From an uncultured bacterium (lineage in GTDB: Bacteria; Krumholzibacteriota; Krumholzibacteriia; LZORAL124-64-63), in the NCBI GenBank assembly GCA_963727525.1, contig CAVSGO010000005.1, forward strand, positions 576,001 through 640,000: a stretch of 64,000 nt of DNA, written 5' to 3'. Each line of letters starts with the position of its first letter. Position 1 is the first letter of the stretch. Positions 1 to 64,000 of this stretch are shown here, in pieces. Under the pieces are notes generated by a model. The model saw only the letters and a list, made by a program, of their open reading frames with translations, searched no databases and was not told the origin of the DNA. Made by a program: the position numbers and the translations under genes.

Positions 1-645
1 GAGCATGGTCACCGGCTGCTTGCGCTTGCGATCGATATGGACGTAGAGGATGTCGTTGATATCGGTGGTGAACTCGACCCAGGAACCGCGGTACGGGATG
101 ATACGGGCACGGAAGAGACGGCGGCCGTTCGGATGGATCTCGTCGCTGAAGAACACGCCCGGCGACCGGTGGAGCTGGGACACGATGACGCGCTCGGCGC
201 CGTTGACGATGAACGTGCCCTTGTCGGTGATCATCGGCAGCTCGCCGAGATACACCTCCTGTTCCTGGATGTCGCGGATCTGGAGCTCGGCGTCGTTCGC
301 GCCCTCTTCCTGATCCTTCACGACCAGCCGCAGGCGTACCTTGAGCGGTACGCTGAAGGTGAGGCCGCGCTCCTGGCACTCCTCGATGCCGTACTTGGGC
401 TCCCCGGTGGTATAACCGATGTACTCCATCACCAGGTGACCACGAGTCGACTCGATCGGGAAGATCGCCTGGAAAACGCCCTCGAGACCGATCTCGTTCT
501 TCTCTTCGTCACCCACACCGTGCTTCAGAAAATCGTTGTATGACTCAAGCTGCACGGCCAGGAGGTTTGGCATCTCCTCCTCGTGCTGGAGCTTGGAGTA
601 GTTGACGCGTCCGGTGAACTTGTCGTTCGGGATCTTGACACTCAC
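1..645 (-). CDS. rpoB: RNA polymerase beta subunit, 5' part (runs off the window edge)
   Basis: Manual translation from GTG at 645: MSVKIPNDKFTGRVNYSKLQHEEEMPNLLAVQLESYNDFLK...YVHIDRKRKQPVTML. Lies directly downstream of rplL. Absent from the ORF track because it is truncated. Confidence 0.97.
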   Translation of the reverse strand, partial: MSVKIPNDKFTGRVNYSKLQHEEEMPNLLAVQLESYNDFLKHGVGDEEKNEIGLEGVFQAIFPIESTRGHLVMEYIGYTTGEPKYGIEECQERGLTFSVPLKVRLRLVVKDQEEGANDAELQIRDIQEQEVYLGELPMITDKGTFIVNGAERVIVSQLHRSPGVFFSDEIHPNGRRLFRARIIPYRGSWVEFTTDINDILYVHIDRKRKQPVTML

Positions 646-781
646 GTGACCACTTCCTCGCGCGAAGGGGCGTCGAACTTGCGGATCCGGCACCCCGCCA
701 TCGGTGGCGTCGGCATCCGGAACCGGGACTCCGCAGCCCCGCGTCCGACACGGACGCGGGGCAGCGGCAAACAGCAGGCGG

Positions 782-807
782 CGCGAACGGTTCCCTCACC
801 GTTCGCG
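782..807 (-). terminator. Hairpin between rplL and rpoB (possible terminator/attenuator)
   Basis: Inverted repeat CGCGAACGG...CCGTTCGCG just after the rplL stop; weak U-tract. Confidence 0.4.
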
Positions 808-813
808 GCGGAC

Positions 814-1206
814 CTACTTCAGGTCGACGATGGCACCGGCTTCCTCGAGCTTGGCCTTGATCTGCTCGGCCTCCGCCTTCGTCACGCCTTCCTTGACGCT
901 GGTCGGCGCGCTCTCGACCAGATCCTTGGCCTCCTTCAGGCCCAGGCTGGTGATGGCGCGGACCTCCTTGATGACCTGGATCTTCTTGTCACCGATGCCG
1001 GTCAGCACCACGGTGAACTCGTCCTTGACCTCATCCTGCGCTTCGCCACCGGCAGCGGGCGCGGCCATCATGGCCATCGGTGCCGCGGCGCTCACGCCGA
1101 ACTTCTCCTCCATGGCCTTCACCAGGTCGGCGGCCTCGAGGACGGTCATGCTCTCGATGAGATCGAGGACCTTCTGAGCGTTCTCACTCAGGTTGATATC
1201 GGACAT
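814..1206 (-). CDS. rplL: 50S ribosomal protein L7/L12
   Basis: [35 protein letters not shown] and KLEEAGA motifs; synteny. Confidence 0.98.
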
Positions 1207-1292
1207 GGTCGGTCTCTCCTGTTTGTCTGGTTCACACGGCGGCTGTACACGAGACGGGCGCCGTTCCTGTCAACTTGCGACGACTCTGCCGG

Positions 1293-1814
1293 TCAGGCAG
1301 CGGCTTTCTGCTTGGCCACTGCGTCGATCGCGCGCGCGAGGGCGGCGGCGACGCCATTGACCGTGACGGCGATCCCGCGCGCCGGCGAATTGATGCTGCC
1401 CATCATCTGGGAGATCAGCTCGTCGCGACTCGGAATCTTCGACAGGACCAGTACGCGGTCGGGACCGATGTACTGACCGTCGACGATGCCGCCCTTGATC
1501 GTGAGCTTATCGTTGTCCTTGGCGAAATCGACGACGAGCTTCGCCGGGTCCACCTGGCTCTGCGACCCCATCACCAGCGCGGTGGGGCCGCTGAGATGAT
1601 CCTTGATCACCGCCAGGCTGGCCTGGTCGGCGGCGATCATCGCGAGCCGGTTCTTCACGACCCGGCACTCGACGTTCTTCGCGCGACACAGCGACCGGAA
1701 AGCCGTCATCTGCAACACCGTCAGCCCGGTGAAGTCCGCCATGATGACGGACTGCGCCGCTTTCAACTGACCGGTGATCGCCTGGACGTCGGCAATCTTA
1801 TCGGGACGTGGCAT
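1293..1814 (-). CDS. rplJ: 50S ribosomal protein L10
   Basis: DFTGLTV, VVKNRL, LSGPTAL and LSKIPSRDEL motifs; between rplA and rplL. Confidence 0.97.
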   Translation of the reverse strand: MPRPDKIADVQAITGQLKAAQSVIMADFTGLTVLQMTAFRSLCRAKNVECRVVKNRLAMIAADQASLAVIKDHLSGPTALVMGSQSQVDPAKLVVDFAKDNDKLTIKGGIVDGQYIGPDRVLVLSKIPSRDELISQMMGSINSPARGIAVTVNGVAAALARAIDAVAKQKAAA

Positions 1815-1870
1815 GTCGGTCTACCTTCCTTGAACACAACGGACCAGGGCTGAGCGCCCCCGGTTCGCCA

Positions 1871-2560
1871 CTAGGTCAATGATGCGTACTCGATGCGCAC
1901 AGCGGGCGTCATGGTGCCGCTGATGAACATCGACTTCACGTACGCACCCTTCACGGCGGAGGGCTTCACACGCATCAGCTCGTTGTACAGCGAGCGGATA
2001 TTCTCCTCGAGCTGCACGTTCGAGAACGAACGCTTGCCGACCGGTGCGTGGATGATCCCGGCCTTCTCCACCCTGTACTCGATACGACCCGCCTTGGCCT
2101 CCTTGACGGCCTTGGCGATGTCGTTGGTCAGGGTACCGACCTTCGGGTTCGGCATGAGACCGCGCGGGCCGAGGATCTTGCCCAGCTTGCCGAGCTCGCC
2201 CATCATGTCCGGCGTGGCGATGATCACGTCGCAATCAGTCCAGCCGTCCTTGATCTTGGGCAAGTACTCGTCGGCCCCCACCATGTCGGCGCCCGCGTCC
2301 TTGGCCTCTTGCTCCTTGGGCCCGCGCGTGATCACGAGGATCCGCACTTGCCGGCCGGTGCCGTTGGGCAGAACGACGGTGCCGCGAACCATCTGGTCCG
2401 CATGCCGCGGGTTGACGTTGAGGCGAACGGCGCAGTCGACGGTCTCGTCGAACTTCGCCTTGGGGAAGGCCGCCAGTTGCTCGAGCGCCTCGCTCAGCGT
2501 GAATTCCACGTCCTTATCGACCGCGGACCTGGCGTTGCGGTAATTCTTTCCACGTTGCAT
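1871..2560 (-). CDS. rplA: 50S ribosomal protein L1
   Basis: AKFDETVD, DQMVRGTVVLPNGTG and LGPRGLMPNPKVGT motifs. Confidence 0.98.
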   Translation of the reverse strand: MQRGKNYRNARSAVDKDVEFTLSEALEQLAAFPKAKFDETVDCAVRLNVNPRHADQMVRGTVVLPNGTGRQVRILVITRGPKEQEAKDAGADMVGADEYLPKIKDGWTDCDVIIATPDMMGELGKLGKILGPRGLMPNPKVGTLTNDIAKAVKEAKAGRIEYRVEKAGIIHAPVGKRSFSNVQLEENIRSLYNELMRVKPSAVKGAYVKSMFISGTMTPAVRIEYASLT

Positions 2561-2702
2561 CTACGGTGACTCCATACGACCAAGAGGGTTCGATCGGGTC
2601 GGTTCGCGGAACGAACCCGCGACCTACGACCTCCGGCACCCGTCCAGCCCCGATCCGGATTGATCGCGGGCTGCGGCGCCGTGTCTTCTCAGTCCACAGC
2701 CG

Positions 2703-3125
2703 TCACGCGACCTCCAGTCCCATGCTTCTGGCGGTACCGGCGATGATCTTCATCGCCGCATCCAGGGAACCGGCGTTGAGGTCTTCCATCTTCAACTCGG
2801 CGATCTCCTTGATTTGCTCGCGGGTCACCTTGCCGACGACGGTCTTCCCCGGTTCCGCGCTTCCGGACTCGAGGCCAACGGCCTTCTTCAACAGCACCGA
2901 GGCGGGCGGTGTCTTCGTGATGAAACTGAAGCTGCGATCCTGGAACACCGTGATCACAACCGGAATCACCAGACCCATCCGGTCCTTGGTCCGCTCGTTG
3001 AAGGTGTTGCAAAACTCCATGATGTTCACACCATGCTGACCGAGTGCGGGTCCCACCGGAGGGGCGGGGTTGGCCACGCCGGCCTTGATCTGCAACTTGA
3101 TCTGCGTCATGACTTTCTTCGCCAT
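2703..3125 (-). CDS. rplK: 50S ribosomal protein L11
   Basis: [22 protein letters not shown] and IAGTARSMG motifs; start taken at MAKK (3125), downstream of an AAGGAG RBS. Confidence 0.98.
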
Positions 3126-3320
3126 GAGCATTGTCTCCTTCAATCAGGGTCCTGGCTCCACACCCGGTGGCTGCGATCTGCGGAGAGTCCACCACCCGCA
3201 TCCTGCCGCATCCCGGAGCGTCGCCCCGTCTCTATGAACATCCACCGACGCTGAGAGGTGCGCGGTGGTCGCGACGCCCGGGCCCAGACAAAACCCCGAC
3301 GCCGCCGCACAACGATCGCG

Positions 3321-4112
3321 CTAGACCGCCTTCACTTGCAGGAAGTCCAGCTCGACCGGTGTCTCCTTGCCGAAGATCGAGATCATGACCTTCAGCTTGC
3401 CTTTTTCGTGATTGATCTCGTTGATGACGCCGATCCATTCGCTGAACGGACCGTCCATCACCTGGACGCTTTCGCCCACCTTGTACGGAATCTCGACAGT
3501 CGCCTTGCCCTCCTCGGGCGTGGAGATACGTCCGACGATCCGGTCGACCTCTTCCTGGTCGACAGGTTCCGGACGCTGGGGCGTGCCGCCGATGAAGCCG
3601 GTCACGCCCGGGATGTTGTTGATGAAGTGCTGCGTCTCCGTGGACATCACCATCTCGACGAGGATGTAGCCCGGCAGGAACTTGCGCTTCGACGTGACCC
3701 GCTTGCCGTTCTTCATCTCGGTGATTTCTTGCACCGGCACCAGCACGTCGCCGAAGTGATCCTCCATCCGATTCGACTTGATGGCCATCTCGATGTTGCG
3801 CTTGACCTTGTTCTCGTGGCCGGTGTTCGCGTGGATGGTGTACCAGCGCAGCTTCGAGCGACGCTCGATCTCCGCCTGATCGTCGGCGGTGATACCCAGG
3901 TCGATGGCCGCGAGCAGTTCGGCCTCGGTGGTATCGCCATCGGCGATCGCCGGGGCGTCGCTCGCGTCGGCAGCGTCATGATCGGCTTCGGCAGTATCCG
4001 TGTCGCCGTCGCCATCTTCGGGCAGGTCGAGGAAGAGGGCACCGTCACCATCGGCAGCGGCGCGCGCCTTCTCCTGGTCCGATTCCTGCTTGTCCCTGTC
4101 GTCAGCAACCAT
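3321..4112 (-). CDS. nusG: Transcription factor NusG with an acidic N-terminal extension
   Basis: [32 protein letters not shown] and [12 protein letters not shown] motifs; start at MVADD is approximate. Confidence 0.96.
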
Positions 4113-4249
4113 GATGACCTCGAGCCGGCGCCGCGGCCTACCGGCTTCATTGCATAAATGCGCCCCGGATGGTGAAGCCGAACACCCCACCTCCAGGGTT
4201 CAAGTTCTTGTCTCGCCAAGACCTGCGCGTCTGACCGCGCCCCCCGACC

Positions 4250-4438
4250 TCAGCCGAGGGTGATGATCTGCTTGACGGCGTAATCCAGGACCTTGTCGAC
4301 GACGAATACGAACACCGTGATCACCGCCACCGTGACGATGACCACCATTGTCGACTCTTTCAGCTCCGCTGCGGTAGGCCAGGAGACACGCTTCATCTCC
4401 TGGGAGGTTTCGCGGAAGTACTGCATCAACTTGTTCAT
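4250..4438 (-). CDS. secE: Preprotein translocase subunit SecE
   Basis: EMKRVSWPT motif plus one TM helix; between tRNA-Trp and nusG. Confidence 0.96.
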   Translation of the reverse strand: MNKLMQYFRETSQEMKRVSWPTAAELKESTMVVIVTVAVITVFVFVVDKVLDYAVKQIITLG

Positions 4439-4471
4439 CAGCTCACCTTCTCACGAACCGCACCGTACTGA

Positions 4472-4547
4472 TGGCAGGGGCGGCAGGTTTCGAACCCGCG
4501 ACCCTCGGTTTTGGAGACCGATGCTCTACCAGCTGAGCTACGCCCCT
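4472..4547 (-). tRNA. tRNA-Trp (CCA)
   Basis: 76-nt cloverleaf AGGGGCGTAGCTCAGCTGGTAGAGC..CTCCAAA..GGTTCGAAACC..CCA; canonical position before secE. Confidence 0.97.
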
Positions 4548-4602
4548 GCCTGATTCGACGACTCAGGGCATACGCACGCCGGCGCCGAGCGCCGGCGTCA
4601 CG

Positions 4603-4752
4603 CTACCTGGTTTCCTTGTGCGGCGTATGCGTCCGGCAACGCGGGCAGTACTTCTTGTACTCCACACGGTCCGGATGGAGCCGCTTGTTCTTCTTCGTCG
4701 TGTAGTTCCTCTCCTTGCACTTGTTGCAGGAGAGAATGATCAGATCGCGCAT
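4603..4752 (-). CDS. rpmG: 50S ribosomal protein L33 (Zn-binding type, two CxxC)
   Basis: Manual translation [49 protein letters not shown] (49 aa); below the ORF-track size cutoff. Confidence 0.97.
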
Positions 4753-4784
4753 GACGGGTTCCGCCTTCGACTACTTGGGATCTT

Positions 4785-5978
<1,194 letters not shown>

Positions 5979-6083
5979 CAGCGGCTTCCTCCCGAGTCAA
6001 ATCACTTCACAGCAGTGCGCCGGCTGCACGCGCAGTCCGGCTGCGTCCGTTCTTCCTCACGGCCGTTCCCAACGACTATGGTC

Positions 6084-6159
6084 TGGAGCCCACGAGCAGA
6101 ATCGAACTGCTGACCGCTTGCTTACCATGCAAGTGCTCTACCGGCTGAGCTACGTGGGC
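6084..6159 (-). tRNA. tRNA-Thr (GGT)
   Basis: 76-nt cloverleaf, anticodon loop ATGGTAA, T loop GTTCGATT, CCA end. Confidence 0.95.
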
Positions 6160-6190
6160 CCGATCCATTTCTTCGTCACAACAGCCCTGC

Positions 6191-6266
6191 TGGAGCGGGA
6201 AACGGGGTTCGAACCCGCGACCCTCAGCTTGGAAGGCTGATGCTCTGCCAACTGAGCTATTCCCGC
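6191..6266 (-). tRNA. tRNA-Gly (TCC)
   Basis: GCGGGAATAGCTCAGTTGGCAGAGC..CTTCCAA..GGTTCGAACCC..CCA, 76 nt. Confidence 0.96.
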
Positions 6267-6300
6267 TCCATACCGCCCGCGGTCTCGCGGATCGTCTCGG

Positions 6301-6386
6301 TGGTGGGGGGGGGAGGATTCGAACCTCCGTAGGCTACTGCCGACAGATTTACAGTCTGTTCCCTTTGGCCACTCGGGAACCCCCCC
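6301..6386 (-). tRNA. tRNA-Tyr (GTA)
   Basis: 86 nt with long variable arm, anticodon loop CTGTAAA, CCCGAGTGGCCAAAGGG D arm, ACCA end. Confidence 0.96.
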
Positions 6387-6442
6387 ACGCGTATCTTGCG
6401 CATGGGTCGGCCCCGGAAACGCGATGGGGCCTTCGCTAACGC

Positions 6443-6518
6443 TGGAGCTGGCGAGAGGACTTGAACCCCCAACCGCCTCATTACAAGTGAGGTGCTCTAC
6501 CAGTTGAGCTACGCCAGC
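6443..6518 (-). tRNA. tRNA-Thr (TGT)
   Basis: 76-nt cloverleaf, anticodon loop CTTGTAA; first gene of the classic Thr-Tyr-Gly-Thr-tuf operon. Confidence 0.96.
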
Positions 6519-6582
6519 ACAAGTCCTCGGGCTGGCATCCGCCACCCTCGCGCGAGCGCGAACGCCGGCGCAAGGGACGGGG

Positions 6583-6612
6583 AATATAAATCTGGTTATG
6601 GCGCACTGTCAA
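6583..6612 (-). promoter_or_regulatory. Sigma70-type promoter for the tRNA-tuf operon
   Basis: TTGACA-N18-TATATT on the minus strand, about 65 nt upstream of the first tRNA. Confidence 0.75.
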
Positions 6613-6616
6613 GGCG

Positions 6617-8125
6617 CTATCCCCGGTCGACGCCTGGCTTTCCGCGGGCGCGGCCGGCCTCCTGATCGAGGGGCGTCACCCGGGCCCCCCGCGGACCATC
6701 GGTCACCTGGAACCCGTGGGTGCGGATCTCGTCCCGCAACGCATCGGCCCTCAACCAGTCGCGCCCCTGGCGGGCAGTTTCCCGTGCCGCCACGAGATCT
6801 CGCACCTCAGATGGAATTTCCATACTAGAAATCAAATCTCGCAATCCATCGGGAAATAGCCCCAGGATCTGGTCCGCGGCGTCCAGGAGCTCGACGGCGG
6901 ACGCGAGGGGGGCAAGATCGACGGGTCGGTCATCGGTGGCCTCGAGATACTGGTTCAGATCGCGCACGAGGGCGAAGATCGCGCCCAGGGCGCCGCCCGA
7001 GTTGAAGTCGTCGTCGAGGGCGGCGAAGAACTGCCGCTGCGCCTCGCCCACCGCCAGGGAGAAGGCCTGGCCCGGCAGCGAGACGAGTCCCTCGGGCAGC
7101 GGTGAGGTCCCGGCTTCCCGGTCGCCCACCGCTGCGCGCGCCACGAGAAGCCGGCGCACGCCCCGGCGCAACCGGTCGTACGCCGCCGCCGCCTCCCGCA
7201 GCCGATCGTCCCCGAAATCCAACTGGCTGCGGAAATGGACGCTCAGCAGGAAGAAGCGGATCACCTCCGCGGGATATCGTTGCATGAGGCCGTCAAGGTC
7301 CAGGACGTTGCCGTCGGATTTCGACATCTTGCGGCCGTCGAGGTTGAGCATCCCGTTGTGCAGCCAGAAGTTGGCGTACGGCTCGCCGGTGGCGCAGCAG
7401 CTCTGAGCCACCTCGTTCTCGTGGTGGGGAAACACGAGGTCTCGCCCACCACCGTGGAAATCGAAGTGCGGGCCGAGATACGCGGTCGCCATCACCGAGC
7501 ACTCGATGTGCCAGCCCGGTCGGCCACGCCCCCATGGCGATGCCCAGCCCGGTTCGTCCGGCGGCGCCGCCTTCCAGAGCGCGAAATCGAGGGGATCCTC
7601 CTTCGCGTCGCCCACCTCGACCCGGATGCCGCTGCGCATGTCGTCGACGCGCCGCCCGGAGAGCCGCCCATACGCATCGTAGGAGCGCACGCGGAAGTAC
7701 ACGTCGCCGGCTGCCGCGTAGGCATGCCCCGCCGCCACGAGACGCTCGATGAAGGCGACGATGGCGGGGATGTGCTCCGTCACCCGCGGATAGTGGTGCG
7801 CCGGCCAGACCATCAGGGCCCGCGCGGCCACGTGGTAGGCCGCGATGTTGCGCTCGGCCACCACCGACGCCGTCACGCCTTCCTCCCGGGCGCGGACGAT
7901 GATCTTGTCGTCGATATCCGTGAAGTTCTGGACATGCGTGACCGCGAATCCCCGGTACTCCAGGTAACGCCGCACCACGTCGCAGGCCACGAAGGCGAAC
8001 ATGTGGCCCAGGTGAGGCCGGTCCTGCACCGTCAAGCCGCAGACGTAAAGCCCCACGTGCCCCGGCTGCACGGGCACGAACGCGCGCTTCGCGCCCGTGA
8101 CCGCGTCGTAGACCCGCAGGGTCAC
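6617..8125 (-). CDS. cysS: Cysteine--tRNA ligase
   Basis: [37 protein letters not shown] and KMSKS motifs. GTG start overlaps the ddl stop (GTGA); the 787-aa ORF-track call is over-extended. Confidence 0.97.
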
Positions 8126-9228
8126 GCCAGATCCCGGGTGTGGGGTATCCGAGCCTCGCGACAGAGGTCGTCGAGCAGCGCGCCGAAGGAGATGCCCACG
8201 GCCGCGGCCGCCTTGGGCACCAGGCTGTGCGCCGTCATGCCCGGAATGGTGTTGAGCTCGAGGCAGAAGTACCGATCGCCATCGAGCCGGAAATCCACCC
8301 GCGCCAGCCCGCGGCAGCCCACCAGGTCGAAGAGCCTCAACGCGTCGGCGCACATGTTCTCGTAGACCGGAGAGTTCACGGGCGCCGGTACGATGTACTC
8401 GCTGGCACCGGACGTGTACTTGTGCGCGTAGTCGTAGAAACCGTCGCGCGGCCTGATCTCGAGCAGCGGCAAGCGCCGGCCGAGCAGGATGGCGGCCGTC
8501 AGTTCGCGGCCGGGGATGTAACGCTCCAGCAAGATGTTCGCGGTACGCCCCTCGGCCGCGTCGGCTACGCGGGTGAAGGTGGTCGCGAAACCATCGGGGC
8601 CGGCAACGATCTCCACCCCCACGCTGCTGCCGGCGCCGTTGAGCTTGACGACGATGGGGTAGCCCAGTTCCTGACCCACGCGGTCCTGCACATGATCCAG
8701 GGTGAGCTGGCCGGGGATGCCGGCGCGCGGCGCCTGCAGGGGGTCCTGCCCGGCCATGGCCAGCGGCCCCCGCGCATCGCGATCCCAGGTCACGAGCAGC
8801 CAGTCGGGCGTGGGGACGCCAGCACTCGCCATGATCCTCTTGCTGGCCGCCTTGTCCATGGCCAGGGCGCTGGCAAGCGGCCCGGAAAGGGCATAGCGCA
8901 CACCGAGCACGTCGAGCACGGCTTGCAGATGCCCGTCCTCGCCCTCGCCGCCGTGCATCGCCGGAAACACCACGTCCCACGTGCCGAGGTCGGGATGTCC
9001 GATCACGTCGGCCACGCGGTCCAGCGCCACGGACGTCACGTCGTGCCCGGCCTCGGTCAGCGCTGCAGCCACGGCGCGACCGGATTCGAGCGAAATCTCA
9101 CGTTCGGGGGAATCTCCCCCCATCAGCACGGCGATGCGCAACGCCGTCCTCCTTGCTCTTCTCTCGAAGACTGGACCTACCTCGTTCACGGGGAGGTTCA
9201 TTGTGCCGGTGGTTGCCGCGAGCGTCAA
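8122..9228 (-). CDS. ddl: D-alanine--D-alanine ligase
   Basis: MGGDSPEREISL, HGGEGEDG, GSSVGV, FYDYAHKY, ARVDF and ELNTIPGMT motifs; start uncertain. Confidence 0.94.
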   Translation of the reverse strand: MTLAATTGTMNLPVNEVGPVFERRARRTALRIAVLMGGDSPEREISLESGRAVAAALTEAGHDVTSVALDRVADVIGHPDLGTWDVVFPAMHGGEGEDGHLQAVLDVLGVRYALSGPLASALAMDKAASKRIMASAGVPTPDWLLVTWDRDARGPLAMAGQDPLQAPRAGIPGQLTLDHVQDRVGQELGYPIVVKLNGAGSSVGVEIVAGPDGFATTFTRVADAAEGRTANILLERYIPGRELTAAILLGRRLPLLEIRPRDGFYDYAHKYTSGASEYIVPAPVNSPVYENMCADALRLFDLVGCRGLARVDFRLDGDRYFCLELNTIPGMTAHSLVPKAAAAVGISFGALLDDLCREARIPHTRDLA

Positions 9229-9250
9229 CAGGCAGGCACGTCGGCGAGTT

Positions 9251-9733
9251 TCAATCGACGGTGGTGAGGAACACGATCGCCTGGGCCGTGATGCACTCCC
9301 CGCGGCCTTCCGGCCCGAGCCCCTCGCCGCGCGTGGCCTTCACGTTGACGGCCGCGATGGGCAGCCCGAGCGCCGCCGCCAGGGTCGCCCGCATCTCGGC
9401 GCGGCGCGGCGCGATGCGCGGCTCCTCGGCGATCACGGTGCAATCGACGTTGCCCACCCGGAAGCCTGCCGCCGCGACCATGGCCAGCACGCGCCGCAGG
9501 AGGTCGAGGCTGTCGGCTCCTGCCCAGGCTGGATCGGTGTCCGGGAAGTGCGTGCCGATGTCGTCGAGGCCGGCCGCCCCGAGCAGGGCGTCGATGATGG
9601 CGTGAGTGACCACGTCGGCGTCGGAATGGCCGCCGAGGCCGCGGGCCTGCGCGTCGAAGCACACTCCGCCGAGTATGCACGGCCGTCCGGCGACGAGAGG
9701 ATGGCGATCGTAACCCAGCCCGACACGGAACAC
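9251..9733 (-). CDS. ispF: 2-C-methyl-D-erythritol 2,4-cyclodiphosphate synthase
   Basis: [33 protein letters not shown] and VNVKAT motifs; GTG start at 9733 after AGGAGG. Confidence 0.95.
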
Positions 9734-9918
9734 GCGGCACGCCTCCTGCGGAAAACACGATCCAGCGCGGCTCGATCCGACTCTAGTGCGAGGGCGTCCC
9801 GGCAGCAATGCCGTTCTCCCGCACCGGTTCGCTGCGTCACTGCGTCATGAATCCACCAAGCACGGGCAGCACGTCACGCACGATGGCCCTCATCAGGTAG
9901 GTCTCGACAGGAGGGCGC

Positions 9919-11268
9919 TCAGCCGTCGACCCGGCAGATCGAGAATCGGTACTTCCCCGAGCGTTCTTGCGGAATCCGGTCGACGGGCACGATGTCCGCG
10001 CGCATCGCCGCCCCCAGCGTGCGGTGCACGGTGTCGACGAGCGCCTGCTCGGTGGCCGCGTCGTAGGCCTCGCCCTGCACCAGGTTGATCGTGAGGTGGT
10101 CGCGCGCGTCCTGCACCATCTGCATCTGCAAGATGCCGGGGTACCGCGTCAGCGTGTTCTCGATGAGCGAGATACCAGCCACGCGCGAGCCGTCAAGAGC
10201 CCGCAGGAAATCGGCCACGCGACCAGTGACCTGCTCCATGAGCGGCAACCCCCGCCCGCACGGGCACTCCCGATCGGAGGGCACGCCGTGATCGCCCACC
10301 TCGTAGCGCAGCATCGGCATGCCGAGATTCACCAGCTCCGTCACCACGATCCGCCCGTCCTCGCCCGGCGCGCACGGCGAGCCGTCGTCGCGCAGAAACT
10401 CCACGATGTTGTGCTCGAAGTTCAGGTGCAGTCCCGCGTGCCGCTCGCACTCGCAGGCGATCAGGCTCACCTCCTCGCAGCCGTAGCGATTGGTCACCGG
10501 AACGCCGAACACCTCCTCGATCACGGCGCGCTCGGCGTCCAGCAGCATCATGCTCGAGGTCACGATGCCCGTGGGCCGCACGCCGTGATCGCGACCGCGC
10601 AGCGCGTCGGCGAGGATGAACACGCTGTGCGCGTGGCCGTACAGCAGCCCGGGCCGCAAGGCGTGCCACTCCCGCACGAAGCGGTCGATCGCCGCGTCGT
10701 CGATGTGCATGGTGTCGAGGTAGATCAACCGATCCTTCAGCGCGAGACGCAGGCGGTTGCGCCACGTCTGCGGCGTCGGCGGATTGCCCCACACCGCGGC
10801 GATCGGTTGCCCGAGCCGCCACCCCGACCACCCATCGCTACGCAGAGCCGCAGCGTTGCGCCGCTGCACCCCCCGCGCGTCGCAGAACACTCGCAGCGCC
10901 ACCCCCGTGGATCCGCCCGTCTTGGCCGGCACCAGATCCTCCCGCCGAAATCGCGACGACAGGATCGCATCCAGATGCTCGCGCACGTCCGCCTTCGTCA
11001 GCAGCGGCAACGACGCCAGGTCCTCGATCGTGTTCACCACTGCCGGCTCGATCCCTGCCGTATCGAGCCGCTCCCGATGGAACGGCGACGTCGCGTGCGC
11101 ATGCATGAGCACGGCCCGCAACCGTTGCCGCCGCAGCCCTTCCAGCCGCTCCCGGTCCCACCACTGGCTCCGCTGCAACTGCCGCAGCTCCTTCAGCCGC
11201 ACGCTCCCCTCGTACAGGTCCCACGCCGGCTCCAGCACGCCGGCCACGATACGATCCGGCAGCCTCAT
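9919..11268 (-). CDS. CapK/phenylacetate-CoA-ligase-like adenylate-forming enzyme
   Basis: LPLLTK, KTGGSTG, YGCEE, MPMLRYEVGD, CPCGR and SGKYR motifs; ATG at 11268 overlaps the upstream stop. Confidence 0.85.
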   Translation of the reverse strand: MRLPDRIVAGVLEPAWDLYEGSVRLKELRQLQRSQWWDRERLEGLRRQRLRAVLMHAHATSPFHRERLDTAGIEPAVVNTIEDLASLPLLTKADVREHLDAILSSRFRREDLVPAKTGGSTGVALRVFCDARGVQRRNAAALRSDGWSGWRLGQPIAAVWGNPPTPQTWRNRLRLALKDRLIYLDTMHIDDAAIDRFVREWHALRPGLLYGHAHSVFILADALRGRDHGVRPTGIVTSSMMLLDAERAVIEEVFGVPVTNRYGCEEVSLIACECERHAGLHLNFEHNIVEFLRDDGSPCAPGEDGRIVVTELVNLGMPMLRYEVGDHGVPSDRECPCGRGLPLMEQVTGRVADFLRALDGSRVAGISLIENTLTRYPGILQMQMVQDARDHLTINLVQGEAYDAATEQALVDTVHRTLGAAMRADIVPVDRIPQERSGKYRFSICRVDG

Positions 11269-11855
11269 GCCTGCGAGTCCTTTCCGGGCTGCGGCGCCAC
11301 AGGGATGTACTCCGCGCTGCCCGCGTAGCTGATGACCTTCGCGGGCACGCCGCCGACCACCGCGTTCTCCTCGGTATCCTTGACCACCACCGCGTTGGCG
11401 CCGATCACCGTGCCGTCGGCGATCGTGATGGGCCCCACGACCTTGGCGCCAGGCGCGATGTACACGCGATCGCCGATGTGCGGCGCCCCCCACACATCGC
11501 CCTTGCGCGCGAGACCGATGGTCACGCCTTGCGACAGGTTGCAGTCGCATCCCATGACCACGTCGGTGTGCAGCACGATCTGGCCGAAGTGGCCGATGTA
11601 CAGGCCCGGACCGATCCGGCAATCGGGCGAGATCGAGATCCCCGTGGTGATCTCCACCCACTTCCACCACATATGGTACAACCCCATCACGAGATGGCGT
11701 ATTCCCGGGACCAGGCGGCGCTGGTTCAGAGCGTGCCCGGCCCGGTAGCACACGATGGCCCAGAGTCCCTGGTTCTCCAGGAGCAGGCGCAGCGTCGATT
11801 GGCGGCTGCCGTAGCGCCGCAACCGCCCGATGTCGGCCTTCAGGTTCGCGAACAT
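11265..11855 (-). CDS. Serine O-acetyltransferase-like hexapeptide acetyltransferase (EPS associated)
   Basis: IGPGLYIGH, QGVTIG, IGDRVYIAPGAKV, IGANAVV and GGVPAK motifs. Confidence 0.85.
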   Translation of the reverse strand: MFANLKADIGRLRRYGSRQSTLRLLLENQGLWAIVCYRAGHALNQRRLVPGIRHLVMGLYHMWWKWVEITTGISISPDCRIGPGLYIGHFGQIVLHTDVVMGCDCNLSQGVTIGLARKGDVWGAPHIGDRVYIAPGAKVVGPITIADGTVIGANAVVVKDTEENAVVGGVPAKVISYAGSAEYIPVAPQPGKDSQA

Positions 11856-11858
11856 CGG

Positions 11859-12968
11859 CTACGCTCCCGCCGCGGGCCGGCCGGCGGCGGCAAGCCCGTG
11901 CTGGTAAAGGTCCACGTGCCGCGCCACGCAGCGGTCCCAGCTATACTCGGCGACCGCCCGTTCCCGCGCCTGCCGCGCCAGCCGGCGCCGCAGCAGAGGA
12001 TCGGCCAGGTACTTACCGATGGCTTCCGCGAGCGCTCGTGCATCGCCCGGCGGTACCAGCAAGCCCGACACGTCATCCACGATCGCCTCGGAGTTCCCGC
12101 CCACGTCAGTGGCCACCACCGCCGCGCCCGCCAGCATGTACTCGAGCACCGCGTTGGAGAAGCCCTCGGTATCCGAGCACAGCACGCCCACCTGCAACCC
12201 CGTCAGATAGGCCGGCACGTCGGACAGGCGTCCCGCGAAGACGGCGCGCTCACCGAGCCCCAGTTCCCGCGCCCGCGCCTCGAGCGTGGGCCGCAGATGC
12301 CCATCGCCTACCACATGCCAGCGCACATGGGGAAAGTCGCCGGCCAGCAGGCCCGCAGCCTCCACGAACAGGTCGATGCGCTTCACCTCGCGGTTCATGT
12401 TGCCAACGATCCCCACGTCCGTCGTGGGTCCTTCGTGATCATGGAACGGGATAGCCTCCGGATCCAGACCGTTGGGGATCACCGTGATCCGGTCGGGGGC
12501 GAGGCCGTCGGCATGCCGGAAGTGGTCGCGAACCGCCTCGGAATTGGCCACGAAACCGGTGAAGCGGGGGTAGGCGCGCCGCATCAGGAACTCCTGGCGC
12601 GGCGTGCGCCAGAAACCCAGGTCGCGGAACGACGCCAGACGTACCGGCACCCGGGCCGCGCCGGCCGCCCAACCGCCCAGGACGGTGGCGTCCTGGAAGA
12701 AGGTCTGCACCACGTCGATACGCTGCTCGCGCAGGTATGCGGCGAGCCGTCGCCCCACCATCAACGCCCCCGGCGACAGCAAACGACGCACCCCGAGGGC
12801 GCGCGTGGGACAATCGGCCACCGGGATGGGGTCGTGGCCGGGCCGTAGCGTGACCAGGTGCGGCTGCACCGCGGACCGATCGAGCCGCTGCACGAGGCCG
12901 GCGAGCTGGGTCTCCGTACCACCACCGCGTTCCAGGGCATCGATGCAGTAAACGACGCGGATCGGCAC
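11859..12968 (-). CDS. Glycosyltransferase family 4
   Basis: GGGTE, VIPNG and SDTEGFSNAVLEYM..VVATDVGGNSE (EX7E) motifs. Confidence 0.92.
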   Translation of the reverse strand: MPIRVVYCIDALERGGGTETQLAGLVQRLDRSAVQPHLVTLRPGHDPIPVADCPTRALGVRRLLSPGALMVGRRLAAYLREQRIDVVQTFFQDATVLGGWAAGAARVPVRLASFRDLGFWRTPRQEFLMRRAYPRFTGFVANSEAVRDHFRHADGLAPDRITVIPNGLDPEAIPFHDHEGPTTDVGIVGNMNREVKRIDLFVEAAGLLAGDFPHVRWHVVGDGHLRPTLEARARELGLGERAVFAGRLSDVPAYLTGLQVGVLCSDTEGFSNAVLEYMLAGAAVVATDVGGNSEAIVDDVSGLLVPPGDARALAEAIGKYLADPLLRRRLARQARERAVAEYSWDRCVARHVDLYQHGLAAAGRPAAGA

Positions 12969-13020
12969 GTTGGCGTCCTCACGGTCCGGATCAGGAATGC
13001 GTCAAGCGTGACCAAAGGAG

Positions 13021-13050
13021 TCGACATGAACGGCCGGGAGTATATATCAT
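13021..13050 (+). promoter_or_regulatory. Putative sigma70 promoter in the divergent intergenic region
   Basis: TCGACA-N18-TATCAT, about 55 nt upstream of the deacetylase gene. Confidence 0.45.
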
Positions 13051-13104
13051 AGTTGCCCTCGACGCGCGACGACGCGGATACGTGAACCACGGCAGCGGTG
13101 ATTC

Positions 13105-14187
13105 TTGAAACGAGACCTCAAAGCCCTGCTCCTCGCTGCCCCCGGGTTCCAGGCATTCTGCCGCCTGCTCACCCGGCGGCACGTACGGGCGCTGATGTAT
13201 CATCGCTTCCGCTCTCAGGACGCCCCGGCCGATCACCATCCCGACGCGGCGACTCTCGACTGGCAGATGCGCCAGGTCAAGGCTCATCACGCCGTGTGGA
13301 CGGTGTCCCGCCATCACGATGCCGTCACGGGCAAGCGACCGGTCGACGCCGCCTGCCCCGTCGTGATCACCGTGGACGACGGCTACGCCGACTTCCACGA
13401 CATCGCGTTTCCGATCTTCCGGCAGCACGGCATCCCCGCCTTGCTCTACGTCACCACGGGGTTCGTCGACGGCCAGGTGTGGTTCTGGTGGGACCAGGTC
13501 GCCTATCTCCTCGACGCGGCGCCCGCCGGCGCCACCGCCTTCGCATACGACAGCGAGACATTCGCGCTGGATCTCGCCACCCGCGAAGGCCGTCGCGCTG
13601 CCTGGAACCAGCTGTGCGATCGCTGCCGTTTCCTGCCCGATGAGCACAAGCATGCGCTCATCGCCGCCCTCGCCGCTCATCTCGGTGTCGCCCAGCCAGG
13701 GCGGCCGCCGGCGGAATATGGCCCGGTCACCTGGGACCAGATCCGGATGATGCGCGCTGCCGGCATGGAATTCGGGGCCCACACGGTGTCCCACCCCATC
13801 CTCACGCGCATCGACGCGGCCAAGCTGCCACACGAGTTGCGCGGTTCGCGCGAGCGCCTCGAGACCGAGCTGGGCGAGGCCGTGCCCTGGTTCTGCTATC
13901 CCCAGGGCGGTCCGGCCGATTTCTCGGCCGACATCGTCGCCGGTGTCCAGGCCGCCGGGTTCGCGGGCAGCTACCTGGCGTACCAGGAGGTCGTCGTCGC
14001 CGCCACGCCCTACACGATGCCGCGCTATTGCGTGTCCGCCGACCCCATCGCCTTCCGCTGGGTCCTCTGCGGCGCCGAGTACCTCGGCTTGCGCCTGCGC
14101 CGCCTGCTGGGTCGATCCACGGGCCCGGGCGCCCGCTACTGGTCCGGGTCGGAAGCTGCATCGTCCGCGGAGGTGGTCTATGACTGA
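13105..14187 (+). CDS. Polysaccharide deacetylase (NodB family)
   Basis: LMYHRF, ITVDDGYAD, FGAHTVSHPIL and FCYPQG motifs. Confidence 0.9.
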   Translation: MKRDLKALLLAAPGFQAFCRLLTRRHVRALMYHRFRSQDAPADHHPDAATLDWQMRQVKAHHAVWTVSRHHDAVTGKRPVDAACPVVITVDDGYADFHDIAFPIFRQHGIPALLYVTTGFVDGQVWFWWDQVAYLLDAAPAGATAFAYDSETFALDLATREGRRAAWNQLCDRCRFLPDEHKHALIAALAAHLGVAQPGRPPAEYGPVTWDQIRMMRAAGMEFGAHTVSHPILTRIDAAKLPHELRGSRERLETELGEAVPWFCYPQGGPADFSADIVAGVQAAGFAGSYLAYQEVVVAATPYTMPRYCVSADPIAFRWVLCGAEYLGLRLRRLLGRSTGPGARYWSGSEAASSAEVVYD

Positions 14188-15064
14188 CCAGCCCCTCGTC
14201 TCCGTCGTCACGGCCGCCTACAACATGGGTCAGTACCTCGACGAGGCCATCACTTCGGTCTTGCACCAGGATTACCCGCACGTGCAGGTCATCGTGGTCG
14301 ACGACGGCTCCAGCGACCCTGTCACGCCGCAGGTGCTCGAACGTTATGCCGACCATGCGCAGGTAACGGTGATCCGCCAGGCCAACGCCGGACAGACGGT
14401 GGCCAAGAACCGCGGCCTGGCGGCGGCCAAGGGCGACTTCGTGGGCTTCTGCGACGCCGACAACGCCTGGCTGCCCGACAAGCTGAGCCGCCAGCTCGCC
14501 GCCTTCCGGGAGCGGCCCGACCTGGGCGTGGTCTACGGCGACCTGCAACTCATCGGCACCGAGGGCGAGGATCTGCCCACGCCCGCAGTGGCGCGCCATA
14601 GCGGGCGTATCACGGGCAAGCTGCTGGCCGACAACTTCGTCACCTTCAACACCACGCTCACACCGCGACGCATCCTCGAGGAGATGGGCGGATTCGACGA
14701 GCGCCTGCGCATGGCCATCGACTACGATCTGTGGCTGCGCATCTCGGTGAAGTACGAGTTCCTCCACCTGCCCACCCCGCTGGTGCGCTACCGCATCTGG
14801 GGCGGCCAGATGTCCCACCGCACGGGCGAACGCCTCGAGAGCTACTTCCGCCTGCTCGAGAATTTCCTGGCCCAGCACCCCGGCGCGGTGAACCAGGCCG
14901 ACGTCCGCCGCGCCTACGGCTACACCTACACGACCCGCGCCAACTGGCACCGCTCCCAGGGCCGCCGCCAGGAAGCCTGGGCCGACTACCGCCGTGCCAT
15001 GCAGAAGAACCCCCTCGACGCGCGCCTGTGGAAATGCACGGCGCGCTGCCTGCTGGGGCGCTGA
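14180..15064 (+). CDS. Glycosyltransferase family 2
   Basis: VSVVTAAYN, VVDDGSSD, FCDAD, GGFDE and DYDLWLR motifs; ATG at 14180 after GGAGG. Confidence 0.92.
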   Translation: MTDQPLVSVVTAAYNMGQYLDEAITSVLHQDYPHVQVIVVDDGSSDPVTPQVLERYADHAQVTVIRQANAGQTVAKNRGLAAAKGDFVGFCDADNAWLPDKLSRQLAAFRERPDLGVVYGDLQLIGTEGEDLPTPAVARHSGRITGKLLADNFVTFNTTLTPRRILEEMGGFDERLRMAIDYDLWLRISVKYEFLHLPTPLVRYRIWGGQMSHRTGERLESYFRLLENFLAQHPGAVNQADVRRAYGYTYTTRANWHRSQGRRQEAWADYRRAMQKNPLDARLWKCTARCLLGR

Positions 15065-15066
15065 AC

Positions 15067-16053
15067 ATGGCCCTCGCCTGCCGCTGGGCCACGCCGGAAG
15101 ACCTCCCCGCCCTCGAGCTGTTCCTGGCCGAGACCTACGGTGCCAATTCCGTGCAGGCCCTCCCCGGCCGCTGCCGCTGGCTGTACTTCGAGCATCCCGA
15201 CGGCCTGCACGTCACTCTCTGCGAGGAGACGGACGGCCGCCTCGTGGGCTGCTGCGGCCATCTGCCGGTCACGCTCCGCGTGAACGACCGCAACGTCACC
15301 GCCGCATTCGGCATCGATTTCATGGTCCACCCCGCGTACCGGCGGCGCGGCATCGCCCGCGAGATGCTCCGCCTGCGCCTCGAGCATTTCGACGTGAGCC
15401 TGTCGAGCGGCCAATCGGAGGCCATGGGCTCGGTCTACGCCGCCCACGGCGGCAGTGTGAGCTTCCCGTTTCACCGGGCCCTGCGAGTGCGGCGGATGAC
15501 GCCCGCGCTTTCCCCGCGCATCCTCGCCCGCGACGCCCTGGGCCTCGCACTCGCCCTGCGCTCGCCCCGCCGCAAGGCCGCCCGCCGATCCGCAAGCCTC
15601 GATCCCGCGCTCCCCTTGCCCGAGGCCGCAGACGGGGCAGCCCCCCTCGCATCGCTGCCGTCCCTGCAATGGCGCTTCCAGCGCGGGCCGTATCGCGACT
15701 ACGCCGTATCCGTGTTGCTGACCGACAATGCGCCGGTCGGCGCGGTGATCTCCCGGTTCACGGCAGACTGCGAGCGGATCCTCGCCCTTGGTGGCCCGGC
15801 CTCCAGGCACGTGGACCTGCTGAATCTGGCGGCCAGAACCTCTCCCTCGCGCGCCGTGGAGGTGCTGACGACCAGTCCCGGCATGGTCGTTGCTGCCCGG
15901 TCAGCGGGATATCTCGTGCGTCCGCTCGACGCCCTGGCGGTCGCCGTGTCGCGCGATGCTTCGCTGATCGCCGCACTCCGGCAGCAGGGCCTCGCCCTCA
16001 TGGCCGGCGACTCGGACACGGATCTGCTGCGCCGCCCCCGGTCCGATGCCTGA
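15067..16053 (+). CDS. GNAT-family N-acyltransferase
   Basis: WLYFEHP, DFMVHPAYRRRGIA (acyl-CoA motif A) and C-terminal GDSD. Confidence 0.75.
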   Translation: MALACRWATPEDLPALELFLAETYGANSVQALPGRCRWLYFEHPDGLHVTLCEETDGRLVGCCGHLPVTLRVNDRNVTAAFGIDFMVHPAYRRRGIAREMLRLRLEHFDVSLSSGQSEAMGSVYAAHGGSVSFPFHRALRVRRMTPALSPRILARDALGLALALRSPRRKAARRSASLDPALPLPEAADGAAPLASLPSLQWRFQRGPYRDYAVSVLLTDNAPVGAVISRFTADCERILALGGPASRHVDLLNLAARTSPSRAVEVLTTSPGMVVAARSAGYLVRPLDALAVAVSRDASLIAALRQQGLALMAGDSDTDLLRRPRSDA

Positions 16054-16747
16054 AAGAGAGACTGATGTGATGAAGAGACTGCTGGGGAAGACTCGCGTCT
16101 ACCAGGCCTTGAGTTTTGCCTACGACGAGTATGCCAAACGCCGGCACACGCCCAGCGACCCGGCGCTATTCCGCCACGTGGGCGCTCACTCGGAGATTCA
16201 CGGAAACGTCTATACCTCGTTTCCGGGACGTATCTGGGTCGGCGAGTGGTCCACCGTCATGGGCCAGGTGTACATCCACGCCATGGGCGGCGTGCACATC
16301 GGCAACTACGTGGGCATCGGCTACGCCACCGTCATCCTCACGTTCAACCACCGCTACCGCAATGCCCGCTCCATCCCCTTCGACGATGGCGTGTTCCTGC
16401 AGCCGGTGATCATCCGCGACTTCGCCTGGGTGGGCTGGAATTCCACCGTCCTGCCTGGCGTGGAGATCGGCGAGGGCGCCATCGTATCCATGGGCTCCGT
16501 GGTGACGAAGAACGTTCCGCCTCTCGCCATCGTCCAGGGCAACCCGGCCGAGATCATCGGCTACCGCAGCAGGGACCACTTCGAGGCATGCAAGGCCGAG
16601 GGCCGCGTGAATCCTCACCGCGTGATCGAGGCCTTCGGCAAGTTCGACGAGATAATTCCCATGATGACACGCAAGCGCTACGAAAAGGAGCTGCGTGACA
16701 TCGGCCTGATTCCTGAAGACGAGCCACCGTCCGCGAACGAAGGCTGA
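16046..16747 (+). CDS. Hexapeptide-repeat acyltransferase (sugar O-acetyltransferase-like)
   Basis: GGVHIGNYVGIG, PVIIRDFAWVG, LPGVEIGEGAIV and GNPA motifs. Confidence 0.88.
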   Translation: MPERETDVMKRLLGKTRVYQALSFAYDEYAKRRHTPSDPALFRHVGAHSEIHGNVYTSFPGRIWVGEWSTVMGQVYIHAMGGVHIGNYVGIGYATVILTFNHRYRNARSIPFDDGVFLQPVIIRDFAWVGWNSTVLPGVEIGEGAIVSMGSVVTKNVPPLAIVQGNPAEIIGYRSRDHFEACKAEGRVNPHRVIEAFGKFDEIIPMMTRKRYEKELRDIGLIPEDEPPSANEG

Positions 16748-16751
16748 TGCC

Positions 16752-18269
16752 GTGACCGCCGGCTTCAAGAGCGCCGTCAAGGCGCGTCAAGACTTTCTGC
16801 CCGTCGCGCGCGAGAACAGCGACGTGCAGGGCCAGGTGGCCACGAGTAGCCTCTGGTCGGGCCTGGGCGTCGCCGCCAACACGGTGCTCCAATTTGTGCG
16901 CAGCATGATCTTCGCGCGTCTGCTCATGCCGGCCGATTTCGGCGTGGTCAACCTGGCCAACGTGTTCACGCAATTCATCCTGATCTTCGCCAACTTCGGC
17001 TTCTCATCGTCGGTAATCTTCCACCACGACCTGGACAAGCGCGATCTGGCCACCTCCTGGTGGGGCAACGTGTTCGTCGACACCGCCGCCGCCGGCGCCT
17101 GCGTGCTGATCGCCCTCATCTCGAGCCGATTCGCCGAAAGCCCCCGCGTAGCCCACGTGGTCTGCCTCCTCGCCGTCCAGTTCATCCTCATGAGCTTCGG
17201 CACCGTGAACCAGGCCCTCATGCGCCGCCAGTTCATGTTCCGTCGGCTTGCCACGGTCGATTTCCTGGGCGCCGTGGCCTCGTTCGGCGCAGCCTTCGCC
17301 TTCGTGAAGTTCTGCCACTGGGGCGTCTACGGCCTCGTTGGCGGCATGATCGTGGGCAGCGCCACGATGACTCTCCTCAACTTCGCCTTCATGCCCTGGC
17401 TACCGTCATGGAACTTCTCGTTCCCGTCGCTGCGCAAGCACTTCGGCTACGGCCGCTGGCTCCTCGGAGTGAACATCGTCACGTACATCAACGGCAATAT
17501 GGACCGTGTTGCCGTGGGCGGCCTCCTCAGCCAGACCCAGCTCGGATTCTACGAATACGCCGGCAACATCCCCCTGATGGTGGTCAACAAGATCTCCCAG
17601 GTGATCAACAGCGTGATGTTTCCAGCATTTTCAAGCCTGAAGGACCGCCCCACCGAACTGCGCGACCTGCTCCGCAATCTCTACCGCTACAACGCCTTGC
17701 TGATCTTCCCCATCCTCACGGGCATGGCCCTCGTCGGCCCCGAATTCGTGGCCGTCGCCTACGGCGCCAAGTGGATGCCCATCGTCACCGGCCTGCGCCT
17801 CTTCTGCCTCTACGGCGTTCTACGCCTCTACACGCAACCCCTGTACTCCCTCTGCAACGGCATCGGCGAACAGCAGTTGCCATTCCGTTGGACCCTAGTT
17901 TTCCTTCCCCTCAACCTCGCCCTCATCTACGCTGGAGTGAAGCTCTGGCAACTGGAAGGTGTCGTCCTGGTCCGCAGCGCCCTGCCGCTCTTCATCGGCT
18001 TCACCCTGGGCATCCAGGTGATGCGCAGGATCAAGGTGCCATGGTCACTCCTGTTCCGGGCAACCTGGCCAGCAGCCTCGGCCTGCCTCGCCATGGCGGT
18101 CGTGGTGCTTGGGCTGGGGAGGGTCCACGGAGGATTCATGGGTTTGCCCTTGCCTCGTTTGCTGGTTCATGTCATTGCCGGAGCCGGCACGTACTTTGCC
18201 GTGCTGTTCTTCGCATGGCGTTCCGAGTACCTGGGTGTTTTGAAGCTGATGCAGAGATTCCGCGGATAA
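16752..18269 (+). CDS. Wzx-type polysaccharide flippase (WzxC-like)
   Basis: ARLLMPADFG, QALMRRQFMF and LGFYEYA motifs; many TM segments. Confidence 0.88.
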   Translation: MTAGFKSAVKARQDFLPVARENSDVQGQVATSSLWSGLGVAANTVLQFVRSMIFARLLMPADFGVVNLANVFTQFILIFANFGFSSSVIFHHDLDKRDLATSWWGNVFVDTAAAGACVLIALISSRFAESPRVAHVVCLLAVQFILMSFGTVNQALMRRQFMFRRLATVDFLGAVASFGAAFAFVKFCHWGVYGLVGGMIVGSATMTLLNFAFMPWLPSWNFSFPSLRKHFGYGRWLLGVNIVTYINGNMDRVAVGGLLSQTQLGFYEYAGNIPLMVVNKISQVINSVMFPAFSSLKDRPTELRDLLRNLYRYNALLIFPILTGMALVGPEFVAVAYGAKWMPIVTGLRLFCLYGVLRLYTQPLYSLCNGIGEQQLPFRWTLVFLPLNLALIYAGVKLWQLEGVVLVRSALPLFIGFTLGIQVMRRIKVPWSLLFRATWPAASACLAMAVVVLGLGRVHGGFMGLPLPRLLVHVIAGAGTYFAVLFFAWRSEYLGVLKLMQRFRG

Positions 18270-18306
18270 TGAGGAGCATCGAAAGCGATTCCAGTTGGAG
18301 TAGGGC

Positions 18307-20067
18307 ATGCCGGGATTCGTGACCCGTATCTCATTCGATCCACGGATCCAGACGTCCTGGCCCGCAGGCGTTCAGGCACTGATATCGAGCGGTGGCCATC
18401 TAGAGGTCGGCGTCATACCTGGACGCGTCGATGCCCCGATGAGGCAATCCAGCACGCGTCTCGCCGACGACACCGCGGCGCTATGGGGCCACGCCTTCGA
18501 CACCCGCGACCGCAAACAACTGGACGCCGCGGAATTGCTTCGTCGCTTCAAACGCGACGGTACCGACCTTCTCGATAACCTCGAGGGTGGCTTCCACGCG
18601 GTTATCCATGACAGCCTCCGCCGACAAGTTCACGTGTTCAACGACCGCGCGGGGATGTTGCCTCTTTATTGGCGAAGAACAGCCTCGGGCGTGACACTCG
18701 CACCACGCGTGCGGTTTGTTGCCGATGAAATGCCGTCATTTGACCCTGTTGGCGTCCTCACGTTTCTGGGCATCGGGTATTGTCTCCATGACAGATCCCT
18801 TTTCGACGGCGTCAAGGTCCTTACCCCGGCGACGCATATGACAGTCGACCTTGCGAGTCGAAACGTGGTATCCACGACCTACTGGGACATCGTCTATTCA
18901 CCCGACAACGACGCCAGCCACCGAGAGCTAGCTTCTGATCTCCACGAAGCCGTCGTCGACTCCGTCGATCTCCTCAACCCCCACGGCAACGACCGCGCCG
19001 GTCTTTTTCTCAGCGGTGGCTGGGATTGCCGGGGCATTCTGGGCGCCCAGCTCGAGCTCGGCCACCCGCCGGCTGCCGTGATCACGAACGGCAAGAGCGA
19101 CAGTATTCCCGGATCCGATACCGCGCTTGCGCGGCGACTCGCTATCGACCACGGCCTGGAGTACAGGTTCTGCAAGCGAGATCCTGAACTCGCCCCGCGA
19201 CTCTATCGCGAGGGCGTCGCTCGGTGCGAACTCATCACCGATACCGCCCCTGAGATCTTCGGTCAGCACCGGGCTCGCCCCGGCGTATTCGATGATCTAG
19301 ACTTCATCTTCAAAGGAGACGAGATCTGGGGCTGGCGCACCGAGGCCGTTGACCGTTTATCGGCAATCGCCCCCGTGATGCCGTCGAAAATCAATAGCGC
19401 CGCACTTGCTCTGCTCACCCCGGATTTCGCAGAGAATGCCGCACATCTGTATCAGGCCGAAATTGACCGCGTCCTGAGTGAGTGCCGGAATGACGGCTGG
19501 AACGACATCAAAGACTACCTCTATTTCAAGGGCCGTGTCGCCCGGTATATATTCGGCCTCGGCGCCTCCGACGAAGAGCATCTTCAGGTCCGACGGCCGT
19601 TCTTCACCCGTAAAGTCCTGGATGTTGTGCGCCGTGTGCCCGCACGCCTTCGGGTCGAGAAGAATCTCTACCTTGAGATGATGGCGCGCCATCAATCAAC
19701 GCTCTATCGCTATCGTCGCAATCACGTCAGCCATATCGCGGACTACTATGCGTACATGACTGACGAGGTCGTCTCGGTCGGTCAAGCGATCGCTGACGGA
19801 AGTGCGTGCATTCCGGGTATGCTGCGGCGCGCCGAACTCGCCGACCTTCTGCAGTCCGTCGTACCGGGCGATACGCCGTCCCCCAAGATCGATATCAGAG
19901 CCCGGCTCAAGGATGCTTTCACCGACCGCTGGGGACATCTGTGGTATCGCAGCGGTCTGTACGAAACCCGCTCCCGACGCTTGGTGGCCGACTGGAGCGC
20001 TTCCGATTCGGTCGTCAGGTTCCGCGCGTTCCTCCTCCCGGTCTATTGCCAGTCAGCCCCATTCTGA
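18307..20067 (+). CDS. Asparagine-synthetase-like protein lacking the N-terminal catalytic Cys
   Basis: Starts MPG rather than MCG; LEGGF..DRAGMLPLYW, LFLSGGWDC (PP-loop variant), KGDEIWG and VRRPFF motifs. Confidence 0.72.
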   Translation: MPGFVTRISFDPRIQTSWPAGVQALISSGGHLEVGVIPGRVDAPMRQSSTRLADDTAALWGHAFDTRDRKQLDAAELLRRFKRDGTDLLDNLEGGFHAVIHDSLRRQVHVFNDRAGMLPLYWRRTASGVTLAPRVRFVADEMPSFDPVGVLTFLGIGYCLHDRSLFDGVKVLTPATHMTVDLASRNVVSTTYWDIVYSPDNDASHRELASDLHEAVVDSVDLLNPHGNDRAGLFLSGGWDCRGILGAQLELGHPPAAVITNGKSDSIPGSDTALARRLAIDHGLEYRFCKRDPELAPRLYREGVARCELITDTAPEIFGQHRARPGVFDDLDFIFKGDEIWGWRTEAVDRLSAIAPVMPSKINSAALALLTPDFAENAAHLYQAEIDRVLSECRNDGWNDIKDYLYFKGRVARYIFGLGASDEEHLQVRRPFFTRKVLDVVRRVPARLRVEKNLYLEMMARHQSTLYRYRRNHVSHIADYYAYMTDEVVSVGQAIADGSACIPGMLRRAELADLLQSVVPGDTPSPKIDIRARLKDAFTDRWGHLWYRSGLYETRSRRLVADWSASDSVVRFRAFLLPVYCQSAPF

Positions 20068-20160
20068 CACCAATCCTGGCTATAACGGACCGCAGGGTTT
20101 CCCTTATCCACCCCGATCCGCGCACTAAAGGTCACTCTCGATTGTCCGGCCGCGGCTGCG

Positions 20161-22887
20161 ATGGTAAATTGTGGAGCGCGCCACAACGGCCGACCGCTCA
20201 TGAGGAGGGTGATCGTGGAGTTCTCGGGCATGCGCTCCCATCGACGTAGGTTCGGAATCGGCGCTCTCATGACAGTGGCGTTTTCGGCCCTCTTCGGTAT
20301 GATTGCACCGGGCCATGTTCTGGCAGCCCAGTGGCATGTTTCGCCGTCCGGCGACGATCTGTCCGGCGACGGTTCCGCCGGCGCCCCATGGTCGACCATC
20401 CAGCATGCACTGACTTCCGCCGGTTCCAGCGACACCATCATCCTGGCCGATACGACATTCACCGGTGCCGCCAATCACGACCTGATACTGACCGACAAAT
20501 CGATCAACCTCATCTCCGCGAGCGGCGACCCCAATCTCTGCATCGTCGACTGCGAATACGACTTGACCGGCAGTGGGAATTGGCTCAATTGCGACGGGAC
20601 AGGTTCATATCAGCTAGATATCACCGGTATCTCTGTAGTCGATATCTACGGCTCCGGAATTGTAGTCACCAATGAATCGGGCCTTTCCGGCTATCTTACC
20701 GACGTACGCTTCATCAATGCCGGGACCTCCGGTATGGCCGCTAATTTTGGCGACTTTCACCTGCAGAACTGCCGCTTCGAGTCTTGTGGCACCGGGGTGA
20801 GTTTGGGGTTTGGCGCCAGCTGTGACGCAGATAGTTGCTATTTCGACGGCAATGATATCGGCGCCACGCTCTCGCAAGGCCCACAGTATAACCTGACCGA
20901 TTGCACATTTGATTCCAATGGCGTCGGACTTTCGGGGATTGGCGCAAAGCGGCTAGGCGACCCGCAGGACAAAGCCGGGGTTCAAATTGTCGGCCACGTC
21001 GAAAATTGCGTTTTCACGAATAACGCGCGGGGCGTCGATATAGAATTTGACGGTACATTCGTAGGTTGCGAGTTCGTGGCCAACACCGAGATCGCAGCGC
21101 AATTCAGATTGTCGAGTTTCGTTCATCTTACCGACTGCGACATCCATGATAATCTCGGAGATGGATTGCTTGCCACCTCTGTCGATTGTTCCGTCTCCGA
21201 TTGCAGAATTACGGGCAACGCAGGCCGCGGGCTCGTGGCATCAGGCGGTGGCGGTTTTGGTGTCAACATCGACCATACACTAGTCTCATGCAACGCCGGA
21301 GCCGGCGCGGAACTCACTATCAACTTCGCAGGCAGCCTCGTTATCGATCATGTCACCGTGGCACATAATGCCAGCGGGCTTGCACTCTCGGCTCCGAACA
21401 ATGCCACTGTGACCAACACCGTCATTGCCAACAACGCCGGCGAGGCACTTTGCGATGACGGTGCCAGCTACGCTTTTTGCGATGTTTTCGGCAACGGCAC
21501 CGACACCTGTCCTGACTCATGGATCGTGTCCGGCACAAACGTCGCGGCAAATCCGTTGTTCTGTGGCGGGTGCGGCGACGGTGCGAGTGCTTTTTATCTC
21601 GCGGTCAACAGCCCATGCCTCCTTGCGGATGGGGAATTCATGGGTGTCTATGGTGAGGTTTGTGACGCAATATACGCCGGTACGGTTGTGGTCGAATGCG
21701 AGCCGGAAGAGGCGGATACGCCGTGGCAACTCCTGCGGGACGATCAGGTTGTCGCGTCGGGAACCTCGGGTGCCATCCTCACGTCTTTGGCTGTTGGTAC
21801 GTATACACAGCAATGGCTCCCCGGGGACGGCTGGGCCCCGCCTGTGCCCGCGACGTTGCTGTTCGAACTCGCTGCCGACTCGACAGTAACGGTGACTGCG
21901 ACCTATGGCCCCGAGCCCTACATCGTCGGCGTTGAGGATGTCCCGGATGACAACGGCGGACTCGTGCGCCTCACCTGGAACCGCAGTGCGTACGATATTG
22001 AGGATAGCGCTACCCCCATCACGGCATATGGCGTCTACCGCAAGCAGGTGTCCGCCCGTCTTGGGAGCAAGGTTCCTACGGCGAGTAGTCGCTTGCTTGA
22101 TTGGGATTTTGTGGTCTCGGTGCCGGCGCGCGGTGATGTCGGCTATCAAACGGTCGTCCCGACCCTTTGCGACTCGAGCCGGGATATCGGTATCTGCTGG
22201 TCCGTCTTCATAGTTTCTGCCCAAACTGCAGATGCCGTCGTGTTTTTTGATTCGGCGCCAGACAGCGGCTATTCGGTCAACAATCTCATTCCGTCCATGC
22301 CATCATCTTTTACAGTGGATTTTGCGGCGGCCGAGAACGACCTGTCGTGGACGACTCCGGGCGACCCCGATCTCGTGGCTTATCTCGTATTTCGTTGCGA
22401 CCGCGATCATCTCGGCGACCCGATGACCGACCCACCATTCACGACTGTCTACGCCACGCAGTGGACGGATGCGCTCGGCGATGGTGACCTGCTAGGATGG
22501 TACTACGCGTACGCCATCGTCGCCGTCGACGTGGCCGGAAACCGCAGCGATCCGACGCCTTGGGCCGTATCCGACCTCGTGGCAGTATTCGATCGGATGG
22601 CATCGCTGCATTTCGGGCTGTCGCCGTGCTATCCGAACCCCTTCAATCCTGCGACGACGATCCGGTATAGCCTCGAACGTTCCGGGGCGGTCACGTTGTC
22701 CGTCTTCGATCTGCGTGGGAGGCTCGTGCGTACGCTTTTGGCGGAGTCCGTCATGAGTGCTGGCGAAAACGTCACGATCTGGGACGGCCGCAACAACGCC
22801 GGACAGACATCTCCGGCGGGAGTCTATTTCGCGGTACTCAAGTCAGGAGATGGGACGGCAACCATCCGCATGAACCTCGTGAAATGA
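20161..22887 (+). CDS. Secreted right-handed beta-helix protein with C-terminal FlgD-like/T9SS-A-like domain
   Basis: Signal peptide, WHVSPSGDD..GS...PWSTIQHA, repeated C.F..N rungs, YPNPFNP...WDGRN...GVYF...MNLVK. True start probably about 20230-20270. Confidence 0.8.
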   Translation: MVNCGARHNGRPLMRRVIVEFSGMRSHRRRFGIGALMTVAFSALFGMIAPGHVLAAQWHVSPSGDDLSGDGSAGAPWSTIQHALTSAGSSDTIILADTTFTGAANHDLILTDKSINLISASGDPNLCIVDCEYDLTGSGNWLNCDGTGSYQLDITGISVVDIYGSGIVVTNESGLSGYLTDVRFINAGTSGMAANFGDFHLQNCRFESCGTGVSLGFGASCDADSCYFDGNDIGATLSQGPQYNLTDCTFDSNGVGLSGIGAKRLGDPQDKAGVQIVGHVENCVFTNNARGVDIEFDGTFVGCEFVANTEIAAQFRLSSFVHLTDCDIHDNLGDGLLATSVDCSVSDCRITGNAGRGLVASGGGGFGVNIDHTLVSCNAGAGAELTINFAGSLVIDHVTVAHNASGLALSAPNNATVTNTVIANNAGEALCDDGASYAFCDVFGNGTDTCPDSWIVSGTNVAANPLFCGGCGDGASAFYLAVNSPCLLADGEFMGVYGEVCDAIYAGTVVVECEPEEADTPWQLLRDDQVVASGTSGAILTSLAVGTYTQQWLPGDGWAPPVPATLLFELAADSTVTVTATYGPEPYIVGVEDVPDDNGGLVRLTWNRSAYDIEDSATPITAYGVYRKQVSARLGSKVPTASSRLLDWDFVVSVPARGDVGYQTVVPTLCDSSRDIGICWSVFIVSAQTADAVVFFDSAPDSGYSVNNLIPSMPSSFTVDFAAAENDLSWTTPGDPDLVAYLVFRCDRDHLGDPMTDPPFTTVYATQWTDALGDGDLLGWYYAYAIVAVDVAGNRSDPTPWAVSDLVAVFDRMASLHFGLSPCYPNPFNPATTIRYSLERSGAVTLSVFDLRGRLVRTLLAESVMSAGENVTIWDGRNNAGQTSPAGVYFAVLKSGDGTATIRMNLVK

Positions 22888-22987
22888 CGAGGATGCGCCA
22901 ATGCTACGTTGTGGCGACGGCAGCCAGGTTAGCTCGCGACAGCGTACAGCTTCCCGTCACCCCTGAAATGTGGATCGGACAGTTTTC

Positions 22988-24016
22988 CTAGGTGCTCCCC
23001 GAAACGTCACGCGCGTTCTCGGCGAGTGGGTGGAGGTCCAATGCAGCCAGAAGCATGTCGAAACGCTGCTGCCAGTCGCGTCGGTGGACCTCGGCCAGTT
23101 GGCAGACCTCAGACGCGAGTTCCTGCTGCCGATCAATAAGAGCACCGATCGCCTCGGCGATTCCCCCTGCCGTGTTATCGGTCGCGACGGCGCCACGGGA
23201 GAAATACTCCACGAGTACATTTTGGTCTGAAACCACGAGTGGCTTTCCCACTGCCACGGCTTCATAAGCACAGCACAAGATCGTTTCAGGAAGGGTCGTC
23301 AACGCGAGGACGCCGTGGCTCGACATCAGAAGCGACTCGTAGTCCTCTTCGGACAGGAATCCCGTGAACCGTACGTTCGACGGGGCAGATTCGCGGAGGC
23401 CCGTCGGGGCCTTGCGCGAGTCGCCCGTCACGTGGATCGTGACTCCGGGCCCCACGACTCGAGCAGACTCCATGACTTCGAACAGGGGTTCGTCTGTGGC
23501 GTACGAGGCGACAAGGACGATGTGGTGCCCCGGGCCAAGGTCGGTGACACTCCCCTTTTCGAGGCGCGGCGGTCGGTCCTGGAGTACGAATCCCCGACCG
23601 CCCATCGAATCGACCAGATTCCTCAAGCTCTCGTTCGTCACGATCGTCAAATCGGCGTTTCTCACGGTATAGCGGCTCAGCGCGTAGAAAGTTCTTTTTT
23701 CGAATCCGCTGGCATGCACGGTCCGGAGGTGAAAATTCGAGTGGCGATCGACGACGAGCCGGTATCGTAGGACTGGCTTCATCGCGCAGGCAACGGCTGC
23801 GAGCAAAATCGACGGGTTCTGAACGAATAGGAGCTTCGGGCGTCGCCGCAAAAGCGTTGAGATCGTCTTGAACCCGAGCAGAAGCGCCCTGAGATAATAG
23901 GGGCGTCGCGACATCAAGGTCAGACACTCTACCCCCAGGGCATCGGCGAGTTCACGCGATCGGCGGTGGGCTTCCCAGGTGATCCATATACTCTCTGCGC
24001 GAGTAGAATTTGCCAT
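22988..24016 (-). CDS. Glycosyltransferase (GT-B, GT4-like)
   Basis: VVDRHS, NVRFTGFL and AYEAVAVGKPLVVSD motifs. Confidence 0.8.
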   Translation of the reverse strand: MANSTRAESIWITWEAHRRSRELADALGVECLTLMSRRPYYLRALLLGFKTISTLLRRRPKLLFVQNPSILLAAVACAMKPVLRYRLVVDRHSNFHLRTVHASGFEKRTFYALSRYTVRNADLTIVTNESLRNLVDSMGGRGFVLQDRPPRLEKGSVTDLGPGHHIVLVASYATDEPLFEVMESARVVGPGVTIHVTGDSRKAPTGLRESAPSNVRFTGFLSEEDYESLLMSSHGVLALTTLPETILCCAYEAVAVGKPLVVSDQNVLVEYFSRGAVATDNTAGGIAEAIGALIDRQQELASEVCQLAEVHRRDWQQRFDMLLAALDLHPLAENARDVSGST

Positions 24017-24170
24017 AGTAGATCCACCCAGCGCCACGTGTCGGCGTTGTTGCCGTCAGCTGCCTTGATGCCGGTGACCGGCTCCGACTGGAGCCGGAAC
24101 GACCCGCGCCGACTCCAGTCTAGCTACTGGCGTCGGCGCGGAGCAATCTCGAATCGATCGAGCCGCTATT

Positions 24171-25562
24171 TTACGGCTGCCATAGAGGTATCGTCGGTGG
24201 GCCGGGCGGCCCTTCGTCGCCGGACGCCGTCACTGTGAGCACATCTGACCCTGTCTGTCCGCCACTGTCTTGCACGGTCACGGTGATCACCGTCACGCCG
24301 GAACCGAGTGGCACCGCGGGAATCTCCCACTGGGTCCAGTTACCGGATACATTGGTCGCGGTACCGCTGTCACCACCGCTCGTCGACCAGGCTACGGTGC
24401 TGATTGCGCCATCGTCGCTCGCCGCACCGCCGACGAGGATCGTCTGAAGATCCGTCTGGTATGTGTCGGATGACGTCGGCTGCTGGATCTCGATGCTAGG
24501 CGGAAAATCGTTGCTGACGGCTTCCCCGATCACGACCTCGTACCCCGAGCCGTTATGGTTACCGTCGCGGTCGACCAGGAAGACATACGCGGTATCGCCC
24601 GTGTGGAACGTACCGAGATTGGCACGGAAGGCGGCTGAACTCGTTGTCCAGGTTGTCGGAGCCTGGATCTCCCGATGACTGCAGGCATCCCAGTTCGCGT
24701 TGTCGCCCACCTCGATCCGAGCCAGCGTCGTATCACAGTACATCTCACTGACGTAGCTCTTCAACTCTCCACCGTCGCTGGTACGGAAGTAGTGCCCGAA
24801 CACGAAATAGTCGTCGCGGTGCTCATTGATCAGATAGGTGCCGGTGATCTCGGCCAGCTTGTCCAGATCGGCCGCCACCCAACTGCGAAAATCGGCGTGG
24901 CCGACGGTACCTTGATCGATGAAACGCTCGGCGCGGAACCATCGGTCAAGGTAGTTCCCGAGCGGCGGGATTTCCCAGAGATTCTCCACGACCGCGCCCG
25001 AGTCGTCCGTCGCGTAGAGATGGCCACCGGACGTCCCACCGTAACTATCGACGCGGCACTGAGGGTTGCCATACCAGGAACCTGGCTCGTATTCTCCGAA
25101 GTTGCCCCAGAGTTTCTGATTCGTCGACTGGAGCGCAGTACCTGCGAAGTCGTCTCGGTAAACCCATGTGCTCATGTAGAACACCTTGAAGTCGATACCT
25201 TCGAGCCCGATGGTCTGGTTGTAAATCCCCGACACGAGGTAGTCCTGCTCGGCGACCTTCTCACCCGGCACGCGTTGACGCCCCTGGGAGTAGTGAGGAT
25301 AGTCTCCATTTCCGCCCCCGGTGAGCCACCCCCCCTGGCTCTGAGTCGGAAGCCGGTCCCCGAGTGTACCGTTCTCGAAATCATCGAAGCGGAGCGGCGC
25401 GGCAGGGATCTTGGTGCCGAAACCGCTTCCCTGAATCGTCACGATCTGGCCATGGTTGAGACTGCCGGAGATCCCCGTGATCTGCGGTGCCGCCAGCGTC
25501 GGAGTTGCCTGAAGCAGCCCCATCGCCGCGACAAGCACAATGGCCAAGAGGTTTCGCCTCAT
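24171..25562 (-). CDS. Secreted hypothetical protein with Ig-like domains and Pro-rich tail
   Basis: Signal peptide MRRNLLAIVLVAA..LAA; IPT-like VTIQGSGFG; aromatic-rich core; C-terminal Ig-like region (PLGSGVTVITVTVQD); GGAGG RBS before ATG 25562. Confidence 0.7.
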   Translation of the reverse strand: MRRNLLAIVLVAAMGLLQATPTLAAPQITGISGSLNHGQIVTIQGSGFGTKIPAAPLRFDDFENGTLGDRLPTQSQGGWLTGGGNGDYPHYSQGRQRVPGEKVAEQDYLVSGIYNQTIGLEGIDFKVFYMSTWVYRDDFAGTALQSTNQKLWGNFGEYEPGSWYGNPQCRVDSYGGTSGGHLYATDDSGAVVENLWEIPPLGNYLDRWFRAERFIDQGTVGHADFRSWVAADLDKLAEITGTYLINEHRDDYFVFGHYFRTSDGGELKSYVSEMYCDTTLARIEVGDNANWDACSHREIQAPTTWTTSSAAFRANLGTFHTGDTAYVFLVDRDGNHNGSGYEVVIGEAVSNDFPPSIEIQQPTSSDTYQTDLQTILVGGAASDDGAISTVAWSTSGGDSGTATNVSGNWTQWEIPAVPLGSGVTVITVTVQDSGGQTGSDVLTVTASGDEGPPGPPTIPLWQP

Positions 25563-26024
25563 GTGTAGCCTCCAGTGGCATTCTACCGGCAATCCGGGTG
25601 TACCGTAGCGATCAAGCAAAATACGTGCCCCTGGCGCTCCGGCGACGCGGCAGCGCCATACAGCGAAGCGGCTCCCGGGTTCCCGGACAAATCAAGCCTG
25701 AATATAAGCACCTCTGCGGTCTTGGACAGACTATTCGGAATAAAGTAGCTAATTGGTCGCAACTACGCGGTTTCCGTACCCCCCCCCCAACACAGAGAGA
25801 GCCCGCCGGGCCGGTTGTATCGCTTCGCCATTCATTCGCGTACCCCCTGATCGGCGCTCCCCGGACCGTGCAGAATCCACGGGTGGCGGTTTGGACCTCG
25901 GTCGGTATATCCTACGCGGACTTCGCACCGAGATGGCGACATCAGCAATACTCCTGGGGCGCGATTCTTGAGAGTGCGCCATGGGCCGTAAGCGAACGAG
26001 CGTTCTGGAGACGAAGGAATTCAG

Positions 26025-27383
26025 TTGAATTGGCGTCGTTTTGCATTCCGCCACCTCGTCTACGATCCCGCGATCACGCTGAAAGCGGGTCGTCTTGGGC
26101 CGGCGACGAGGTTCCTGGCCGAGAGCCAGTATTGGTCGGCGGACCGCATTCGTGAACTACAGCTCCAGCGACTGCGTCGCTTGGTGGATCATGCGCGGCA
26201 CAACGTTCCGGCTTTTCAAGCGGCAGCCCCGGCCATTTCGGACCTTGAGAGTCTCGAACAGATTCGATCCCTGCCGACGTTGACCAAACAGATGATTCAG
26301 AAAGATCCCGGTGCCTGCATGTCGCGCAAAGCCGGCACACGCCTCATCAAGAAGACGACCGGCGGCTCCACGGGCCAGACCGTGACGATCCTCAAAACAC
26401 AGCAATCCTGGCTCTGGGAGATCGCGGCGACATGGCGAGGTTACCGGTGGGCCAACGTTGAGATCGGCGACCCACAGGCGCGATTCTGGGGTATTCCGAT
26501 GCGTGACGGCGCTCGGCGAGTGGCGGCCCTCACCGACCTGGTCTGCAACCGTACGCGTCTGTCCGCGTTTGCCTTCGATGATTCGGATCTCGCCAGATAC
26601 GTGGACAAGTTGCGAAGCTTTCGTCCATCCTATTTTTACGGATACGTCTCCATGCTCGACGCATTCGCGACGTTTCTACTTGATCGCGGTATCGATATGC
26701 AACTTGACCTCGAGTGTGTGATCACAACGAGCGAAGTGCTCACGGATCCCATAAGGGAACGCCTCGGTCGCGCCTTCAATACACGAGTCTTCAACGAGTA
26801 CGGGTGCGGGGAACTCGGTACGGTCGCGCACGAGTGCGAGCACGGCGGATTGCACCTGTCGGAAGAGAACATGATTGTCGAGATCCTCGATGGAAACCGC
26901 CCTTGCGCGCCGGGAGAACCTGGCGAGATGGTCGTGACGGAACTCAACAATTTCGCCATGCCGCTCATCAGATATCGCATGGGGGACTTCGCCACGTTGT
27001 CACCGGTACCGTGCCAATGCGGTCGTAGCCTGCACACTCTCCAGGGGCTACATGGCCGTGCCTACGATATGGTCAGAAGCAGCGATGGGCGGAAGTTCCA
27101 CGGAGAGTTCATGGTCTACATCTTCGAAGATCTCAAGCGAAGGAATTTCGGGATCGCTCAGTTTCAAGTCGTGCAGACCGCACTCGACAGGTTTCTGATT
27201 CGGATTGTTCCGGACGGTCACTACTCGCCAGCAACCGTCGACATCATCACCGCGAAGATCCATGAGGAAATTGACGCCAACGCCACGGTCGAGATTGAAC
27301 TCACGGAACGAATCGAACGGAGTCCCTCGGGCAAGATGAGAGTGGTCGTGGGGCTTCCCCAGGAAACGGAAGCGGCCCGATGA
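26025..27383 (+). CDS. Second CapK/phenylacetate-CoA-ligase-like enzyme
   Basis: LPTLTK, TTGGSTG, YGCGE, MPLIRYRMGD, CQCGR and SGKMR motifs. Confidence 0.85.
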   Translation: MNWRRFAFRHLVYDPAITLKAGRLGPATRFLAESQYWSADRIRELQLQRLRRLVDHARHNVPAFQAAAPAISDLESLEQIRSLPTLTKQMIQKDPGACMSRKAGTRLIKKTTGGSTGQTVTILKTQQSWLWEIAATWRGYRWANVEIGDPQARFWGIPMRDGARRVAALTDLVCNRTRLSAFAFDDSDLARYVDKLRSFRPSYFYGYVSMLDAFATFLLDRGIDMQLDLECVITTSEVLTDPIRERLGRAFNTRVFNEYGCGELGTVAHECEHGGLHLSEENMIVEILDGNRPCAPGEPGEMVVTELNNFAMPLIRYRMGDFATLSPVPCQCGRSLHTLQGLHGRAYDMVRSSDGRKFHGEFMVYIFEDLKRRNFGIAQFQVVQTALDRFLIRIVPDGHYSPATVDIITAKIHEEIDANATVEIELTERIERSPSGKMRVVVGLPQETEAAR

Positions 27384-28936
27384 CCGATACGCAGCAGGGC
27401 ACCCGTCTCTTCGTGGTCATACGCCACCCGGATATTCCGCCCCTGGGCTGGCTCCTCGATCTCGCCGAACCCCTCCCGATCCTGCATTGCGGATCGAGTG
27501 TGGAGTGCGACGAACGGTCGTTCTTCGAGGGAGCTTGGGCCGGAGACTTCGCCGCCGCGGATTTCTCCGAAGTACCCTTCACGTTCGGGTCCGGTGCGGT
27601 GTTCTCGGGAAATACTGTCACCCTGGTGACCCCATGCCATACGCTCGACGGTATCTACATGTTCGACTGCGACGGTGAACCCCAGGCCGTATCGAATTCC
27701 CTGGCCTTCCTCTTCCACTACTGCCGACTTACCCCGCACCCGGACTTCCGGGAAGGTGCACGGTTTGCCTCGATCGTGCGGGGCGTCGACGACTATGCAA
27801 CGAACGTGGTGCGCACCGCGACCGGCCAGGTACGCCGTTTCGCCGCCGAGAATATCACGGTATCTCTCCGACCGCTTTCGCTGCTCGAATCCACCGGAAA
27901 GCCGAATATTTTCCCATTTGCCGACTTCGCTGCGTATCACGACTTCTTGGCGGGCCAGCTCGCGATACTCTTCGCCAATGCCACTTCCCCTCAACGTCGC
28001 ACCTGTTACCAACCGCTCGCAACGTGCTCTTCGGGGTATGACTCAAGCGCGGTTTCGGCGTTGGCTGCGGAAGTCGGTTGCCGAAACGCGGTGACTCTGA
28101 TCGGCACTGGCGGATCCCCTGTCGATTCCGGCGCAGCGGTTGGGCGACAGATCGGACTACACGTCGAAGAGTTCTCTTTCAGGCCGGAGACGATGCCAAT
28201 TGAGACCGAGGCAGAATTCCTCGCTGCAGGCATGGGAGGCGAGGACTGCTACTTCAGCGTCTTTGCCCCACGCCTCGGGCAGGCGATGATTCTCACCGGA
28301 TTTCACGGCGACAAGTTGTGGGATATTCATATCCCCAGCAATGACTGTCTGGAACGCGGCGACATCAGTGGTTCGAGCCTCGGCGAGTTTCGCCTGCGAG
28401 CCAACTTCGTGCACGTACCTGTCCTTTTTCTTGGCGCCCGCAATCACCGCTCGATTCGTGAGATCTCTCGATCGCCCGCGATGAAGCCGTGGCGCCTGGG
28501 CAACGACTACGACCGACCGATTCCGCGGCGAATCGTCGAGGAGCGCGGCGTCGCACGCGGTGATTTCGGCCAGAGCAAGCGGGCCGCGAGCAGGCTGCTG
28601 TTCTTCGACGAATCGCTCCTGCAACCAGGTACGCGAGCAGCCGTCGCGGCTTATACGGCCGTGCTGGAGCGGCAGCCCGAGATCGCCCAGCAATGCGAGC
28701 GCGCACGTAAATCGTGGGAGAATGCGCGAATGCTCGGTGAGATTCCCATGAAGATCTTGATGCACCTGCGCCATCACCCGACCGGCAACAGGTTGATCCG
28801 CGGTACGCTCGGCAAGAACGCGCAATACGACTGGCGCATCTTCGAACATAGCCGCCCACGCGCGGTCTATGCATTCTTATGGGCCCTGGACGCCCTCAGC
28901 CCGCGTTATACCGCCGCGGGTCACCGCAATACCTGA
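27380..28936 (+). CDS. Divergent AsnB-like/PP-loop adenylating protein
   Basis: CSSGYDSSAV (PP-loop-like), LTGFHGDKLW and YDRPIPRRIVE motifs; ATGA overlap with the capK-like gene. Confidence 0.55.
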   Translation: MTDTQQGTRLFVVIRHPDIPPLGWLLDLAEPLPILHCGSSVECDERSFFEGAWAGDFAAADFSEVPFTFGSGAVFSGNTVTLVTPCHTLDGIYMFDCDGEPQAVSNSLAFLFHYCRLTPHPDFREGARFASIVRGVDDYATNVVRTATGQVRRFAAENITVSLRPLSLLESTGKPNIFPFADFAAYHDFLAGQLAILFANATSPQRRTCYQPLATCSSGYDSSAVSALAAEVGCRNAVTLIGTGGSPVDSGAAVGRQIGLHVEEFSFRPETMPIETEAEFLAAGMGGEDCYFSVFAPRLGQAMILTGFHGDKLWDIHIPSNDCLERGDISGSSLGEFRLRANFVHVPVLFLGARNHRSIREISRSPAMKPWRLGNDYDRPIPRRIVEERGVARGDFGQSKRAASRLLFFDESLLQPGTRAAVAAYTAVLERQPEIAQQCERARKSWENARMLGEIPMKILMHLRHHPTGNRLIRGTLGKNAQYDWRIFEHSRPRAVYAFLWALDALSPRYTAAGHRNT

Positions 28937-28986
28937 CCGGATTCCAAGGTCGTTTCCGGCCTCCCGCTTGCTACCGCATCAATCCG

Positions 28987-29742
28987 TCAATGACGCGACG
29001 GTACGGGCGCACTGAGTTCCATCACCGCATACCACGAGAGATACTTGAGCGGGGGCAATACCGAGAACAGTGCAGAATCGACCCGATCGAGGGCATTCAC
29101 CGCGGGATAGAAGATCCGGGTCTTGAGCAGAGCGAGCGCCGCAAACGACGTGAGATGGAAGTGCTTGATGTCGGTGCGTCCGAAATAGCGCTTGGCGAGT
29201 AGCAGGTCCTTTCGCACGAGGGGATGCTCATCCGCCGTCCGCAAACGTGGCGTAAGCCTACGAAAGATCTCGATCGCAGGATTGTGCCCGAGCGGCTCCT
29301 GGAACACAGCGCGGCCCCCGGGTTTCAGTACGCGGGCAATCTCGCGATACGACTTATCCAGATCGAGATGATGCAGGATGCCTTCGCCGATGATCAAGTC
29401 AAAGGACCCGTCAGGGAAAGTCATCGCCTCCGCATCCATGACGAGATACTCCGCCCGGTCCTGAATACCCGCAGCGTTGGCGCGTTCGGCCGCTTTGGTG
29501 ATTCCGACCTCGGAGATGTCGATACCGACCACGTCGGCGCCATGGCGCGCGAGTTCGAGCGAGTGCGAACCCGTCCCGCAGCCATATTCGAGGACCTTCT
29601 TTCCCGCCACGTCGGTATAGATGAGCTTCTCGTAGAAAGCGTTGCGGTTTCGGATGAGCGAGTAGACCTGACCTACGACGGCGCGCGAATTACTCGAATA
29701 GTCCTGATCGAAGAATTGTGCTTCAGCCTGCTTATCTGCCAT
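28987..29742 (-). CDS. Class I SAM-dependent methyltransferase
   Basis: VLEYGCGTG, GIDIS, FPDGSFDLI, LHHL and RVLKPGG motifs. Confidence 0.92.
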   Translation of the reverse strand: MADKQAEAQFFDQDYSSNSRAVVGQVYSLIRNRNAFYEKLIYTDVAGKKVLEYGCGTGSHSLELARHGADVVGIDISEVGITKAAERANAAGIQDRAEYLVMDAEAMTFPDGSFDLIIGEGILHHLDLDKSYREIARVLKPGGRAVFQEPLGHNPAIEIFRRLTPRLRTADEHPLVRKDLLLAKRYFGRTDIKHFHLTSFAALALLKTRIFYPAVNALDRVDSALFSVLPPLKYLSWYAVMELSAPVPSRH

Positions 29743-29809
29743 GGACTTTGCCTCACTAATTGACAGACAGTATTCATTTTGGCGATTTCAGCGTTCGGTC
29801 CAATCAACC

Positions 29810-31245
29810 CTACACGGTGGCTTCCGCAACAGCGGAGGCGCCATCGCTCGACGCGGTCACGGCGGCAAGCAGGGCGCGAGTCTTCGCCTCTGTCGCCTCC
29901 GTCATGGCGAGAATCGAGATGGCGATTCCAGCCCCGAACCACCAATAGATCTCGTAGAGATCCATTCCGAAGAAACCAAGAACGAGCCGCACAAAGATGA
30001 AACCGGCCGCAGCGTTGGCCGTGGCGGCGAGAAGTTGGAGATCCTCGTAGTGAGAGGCGATCGCCTTGCGAGCGGGTGGTGACAGACCGGACCGGGCGAC
30101 GGCGCGAAGCGGCCGCAATTGCCGCGTCAACTCCCTGTAAGCTCGGAAGTATCCGGCCATCATCGACCACACGAAGTACAGGAATACTGCCAGTCCCTGG
30201 ACGCCAATATTCGTGCCGACTTCGAGATAGAGATTGTGCGTGTCCTGCGTACGGCCGAACCGCTGCGCCCGCACAAGCGGGAAGCAATCAGACCGACGCC
30301 GAGAGGATTCTCACGAAAGATCTCCCAGGCATCTTTCAGGATCTGAATCCGCGTCTCTTTCGAGTGTCCTTCCGCCTCTTCGCCCGTGATGCTCTCGAAA
30401 CGACCAATATATTGCTTGGGTATCGCGAACACGACGATCGGTGTCAAGATGGCAACAGTGACCATGAACCGCTTCTTGCGTTTCGAGCGAGCGAACCAGA
30501 ATACTACCAAGGACACAAGGGCAACGTACGCGGTACGCGATCCGCTGTAGATAACGCAGATAACGGCCGTCACAAGCAGCAACGCCATGAGTCCGCGTAT
30601 CCAGAAATTGCGAAGGACTGGCCAAAGAAAGATCACGAACGGTATTCCACCCATGGCCACGCCACCAAGGCTGTTCGGATGCATGTAGATGGGAACCGCG
30701 CCATGCAGTCGCATCACGCCCTGATTCTGCCAGACAAGGCCACCAGTGATCAGTCCGCGGAAAGCCTCCGACGTGATATAACAGACGGCGAACATGTAAG
30801 CGATCATGAACCACCGCATGTTTCGGGGCGAGCCGATGAGAACTGAAATAAACAAGGTGAGAGCCGCGAACTTGACGACGCGATCGATGAACTCGCGCTT
30901 CGCGATCTCGACCGATGCCGACACCGGGATCTGCAACAGCATGACGCAAAAAAGGAGCACGATCCCGATAACGACATGCTTCCCACGGTCGACTCTCACC
31001 GGGGTTGATGCCATGACGGCGACGGACGTCGCGATGAGCGCCCAGCCCAGGAGGAACTCGAATCGTATGGAAGCGAGGAGCGACGACCGGGCGGGCGCTT
31101 GGACATAGAAATCGAGCACGAACGCCAGGAACATCAGTGTTGCCATAACAGGCGGCTCGCGGTAGAAGGACGTCCGTCTTGCCTTCACGGTGCCCGTCTC
31201 GCTAGCGGATGGGTTGAGGGTGCGCTTCGCGGACGTCACGTTCAC
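29810..31245 (-). CDS. O-antigen ligase/Wzy-like membrane protein, frameshifted near 30282
   Basis: HPNSLG, SGSRTA and ENPLGVG in one frame; DTHNLYLEV..IGVQGL in another. One added base joins them (GVGLIAFPLVRAQRFGRTQDTHN). Confidence 0.82.
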
Positions 31246-31251
31246 AGGAAC

Positions 31252-32240
31252 CTACCAGTCACTGTCGAGATAGGTGATCCGCCAGCGCTCGGGGTCTTTC
31301 GGCAAGCTCGGGGCATTTGCGGTATCGACGAACAGAGCGCCGCTGAAACCACGCTTGAGGCCCAGCCACGGCCGGCTATCGAGACGCCTACGTCGAATCT
31401 CCCACAGATCGACACTATCTGCCATGTCCTGGTTCTCGATCCAGGAAAGAAAAGCCGGAAGGACCCATTCGCCCCTCTGGTAAGGCAGATATCGATGATC
31501 TCGAACTGGCGTCCAATGCGTTTGATCACCAGGAACCCGACATCGGGCCCCCCGGCGTCATTGACGACGACCAGAGCGAGATCGTCGCGTGGGTGGTCGA
31601 GTACGCGCCATTTTACGAACACGCGGTCACGAGCGCCGTGCATGACTTCTACGCCCGCAGGAGGATCGACCGGTCCGTCGGCGATCGAGAACGCATAGCC
31701 GTCTCCGCGCATCACGGTCGCCGCCACGCGCGTCACGACGAGCGGCAAACCCATCGGCAATGCCAACCATGGTCTTCCCACTCGCCTCGCCACCGCTCCC
31801 GGCCTGAGCACGAATGTCCGCATGAGGAAGTGCCCCAGCATCGTCCACCCCGCATGAGCGTGCGCCTGCACCGATGACGCCAGGGACGGGAAGCTCAGGT
31901 AGAAGTATTCCTGGCCTTCCAGCCAATCTGGGCGTTGCTGGCGCAGGAATGCCATGACGTCGTTGAAGAGGCCTTTGCCGCGGATTTCCTTGCCCATCAA
32001 TCCGTCGACGGTCTGGAGGCCGATGATCTCTTTGTCCTGGTAGCGGAAGCGTTGGGGGATGATGGCGACGGCGCCGACGAGCTGGCCCTTGTCCACCATC
32101 TTGTAGATCAGGGCCTCTCCGACCGGGTTCTGGAAGAACTTCCAGTCGAAGTATTCGCGTTTGGTCAGGGCGAAATTGTATTTCGCGTAGAGGGAGACCA
32201 GGTCGTCGTATTCGTCGGGGTGGGCTTTCAGGATCTCCAT
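31252..32240 (-). CDS. GNAT-family acyltransferase, frameshifted near 31473
   Basis: FDWKFFQNP and DGLMGKEIRGKGLF motifs. Adding one G to a G4 run gives the C-terminus WVLPAFLSWIE...WRITYLDSDW*, matching the DSD ending of the other GNAT. Confidence 0.7.
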
Positions 32241-32242
32241 CG

Positions 32243-33277
32243 TCAGCCTCGTGCGGGGGCCCGGCGGCGGGACAGGAGCATGCGGTTGATGCGGTAGCCG
32301 AGGACCGCGGTGGTGTCGAAGCCGCCCACCAGGAGGCGGGGCAGGGCCATGGGATCGTCGTCGGGGGACACCGCAGCGGGTTTGACCGTGAAGGCGCGGG
32401 TGTAGCCGCAGGTGCGGGCCATCTCGCGTTCGCGGGGGCCGTGCTCGCCGTTCGGGTAGGCGAGGTCATGGACGTCGGACTCGAGCAGTTCCGTGAGGAT
32501 GCGGCGAGAGTCTTCCAGGCTGGCGCGCAGGGCGTTGTCGTCGAGTTGCACCAGGATGTCGTGCGGGTGGCCGTGCGAGGCGAAGTGGCAGAGGGGATCG
32601 GCGGCCATGGCGAGCAGCTCGGCGCGGTTCAGGGGGCGGCAGCGGTCCTCCACCGTGGGCATGGCGAGGGGGGACAGTTCCTCGATGTCGGCGATCACGC
32701 CGGCCACGCGGGGGTCGGTGGCGGGGCCGATCGACTTCAGCGCGGTCAGGAGGCCGTCGATGTCGTCCCAGCGCTCGTGGGGCGGGTAGGCGCGCAGGCC
32801 CACCACCCCGAGGTCGCGGCGTCGCAGGTCGAGGCGGCGGGTGTCGCCGTAGAGCAGCGGGCCGGTGATGCGATCGAACCAGAAGACCTCGCCGCTCTCC
32901 AGGTGGGCGGTCGAGACGAAGAACAGGGCCGGCGTGCCGTGGCGCTTCAGGATGGGCCAGGCGAGGTCGTGGTTGTTGCGGTAGCCGTCGTCGAAGGTGA
33001 TCAGGATACGCAGCTCGCCGCGGCGGGCGGGCGTGTCCAGCTCGTCGGGCGCGATGAAGCGGCCCACGCGGCCAAGCCAGCGGAGATGGCGGTCGAACTG
33101 GTCCGCGCTCGGGCGCATCCAGGACGGAGGATCGGCGGGGACGCGCAGATCGTGGTAGCAGAGCACGATCGTCGCGCCATCGAGCAACAGGAGCTGGCGC
33201 GTGAGCGCCCGCGCTCCGAATGCCGATTTGATCAGGCGTCGCACCATCGGGCTCCTGCTTCCGCTAGCTGGCCGCAT
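32243..33277 (-). CDS. Second polysaccharide deacetylase
   Basis: VLCYHD, ITFDDGYRNN, ASHGHPHDIL and LAYPNG motifs; start may be about 30 nt further in (MVRR). Confidence 0.9.
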   Translation of the reverse strand: MRPASGSRSPMVRRLIKSAFGARALTRQLLLLDGATIVLCYHDLRVPADPPSWMRPSADQFDRHLRWLGRVGRFIAPDELDTPARRGELRILITFDDGYRNNHDLAWPILKRHGTPALFFVSTAHLESGEVFWFDRITGPLLYGDTRRLDLRRRDLGVVGLRAYPPHERWDDIDGLLTALKSIGPATDPRVAGVIADIEELSPLAMPTVEDRCRPLNRAELLAMAADPLCHFASHGHPHDILVQLDDNALRASLEDSRRILTELLESDVHDLAYPNGEHGPREREMARTCGYTRAFTVKPAAVSPDDDPMALPRLLVGGFDTTAVLGYRINRMLLSRRRAPARG

Positions 33278-34377
33278 CGTAGGCCTCGAGGTACCCCTCG
33301 CCCATGGCGTCCAGTGTATAGCGTGTCCTTTGCTCCTGGGCGGCGGCGGTGGACAGGCGCCGGCTCAGGTCGGGTTCGTCGGCCAGGCGGCGCAGGGCGT
33401 TGGCGAGGGAGGAGGCGTCGCCGACGGGGATGAGCAGGCCCGTCTCGCCGTTGCGCAGCACCTCCGCCAGGCCGCCCACGTCCGAGGCCACGGCCGGCAG
33501 ACCCAGGGACATCGCCTCGAGCAGGGTATAGGGTAAGCCTTCGTGAAGGGATGGCATCACCAGAGCGTCGGCGTGGGCCATGACGGCCTCGACATCGCGG
33601 CGGAAGCCGTGGAACGTCACGCGGTCGGCCACGCCGAGGGCGGCGGCGAGGGCCTGCAGGTCATCGCGCAGGCCGCCGTCGCCCACGAGATCGAGATGCC
33701 ACGGACGATGCGCCGCCGGCAGAAGGGTCAACGCCTCGATGGCCGTGGCCAGGCTCTTGACACGCGTGAGGCGGCCCACGGCGACGGCGTGACGGCGGTC
33801 GGGAACCAGGGGCGGGTCGGGCGCGGGCTGGGCGTCGCGGTCGAGGGAGGCGATGCCGTTGCGTACGGTGCGCAGAGTGAGGTTGCCGTAGCGATGGGCG
33901 TGGCGGCCACGCAGATCGGCAGTGACGAAGCAGATCGACCGCGCGGCGGCGGCGGCAGGCCCAGGCCTCGGCGGTGCGGTAGCTCCAGTCCTTGGCGAAG
34001 GCCTTCACCATGCGCCACGAGGGTTCGCCCTGACCATGCAGGGTGCACACCATGGGACGGCGCGTCGGCGTCAAGGCGGTGTTCACGGCGGCGCGGTAAC
34101 CGTGTACGTGAACGAGGCTGGCGCCGTGGGCGTGGAGCTCCTGGTCGAGCCTGCGCGGACCCGCCAGGTCCCAGCTACTGCGGGTGGCGATGACGGTGAC
34201 GGGCAGGTTCTCGGTGCGGCAATACCCGGCCAGCTCGCGGTCGTGAAACACGAACACGCGCGGCGAGAGGCCCCGGTCGCGCAGGAAGGCGCCCAGGCCC
34301 AGCACGTGGCGCTCGGCACCGCCAAATAGCTCGCCGGCCGCCACGATGGCCACCGGACCCGTCACACTCGCCAACAT
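33264..34377 (-). CDS. Glycosyltransferase family 4, frameshifted near 33936
   Basis: N-half FGGAERH, VHVHG, TLHG (GAGGAG RBS, ATG 34377); shifted frame continues ICFVTADL..VRNGI..VGRLTRVK..SLHEGLPYTLLEAM. Confidence 0.85.
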
Positions 34378-34533
34378 CGCCTCCTCGATCACGAAGCCGC
34401 GCCAGCATAGCAGTACGCGTGCCAGGGAGCCAGCCTGCCGTGGCCCGTCGTTCTGGCCAATCCGCTCCTGGCAAAGACGGGAGCGAGCGGCTACGCTTCG
34501 CGCGACCAGCCTTCCCGACCCCAGGAGTCGACC

Positions 34534-36330
34534 GTGACGGCAGACGACGACAAGCAACGCCCCCGCTTCGGCATCAAGCGCCTGCGCCCCTATGTGTCCG
34601 TGCTGCGCGGGCATGAGGGGGAGCTGGCGTTGATGGTGGCGTTCATGCTCGTGTCCACGGCTGTGAGCCTGGCGATTCCGGTGTTTGCGGGGCGATTCGT
34701 CGATGCGCTCAAGGCGTCGGGCGGGGGGGTGCGGTCGCAGTTCATCGTCATTCTCGGGGTGCTGCTCGTCCTGCAGCTCATCGGCAGTTTCTGGTACCAG
34801 GTGGTGTCGAACCGGCTGAGTCTGCGCATCGTGGTGGGGCTGCGGCGGCGCGTATTTGCGCACCTGCTCGAGCTGCCGTGCCTGTATTTTACCAGCCACA
34901 AGCCGGGCGACCTGTCGAGCCGGGTGACGTCGGACGTGGGCAGCATCCAGTACCTGCTCACTGGCGGCATGATTGCGCTGATCCGGGCCATGGTCACGCT
35001 GGTGGGCGCGCTCATCCTCATGGTGAAGCTCAACGCGCGGCTCACCGGCGTGGTGGTGTTGCTGGTGCCGGCCACGATCATCCTCGTGCAGCTCTTCGGG
35101 CGGCGTCTGCATCGCCTGTCGCGGCGCATGTACGACGAGCTTGGGCAGCTCAGCGACCACGTGCAGGAGCTGGCCGGCGCCATCCGCGTGGTGAAGGTCT
35201 TCAATAGCCAGCCCAGCGAGCTGGCGCGTTTCGACGGCCTGCTCGGCCGTTTCCTCGATGCGGGCGTGAAGCGGGTGTGGCTCTCGGCAGCGCTGGAGTC
35301 GGGCGCGCAGATCCTGCTGTGGATCTGCATGATCACCGTGGTGGTGTACGGGTTCGCGCTGTCGGGGCAGGGCAAGACCACCTACGGCGAACTGGTGACG
35401 TTCCTGCTCCTGGCCTTCAGGGTGGCCTCGCCGCTCGGCTCCCTCACGAGCCTCTACGCCTCGGCCCAGGGCGCGGCGGCGGCGGCCGATCGCCTCGACG
35501 ATGTCTTCGACGTGGCGCCGGAGTCGGATCTCGGCGCCGGGATGCCGACGAGCGGCCCCACCCCCGACGCCTCCCAGCCTGGTGCCATCCGCGCCGAGGG
35601 GGTGAGCTTCGGCTACCGCGACGAGGCCGACGCCGCGCCTGTGGTGGCCGACCTCGACTTCACCATCGCCGCCGGCGAGAAGGTGGCCCTGGTGGGCCCG
35701 AGCGGTGCAGGGAAGACCACCGTGACGGGCCTGATCATGCGACTCTTCGATCCCCACGCGGGCCGCCTCTTTCTCGACGACCGGCCCTACGACACCATCC
35801 CCCTGCGCGCCCTGCGCGGGCGCATGGCCTACGTGGCCCAGGATCCGGTGCTCTACGATGCCAGTGTGGCCGACAACATCCGCTTCGGGCTGAGCGGCGC
35901 GAACGACGACGCCGTGCGCCAGGCGGCGCAGCGGGCCCAGGCCCTCGCCTTCATCAACGCCCTGCCTGAGGGGCTGGCCACGCGTGTGGGGCCGCACGGT
36001 GTGCGCCTCAGCGGCGGCGAGCGGCAGCGGCTGGCGCTCGCCCGGGCCTTCCTGCGGGATCCGGGGATCCTCATCCTCGACGAGCCCACCAGCGCCCTGG
36101 ATGCCGCCAGCGAGGAAGCCGTGCGCCTGGCGATGGCCGAGTTGATGGCCGGGCGGACAGTGATCGTGGTGGCCCACCGCCTGTCCCTGGTGCGGGATCT
36201 CGACCGTATCCTCGTGCTACGGGGCGGCCGCCTGGTGGAGGCCGGCAGCCACGCCGAACTCCTGGCGAATAAGGGTCTCTATGCCCTGTTATACGGATTT
36301 CAACAGGGCCAACCCGGTACGCCGCAATGA
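34534..36330 (+). CDS. ABC exporter, fused TMD-NBD (MsbA-like)
   Basis: About six TM helices, GPSGAGKT, LSGGERQR, DEPTSALD and AHRLS motifs; no C39 peptidase domain. Confidence 0.93.
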   Translation: MTADDDKQRPRFGIKRLRPYVSVLRGHEGELALMVAFMLVSTAVSLAIPVFAGRFVDALKASGGGVRSQFIVILGVLLVLQLIGSFWYQVVSNRLSLRIVVGLRRRVFAHLLELPCLYFTSHKPGDLSSRVTSDVGSIQYLLTGGMIALIRAMVTLVGALILMVKLNARLTGVVVLLVPATIILVQLFGRRLHRLSRRMYDELGQLSDHVQELAGAIRVVKVFNSQPSELARFDGLLGRFLDAGVKRVWLSAALESGAQILLWICMITVVVYGFALSGQGKTTYGELVTFLLLAFRVASPLGSLTSLYASAQGAAAAADRLDDVFDVAPESDLGAGMPTSGPTPDASQPGAIRAEGVSFGYRDEADAAPVVADLDFTIAAGEKVALVGPSGAGKTTVTGLIMRLFDPHAGRLFLDDRPYDTIPLRALRGRMAYVAQDPVLYDASVADNIRFGLSGANDDAVRQAAQRAQALAFINALPEGLATRVGPHGVRLSGGERQRLALARAFLRDPGILILDEPTSALDAASEEAVRLAMAELMAGRTVIVVAHRLSLVRDLDRILVLRGGRLVEAGSHAELLANKGLYALLYGFQQGQPGTPQ

Positions 36331-36346
36331 TTTTCGACGATCTTGG

Positions 36347-36375
36347 TTGACGTTTACAACAACACATGTTAAACT
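36347..36375 (+). promoter_or_regulatory. Sigma70 promoter with extended -10 for the small peptide gene
   Basis: TTGACG-N17-TAAACT with TGn before the -10, in an AT-rich patch. Confidence 0.75.
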
Positions 36376-36426
36376 CTCGGAGCTGTGGATGAGCGAAGGC
36401 CATCCGAACGCAGAGGAGTACGAGCA

Positions 36427-36579
36427 ATGTCGAAGCTGAATTACACCAAGCCGCTCCTCAGGAGCCAGACGCTGCAGGTTGGCGTGTTTGGCGTCTATGG
36501 CGAGGGCGAAGGTGAAGGTGGCGGTGGCAGCCCGCATCCCGTGAAGATCATTGACCACTTCCATATGAGCATGGAGTAG
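36427..36579 (+). CDS. 50-aa peptide, candidate RiPP precursor
   Basis: MSKLNYTKPLLRSQTLQVGVFGVYGEGEGEGGGGSPHPVKIIDHFHMSME; GAGGAG RBS 8 nt upstream; own promoter and terminator; YxxPxL motif. Confidence 0.75.
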   Translation: MSKLNYTKPLLRSQTLQVGVFGVYGEGEGEGGGGSPHPVKIIDHFHMSME

Positions 36580-36601
36580 TCAGCGTCACCGAAGCGGATA
36601 T

Positions 36602-36653
36602 GCAAGAGATAAAGCCGGCGAGCCTGGGGAGGCTGAGCCGGCTTTCTCTTTGC
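36602..36653. terminator. Probable bidirectional intrinsic terminator
   Basis: AAAGCCGGC-g-AGCCT-gggg-AGGCT-ga-GCCGGCTTT followed by CTCTTT; between the convergent peptide gene and hemL. Confidence 0.75.
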
Positions 36654-36680
36654 GGTCCGGTCATGCGCGGCGGAAACGAA

Positions 36681-37973
36681 TCAGGCGACGGTCTCTCGTA
36701 AGGCCCCCGCGAGCGCGTCGCCCAGACGCACCACATCGCTGCGGGTCATCACCGCGTTCAGGAATCCTACCTCCCAGCCCGACGGCGCCATGTACACGCC
36801 GGCGTCCAGGAGCTTGGCCTGCATGTCGGCGTAGCGCGCCATGCCGTCGGGCAGCACGTCCTCCACGCGGCGGGGCGACTCGGGCTGCATCGCCAGCCAG
36901 AAGATCGACCCCTCGCGCACGAATGCGGCGCCAGTGGCCTGAGCCACCGGCGCAACGACCTCCTCCAGGAGCTGGCCGTGCGCCTCGAGCTGGCGGTAGA
37001 CCTCGCCGTCGCCTAGCAATCCGAGCGCGGCGGCACCGGCGGCCATGGCCACCGGGTTGCCCGAAAGCGTGCCCGCCTGGTACACGGCACCCAGCGGTGC
37101 CAGCATCTGCATGATGTCGCGCCGGCCGCCGAATGCCCCGACGGGCATGCCTCCGCCGATGATCTTGCCGAAGGTAGCCAGGTCGGGCGTGATGCCGGTG
37201 GCGGCCGCGGCCCCGCCCAGACCCAGGCGGAAGCCGGAGATGACCTCGTCGAAGATGAGCAGGGCCCCGTGGTCGCGCGTGACGTCGCGCAGGCACTGCA
37301 GGAACGGCAACCGCTGCAGGAGCAGGCCCGAGTTGGCGGGCACGGGTTCGATGATGACCGCCGCAACCGTGTCGCCGTGCTCGGCGAAGAACTGGCGCAC
37401 GGCGGCCTCGTCGTCGAGGGAGAGCACGGCTGTGTCGGCCACCGCGTGCGCAGGCACGCCGGCCGACGACGTCTGCCCGAAGGTGACCAGGCCGCTCCCG
37501 CCAGCCACGAGCAGCGCGTCGCTGTGGCCGTGGTAGCAGCCGTTGAACTTGACGATGACGTCGCGTTTCGTGAAGCCGCGGGCCAGGCGCACCGCCGCCA
37601 TCACAGCCTCGGTGCCGCTACTGACGAATCGCACCTGTTCGCAGCCCGGATAACTCGCCGTGACCATCTCGGCGAGCGTGATCTCGGCCTCGCACGGCGC
37701 GCCGAAGGTGAGGCCACGGCGCGCGGCGCGGACAACGGCGTCCAGCACCACGGGATGCGCGTGGCCGAGGATGAGCGGGCCCCAGGAGCCGCAGCAGTCG
37801 AGGTAGCAGTTGCCATCGGCGTCCCACAGGTGGGCGCCTTCGCCGCGCGCGATGAACAGGGGCGTACCATGCACGGAACGGAACGCCCGCACCGGCGAGT
37901 TCACGCCGGCGGGGATCAACTCGCAGGCGCGTTCGTAGAGCGCGGTCGAGGCGGTGCGTTTCACGCTCGTCAT
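36681..37973 (-). CDS. hemL: Glutamate-1-semialdehyde 2,1-aminomutase
   Basis: GVNSPVRAF, SWGPLILGH, SGTEA, GCYHGH, FDEVISGFR, FGKIIGGG and YQAGTLSGNP motifs. Confidence 0.96.
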   Translation of the reverse strand: MTSVKRTASTALYERACELIPAGVNSPVRAFRSVHGTPLFIARGEGAHLWDADGNCYLDCCGSWGPLILGHAHPVVLDAVVRAARRGLTFGAPCEAEITLAEMVTASYPGCEQVRFVSSGTEAVMAAVRLARGFTKRDVIVKFNGCYHGHSDALLVAGGSGLVTFGQTSSAGVPAHAVADTAVLSLDDEAAVRQFFAEHGDTVAAVIIEPVPANSGLLLQRLPFLQCLRDVTRDHGALLIFDEVISGFRLGLGGAAAATGITPDLATFGKIIGGGMPVGAFGGRRDIMQMLAPLGAVYQAGTLSGNPVAMAAGAAALGLLGDGEVYRQLEAHGQLLEEVVAPVAQATGAAFVREGSIFWLAMQPESPRRVEDVLPDGMARYADMQAKLLDAGVYMAPSGWEVGFLNAVMTRSDVVRLGDALAGALRETVA

Positions 37974-38998
37974 CGGAGCCAGCCCTCTCGCAGTGCGTCA
38001 CGACCGTGGTAGGTGATCAGGATGTTCGCACCCGCGCGGGCCATGGCGTGCAGGTTCTCGCGCACCACGCGGGCCTCGTCGATCCAGCCGGCCTGGGCCG
38101 CGGCCTTCACCATGGAGAACTCGCCGCTCACGTTGTAGCAGGCCAGGGGCAACGTGGTGATCTCGCGTACGGCGCGGATCACGTCGAGGTACGCCAGGGC
38201 CGGCTTCACCATGACGATATCGGCGCCCTCGGCCTCGTCTAGGCGCACCTCGCGCAGAGCCTCGCGCACGTTGCGCGGATCCATCTGGTAGGAGCGGCGA
38301 TCGCCGAACGACGGCGCGCTGTCGGCGGCCTCGCGGAACGGGCCGTAATAACCCGACGCGTACTTGGCCGAGTAGGCCATGATCGCCACGTCGGTGAAGC
38401 CCTGCATGTCGAGGGCCACGCGGATGGCCTCCACGCGTCCGTCCATCATATCCGACGGCGCCACGATGTCGGCGCCCGCGGCGGCGCAGATGGCCGACAT
38501 GCTCGCGAGCTGGCCCAGGGTGCTGTCGTTGTCGACCACCTCGCCGTCGAGGATACCGCAGTGCCCGTGATCGGTGTAGGCACACAGGCAGACGTCGACG
38601 CCCACGAGCAGGTCATCGCCGAATGCCTTCTTCAAGGCCGTCACGGCGACGGGCACGGGGCCGTCGGGATCGAGCGCGCTGTCTCCCTCGGGCGACTTGT
38701 CGGCCGGCAGACCGAAGAGCAGCACCTGGCGCAGACCCAGCTCGAGGTCCTGCTCCACTGTCTTCAGCAGCATGTCCGGGCTCTCGCGGCGAATGCCGGG
38801 CATGGCGCCGATGTCCTCGCGCTTGCCGCTGCCGGGCAACACGAAGTGCGGCGTGCACAGCATGTCGGGGTACACGTGCGTCTCGGCGACGACCTCGCGC
38901 AGGACGTCGGTGCGGCGCAGACGGCGCGGGCGGACGAGCCCCGGCGCAGGGATCTCCATGATTTCGTCGTGATCGTGGTCGTGGTGCGAGTGAGTCAT
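37970..38998 (-). CDS. hemB: Porphobilinogen synthase (Zn-type)
   Basis: RPRRLR, DVCLCAYTDHGHCG, APSDMMDGRV, YGPFREA, MVKPAL and YNVSGE motifs. Confidence 0.96.
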   Translation of the reverse strand: MTHSHHDHDHDEIMEIPAPGLVRPRRLRRTDVLREVVAETHVYPDMLCTPHFVLPGSGKREDIGAMPGIRRESPDMLLKTVEQDLELGLRQVLLFGLPADKSPEGDSALDPDGPVPVAVTALKKAFGDDLLVGVDVCLCAYTDHGHCGILDGEVVDNDSTLGQLASMSAICAAAGADIVAPSDMMDGRVEAIRVALDMQGFTDVAIMAYSAKYASGYYGPFREAADSAPSFGDRRSYQMDPRNVREALREVRLDEAEGADIVMVKPALAYLDVIRAVREITTLPLACYNVSGEFSMVKAAAQAGWIDEARVVRENLHAMARAGANILITYHGRDALREGWLR

Positions 38999-39053
38999 AC
39001 CGCTTGCCTCCGCAACTTTGGCTTCCAGGAACCTACTGCTTACGTGATGTCGA

Positions 39054-39986
39054 TCAGGCTCTGCCCAGGGCGGCAAGCGCCTGCTGGGCCGCGTCGTCGG
39101 GCGTGGATGCGCTCACGCTGACGCGGGCGATGGAACCGTCGGGCTGGCCGAGCACCGCCAGCAGCTCCACGCCGTCACCGGTGAGGCGCGCGTGGCACCC
39201 CAGGGGCAGGTTGCAGCCGCCGGCCAGACCAGCCAGCACGCCGCGCTCGGCCCGCACGCAGGTGGCGGTGGCATCGTCGTGCAGGGCGGCGAGCGCCTGT
39301 GTCACGTGCGCCGGGGCCGTCGTCGCGATCTGCAGCGCCAGCGCGCCCTGGGCCGGCGCCGGCACGAAGACCTCGGGGTCGAGCAGGCAGGTGCGCTGCG
39401 GCGCCGGATCGAGGCCAAGGCGCACGATACCGGCCTCGGCCAGAAGGATGGCGTCGTACGACCAGTCGCCCGGGTGCGTGCCCGCCAGCTTGGCCATCCG
39501 CGTGGGCACGTTGCCGCGCAGATCGACGATGACGAGGTCCGGCCGCAAGGCCCGCAGCTGCGCCACGCGGCGCGCGGAACCCGTGCCCACCCTCGCCCCC
39601 TCGCGCAGGGGGAATGCCGGGGCGTCGTCCTGCCAGGCCTCCGGCTTCACCACGAGGCACTCGCGGATGGGCCCGCGGGCGGGCACGGCCGCCACGGTGA
39701 GGCCCTCCGGCGACTCGGTGGGCAGATCCTTGTGAGAATGGACAGCAAGATCGACGCGCCCATCCAGGAGCGCGCTCTCGAGCTCCTTGGTGAACACGCC
39801 CTGGCTGCCCAGCGAATCGAGGCTACGGCTCTGGTCCTTGTCGCCGATAGTCTCGATGATGACGATATCCGTCGCGACACCGGCTCGCTGGTCGAGCAGG
39901 TCGCGGACGTGCCGGGCCTGCCACAACGCGAGGTCACTGCCGCGGGTACCCAGCCGGATCACGGGGGATGCGTCGTTCTTGTTCAT
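39054..39986 (-). CDS. hemC: Hydroxymethylbilane synthase
   Basis: GTRGSDLALWQ, GVFTKELE, AVHSHKD, LRGNV, PAPAQGAL and GGCNLP motifs. Confidence 0.96.
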   Translation of the reverse strand: MNKNDASPVIRLGTRGSDLALWQARHVRDLLDQRAGVATDIVIIETIGDKDQSRSLDSLGSQGVFTKELESALLDGRVDLAVHSHKDLPTESPEGLTVAAVPARGPIRECLVVKPEAWQDDAPAFPLREGARVGTGSARRVAQLRALRPDLVIVDLRGNVPTRMAKLAGTHPGDWSYDAILLAEAGIVRLGLDPAPQRTCLLDPEVFVPAPAQGALALQIATTAPAHVTQALAALHDDATATCVRAERGVLAGLAGGCNLPLGCHARLTGDGVELLAVLGQPDGSIARVSVSASTPDDAAQQALAALGRA

Positions 39987-40149
39987 GCTCGGAAGATAAT
40001 CGCGGAGACACCGCGAGGAAACCCGGGATTAGGAGTCGGGGATCCCGCGCGCGGCAGCCTCCGGTTGCCAACGCCGCAGACCCCAGCTACGATCAGGTGT
40101 CGATGCCCGCTCGCGGGCTGAACGTTCGTGCAGGCAAAGGAGATGGCAC

Positions 40150-41709
40150 ATGCGCCGGATCTTGGGGATGAGCCGGATCTTGGGGATGATCAGCCTGGCG
40201 GCGGCTCTGGCCCTGGCCGTGCCGGCCACGGCGGGCCCTTCCGAGGGGCGCTGGAGCGCCGGCCTCGAGTACGGGCGCTGGAAGCTCGTGGAGGGCTACT
40301 GGGACCACTCCAACATGGACTCCTTCGCCGGTCTCTCGCTGCGGCGCGGCCTCTCGCCGACCTGGACCCTGAACGTGGGATTGCGTTTCGGCACGGTACG
40401 CCCGGGCGTGGCCGATCCCACCCAGGATGCGGGCTTCACGTCGAACAGCTTCTTCGGTCTGGCCACGCAGATCTACAACCCGACGATCGATCTGCAGTAC
40501 AGCTTCCAGCCGTACTCCCGGTTCAACCCGTATGTCGGTTTCGGCCTCGGCGTCACGAGCTGGCGCGTGATCAAGATATCGCAGGACGGCACCTTCTTCC
40601 CCTCCGGCGTGACGGTGCAGGGCTTCACGACCGGCGGCGACGAGTACCAGGAACTCGCCGCCAACAGCTTCACCTTCGCGACGGAGCTGGGCGCCGAGTA
40701 CTGGGCGTCCGACAAGGTGAGCCTACGGCTGGGTGTGCGGTACCACATCTTCGCGTCGAACGACCTCGACAACATCGGTCTCAGCAGCTGGGACGCCACG
40801 CGCAATTCCGGCTACGCCGATGCGAACAAGAGCCTGCTGCAGGGATTCTTCGGCATCAGCTACTGGTTCGGCAGCAGCGACACCGATCACGACGGCATCA
40901 AGAACGACAAGGACCTCTGCCCGCGCGACGCCGAGGACTTCGACGGCTTCCAGGACGATGACGGCTGCCCCGACAACGACAACGACGGCGACGGCATCCT
41001 CGATCTCAATGATGCCTGCCCGCTCGATCCCGAGGATTTCGACGGCTACCGCGACGGCGACGGTTGTCCGGATCCCGACAACGACAACGACGGCATCATC
41101 GACGCCAACGACGCCTGCCCCGACGAGGCGGAAGATATCGACGGCTTCCAGGATTCCGACGGTTGCCCCGATCTCGACAACGACGGCGATGGCGTGCCCG
41201 ACACGGTCGACAAGTGTCCCGACACCCCCGCGGGTGTGGCCGTGGACGAGGACGGCTGCCGCGAGGAGACGCCCGCGGCGCCGGCACCGCACACCCGCCC
41301 CGCGACGCCGCCGCAGCCCACGGGACCCGTGGCCCGGTCCGCGCCCGCCGGCGAGTTGCCCACCCGCGACCAGCCGCTCATCCTCACGGGCGTGACCTTC
41401 CGCACCGGCAGCGCCGAGTTGACGCCGGAGTCGATCACGTCGCTGGCCAAGGTGGCCAGCTCGCTCAAGAGCCACCCCGACATCTGGCTCGAGGTGCGCG
41501 GCTACACCGACTCCACCGGCTCCCCCGGCATCAACCGCGCGATCAGCCAGCAGCGCGCAACCGCCGTGCGCGACGTGCTGATCCAGATGGGCGTGCCGGC
41601 GCCGCGGATCACGGCCGTCGGCTACGGCTCCGACTACCCGATCGCCGACAACTCCACTCGCGACGGCCGGGCGCAGAACCGGCGCGTGGAGCTGCACCGG
41701 CTGAAGTAG
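40150..41709 (+). CDS. OmpA-family outer-membrane protein with thrombospondin type 3 (Ca-binding) repeats
   Basis: Signal peptide, beta-barrel-like N-half, repeated D.DGDG..D..D.CP..EDFDG, and C-terminal GYTDSTG..N..S..RA..V..NRRVE. Confidence 0.92.
   Translation: MRRILGMSRILGMISLAAALALAVPATAGPSEGRWSAGLEYGRWKLVEGYWDHSNMDSFAGLSLRRGLSPTWTLNVGLRFGTVRPGVADPTQDAGFTSNSFFGLATQIYNPTIDLQYSFQPYSRFNPYVGFGLGVTSWRVIKISQDGTFFPSGVTVQGFTTGGDEYQELAANSFTFATELGAEYWASDKVSLRLGVRYHIFASNDLDNIGLSSWDATRNSGYADANKSLLQGFFGISYWFGSSDTDHDGIKNDKDLCPRDAEDFDGFQDDDGCPDNDNDGDGILDLNDACPLDPEDFDGYRDGDGCPDPDNDNDGIIDANDACPDEAEDIDGFQDSDGCPDLDNDGDGVPDTVDKCPDTPAGVAVDEDGCREETPAAPAPHTRPATPPQPTGPVARSAPAGELPTRDQPLILTGVTFRTGSAELTPESITSLAKVASSLKSHPDIWLEVRGYTDSTGSPGINRAISQQRATAVRDVLIQMGVPAPRITAVGYGSDYPIADNSTRDGRAQNRRVELHRLK
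40154..40189 (+). repeat. 18-bp tandem duplication at the 5' end of the OmpA gene
   Basis: GCCGGATCTTGGGGATGA twice, encoding RILGM twice. Confidence 0.9.
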
Positions 41710-41730
41710 CAGGCTCTTCCGGTCGCGTAC

Positions 41731-41771
41731 GAGTCAGGCCCCGGGTTTCGCGCCCCGGGGCCTGATTCTTT
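41731..41771. terminator. Hairpin terminator between convergent OmpA gene and tyrS
   Basis: GAGTCAGGCCCCGGG...CCCGGGGCCTGATTC followed by TTT. Confidence 0.75.
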
Positions 41772-41794
41772 CCGCAACCGTGGTGCCGGCGCTC

Positions 41795-43096
41795 TCACCC
41801 CACCAGCAAATGATGGTGCTTCTTCTTGCCGACCTGCAGGGCGATGCGCCCGTTGTCCACGTCGACCGCGGTGAGCGCGTGCAGCTCGCCCTCGATGACG
41901 ACGCCGTTCACCTTCACGCCCTTCTGCTGGATGAGCCGGCGCGCCTCGCCCTTGCTCTTCGCCAGGCCGCACTCGGCCAGGATCTCGATGACGGGCAGAC
42001 CATCGCCCTCGAGACGCGCGGCGTCGAGAGCGCTCGACGGCACGGAGGACTCGTCGCCGCCACCGCCAAAGAGGGCGCGCGCGGCGGTCTCGGCCTTCGC
42101 GGCCTCCTCCTCGCCATGCACGAGGGTGGTGACGGCGTGGGCGAGCGCGCGCTTGGCCTCGCGGATGTCGGCACCATCGAGCTTCTCGAGCGCCTCGATC
42201 TCGTCGCGCGGTAGCAACGTGTAGAGGCGCAGGAAGCGGGCGACGTCGCGATCGTCGACGTTGATCCAGTACTGGTAGAAGTCGTACGGACTGGTGCGCT
42301 CGGGCGAGAGCCACACCGCGCCGGCCGCGGTCTTGCCCATCTTCTCGCCGGTGGCGGTGGAGAGCAGCGGGAAGGTGAGGCCGTACACCTCCACCTGGTT
42401 GATGCGCCGGCACAGGTCCACGCCCGACACGATGTTTCCCCACTGGTCGCTGCCGCCCATCTGCAGGCGGCAGCCGTGGTCGCGGTTGAGCACATAGAAA
42501 TCGTAGGCCTGGAAGATCATGTAGTTGAACTCGAGGAACGACAGGCCCGTCTCCATGCGCAGCTTCACCGAGTCGCGCGTGAGCATCTGGTTCACGGAGA
42601 AGTGCCGGCCGACGTGGCGCAGGAACTCCACGTAGTTGAGGTCGCGCAGCCAGTCGGCATTGTTGACGAGCAGGCCGGTGTTGCCACGGGTGGCCTTGAT
42701 CACGGGGCCGTGCGGCAGGTCGCTCAGGGCGGGATCGCCGAAGTCGAGGAAACGCGCAAGCTGTCCCCGGATGCCCACCAGGTTCTCGCCGATGCGGTCC
42801 TCGGTGAGGAGCTGGCGCATCTCCGTCTTGCCGCTGGGATCACCCACCAGCGCGGTGCCGCCGCCGGCGATGGCGATGGGCCGGTGGCCGTGGCGCTGCA
42901 GGTGCACCAGGCCCATGATCGGCAACAGGCTGCCGGCGTGCAGGCTGTCGGCCGTGGGGTCGAAGCCGATGTAGCCGGTGACGGTGTCGCCCTCGAGCAG
43001 GGTGTCGAGGCCGGTCTCGTCGGTGCATTGCTGGTAGAAGCCTCGCCAGCGCATCTCCTGCAGGAAGGTCTCGTGAGGCGGCGTGTGGGTGGACAT
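41795..43096 (-). CDS. tyrS: Tyrosine--tRNA ligase
   Basis: GFDPTADSLHAG, GDPSGK, EFNYMIFQAYDF, QMGGSDQWGNI, KMGKT and S4-like C-terminus; start MSTH at 43096. Confidence 0.97.
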   Translation of the reverse strand: MSTHTPPHETFLQEMRWRGFYQQCTDETGLDTLLEGDTVTGYIGFDPTADSLHAGSLLPIMGLVHLQRHGHRPIAIAGGGTALVGDPSGKTEMRQLLTEDRIGENLVGIRGQLARFLDFGDPALSDLPHGPVIKATRGNTGLLVNNADWLRDLNYVEFLRHVGRHFSVNQMLTRDSVKLRMETGLSFLEFNYMIFQAYDFYVLNRDHGCRLQMGGSDQWGNIVSGVDLCRRINQVEVYGLTFPLLSTATGEKMGKTAAGAVWLSPERTSPYDFYQYWINVDDRDVARFLRLYTLLPRDEIEALEKLDGADIREAKRALAHAVTTLVHGEEEAAKAETAARALFGGGGDESSVPSSALDAARLEGDGLPVIEILAECGLAKSKGEARRLIQQKGVKVNGVVIEGELHALTAVDVDNGRIALQVGKKKHHHLLVG

Positions 43097-43255
43097 GAGC
43101 ACTCCCGGGTGTGTTTCGCGGATTCCTCGCGCGTGCGCGTGCCCGGTAGGATAGGACCGCCGACGCCGCGGGTAAAGTCCCGGCCGGCGGTTTCGCTGGC
43201 GCGACATGGTGGTCGCCGCGATCTTGGGAGGCTTCACCCCACCGAGCGGACCGAC

Positions 43256-44716
43256 ATGACCACCGGCACCACCGAGCGACCGGCCGCCCTGCCCTACCCC
43301 CTGCTCGAGCCCACGCCGGGCGCGAGCCCGTTGACGCACCTGCAAGTGCGGCAGGGGCGGCAGGTGCTGCGTCTGGCCTGGCCCACGGTGCTGGCCATGA
43401 TCTCGCACACCCTGATGTGGACCGTGGACACCATCCTGCTCGGCCACGTGAGCACCGCGGCCCTGGGCGCGGCGGGTCTGGGCGGCATGATCACCTGGAC
43501 CGGCTACTCCCTGGTGAACAACCAGAGCCGCATCACGGGCACGTTCGTGTCGCAGGCCTTCGGGCGCGACGACCACGCGGCCATCGGCGACTACACCTGG
43601 CAGGGCCTGTACGTGGCGCTGGTGGGCGGCTTCCTGCTGCAGCTCGCGGGCTACTTCTCGTATCTCGCGCTGCCGCTCACGCACAATCCGCCCGAGGTGC
43701 TGGACCTCGCGTACGTGTACATCAAGTGGCGCAGCGCGAGTGCCGTGTTCACGCAGGTGAGCTTCTGCCTGTCGGGCTTCTTCCAGGGTCGCCAGCGGGT
43801 GATGACGCCGATGTGGTCGGGCCTCGCGGGCAACGTCGTCAACGTCGTTCTCGACGTTTGGCTCATCTTCGGGTGGCAGGGATTCGAGCTGGCGGGACGG
43901 CGCTGGCTCGCCGTGGCCCCCATGGGCATCGAGGGCGCGGCCATCGCCACGGCCATCGGCGTCCTCGTGTCCGCGCTCGTGCTGATCGTGGCCGCGGTGA
44001 CGCCGGCCGAGTATCGCCACCGCTATCACATCGCGCGGCCGCGCCGGCCCGACCTGTCGCGGATCGCGCGCATTCTACGCGTGGGCACGCCGGCGGCGGT
44101 GGAGAATTTCACAGACATGAGCGCCTTCATGATGTTCACGGTGATCGTGGGCACCACGGGCACCGTCGCCCTGGCCACCAATCAGATCTCCGTGCAGCTC
44201 CTGAGCTTCAGCTTCATGCCCGTGTGGGGCCTCACCATCGCGGGCTCGGTGGTCACCGGCAACTGGATCGGGGCCGACCGTCCCGACCAGGCCGCCGCCT
44301 ATGCGCGCCAGGTTTACAAGGTGGGCATCTACTACCTGCTGACCCTGGCCACACTCCTGGTCACACTCGGGCCCTTGCTCTTCCGCGTCTTCTCGGACGA
44401 CCCGCGCGTCGTCGCCTTCGGCGGTGTGATCGTTCCGATCCTCGCCGCCTTCCAGATCGGCGACGGCCTGCGCATGATCTCGATCGGGGTCCTCCAGGGC
44501 GCCGGCGACACCCGCTTCCCGATGCTGGCGAGCATGGTGGTGCTGTGGCTCGGCTTCGTGCCGCTGACGTGGTATACCGTGGCCCACCGCGGCGGCGACA
44601 TCACGGCCGCATGGACCATGGGCACCATGGTCTACGCGGTGCAGGCGCTGGTGATGTACAGCCGGTTCCGCTCGGGGGCGTGGCAGCGGGCGCGGATCTT
44701 CGGGCGCGCGGCGTGA
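43256..44716 (+). CDS. MATE-family efflux transporter
   Basis: LAWP..VDTILLGH, MGIEGAAIAT and LQGAGDTRFPM motifs; about 12 TM segments. Confidence 0.9.
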   Translation: MTTGTTERPAALPYPLLEPTPGASPLTHLQVRQGRQVLRLAWPTVLAMISHTLMWTVDTILLGHVSTAALGAAGLGGMITWTGYSLVNNQSRITGTFVSQAFGRDDHAAIGDYTWQGLYVALVGGFLLQLAGYFSYLALPLTHNPPEVLDLAYVYIKWRSASAVFTQVSFCLSGFFQGRQRVMTPMWSGLAGNVVNVVLDVWLIFGWQGFELAGRRWLAVAPMGIEGAAIATAIGVLVSALVLIVAAVTPAEYRHRYHIARPRRPDLSRIARILRVGTPAAVENFTDMSAFMMFTVIVGTTGTVALATNQISVQLLSFSFMPVWGLTIAGSVVTGNWIGADRPDQAAAYARQVYKVGIYYLLTLATLLVTLGPLLFRVFSDDPRVVAFGGVIVPILAAFQIGDGLRMISIGVLQGAGDTRFPMLASMVVLWLGFVPLTWYTVAHRGGDITAAWTMGTMVYAVQALVMYSRFRSGAWQRARIFGRAA

Positions 44717-44820
44717 CGACGCCCCTGCTTCAACCGGACACATCGAACACCGCGAATCGCTCTGCCGCAGCTTGCCGGCGCCGCGCGAACGGAGCCTAGG
44801 AGCCGGGCGAGCGCCTTCGC

Positions 44821-46275
44821 TCAGTGCCCGCCCTTGCCATGCGGGATCGCGTTGCGGATCCGCAGCGCAAGAATCAACCCGACCACCGCCAGCGGCACCA
44901 TCGCCAGCGGCCATGGGCGCCAGTTCGCGGGATTCGTGGCGGGCCCGATGATGTGCCCTGCCTCGTCCAGCATCTCCTTGGGGAGGATGCCCGCATACGT
45001 GAACGACATCGCGGCGGTGCCGAGGTAGACGAAGCCGTCGATCAGGCCCACGGCGACGCCGGCGTTCTTGCTGCCGCCGAAATCCATGCTCGCCGTGCCC
45101 GAGAGCATGCCGTGCACGCCGATCACGGCCATCGACATGATGATGACCAGCCAGCCGACGAGGGGGGTCTGGTAGGCGAAGATCAGGATCACGGCGCCGG
45201 CGAGCATGACGCCGTACAGGAGCGCGGCCACCGGGCCGCGGCGGGACTGGAAGACATGGTCGCTGATCACTCCCGCGGTCAGGCCGCCGAGGATGCCGGC
45301 GCAGCACAGGAAGAGACCCCAGTGCTCGTAGACAGCGCTGCTCTTGAGGCCCAGCACGGCGTCGGTCTGCTTGGCGAAGGTCTTGAACCACTGCATGATG
45401 GCCTGGCGCAGGAAGCCGCTGCAGAACTCGATCACGGCGACCGTCATGATGATGGGGTTGCGCAGCATCTTGCCGAAGACCTGCACCGCGCCGAGCTGCG
45501 GGCCGGTGTCGCCGCTGGTGGCGTCGGCGGTGTCGAAGTCGGCGAGGCCGGCGAGGCTGGGCCTGTCGCGGACGATGAAGAGGTCGAGCAGCCAGAAGAT
45601 CCCCAGCAGCGCGGCGGGCACGAAGAAGACCCAGATCAGGCCGAAGTACTTCAGGATGGCGGCGCCCCAGTCGTAGGCGAAGTACACGCCGAGGGAGATC
45701 AGGATGCCGAAGATGGCGCCGAACACGCCGCGTTCGCGCACGTGGAACCAGGCCGAGTTCACCTTGACGATGGCCACGGCGCCGAAGCTCTGGAAATACA
45801 TGTTGAGGCCGTAGAGAATGGCGAAGATGGGCACGAAGTGCTTGAAGAACAGCGCGTGGCCAGGTCCCTGCACGAGCAGCGTCCAGGTGATCAGGCCCAT
45901 GGCGATGTTGGCGATGGCGGCGCCGCCGGCGCCCATGAGGATGGAAAAACGGCCGCCGAAGCGGTCGGTCAGTGGCCCGTTGATCACGAACGACACGCCG
46001 TAGATGATCGTGCCCACGCCGAAGATCACGCCGAAGGCCTCGTTGCCCATCATCGACCCGCCGCCACTGCCGGCGAGGTTCTCGAAGGCCGCTTTGCTCA
46101 CCGTCAGGTTGTAGCGGCCCATGTAGAGGAACGCGTAGGTCAGGCCCAGCGGGAGCCAGTTCATCACGCGGCGGCGCCGGAACGCGTCGCTGTGGCCAAG
46201 CTCGATCTTCGGCAGCCGCCACAGCACGAGGGCCACGACCCCGAGCAGGATCAGCAGGTAGAGCACGTTGGACAC
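44821..46275 (-). CDS. MFS transporter, GlpT/UhpC-like
   Basis: YMGRYNL, GPLTDRFGGR, FQSFG, WFHVRERG and AGVAVGLID motifs. Confidence 0.85.
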   Translation of the reverse strand: MSNVLYLLILLGVVALVLWRLPKIELGHSDAFRRRRVMNWLPLGLTYAFLYMGRYNLTVSKAAFENLAGSGGGSMMGNEAFGVIFGVGTIIYGVSFVINGPLTDRFGGRFSILMGAGGAAIANIAMGLITWTLLVQGPGHALFFKHFVPIFAILYGLNMYFQSFGAVAIVKVNSAWFHVRERGVFGAIFGILISLGVYFAYDWGAAILKYFGLIWVFFVPAALLGIFWLLDLFIVRDRPSLAGLADFDTADATSGDTGPQLGAVQVFGKMLRNPIIMTVAVIEFCSGFLRQAIMQWFKTFAKQTDAVLGLKSSAVYEHWGLFLCCAGILGGLTAGVISDHVFQSRRGPVAALLYGVMLAGAVILIFAYQTPLVGWLVIIMSMAVIGVHGMLSGTASMDFGGSKNAGVAVGLIDGFVYLGTAAMSFTYAGILPKEMLDEAGHIIGPATNPANWRPWPLAMVPLAVVGLILALRIRNAIPHGKGGH

Positions 46276-46289
46276 GGGTCGCTCCTCGG

Positions 46290-48650
46290 TCAGGGCGTGG
46301 GCGCGGCCGGCGCGGTTTCCGTCGCGTCGATCGCCACCTCGGTTCTCTTGATGACCACCAGCGTGATGTCGTCGCCGGCGGGGGCGCCGGCCAGGTGGTT
46401 CTGGACGGCGGTGAGGATGGCCTCACGGATGGTGAAGGCCGGCTGGGTGTGAACGGCCTGGACGATGGCGAGCAAGCCCTCCTCGCCGAACATCTCGCCG
46501 AATTCAGCGTCGTCGTCCCCCAGGGCCATGCCGGGACTGGGCGCCTCCGCCTCGGTGATGCCATCGGTGTACAGCACGAGCACATCGCCCGGCGCGAGGT
46601 CGATCGATACCTCCGGATAGTCGATATGCGGCATCATGCCCAGGAGCAGGCCGCCCTCCTCCAGCCACTGCGACGTGCCGTCGGCCCGCACCAGCAGGGC
46701 GGGATTGTGGCCCGCGTTCGCGCAGGTGAAATGGCCGCTCGCCGTATCGAGCACGCCGTAGAAGAAGCTGGCGAACATATGCGTGTCGGTGGACAGCACG
46801 AGCAGGTCGTTGATGCGCTCCACCACCTCGTCCACGCTGGCCGGATGGATGACCTGGCCCTGCAGACTCGCCTGCAGGTTGGCCATGAGCAGCGCTGCCG
46901 GCATGCCCTTGCCCGACACGTCGCCGATGGCCACGCCCAGACTGCCGTCGCCGCGGGCGAGGAAGTCGAAGTAGTCGCCGCCCACCTGGCGGCTGGGGAT
47001 GCTCTTGCCCGTGACCTCGAAGCCTGCCAGCAGCGGCTCCTGAGCGGGCAGCAGGCGCGTCTGGATCTCGCGCGCCGTCTCCATCTCCTGCTGCAGGCGC
47101 TGGCGCGCGAGGGCATGCTCGCGCCCCTCCTTCACGGCCTCCGTCATCTCGTTGAAGCTGTCGGCGAGGTCGCCCAGCTCGTCCTCGTTGGGCACCTCGA
47201 TCAGGGCGTCGAGATCGCCCGTCGCGAGGCGCCGCGTGCCACGGTGCAACTCGCGCACCGCGCCGAGGATTCCGCCGGTGATGCGCAGACCGAAGATGAG
47301 GGCAAAGACCTCGATCGCCAGCAGCAGGAAGGCGACGAAGCCGAGCCCGAACATGATGGCCTTGTTGAACTCGTTGCGGCCGCCCACGAACTCGTCCTTG
47401 AGATCCGCGAGGCTGGTCGACAGCGTCAGCAGCACGTTGTCGTCTCCCACGCGAGCGCCGTCGAACGTGAGTACGGTGAGGATGGACCCGCCGAAGTACA
47501 GCGGACGGTGCCAGAGGTCGGCTCCGGACGCGCGCGGGCGGTAGGTGCCGTGCAAGCCGGAGCCGAGGTCGACCGTGTTCTCCCCGGCAGCGACGGTGAT
47601 CCTGTTCTTCTTCGTCTTGTCCTGCTTGGTCTCGTCCTTCTTGGTCTCGTCGCGGTCGGCCGCCACGGGGCTGGAGTCGGTACCGTGCAAGGCGACATCG
47701 GCACGCAGGACGCGGGCCAGCTCATCGAGGGCCGGCTTACCGAGCCGCGCGCCGTCGAGTCGGGCGCCGCCGGGACCGGCGTCGTGCAATCGTACGAGCC
47801 AGATGGCGCCGTCCGCATCGAGGAGGCAGGTGGAGTCGGCGGTCGCGGCGCCGCCGGGTCGCAGGTGGCGCAGCCCGGTCACGAGGTCATGCGTCCACTG
47901 GGGAGCGTCAACGCCGCCGAGTTCCTCCTCCCACACGAAACGATCGGCGGTCGGCACGCTCGTCAGCTCGCCGCGCCGGGCGAATTCCTGCACCCAGGAC
48001 GCCACGATGTCGCCGCCACGATTGGCGCGACTCCCCCCGAGCGTTGCCCAGGCAGCCAGGAGGCCGAAGACGAGGAGGATCAGCAGGGGCACGATGCCGA
48101 TAAGCACGCCGGCGATCGCCAGCTTGGGCCGCAGGCGCAGGAAGTGCAGGCGCATGCGGATCATGAGGTGCAGCAGGCTCTGGATCCAGAAGGCGACGAG
48201 CATCCAGCGCACGGCCTGCGCGAACTGGTAGGTCCGCCCGTCTCCCGGGTGCGGGCTCAGCACGAGCAGCAGCAGAAGCACCACCCAGGCGAGGGCGAAG
48301 GCCAGCGCGCGGTGTCGGCTCGCGAGCCGGCGGTGCGCGCCCACGCCGCGCAAGAGAACGAGACCGGCGAGGATGGCGCCCGCGATGAGGCCGCCCCGGG
48401 CGAATGCCGTGGCGGCATACACCACCCCCGCGATGATGACCACCACCAGCGCCGCGCGGCGACGGTGCAGACCCAGCCATGCGTAACGCATCGACACCAG
48501 GAGCGCGGCGGCCCAGGGCACGACTGCGAGCTTCGCCAGCAGGGGCGTGCTGGCCCCGAGGCTGGCGGCCGTGGCGCCCACGGTGAGCGCCATGGCCACG
48601 AGCAGCGTGCGCCACGCCGCAGCCGAGGTGGGATCGGGCAGCGATTTCAA
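46290..48650 (-). CDS. Membrane HAMP + SpoIIE/PP2C phosphatase (RsbU-like)
   Basis: DELGDLADSFNEM (HAMP), VGGDYFD, IGDVSGKG, NAGHNP, LYTDGITEA and DDITLV motifs; probable TTG start overlapping the upstream stop. Confidence 0.9.
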   Translation of the reverse strand: MKSLPDPTSAAAWRTLLVAMALTVGATAASLGASTPLLAKLAVVPWAAALLVSMRYAWLGLHRRRAALVVVIIAGVVYAATAFARGGLIAGAILAGLVLLRGVGAHRRLASRHRALAFALAWVVLLLLLVLSPHPGDGRTYQFAQAVRWMLVAFWIQSLLHLMIRMRLHFLRLRPKLAIAGVLIGIVPLLILLVFGLLAAWATLGGSRANRGGDIVASWVQEFARRGELTSVPTADRFVWEEELGGVDAPQWTHDLVTGLRHLRPGGAATADSTCLLDADGAIWLVRLHDAGPGGARLDGARLGKPALDELARVLRADVALHGTDSSPVAADRDETKKDETKQDKTKKNRITVAAGENTVDLGSGLHGTYRPRASGADLWHRPLYFGGSILTVLTFDGARVGDDNVLLTLSTSLADLKDEFVGGRNEFNKAIMFGLGFVAFLLLAIEVFALIFGLRITGGILGAVRELHRGTRRLATGDLDALIEVPNEDELGDLADSFNEMTEAVKEGREHALARQRLQQEMETAREIQTRLLPAQEPLLAGFEVTGKSIPSRQVGGDYFDFLARGDGSLGVAIGDVSGKGMPAALLMANLQASLQGQVIHPASVDEVVERINDLLVLSTDTHMFASFFYGVLDTASGHFTCANAGHNPALLVRADGTSQWLEEGGLLLGMMPHIDYPEVSIDLAPGDVLVLYTDGITEAEAPSPGMALGDDDAEFGEMFGEEGLLAIVQAVHTQPAFTIREAILTAVQNHLAGAPAGDDITLVVIKRTEVAIDATETAPAAPTP

Positions 48651-49336
48651 CGGATACCGTGGTCCTTCTTGTACTCGGCCCAGTGGCTCTTCAGGTGAAC
48701 GAATGCCGCGAAATCGTCGCACAAGAGAAACGGATTGTGAAGCCGTTCGTGACCGATCGTCGATGTGGCCATGGCGCCTTCGCCGCCGTAATAGTCGTGG
48801 CCGGGGAATACCCGCACGTTGTCGGGCAGTGCGAGCAGGCGGTGGAGCGATTCCCACTCCTTCTCGGCCGACGACCCGGGGAAGTACGAGCCGGTGCCGC
48901 CGACCTTGCCGCAGAACAGCAGATCGCCAGTGACGAGGATGTCCTCGCAAAGGAAACAGAAGTGGTCGGCGGTGTGACCGGGCGTGCTCAGCGCCTCGAC
49001 CCGCAGGGCGCCAACGGCCAGCACGTCGCCGTCGACGAGGCTGAGCGCGCCGGACACGCGCTCGCCGGCACCGGCATGGACCCTGGCATCGGTGAAATCG
49101 ACCAGCCTCGCCACGCCGCCCACGTGATCGCCATGGCCATGGGTGAGCAGGATGCGGGTGACGTTGAGCCCGCGCTTGCCGCACACCCGCGCCAGGGTGT
49201 CGGGATCGTGGCCGGGGTCGAAGACCGCTGCCTCGTGGCTTGCCGGATCGGCGAGCACGTAGCAGAAGTTGCGGTCGCCACCGAGATGGAGCTGCAGGAA
49301 GGTGGCGGCGGCGGTCGAGTGATCGTGCAAGATCAT
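48647..49336 (-). CDS. Metallo-beta-lactamase-fold hydrolase (glyoxalase II-like)
   Basis: THGHGDHVGG, TPGHT, TGDLLF, FPGHDY and NPFL motifs. Confidence 0.9.
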   Translation of the reverse strand: MILHDHSTAAATFLQLHLGGDRNFCYVLADPASHEAAVFDPGHDPDTLARVCGKRGLNVTRILLTHGHGDHVGGVARLVDFTDARVHAGAGERVSGALSLVDGDVLAVGALRVEALSTPGHTADHFCFLCEDILVTGDLLFCGKVGGTGSYFPGSSAEKEWESLHRLLALPDNVRVFPGHDYYGGEGAMATSTIGHERLHNPFLLCDDFAAFVHLKSHWAEYKKDHGIR

Positions 49337-49356
49337 GCATCACCTCGCGATCGGGG

Positions 49357-50403
49357 TCACATGCCGTCCCAGAATCTTACGGAGAGGCTCACCCAGCTAT
49401 CATGGCCACTGGCGCGGAAAGGGTCGGGATCGCCGGGAAAATCCCAGGTGTCGGCGCGCGACGTCTGCCAGCTCACGCCGATGTCGAGGAATCGCGGGCG
49501 TTCACTGTGGCGGCGCTGCAGCAACAGCCCGGCGCGCAGAGCGTAGCCCCAGTCCTGTTGCTCGACCACGATGCCGTCGGTCACCTGGCCCGTGCGCGGA
49601 TCGACGAAGAGCCCGCCCCACACCAGCGACCGGATGTAATAGCCGCCGTCGACCTCGGCATAGAAGCTGGCGCGCTTGCTCACGCGCTGGCGTCCCAGCA
49701 TGCCCATGGCGAAGCTGAAGGTATTGCTGCGGCCGTCACCGTAGAGCGATTCGAAATCGCCATTGATGTTCCCGAAACCCGCCGTGAAGTTCAGCATGGC
49801 CGCCGCGTGCTCGAGGAACGGGTAGCCGAACCCCACGCCGATCATGCCCATGGGCGTGAAGAATTTGTCGAAATCGCTGGCGTTCTTGCGCACGCCGGCC
49901 TCGAGCAGGGCCATCCATCGCCCCCGCATTGCGGGGAACCCGGCCGGCACCTTCGGTGCCGGAGCCCGCAGCGCCAGCGTGGCGAGCGGCACCTCCGGCC
50001 AGGTGCGACCCTCCGGCGGTGGCGACGGGATGCCGGGGGCCGACGGCGGCGGCGTGCCGGCCAGGATGGCCGCGGCCCGCGCGCGCAGATCCTGCCACTG
50101 TGCCCACGAGAGGAAACGCTGGCGTTCGCGGCGCACGCCGTGCTCATCGAGCACGAGCTTCGCCATCACGCCGCCCCACCGGGCGTAGTGGAATGACGCC
50201 TGCAACACGGAGTCGGGTTCGTCAGGAAAAAGGCCCAGCCGCGTGATGGTGGCCGCGTCGAGCACCACCGGCAGCCCCGGGGCGAGCGTCACCGTCTGGG
50301 TGGCCGGCGGTGGTGGTGCAGCCGTCCCCGCACCCGGAGCGACCGCGAGGATGAACAGGCACCCTGCAAGGACGCCGGCACGGGCTGAGGGCGGGTTCTT
50401 CAT
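49357..50403 (-). CDS. Hypothetical exported/outer-membrane protein
   Basis: Signal-peptide-like N-terminus, Pro-rich linker, amphipathic beta-strand C-half ending WVSLSVRFWDGM; start uncertain. Confidence 0.55.
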   Translation of the reverse strand: MKNPPSARAGVLAGCLFILAVAPGAGTAAPPPPATQTVTLAPGLPVVLDAATITRLGLFPDEPDSVLQASFHYARWGGVMAKLVLDEHGVRRERQRFLSWAQWQDLRARAAAILAGTPPPSAPGIPSPPPEGRTWPEVPLATLALRAPAPKVPAGFPAMRGRWMALLEAGVRKNASDFDKFFTPMGMIGVGFGYPFLEHAAAMLNFTAGFGNINGDFESLYGDGRSNTFSFAMGMLGRQRVSKRASFYAEVDGGYYIRSLVWGGLFVDPRTGQVTDGIVVEQQDWGYALRAGLLLQRRHSERPRFLDIGVSWQTSRADTWDFPGDPDPFRASGHDSWVSLSVRFWDGM

Positions 50404-50536
50404 GCCCGTCATGATAGAAGCGTCTCGCCCGGGTTTCCAGCCCTGGTCTCGCGCCCGCCGGTCTTGCCACCCGTCGACGCGGCGGTTACCCTGCGCGTGC
50501 ACACCGCCGACGCCCGAGGCCCGATCAGGAGTCGTC

Positions 50537-51169
50537 ATGAGCGAAGCGCTACCTCCCCTGCCGGCGAGTCATGAGCTCGTCGCCATCTTCGATCACGTGG
50601 TCGGTCGCTGGCACGACCGCGAGAGCGCCATCGACGACTGGTCCGGCGCGCAGCGCGAGTGTCCCGAGCCTGCCGGCGAGGCTGCGGCGCTGGTCCAACG
50701 GTTGATTCTCATCAACACCTTCCAGTGGCACGAGGAGGATCGCAGTCGCGATCTCGGGGCCGATGACCACGTGCTCGCCGCCGTGAAGCGCTCGATCGAC
50801 GCCTCGAACCGGCGGCGCGTGCAGACCATCGACGACCTCGACGCCTGGTACGTCGCCGCCCTGGGCGACCGACAGAGCGCCAACGCGCCGGTGCCGAGCG
50901 AGACGGTGGGCAGCATCGTCGACCGCCTGTCGATCCTCGCGCTCAAGCGCTACCACGTCCAGGAAGCCTGCGACGCCGCGGCCGCTGGCGACCGGAATGC
51001 CATGCGCACGCGCTTGACGGTGCTCGACGAGCAGTACGGCGACCTCGCCGCCTGCTACGACCGCATCCAGGCCGATGTCCTGGCCGGCCGCCTGCGCCTG
51101 AAGCGGTACCGCCAGGTGAAGGTGTATCGCGATGCCGCCACGGGGCACCTGCGCGCCGACATCTCCTGA
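50537..51169 (+). CDS. DUF4254-like protein
   Basis: INTFQWHEED, VKRSIDASN..R, SETVGSIVDRLSILALK.YH and YRQVKVY motifs; AGGAG RBS. Confidence 0.75.
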   Translation: MSEALPPLPASHELVAIFDHVVGRWHDRESAIDDWSGAQRECPEPAGEAAALVQRLILINTFQWHEEDRSRDLGADDHVLAAVKRSIDASNRRRVQTIDDLDAWYVAALGDRQSANAPVPSETVGSIVDRLSILALKRYHVQEACDAAAAGDRNAMRTRLTVLDEQYGDLAACYDRIQADVLAGRLRLKRYRQVKVYRDAATGHLRADIS

Positions 51170-51306
51170 TTCACGTCCGGTAACTGGCATTCCCGCCGGA
51201 TTGTCATAATCTAGAGTTAATTGGTGATTTTTTCGTGTCACGGCCCGGCCGCGGCGGCGTACTGCTGGTGTGTGACGACCAGGCACCATCCACGAGGAGT
51301 GATCCG

Positions 51307-52140
51307 ATGCCCCATACCCGCATGCTCACCGCGCTCGCGCTCGCCGCGATCCTCGCCGCCGGCGCCGGCCAGGCCCTCGCCCAGGCCCAGATCGGCGATC
51401 TCGCCCCCGATTTCACGCTCGCCGGCAACGATGGCAACAGCTACACGCTGAGCGACTACCGCCAGGACGGCAATCAGCAGGTGGTTCTCCTCTTCATGAT
51501 GGGCTACGCCTGAGGCGCCTGCATCCAGGACAGCCCCAGTTTGGAGGCTATCGTTCAGTCCTACGCCGGCCGGCCGTTGACGGCCTTCGCCTGCGACTTC
51601 TGGAACGGCAACGACCTGCAGTGCGACCTCTTCCAGCAGACCACGGGCATCTCGTTCCCCGTGCTGGAGATGGCGTCGCCCCTCGGCGCGCCGAACATGT
51701 ACAACTGCAGCTACCACTATTGCTTCGTCCTCGACGGCGACGGCGTGGTGCAGTACCGTGGCGCCGGCGTGAACATCCCCGCTCTGAGCCAGGTGATCGA
51801 AGAGGCCGTGAACCGACTCGAGGATCAGAACAACGTCGGGGTGAACGACACGCCGGCAGCCGGCGCCTCGCTGGCGCCCAACGTGCCGAATCCGTTCAAC
51901 CCGGCCACGCGCCTGCCCTTCACGGTGGATCGCGACGGCCTGAGCGTGACGATCGGCGTGTACGACATGCGGGGTCAGCTCGTGCGCACCCTTGCGACGG
52001 GCCCGCAACCGGCCGGCCGCCACGAGGTGACGTGGAACGGCCGCGACACGAACGGCCGCCTGATGCCCAGCGGCGCCTACGTCGCACGCCTGCGCGCCGG
52101 CGGCGCGGAGCAGGCCCGGGTCATGACGCTGGTCAAGTGA
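51307..52140 (+). CDS. Probable selenoprotein: signal peptide + redoxin (AhpC/TSA/TlpA-like, UxxC) + FlgD-like C-terminal domain
   Basis: [26 protein letters not shown][TGA]GAC continues in frame to [35 protein letters not shown]; 277 aa with U69. Confidence 0.85.
51532..51549 (+). promoter_or_regulatory. Candidate bacterial SECIS hairpin
   Basis: AGCC-CCA-GTT-TGG-a-GGCT stem-loop; apical GU lies about 25 nt after the TGA at 51511-51513. Confidence 0.6.
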
Positions 52141-52159
52141 TACCGGCCCGCAGCGGGAG

Positions 52160-53086
52160 GTGGGCGTGGCTGACACGGCATACCTGATCGACGGCATGGC
52201 ATACGTCTTTCGCAGCTACTACGCCATGCGCCCGATGACGGCGCCCGACGGCACGCCCATCAATGCGGTGTTCGGCCTCGGCATGACGCTGCAAAAGTTC
52301 CTGCGCGACCACAAGCCCGTTCACCTGGCCTGCTGCCTCGACGCCGGCGCCCACACCTTCCGCAACGAGATGTACCCGCTGTACAAGGCCAACCGCGGCG
52401 CCGCCCCTGCGGACCTCGTACCGCAATTCGATCTCTGCCGCGCACTCGTGGCGGCCCTTGGCATCCCGGTGGCCATGTGCCCCGGCTACGAGGCCGACGA
52501 CATCATCGCCACCCTCACCGATCGTCTACGCGCCGAAAGCCTCGACGTGGTCATCGTGTCGGGCGACAAGGACCTCGCCCAGCTCGTGGGTCCCGGCGTG
52601 CGCATCTACAACCTGGCCCGCGACGAATGGTGGGACGAGACCAACGTCCACGAACGCCTCGGCGTCCCCGCCATCCAGGTGCGCGACCTGCTCGCCCTCA
52701 CCGGCGACACCTCGGACAACATCCCCGGCGTGCGCGGCATCGGCCCCAAGGCCGCCATCGCCCTGCTCGCCGGGTTCGGCGACCTGGCGGGGATCTACGC
52801 CGATCTGGACCGCGTGGAAACCCTGCCGCTGCGCGGCGCGAAGTCGCTGCGCCGCAAGCTCGAGGACGGACGCGAGGCGGCCTTCCTGAGCCGTCGCCTC
52901 GTCGACCTGCACCGCGAGGCACCATGCCCGTTCACGGGCGCGGACCTTCGCTGGCGTGGCGTCGACCCGACGGTGCTGGGCGCATTCGCACAGCAATGGG
53001 GACTGGGACGCGTGGCCACCACGCTCGCGGGCGGCAACCCCAGCGATCCACGAACCAGCAGCCAGCACGAATCTTCCGGGTCTTGA
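52160..53086 (+). CDS. Stand-alone 5'-3' exonuclease/flap endonuclease (PolA N-terminal-like)
   Basis: LIDG..FRSYYA, YKANR, EADDIIATL, SGDKDL and GDTSDNIPGVRGIGPK motifs; no polymerase domain. Confidence 0.92.
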   Translation: MGVADTAYLIDGMAYVFRSYYAMRPMTAPDGTPINAVFGLGMTLQKFLRDHKPVHLACCLDAGAHTFRNEMYPLYKANRGAAPADLVPQFDLCRALVAALGIPVAMCPGYEADDIIATLTDRLRAESLDVVIVSGDKDLAQLVGPGVRIYNLARDEWWDETNVHERLGVPAIQVRDLLALTGDTSDNIPGVRGIGPKAAIALLAGFGDLAGIYADLDRVETLPLRGAKSLRRKLEDGREAAFLSRRLVDLHREAPCPFTGADLRWRGVDPTVLGAFAQQWGLGRVATTLAGGNPSDPRTSSQHESSGS

Positions 53087-53171
53087 CGCCCGCTACCTGA
53101 GAACCGTGGCCACCATGCTTCACCAGTTAGTCCCGCATTGCACGGAGATGCCGGTCGGACTGAATACGGAA

Positions 53172-53201
53172 GGACCCCGCCACGTCGCAGCAGCGGGGTC
53201 C
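53172..53201 (-). terminator. Hairpin downstream of the RRM gene
   Basis: GGACCCCGC...GCGGGGTCC inverted repeat between convergent genes. Confidence 0.55.
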
Positions 53202-53228
53202 CAATCATCAACCCGAGGGCTGACTAAC

Positions 53229-53534
53229 CTACCAACGGTCGCCGCCACCACGGCCACCGCCGTAGCCGCCGCCACCGCCGCCGCCGCCACGAGGCTTGTC
53301 CTGAGCCTCGTTCACCTTCAGCGCGCGACCGCCCATCTCCTTGCCGTCCAGAGCCTGCTGGGCAGCCGTCGCCGCAGCATCGTCCATCTCGATGAAGCCG
53401 AAGCCCCGGGGACGGCCGGTCTCGCGGTCCATGATCAGCGCGACCGAGTGAACGGTGCCGTGGGTACCGAACAGCTCCCTGATCTCATCTTCGGTGGCAG
53501 TGAAGGGTAGGTTGCCAATGTAGAGCTTTTTCAA
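53229..53534 (-). CDS. RRM RNA-binding protein with Gly-rich tail
   Basis: RNP2 LYIGNL, RNP1 RGFGFIEM, LKVNEA and GGGG/RGG tail; TTG start. Confidence 0.94.
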   Translation of the reverse strand: MKKLYIGNLPFTATEDEIRELFGTHGTVHSVALIMDRETGRPRGFGFIEMDDAAATAAQQALDGKEMGGRALKVNEAQDKPRGGGGGGGGYGGGRGGGDRW

Positions 53535-54050
53535 GGTCTTCTCTCCAGATGCCGGCGTTCCGGCTTAACCGAGCGATCAGAATCACCAGCTTCTTCCGGT
53601 GCATCCCGCGCGCTACAGAGTTGGCCCGGCAGTCACATTGACGGCCGAACCTCATCCCCCGATGGTCGAGGGAATCTCACGGCCCCCAGGTTCCCAAGGT
53701 GCGGGAGCCGGCGGCCTATTGCTGAAATGTATCCTATAACTGTCTCCGAGTCCTGCTTTATCTGCACGCCCTGACGTCGCACTGAAAATGGCGGTCGAAA
53801 AGTGTGGCAGGCAGCCCCGAGTTGTTTGATGTTTCATCTTGTTATTGAGAGCGCCTATCACCTGACTGCGAACGAAGCCTCTTCGCGGTACCTCCGCTTC
53901 TTGCCGTTCAGCAACCGGACTTCGACGGGGCTCGTGTCAATGTTCGCCCTAATTCCCCAGCTTGGACTCGAATTCCGCGGTTGTATGGTTCACAGCCGAG
54001 CCTATGTCTACCGACGTCTCGTGGGGCGCGATGACCAGCTGGGCTGGCCG

Positions 54051-56603
54051 CTAGCGGACGAGGGTTACGGATGTTGTGCGGATGCCGCTGGCGCACTCGA
54101 GGCGGCAGAGGTACGTGCCTGACTCGACTGGTCGACCTGTGGCGTCGCGGCCGTTCCAGGTGGCTTGGCCCTCGCCGGCGGAGATGTCGGCTGATAGCAG
54201 GGTCACGATGTGGTGGCCGCGCAGGTCGTAGAGGGCGAGTTGCGCGAAGCCGGGACGGTCGGCCTGGTAGCGCAGGGTTGTTGTCGGGTTGAACGGGTTG
54301 GGGCGAGCCGTGACGGTGACGCTTGTCACGACAGGTACGTCGACCGCGAGCTCCTCGACCGTGACGTCGTCCAGGGCGAGCGCGTAGGACATCGTCGCGC
54401 CGGCGACGAGGTGGGCGTCGAGGTCGGTTGCGGCGAAGCCGTTGTCGCTCGCGGTGACTGCGACCGGCCAGGTCAGGGCGCCGAGGTGGGCCGTGAGTCG
54501 GAAATCCGAGGCTTCGCGCGCCGGGGCGCGCCAGCTCAGTGTCACGCAGCCGGGCACGGCGTGCGCCGCGAAATCGGCAACCTCCACGCCCACTGGACCA
54601 CCGCATTCGCAGGCGTCGCAACCTGATGGGAGTGCGCCGATGAGCAGGTCGTTGTGGAGAGGATTGTGCGGCGGCAGACACCACGAATCGGCGCAGAGCG
54701 ACAGGACGCCCGTTTCAAGATCGCAGAAGCAGGGGGGTGCCAGGAAATTGTCGCGCAGATCGAGCTGGTCGGCGATGGGAGCGGTCCAGTCGCCCCCCTC
54801 GTTACCGAACATATCGCAGGCTCGAAAGTAGGCGTCGCCGTCCTGGAGCAGCAGGATTGCCGGGCCGCTATCGCTCGTGAACGCCACGATGGACTGTTCC
54901 ATGCGCAGGTAACCCGACTGGCTGAAGAGCGCGGCCCCCGACGAGTGGTTCCCCGCCACCGTGCACGAGAAAGCATCCACGTGCGCATCTTGCGCGGAGA
55001 TCGCGGCGCCGAACACGCCCGCGTTGTCGTGGAACACGCAGCTCCGCAAGACCGGCCACGCGCCGTCCGTTGTCGCCAGGCCCGCACCCCAGACGGCCCA
55101 GTTGCCCTCGAAACGGCAGTCCTCGAATACCGGCGATCCGCTCTCCACGAGCGCGCCGCCGCCGGCGCCGTTGCTCGAGCCACCGCGCACCGTGAGGCCC
55201 ACGACGCGGGAATCCACACCCTCGACACCGTGGAAATGGAATCCGCGACCTTCTCCCTCGGCGTCGATGATGCATGCCTGGGGATCGCCCGACGCCGAGC
55301 GGAGCGTGAGCGCCTTGCCATGGAAGTCCAGATCGCGATTGCCCGGCCCGCTGAAGGTGCCGTCGGCAAGCAGCACCTCGCCACCGGCCGGCACGATGTC
55401 GATCGCGCTCTGGACCGTGGACAGCGCGCCGTGGCCGTCGGGATAGACGACGTAGCCGTCGCTCACGCAACCCTCGCCATAGAGACCGATCTGCTCGCCG
55501 CAGGCATTGTTGGCCGCCAGACAGGGCGAGATGTCCGCGAGCCCCAGGTCGCCGCCGGCGAGGTCGCAGACCAGGGGATTGGCGTCGATGTTGCCGTCGA
55601 CCCGGAGCTGATCGGCGATCGTATAGTGCCACGTGCCACCGTTGGTGAAGATGTCACAGCAGTGGAACGTCGGTGGTGACTGCGGATCGCCGATGATCGC
55701 ATAGGTGCCCTCGCTGAAGGCGAAGAGGCAATGCTCGAAGGTCGGGGTCAGCCACTCGTCGTTGGCCTGGCACATGACGTCCCCCACGAGGTCGCCGCCA
55801 TTGGCGAGGAACGTGCAGCCGGAGACGGTTCCGCCAGCGTCGAAGAAATAGATGCCTCCGCCGTATTCGCCGTGGTTGCGAGTGAAGAGGCAATCAGTCA
55901 CATCGGTGTTCGTGACGGAGAGGGCGACGGGATTGAACGAGCAAATATTGTCGCGGAACACGCAATGTTCGAAATGCCCCGATGCGCTATCCTTGTGCAC
56001 GATGGTGCCGGCGCCGATGACGTGGTCGTGAAATTCGCAGCGCCGGAGCGTCAGACCGTTGCCGTTGGCCCATATGGCAGCACCGGTCGCGCAGATGTTG
56101 CCGGCAAACTCGCTATCCTCGATGAGGTCCGTGAAGTCGGACCACAGATTGCGGATCCGGATCGCTCCTCCACCTTCCGACGCCCGGTTGTTCAGGAAGC
56201 GGCAGTGCCGCGCCGTCAGACCACCGCCCTCGATCGATACCGCGCCACCGCCGGCGGGACGATTCCCGTTCGTGATGGTCAGGCCGACCAGGGTCAGGCG
56301 AAACTCGGCGGTCTGATCGAATCCACCGGACTGCTCCAGGTCGACGACGCACGCGGTCGCGTCACCGGATAGCGACTGGAAATAATAGTCGTGTGGACCG
56401 AGCACGAGATCGCGATTCCCGGGGCCCGTGAAGACGCCGTCGGCCAGCACGATCGTATCGCCGGCCGCAGCCGCCGCGATGGCCGTCTGGAGGTCGGGGA
56501 CATCGCCCGCACCGTCGGGGGCGACGTGGATCTGCGCCGCGGTGGCAGTGAGACCTGCGAGGACGATGGCGAGCGGGAGCATCCGCAAAGCTGGTCGGAA
56601 CAC
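54051..56603 (-). CDS. Secreted protein with two tandem beta-helix modules and a FlgD-like C-terminal domain
   Basis: Signal peptide; duplicated V.PDG.G..Q.AI..LADG.F.GPGNRDL; GGA/C.F..N repeats; PNPFNP...WNGRD...SGTY...VTLVR. Confidence 0.85.
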   Translation of the reverse strand: MFRPALRMLPLAIVLAGLTATAAQIHVAPDGAGDVPDLQTAIAAAAAGDTIVLADGVFTGPGNRDLVLGPHDYYFQSLSGDATACVVDLEQSGGFDQTAEFRLTLVGLTITNGNRPAGGGAVSIEGGGLTARHCRFLNNRASEGGGAIRIRNLWSDFTDLIEDSEFAGNICATGAAIWANGNGLTLRRCEFHDHVIGAGTIVHKDSASGHFEHCVFRDNICSFNPVALSVTNTDVTDCLFTRNHGEYGGGIYFFDAGGTVSGCTFLANGGDLVGDVMCQANDEWLTPTFEHCLFAFSEGTYAIIGDPQSPPTFHCCDIFTNGGTWHYTIADQLRVDGNIDANPLVCDLAGGDLGLADISPCLAANNACGEQIGLYGEGCVSDGYVVYPDGHGALSTVQSAIDIVPAGGEVLLADGTFSGPGNRDLDFHGKALTLRSASGDPQACIIDAEGEGRGFHFHGVEGVDSRVVGLTVRGGSSNGAGGGALVESGSPVFEDCRFEGNWAVWGAGLATTDGAWPVLRSCVFHDNAGVFGAAISAQDAHVDAFSCTVAGNHSSGAALFSQSGYLRMEQSIVAFTSDSGPAILLLQDGDAYFRACDMFGNEGGDWTAPIADQLDLRDNFLAPPCFCDLETGVLSLCADSWCLPPHNPLHNDLLIGALPSGCDACECGGPVGVEVADFAAHAVPGCVTLSWRAPAREASDFRLTAHLGALTWPVAVTASDNGFAATDLDAHLVAGATMSYALALDDVTVEELAVDVPVVTSVTVTARPNPFNPTTTLRYQADRPGFAQLALYDLRGHHIVTLLSADISAGEGQATWNGRDATGRPVESGTYLCRLECASGIRTTSVTLVR

Positions 56604-56704
56604 GACGTCACCCTCCTTGACGATCTGTGTGCTACGACTCTATCACATGGCGCTGCCGTGGGCAAAGAAGTTCAGATGGCTCGCATTCAGATCGCTCGCG
56701 CGGC

Positions 56705-57286
56705 CTAATCCTCGAACAGCGCCTTCACGCTGCCCCACGAGGTGGGCGCGACCGGCGTGCTCCCGCCGGCGTAGTGGACTTCCACCGTCATGTCGGTGAA
56801 CACGACGTTCTGGCCCTCGCAGTCCTGAGCGTAGTTGAGGGGGCCGGCGATCAGGTAGTAGAGGCCGGTCTGGTCGGTGAGGAAGCGGAAGGTGAGGGTG
56901 GCCAGGTGCAGGTAGTCGCCGCCGAGGCAGGTGTCGCTGGTGGAGTCGACGCCGCCGAGGGCGGAGCCGGTGTGGTGGCAGATCGCGTCGTACTGCTCGT
57001 CGACGATCTCCACGGCTCCGTCGCAGCAGGCCTGCAGCACGGCCCACGAGAAGCGGGTGTAGCTGGCCGGCAGGAGGGTGGCATCCTCGGGCGGGAGCAC
57101 GAGGACGTAGAGCTGGAACTCCTCGTCGCCGCTGACATCGATGCTGTTGACGAGGTGATCGGATGCGGCCGACAGGCCGATCCGGGGAAACGTGATGGCG
57201 CGGGCGGTGGTCGACGCCAGGAGCGCGGTGAACAGGACGGCGACGGTGGCGAGCAGGAATCGGTGGCGCTGGAGTCCCTGGTTCAT
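56705..57286 (-). CDS. Small secreted Cys-containing protein ending TPVAPTSWGSVKALFED
   Basis: Signal peptide (..TTARA), GGAGG RBS, strong GC3 bias. Confidence 0.8.
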   Translation of the reverse strand: MNQGLQRHRFLLATVAVLFTALLASTTARAITFPRIGLSAASDHLVNSIDVSGDEEFQLYVLVLPPEDATLLPASYTRFSWAVLQACCDGAVEIVDEQYDAICHHTGSALGGVDSTSDTCLGGDYLHLATLTFRFLTDQTGLYYLIAGPLNYAQDCEGQNVVFTDMTVEVHYAGGSTPVAPTSWGSVKALFED

Positions 57287-57447
57287 GGCACCCTCCCGGG
57301 TCGATACATGAGATTTATCATCGTCATTTTAGCGGAATCGTCGTCCGGGAGCAAGAACCGTTGGCATAGCGTGGCGCGACCGGACGATTTCCGATACAAT
57401 CCAGGTTCGATTCCCGAGTGGTCCCCGTGACAAGGAATCTGGAGTTC

Positions 57448-59745
57448 ATGCCATTTTTTCACGAGTTGCGCCAGCGGCGGGTCCCCCAGTACGTCTCGGC
57501 CTACATCGTGGCCTCGTGGGGATTGATCCAGTTCATCCAGTTCCTCGAGGGACGTGTCGCCCTGTCGCCGCACGTGACGAACCTGGTGGCGCTGGCTCTC
57601 GCCCTGCTGCTGCCGGGCGTGGCGCTGCTGGCATGGTCCCAGGGACGACCCGGGCCAGACCAGCTCGGACGCGTGTCGCGCGTGGGATTGCCGCTCAACC
57701 TGGTCGTGGCGGCGGCGGTGCTCTTCGTGGTGTTCCACGACAAGGAACTCGGCGCGGTGACCACGAATATCTCGGTCACCGACGAGCAGGGCCAGGTGCA
57801 GCGACGCCAGGTACCGCGCGCAGCGTTCCGCAAGCAGCTCCTGATCTACGACCTGGCTGCCCCCGCCGATACGGCCCAGACCTGGCTCGGGCGCGGGCTC
57901 GGCACGCTCGTGGCCCTCGACCTCACGCAGGATCCCTTCCTCACGGTGCGGCGTCCAGAGCACGTGATGGGCTCGCTCATCGCGTCGGACTTCAAGGCGG
58001 GCGAAGACGTGCCCGCGCCCGTGATGCGTCGCATCGCGCGCGATCGCCACTTCCCGTACTACGTCACCGGGCGCGTGGCCGCCGCGGCCGGTGGCGTGCG
58101 CGTGACGACCGAACTGCAGGAGAGCGAGACGGGCCGTATGGTGGCGAGCCACGATATCACGGCCAGCGACCTCTTCGCGGCCTGCGACCAGATCTCGGCG
58201 CAGCTCAAGCGCGACCTCGAGATCCCCGAGAACCAGCTCGCCAGCCGCGAAGACCTGCCGGTCGCCGAGATCACCACGACCAACCGCGACGCCTTGCGTG
58301 CGTTCATCGAGGGTTCCTACGCGGCGATCTACGAGAACGACTGGGAGGCGTCCGTGGCAAAGCTGCAGCGTGCCGTGGTGCTGGATCCCACGTTCGCCCT
58401 CGCGCAGTATTCGCTCTCGGGCGCATTGTCGGTGACGGGCCATGGCGACAAGGCCACCGCCGCTGCGGATGCTGCGATGGCGCATCTCTACCGTCTTCCG
58501 GAACGCTCGCAGTTCCAGATCAAGTCGCTCTACTACCTCAACTTCAAGCAAGACCCCGACCGCACCCTCGCCGTGGTCGACATGTGGACGCAGCTCTACC
58601 CGCAGGACACCGACGCGTGGCGGCAGAAGGCGATGTTCCAGCGCGTGCGCGACGATCGCGCCGGAGCGATCGCGTCGTACGAGAAGGCGCTGGCGATCGA
58701 TCCCCAGCTCCACGACCTGCTGCTGACGATCGGCGACCTCTACCAGGACACCGGCGACTACGCGCGAGCCGAGAGCTCGTATCAGAAGTACTGCGACCGG
58801 TTTCCCACCAACACCAAGGCCTGGACGGCGCTAGCTACCCTGTACGAGACCGCGGGCAACCTCGACAAGGCGCGCAGCACCGACGAACACATCCTCATCC
58901 TCGATCCCGTCGACACGAAGGCGCAGCTCGCACTGGCGCGTCTGGCGATGCGGCGTGGCGACTTCGCCCGGTCGCGCGAGATCTTCGAGGAGTTCCTGGC
59001 GCACCACGACAAGGACATCGATCTCATGCGCGCCCACGACGGCCTGCGCAACCTGTGCAGCGCGGAAGGTCGCCTGCAGAACGCGATCGCGAATCTCGAG
59101 GCGTGGCACGTCGCGGCGTCGCACCTCTATAACCCGATCGAGCTGACGATGCGCTACGTCATGCATCTCGACCTCTATACCGAGGCCGGCCGGCCCGAGG
59201 ATGCAATCCGTATCGTGAATGAGCTTCGCGGGTCGGTGACGCCGCCCATCGACAAGCTCGTGGACTACGGACAGCTCGAGGCCCAGGTCGCCCTTGGCAA
59301 CCTCGACGGAGCCCGTGCCATCATCGACGGGATCGAGACCACCGTGGAGGCCCTCGATCTCGAGGTCTGGCGTCCCCATATCGATCGGGGTCGCGCCCTC
59401 GTGGCTGACGCCGAAGGCGACCTTGCCGACGCCGTGGCCTGCCGCCGCCGCGTGGCCGGCCGGATCACCGACAACTTGCAGGTGCTGCTGGAGCTCGCGA
59501 CCGCTCTGCGCAAGGCCGGTCAGCCCGACGAGGCGCTCGCGGTGCTCGATCACCTGACCAGGCTGGCCCCCGCGCTGCCGCCGATGCATCTGGAGTACGG
59601 CCGCATCCTCGCCGCACGCGGCGATGCCGAGCCCGCGCGCGAACACCTGCAGAAGGCGCTCGCTGCGTGGCAACAGGCCGACGACGGGTTCGCTCCTCGG
59701 GCCGAGGCGCGCCAGCTCCTCGCATCGCTCGGCACGGGAAGCTGA
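57448..59745 (+). CDS. Membrane-anchored tetratricopeptide repeat protein
   Basis: N-terminal FFHELRQRRV plus 3 TM segments; TPR motifs (LDPTFALA, YEKALAIDP). Confidence 0.82.
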   Translation: MPFFHELRQRRVPQYVSAYIVASWGLIQFIQFLEGRVALSPHVTNLVALALALLLPGVALLAWSQGRPGPDQLGRVSRVGLPLNLVVAAAVLFVVFHDKELGAVTTNISVTDEQGQVQRRQVPRAAFRKQLLIYDLAAPADTAQTWLGRGLGTLVALDLTQDPFLTVRRPEHVMGSLIASDFKAGEDVPAPVMRRIARDRHFPYYVTGRVAAAAGGVRVTTELQESETGRMVASHDITASDLFAACDQISAQLKRDLEIPENQLASREDLPVAEITTTNRDALRAFIEGSYAAIYENDWEASVAKLQRAVVLDPTFALAQYSLSGALSVTGHGDKATAAADAAMAHLYRLPERSQFQIKSLYYLNFKQDPDRTLAVVDMWTQLYPQDTDAWRQKAMFQRVRDDRAGAIASYEKALAIDPQLHDLLLTIGDLYQDTGDYARAESSYQKYCDRFPTNTKAWTALATLYETAGNLDKARSTDEHILILDPVDTKAQLALARLAMRRGDFARSREIFEEFLAHHDKDIDLMRAHDGLRNLCSAEGRLQNAIANLEAWHVAASHLYNPIELTMRYVMHLDLYTEAGRPEDAIRIVNELRGSVTPPIDKLVDYGQLEAQVALGNLDGARAIIDGIETTVEALDLEVWRPHIDRGRALVADAEGDLADAVACRRRVAGRITDNLQVLLELATALRKAGQPDEALAVLDHLTRLAPALPPMHLEYGRILAARGDAEPAREHLQKALAAWQQADDGFAPRAEARQLLASLGTGS

Positions 59746-59757
59746 GTCGGGCGCACG

Positions 59758-60162
59758 CTACCGCACCTCGCCCCAGTGCTCCCAGATCCGCAGGTCGTGG
59801 GTGAAGGTCTCGCCGAGCCAGCGCTCGGTGCGCGAGCGGTAGACCACGCGTGCCCGGATCCGCCGCGATTCGCGCTTGCGTGCGAAGAGGGCCGGCCGCG
59901 TGTCGAGGAAGACGCGCACCTCCTTGCCGGAGCGCAGCAACGGCAGATGCTTGAAGAGCGCCAGCTCCGACACCACCACCTCGCCCCCCACGCCGCGCAC
60001 GGGCCGCACGAACTCCACATGCACGTCGAAAGCCGTGGCCGGCCCGACGTTGGCGAGCACGAGGGTGAGGCGCTCGTCGGCGAACTCGACGTCGAGCAGC
60101 ACCTCGGGTTCGCCGGCGCGCGGCGGGCGCACGGTCACGCGTGGTTTCGTCTTGGTGGCCAT
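59758..60162 (-). CDS. Hypothetical protein, likely co-transcribed with the tail tube gene
   Basis: ATG 3 nt after the tube stop; beta-rich (LVLANVG..AFDV.VEF). Confidence 0.65.
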   Translation of the reverse strand: MATKTKPRVTVRPPRAGEPEVLLDVEFADERLTLVLANVGPATAFDVHVEFVRPVRGVGGEVVVSELALFKHLPLLRSGKEVRVFLDTRPALFARKRESRRIRARVVYRSRTERWLGETFTHDLRIWEHWGEVR

Positions 60163-60165
60163 GAC

Positions 60166-60609
60166 CTACTCCAGATCGAGACCCTCGTGGCAGATCTCCA
60201 GCGACTCCATCGCCACGTCGCTGGTGCCGGCGCGCAGGCTCGGCCCGGTGTACTTGCTGGGCCAGGCGCGCCGCAGGCGCCACTGCAGCACCGTCTCGCG
60301 CGCCTCGTTGAGCAGGTTGATCGTGACGTTGCGCCGCTGCACCTGACCGTTCATGGCCGTGCGGATCCAGTCCCACAACGCAAGGTCGCCCGTCACGCCA
60401 CGCTTGAGTGTGACGTCGGTGAACTTCTTCAGGCCCGGGATCTTGCGGACGGTGATGTCCTCGTTGCCGTTGCGGTACTCGATCACCTCGACGCTCACGC
60501 CCAGACCGCTGACCTCGGCGAAGCCGGCGCGCGCACCGTCGTCGCCGATGCCCTCCACCGTGACGAGGAAGTTGAACTCGGGATACGGATCATCGCGGTA
60601 CGTGGCCAT
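60166..60609 (-). CDS. Phage tail tube protein, T4 gp19 / Afp1-5 family
   Basis: DPY..FNF.V, GFAEVSGL, IEYRNG, RKIPG..KF.DVTLKRG, LWDW and AWPSKY motifs; GGAGG RBS before ATG 60609. Confidence 0.92.
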   Translation of the reverse strand: MATYRDDPYPEFNFLVTVEGIGDDGARAGFAEVSGLGVSVEVIEYRNGNEDITVRKIPGLKKFTDVTLKRGVTGDLALWDWIRTAMNGQVQRRNVTINLLNEARETVLQWRLRRAWPSKYTGPSLRAGTSDVAMESLEICHEGLDLE

Positions 60610-60738
60610 GGTGACCTCCCGAACAGATGGAATCGATATTGCTGGTCGTCTCCACACGCTACCGGCACAGCCTCCCGCAGGCAATGGTCCTCTACGAGCG
60701 GCCGTATCCGACAAGGTGCGCCACGGGTTCCGACCAGC

Positions 60739-61485
60739 CTACCGCCCGAACCGCGCTTCCACGCGGGTCCAGTCATCCTCGGTGGTCACCTTCCAGTTCT
60801 GAGCCTCGCCCATCACCACGACCGGACGCAGACCGCGCGCGGCGAGCAGGCCGCCGTCATCGGTGAAGACCTCGTTCTGCTCCGCGCACCAGGCGTGAGC
60901 GGCGTGCAGGTCGGCGAAACGGAAGACCTGCGGCGTCTGCACGGCCACGAGCGACGCGCGCTCGAGGTACTCGGCCACCGCCTGCTCGGTGCGACGGACC
61001 TCGACGTTTCGACTTTCGGCGAGTTGCACCACGGTGTCGGTGACCGCCACGCCCGGGATCGCCGCCCCGCGGAGCGCGGCGGCCACGGCCACGCGGGTGA
61101 GCAGGTGATGTGAGGCGAACGGACGGGCGGCATCGTGGATGGCCACGAGGTCGTCGGCGCGCGGCGCGAGTTCGCCTTCCAGTGCGGCGATGGCCTGCAA
61201 CGCATGCCACGCCGACTGCGTACGCTGCGCCCCCGCCGGGGCGAGGGCGATGGGCACGGCGAGCGAAAGCTCGTCAAGCGCCTGGGTCACGACGGCTCGC
61301 CAGGCGTCGGGCACCACCACGGTGGCGTGCACCACGCCGGGCGCGCGCAGCAGTTCGCGCAGGCTGTGGAGTAGCAGCATGGTGCCGCCGGCCCGGCGGA
61401 ACTGCTTGGGCGGCGTGGAATCGCCGGCGCGGGCGCGGGTGGACTGGCCGCCGGCGAGCACGGCGAGGTAGAGACGCGGGGTCAT
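60739..61485 (-). CDS. ispD: 2-C-methyl-D-erythritol 4-phosphate cytidylyltransferase
   Basis: LAGG.STR, PKQF, RTQS, IHDAARPF, QTPQVF, TDD and NWKVTT.DD motifs. Confidence 0.9.
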   Translation of the reverse strand: MTPRLYLAVLAGGQSTRARAGDSTPPKQFRRAGGTMLLLHSLRELLRAPGVVHATVVVPDAWRAVVTQALDELSLAVPIALAPAGAQRTQSAWHALQAIAALEGELAPRADDLVAIHDAARPFASHHLLTRVAVAAALRGAAIPGVAVTDTVVQLAESRNVEVRRTEQAVAEYLERASLVAVQTPQVFRFADLHAAHAWCAEQNEVFTDDGGLLAARGLRPVVVMGEAQNWKVTTEDDWTRVEARFGR

Positions 61486-62948
61486 GCCTGACTCCTGGCG
61501 CGCACGTTGTCACCGGGCGCGAGGGCGAAGGCCACGGCCTCCTCCACGGTGGTGACGAGGGCGAGATCGAAGGTACGGGTGGTTTTCTTCTTCTTTTCCG
61601 CGCGAGGCCCCGTGGGCGCGGCACAGACGGCGCGCGTGAAGCCGTGGCGGAAGGCCTCGCGCAGGCGGTCGGTCTGTGCGCTCACGGCGCGCACCTCGCC
61701 CGTGAGGCCCACCTCGCCCAGCACGAGCGTACCGGCGGCCACGGGGCGTTCGCGTAGCGAGCTGGCCAGGGCCACCTGGATGGCGAGGTCGGCCGCGGGA
61801 TCGTCGAGTCGCCCGCCGCCGGCCACCTTGACGAAGATGTCGCAGCCGGCGAGGTCGAGTCCGCCGCGCTTCTCGAGAATGGCCGCGAGCAGGGCCACGC
61901 GCTTGCCGTCCACGCCCTGCACCACGCGCTGCGGCGTGCCGTACGACGACGGCGCCACCAGCGCTTGCACCTCCACCAGGAAGATGCGCGAGCCGTTCAG
62001 CACGGCGCACACCGCGGCGCCGGGCGCCTCGCGGCCGTGGCCGGTGAGGAAAAGCGCGTTGACGTCGTCCACCGGCACCAGGCCCTCGCGGCGCATCTCC
62101 AGCACTGCCACTTCGCCCGTGGTGCCGAAGCGGTTCTTCACCGCGCGCACCAGCCGCACCGGCCCGCCGCCGCTGCCCTCGAAGTAGAGCACGGTGTCGA
62201 CCATGTGCTCGAGAAGCTTGGGACCTGCGAGGTCCCCGCTCTTGGTCACGTGCCCCACCAGGAACACGGGGCATCCGTGGCGGCGCGCCAGGTCGGCCAG
62301 CACGCCGCCGCAGGCCCGGATCTGCGTGGGCGAACCGGGGAACGCGTCGATGTGCTCACTGTGCAGCGTCTGCACCGAGTCGGCGATGACGACGGCCGGC
62401 CCGGCGCGCTCGGTGAGCGCCCGTGTCAGCGTGTCCACCAGCGCCTCGAGCTGTACCTCCTGCAGGATCTCGAAGCCCTCCTCCTTGTCGGGCTGGAAAC
62501 CGAGCCGTTCGGCCCGCAGGCGAATCTGCGCCGGCGACTCCTCGCCGGCGACGTAGAGCACGCGCACGCCTCGGCGCGCCCAGTCGAGCGCCAGGCCGGT
62601 GAGCAGCGTCGATTTGCCCACACCCGGTTCGCCGCCCAGCAGCACCACCGAGCCCTCCACGAGCCCGCCGCCGAGCACGCGCGCCACCTCTGGCGGATGC
62701 ACAGGCAAGCGCCGGGCCTTTGTCGCGTCGATCTCACGCAGGGGCACGAGCCGCGCCGTCTCGCCCCGGGCCGTAGCGCCGGACTGGAATCCCCGCGCCC
62801 CCTTGCCCGCCTTCGCCGGATCGGGCGCCGTGCGGAACTCGCGCATCGTGTTGAAGGTCCCGCAGGCCGGACACCGCCCCAGCCAGCGGACCTCGCTATG
62901 GCCACATTCGGTGCACACGTAGTTCGAGGTCGCCTTGGCCATGCGCAT
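61482..62948 (-). CDS. radA: DNA repair protein RadA/Sms
   Basis: CTECG..W.GRCPAC Zn finger, GEPGVGKSTLL, GHVTK, LEHMVD and KNRFG motifs. Confidence 0.97.
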   Translation of the reverse strand: MRMAKATSNYVCTECGHSEVRWLGRCPACGTFNTMREFRTAPDPAKAGKGARGFQSGATARGETARLVPLREIDATKARRLPVHPPEVARVLGGGLVEGSVVLLGGEPGVGKSTLLTGLALDWARRGVRVLYVAGEESPAQIRLRAERLGFQPDKEEGFEILQEVQLEALVDTLTRALTERAGPAVVIADSVQTLHSEHIDAFPGSPTQIRACGGVLADLARRHGCPVFLVGHVTKSGDLAGPKLLEHMVDTVLYFEGSGGGPVRLVRAVKNRFGTTGEVAVLEMRREGLVPVDDVNALFLTGHGREAPGAAVCAVLNGSRIFLVEVQALVAPSSYGTPQRVVQGVDGKRVALLAAILEKRGGLDLAGCDIFVKVAGGGRLDDPAADLAIQVALASSLRERPVAAGTLVLGEVGLTGEVRAVSAQTDRLREAFRHGFTRAVCAAPTGPRAEKKKKTTRTFDLALVTTVEEAVAFALAPGDNVRARSQA

Positions 62949-63073
62949 CACCGTTTTCAGGAGGAGCGTCAACGCCGGGCGACACCATCGGTATCGGTGC
63001 CAACCACGGGTACCGAGGGAAGGTAGCACAGAACAGACGTGAATTCATCAGCAGGAGGCCGACCGGGACAGGC

Positions 63074-63117
63074 GTCAGCGCACGACTGTGTCAGCGCACG
63101 ACTGTGTCAGCGCACGA
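63074..63117 (+). repeat. 16-bp tandem repeat (2.75 copies) over the stop codon of the adjacent gene
   Basis: GTCAGCGCACGACTGT twice, then GTCAGCGCACGA. Confidence 0.9.
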
Positions 63118-64000
63118 GGGTCATCTTTTGCTGCGTGACGGTGTCTTCCGCCTCGAGCCGGCACACGTACGTGCCGCTGGCCATGGCCCGGCCGCTGGCA
63201 TCGCGTCCGTCCCAGGGGGCCGTGTGGCGGCCTGCAGGCAGGGACGCGTCGACGAGCGTGCGCACGTGGCGACCGCGTACGTCGTAAACGGACAGCTGGG
63301 CATGGCCGGCGCGCGCGAGGTCGTATGTCACCACCGTCTGCGGATTGAATGGGTTGGGCGCCACGGCCACCACGTGGGTGGCGGCGGGTACCCCGCCGGC
63401 GATGTCCGCGACGGGCACCTGCAAGTTCAGGCCCCAGCTATGCAGGGTGCCCACGTTACCTCCGGCGTTGTCGGTGACGAAGAGCAGCCAGTTGCCCTGG
63501 ATCTCTTCATCCAGGGCATCGTCGAGGCTGCCGGGGCCGTCCACGGAAAGCGTCGTGGGCCATGTGCCCACGAGGTTGTCGGCGTCGCCGCCGGTGTTGT
63601 CGTGCAGCACCACCGATGTGCCCACCGGACTGAAGAGCACCACGCGAAGGTCTCCAATGGCGGGATGCGTGATATCTACGTCTACAGTCAGTCCGGTGCA
63701 GATGCCGGAATCGGTCACGGTGATCGCGCTGACGATGCCGGGCTGGCCGTCGGGGATCGGTCGCTCCGGCTGGACCGCGGCGTGCACGACGGTGACCGGC
63801 ACCAGGGAGAGATCGACGCCGGTGACCTGCTCGGCGACTGCCACGGCGACGTCTCGGTGCTCATCGCGATAACCGTACTTGCGAGCCGTCACGGTGTAGG
63901 TGCCGGCATCGAAGGGGCCGAGGGTGAAGGCACCGTCGGCGACGGTGATCACCGACTGGCCAGCGCACGACACGGTGACGCCGACGGGCGGCGCTCCGTC
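63107..64000 (-). CDS. 3' part of a secreted protein: carboxypeptidase-regulatory-like + proprotein-convertase P domain + FlgD-like C-terminal domain
   Basis: GTYTVTARKYGY, VDITHPAIGDL.V.L.SP.GT, GNW.L.VTD...GTL.SW.L and APNPFNP...KMTLVR motifs; truncated by the window edge. Confidence 0.85.
   Translation of the reverse strand, partial: DGAPPVGVTVSCAGQSVITVADGAFTLGPFDAGTYTVTARKYGYRDEHRDVAVAVAEQVTGVDLSLVPVTVVHAAVQPERPIPDGQPGIVSAITVTDSGICTGLTVDVDITHPAIGDLRVVLFSPVGTSVVLHDNTGGDADNLVGTWPTTLSVDGPGSLDDALDEEIQGNWLLFVTDNAGGNVGTLHSWGLNLQVPVADIAGGVPAATHVVAVAPNPFNPQTVVTYDLARAGHAQLSVYDVRGRHVRTLVDASLPAGRHTAPWDGRDASGRAMASGTYVCRLEAEDTVTQQKMTLVR

Follow-up and report, generated by a model that had tools for sequence, protein, structure and literature searches.

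A lineage-wide predicted selenocysteine redoxin of the Krumholzibacteriota, mis-split by gene callers and probably sorted by type IX secretion

The window analysed in this study, a stretch of 64,000 nucleotides of DNA from an uncultured bacterium of the Krumholzibacteriota, contains a gene that very probably encodes a single selenocysteine (Sec)-decoded, exported redoxin of 277 residues, which resembles ResA and TlpA, is most likely sorted by way of type IX secretion (T9SS) and would act in thiol-disulfide exchange at the surface. Judged by its sequence, the gene is the bona fide, lineage-wide Sec representative of a family of secreted redoxins, which gene callers wrongly divide in two. This reading is carried by the gene structure, the pairing of Sec with cysteine (Cys) among homologs, the fold, the conservation of a hairpin behind the UGA codon and the presence of Sec and T9SS genes in the genome.

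The default list of open reading frames gives two same-frame pieces, one ending at 51513 and the other starting with a TTG at 51541, which the initial annotation had joined into one gene. This could be confirmed, as a single TGA, codon 69, is the only in-frame interruption of the 277 codons (Table 1). The readthrough protein consists, in this order, of a signal peptide, a redoxin domain, a linker and a C-terminal FlgD_ig-type domain. This is the layout that had been proposed from the sequence, and it is matched above the cut-offs by the Pfam models AhpC-TSA (residues 29-150, 39.8 bits, cut-off 26), Redoxin (37.1 bits, cut-off 26.6) and FlgD_ig (residues 205-263, 53.2 bits, cut-off 27). None of the NCBIfam models, selenoprotein models included, reached its cut-off on this protein; the nearest thematic matches were ResA (32.8 bits), the C-terminal part of the PorU model and TIGR04183 (20.2 bits). 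The signal peptide, predicted by inspection, does not contain a lipobox Cys. Residues 4-20 of this region form a helix in the AlphaFold2 model, and the orthologs have an equivalent hydrophobic N-terminus. As had been anticipated, annotation pipelines fragment the gene, and the protein collection has just its 199-residue downstream piece. A scan for promoters and terminators around the gene did not yield any. Its neighbours encode a DUF4254 protein and a 5'-3' exonuclease, and no functional link to either was seen.

Table 1. Features of the redoxin gene, given in the numbering of the window.
Feature	Position	Strand	Remarks
Whole CDS of the predicted selenoprotein	51307..52140	+	277 codons + stop TGA; one internal putative Sec codon
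Shine-Dalgarno-like GAGGAG	51294..51299	+	7 nt before ATG 51307; read from the sequence
Predicted Sec-type signal peptide	51307..51381	+	by inspection; A-L-A end before Q
Thioredoxin-fold redoxin domain, ResA/TlpA-like	51391..51780	+	residues 29-158; Pfam, AlphaFold2, Foldseek
TGA, predicted Sec codon (U69), at the start of the active-site sequence U-G-A-C	51511..51513	+	
TGC, predicted resolving Cys72 of UxxC	51520..51522	+	invariant: 20/20 relatives, 35/35 Cys-form homologs
SECIS-like hairpin AGCCCC-AGUUU-GG(A)GGCU	51532..51549	+	21-38 nt after the U of UGA
CCC, Pro118, thioredoxin-fold cis-proline position	51658..51660	+	20/20 relatives, 30/35 Cys forms
C-terminal beta-sandwich, sorting-type	51874..52137	+	residues 190-277; PNPFNP motif; FlgD_ig residues 205-263
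True stop, likewise TGA	52138..52140	+	

A six-frame search of 60 relatives yielded full-length matches with 34-44% identity, aligned over residues 1-277. Exactly one in-frame TGA, at the same codon, was present in all 20 loci compared (the 19 best matches and the window's own gene), and the motif around it reads G-[YHFW]-x-U-x-x-C. One of these loci (L038) belongs to a group of paralogs, characterised by an extended N-terminal region and the sequence W-U-P-V-C. Invariant positions of the protein alignment are G30, U/C69, C72, P118 and L120. When 208 genomes of the phylum were searched with the redoxin domain, 69 of them contained a match (E <= 1e-12), including 55 of the 90 genomes from the organism's own family. 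Among the 83 matches listed for these 69 genomes (68 besides the organism's own), 80 homologs have an in-frame TGA. A single TGA was found in 79 of them, and the remaining one contains two and reads G-F-G-U-W-R-U, which is a UxxU form. The three matches without any TGA have TGC at the site in one case and TGT in another, and the third does not extend to the site. All 32 further sites that were obtained from newly found loci also exhibit TGA at the aligned codon. Conservation on this scale goes well beyond what chance would give.

Outside the phylum, position 69 is typically occupied by Cys. A HMMER scan of 1.84 billion representative proteins gave matches of three kinds, namely many multi-domain proteins that match in the tail only, approximately two dozen clusters of 150-208 residues with matches starting at query residues 76-123, and many full-length proteins of 254-286 residues. 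The short clusters are downstream fragments of Sec forms that were truncated like the gene in the window. From the best 150 matches, 35 full-length Cys-form homologs were picked, the criterion being one match that spans most of the query. Position 69 is Cys in 34 of them and Tyr in one, and position 72 is Cys throughout. The comparison of homologs at position 69, which had been suggested from the sequence as a check, thus gave TGA within the phylum and Cys in distant homologs, and this pairing, together with the hairpin and the Sec machinery described below, bears out the earlier proposal that Sec replaces the first Cys of a redoxin CxxC motif. The residues between the redox pair differ between both groups: 24 of the 35 Cys forms read C-P-x-C, whereas the Sec forms mostly read U-[SGA]-[ST]-C and contain Pro there in just 3 of 20 sequences. 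The source databases name the Cys forms 'T9SS C-terminal target domain-containing protein' (Calditrichota), 'redoxin family protein' (Rhodothermales, Bacteroidota) and, in one source, 'peroxiredoxin'. Since these full-length homologs share its layout, the architecture is widespread with Cys and the window holds the Sec version of it. In the Krumholzibacteriota the Sec form appears to have almost fully replaced the Cys form, whereas Bacteroidota, Calditrichota and Rhodothermales keep C-P-x-C.

A short hairpin is found approximately 20 nt after the UGA in each ortholog, which would make it a candidate SelB-binding recoding signal. Across 43 sequences (paralog L038 left out), 83.3% of the cells were paired, versus at most 58.1% when the 3' partners were slid, and the covariation amounted to 0.165 versus at most 0.093 after sliding, with 9 double-change cells and none of 500 shuffles reaching the observed value. 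The set of 20 sequences (paralog L038 included) gave a similar picture, with 80.8% of the cells paired versus at most 57.5%, a covariation of 0.304 versus at most 0.143, 10 double-change cells and again 0/500 shuffles. As this part of the gene codes, in addition, for the conserved peptide G-P-G-T-E-A, only modest covariation is seen. The apical loop reads GGUAC, GGUCU or AGUKU, and G occupies its second position (38) in 39 of the 43 sequences. Individual Sec forms (n = 43) form all six pairs in 18 cases, five in 9, four in 14 and three in 2; the pair at columns 32-47 fails in 21 of them, as many sequences adopt another register, in which an internal mismatch takes the place of the bulge. Folding of the 76-nt stretch alone with RNAfold resulted in a minimum free energy no better than that of shuffles (z 0.41), and RNAalifold returned four pairs only, at near-zero energy. 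Two Cys-form genes, a control too small for a conclusion, form 3 and 4 of the six pairs. An Rfam search of the window gave five tRNAs only and no match to a bacterial SECIS element.

The initial annotation had named selA, selB, selC and selD as the genes to look for, and all four have a counterpart in the genome, which is 96.7% complete and consists of 8 contigs. The tRNA-Sec was found by Rfam (70.4 bits, cut-off 47) and has the anticodon TCA according to ARAGORN. Intact genes, both scoring above the cut-off, are present for selA (462 bits) and for selD (365 bits), the latter with an in-frame TGA of its own in the sequence ...FAKSAGUAAKL. With 302 bits over model positions 2-313 selB is also above the cut-off. 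Its frame, however, continues into the next gene, and the C-terminal winged-helix domain is matched in another frame. A tblastn search with SelB of two relatives placed residues 1-455, 456-520 and 535-612 in three different frames. Sec decoding in the source organism is therefore not fully secured, and a rather unlikely alternative has to be considered, according to which the family consists of true selenoproteins but the source organism has recently lost Sec decoding through the inactivation of selB, so that only a 68-residue fragment is made and the gene is decaying.

Each of the two frame breaks in selB has the appearance of a single base lost from a run of G/C, the usual signature of consensus errors, and the second one coincides with a run of eight bases; only 28 G/C runs of at least 8 bases occur in the 4.66 Mb of the genome. 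A census of frame breaks, in which 400 kb of a relative were compared with the genome and which is rough owing to the use of stop-to-stop frames as queries, covered 147 non-overlapping ortholog places (186 kb). Five of its six flags were examined and turned out to be one clean frame change, one gene boundary and three antisense frames without Pfam matches. The verified break lies in a Wzy_C-like gene at about position 30289 of the window. As it is the only other verified break in 147 places, the assembly was not shown to be generally error-rich, and two breaks within the 1.9 kb of selB stand out; judged from the sequence they could reflect either a local consensus error or a real inactivation. 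An exact-match search of metagenome contigs with the flank of the selB homopolymer did not find anything. Against a loss of decoding, the redoxin gene is otherwise intact and retains its TGA, and selA, selD and the tRNA-Sec are intact as well. In addition, selB was above the cut-off in 35 of the 36 relatives searched, and the genomes with a TGA ortholog include ones in which selB occupies a single frame.

The predicted fold fits a thiol-disulfide oxidoreductase. An AlphaFold2 model, based on a 21-sequence alignment and with a mean pLDDT of 90.1, places U69 between strand 59-65 and helix 70-85, at the N-terminus of the helix, which is the canonical position of the active site in the thioredoxin fold. 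The first match of a Foldseek search against the PDB was a putative protein disulfide isomerase from Bacteroides (2ls5). Bacillus ResA (1su9/1st9) matched with a TMt of 0.88-0.89 and an rmsd of 1.7-1.8 Å, and further thiol-disulfide oxidoreductases (4nmu, 3kcm, 3gl3) were also retrieved; the peroxiredoxins AhpE and Bcp came after them. A sequence search of the PDB agrees with this ranking.

The main functional rival to thiol-disulfide exchange is a peroxidase of the peroxiredoxin or glutathione-peroxidase style, in which U69 would reduce peroxides via a selenenic acid. Selenols react rapidly with peroxides. This reaction is also covered in PMC13188914, as far as the accessible part of that source goes, and it would suit a peroxidase, as would the fact that AhpC-TSA is the best Pfam match, that AhpE and Bcp are among the structural matches and that a Cys homolog is named 'peroxiredoxin' by one source. 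The active site does not follow this scheme, though. The peroxiredoxin motif PxxxTxxC/U is absent from the sequence M-G-Y-A-U-G-A-C, which has neither Thr nor a Pro four residues before, and the Sec stands at the Thr position of the motif without being at the peroxidatic one. The description of the Prx-like family in PMC1088965 likewise has Sec as the first residue of a thioredoxin-type UxxC, away from the peroxidatic position. As the top structural neighbours are moreover of the ResA/TlpA/DsbE type, we consider a peroxidase to be not very probable. Because PxxxTxxC is missing and Sec comes first in a thioredoxin-type UxxC, thiol-disulfide exchange via a U69-C72 selenenylsulfide is favoured as the most likely reaction of the modelled protein.

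The C-terminal 90 residues were modelled as a seven-strand beta-sandwich (pLDDT 90.6). Foldseek found the Ig-like domain of FlgD (3osv) as the best match of this tail (E 1e-4), along with Porphyromonas gingivalis PorU (6za2, TMq 0.71) and PorZ (5m11). The same domain ends at least 150 open frames of the genome, which encode unrelated proteins, and nearly all tail matches listed for the organism's own genome extend to the last query residues. In a search of the genome contigs with the whole protein, all 24 loci returned match the C-terminal domain (approximately residues 168-277) and none of them is an ortholog. The pattern of C-terminal matches within the organism's own genome argues for a sorting domain rather than for a flagellar protein. 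The core components of the T9SS searched for were PorU, PorV and SprA. PorU was detected with 436.5 bits (cut-off 420) and SprA with a summed score of 480 bits, and a PorV-like gene directly downstream of PorU reached 91 bits, below the cut-off of 250.

From the pattern of these sequence matches the redoxin is likely a T9SS cargo. That the tail is instead a structural or adhesive Ig-like module of the FlgD type, and that the protein stays in the periplasm like ResA and TlpA, appears quite unlikely. It would agree with the Pfam match to FlgD_ig, with FlgD as the best fold match and with the T9SS type A model TIGR04183, which was narrowly missed (20.2 versus a cut-off of 23 bits); Pfam Por_Secre_tail was also not among the matches at E <= 0.1. 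However, the domain sits at the extreme C-terminus of the many unrelated proteins mentioned above, the PorU model is matched by the tail in its C-terminal part, the structures of PorU and PorZ are matched as well, and the genome contains PorU and SprA. The remainder of FlgD is lacking, only the Ig-like domain being matched (42.6 bits for the best match to the FlgD equivalog versus a cut-off of 230). Of the export route outlined in the initial annotation, the signal peptide for the Sec translocon is thus backed by inspection of the sequence, and the subsequent routing to the surface by the T9SS is a probable step that the tail and the T9SS genes suggest.

An explanation of the TGA by nonsense mutation, by sequencing error or by an alternative genetic code in which it stands for Trp or Gly, in favour of which stands the bare presence of an in-frame stop, is virtually excluded. 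The coding sequence remains conserved before and behind the TGA, 80 of the 83 matches listed keep it and the Cys forms have Cys in its place. No difference at 51511-51513 was seen in contigs of three public runs from three studies, among which the source sample may be; these contigs cover the gene in part, none spanning the whole stretch. TGA moreover terminates the redoxin gene itself and several orthologs, and it is thus an ordinary stop in the organism, while selA, selB and other genes are free of internal TGA codons. The inspection of reads at the TGA, as envisaged in the initial annotation, thereby left the codon unchanged.

From these observations we infer how Sec insertion, secretion and catalysis of the redoxin might proceed. 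The ribosome would read the UGA at codon 69 as Sec, with the hairpin 21-38 nt downstream binding the SelB that carries Sec-tRNA(Sec). The product would leave the cytoplasm via the Sec translocon and, once in the periplasm, would adopt a thioredoxin fold of the ResA/TlpA kind, whose active site would be the selenol/thiol pair U69-G-A-C72. Most likely, the Ig-like C-terminal domain would then hand the protein to the T9SS for release or for attachment to the cell surface. There, the selenolate of U69 could attack a substrate disulfide or another oxidised sulfur or selenium species, C72 would resolve the mixed intermediate under formation of a selenenylsulfide, and the latter would be recycled by a reductant from outside the cell or from the periplasm. 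It is possible, if tentative, that the protein represents the first selenoprotein among T9SS cargo, a selenol catalyst outside the outer membrane. The reason for the Sec form may then be that, where sediment is anoxic and sulfidic, small thiols or sulfide from the environment can recycle a selenenylsulfide.

Among known systems, the redox domain comes closest to the UxxC 'Prx-like' proteins, an established family of predicted selenoproteins with distant homology to peroxiredoxins and a thioredoxin-like motif, which is termed 'Prx-like protein' or 'Prx-like 1-3' in the passages available to us (PMC1088965 and PMC2398784, respectively). It is listed in Table 1 of PMC13188914 as Prx-like thiol:disulfide oxidoreductase (PF00578, UxxC/UxxU; Kryukov and Gladyshev, 2004), and judging by the same kind of excerpts the first descriptions of Prx-like selenoproteins with UxxC date from 2004-2005 (PMC1088965, PMC13188914). 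Shared with this family are the AhpC-TSA/Redoxin fold, the thioredoxin-type UxxC with Sec in the first position, the UxxU variants, the widespread Cys homologs and, after the UGA, a SECIS hairpin of the bacterial type whose loop contains a G. The comparison was made by description, and the family descriptions in the parts of these sources that were accessible do not mention a C-terminal sorting domain. The structural likeness to ResA/TlpA/DsbE (1su9, 1st9, 4nmu, 3gl3; TMt 0.85-0.89, rmsd 1.7-2.2 Å over approximately 140 residues) comprises export, the placement of the active-site pair, which is found at the N-terminus of helix 1, and the conservation of Pro in the cis-Pro position. Unlike the redoxin, these proteins use Cys (typically W-C-x-x-C), are membrane-anchored or periplasmic, lack an Ig-like tail and have only 16-25% identity to it.

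The closest counterparts as to the whole architecture are the Cys forms from Calditrichota, Rhodothermales and Bacteroidota (254-286 aa, e.g., P0050, P0044 and P0158), which agree with the redoxin in length, exhibit 25-35% identity over the whole of it and likewise have a signal peptide followed by the redoxin domain and the PNPFNP tail. They differ by C-P-x-C and by the lack of a TGA, and none of them is characterised, judging by their names. A T9SS cargo with a thioredoxin-type CxxC and a C-terminal domain is known from P. gingivalis, where HBP35 (PMC2907840, PMC3120885) is, according to the available text of the former source, located on the cell surface and displays, as recombinant protein, a thioredoxin activity that depends on both Cys residues. 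As described there, HBP35 differs from the redoxin in having Cys instead of Sec, in binding hemin and in being longer (40 kDa). Predicted extracytoplasmic selenoproteins that are usually truncated at the Sec codon in databases have been reported, in the portion of the preprint at hand, with SaoB and SaoC of the SAO system (bioRxiv 10.1101/2022.07.06.499078). These have other folds and a CU motif, belong to Firmicutes and occur in a lipoprotein/ABC-transport context, with no T9SS appearing in that portion.

The view of the initial annotation that a selenoprotein of this architecture was undescribed needs a correction, as the architecture has precedents: proteins built in this way with Cys are common, and UxxC Prx-like selenoproteins are known. 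The literature search gave nothing that links selenoproteins with type IX secretion or with the Krumholzibacteriota, and the gene lists of BSepDB (PMC13326102) or of reviews might include the family. Novelty lies in the occurrence of the Sec form on a probable T9SS cargo and in the near-fixation of this form within a phylum, the chemistry and the Cys architecture being known already.

If the redoxin is indeed exported by the T9SS, selenium biochemistry would reach the bacterial cell surface. A selenol would be displayed beyond the reach of cellular reductants, and disulfide, polysulfide or peroxide chemistry might take place extracellularly without a supply of electrons from the cytoplasm. Under the same premise the forms with U-[SGA]-[ST]-C and those with C-P-x-C would constitute a natural Sec/Cys pair for asking why selenium is preferred extracellularly. 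Since annotation splits the gene and retains downstream pieces only, a conserved, probably secreted redox enzyme has been invisible across a candidate phylum, which argues for a selenoprotein-aware family model in annotation pipelines. The use of Sec in uncultured sediment bacteria would accordingly be broader than formate dehydrogenase and SelD. Within the Krumholzibacteriota, the Sec form often occurs in tandem copies.

The genome's gene for the Sec-specific elongation factor, selB, matches orthologous SelB only piecewise, with its parts in three frames. This implies that the frame is broken twice, each time by a single base; one break is situated in an 8-base G/C run. The assembly may be wrong here, or the gene may truly be inactivated. 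The selD gene is itself a selenoprotein gene and carries an in-frame TGA within its ...FAKSAGUAAKL stretch. In the window, the Wzy_C gene exhibited a clean frame change when compared to its ortholog in the related genome G009.

Features within the window and selenium-related genes outside of it (G000, the window's genome; C, contig; L, extracted locus)
Feature	Position	Strand	Remark
Five tRNA genes	window 4475-6518	-	cluster; adjoins EF-Tu copy
Wzy_C (O-antigen ligase-like)	window about 29858-31245	-	frame change near 30289
DUF4254 protein	window 50540-51166	+	flanks redoxin gene
Stand-alone 5'-3' exonuclease	window 52160-53083	+	flanks redoxin gene
Right-handed beta-helix protein	window 54051-56603	-	850 residues; ends in same PNPFNP tail as redoxin
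selB	G000:C5:675706-677590; L010 about 640-2487	-	outside window; aligned to orthologous SelB
selD	G000:C8:225636-226547; L018	-	in-frame TGA

Among relatives, the redoxin homolog G169:C164:684-1094 (L142) contains two in-frame TGA codons (G-F-G-U-W-R-U) and thereby a UxxU active site, followed by the same hairpin as in UxxC Sec redoxins. Tandem pairs of Sec-containing redoxin genes, separated by a few hundred bases, occur in G131:C204, G142:C12, G143:C3, G151:C78, G051:C27 and G052:C230. Short forms lacking the Ig-like tail (L037, L039, L079, L080) end in the conserved motif W/F-[SG]-G-[ILV]-K-x-[LY]-[YF]-R. L038, and likewise G024:C105, G036:C35 and G017:C179, encode a paralogous Sec protein, about 700 residues long, in which a long N-terminal region is followed by a redoxin domain with F-F-A-N-W-U-P-V-C and then by the same C-terminal tail as in the window's redoxin.

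More than 150 open frames in G000 terminate in the PNPFNP tail. No evident link of the redoxin to its two flanking genes was seen. EF-Tu is present in two copies, of which the one at G000:C5:581064-581942 lies next to the tRNA cluster.
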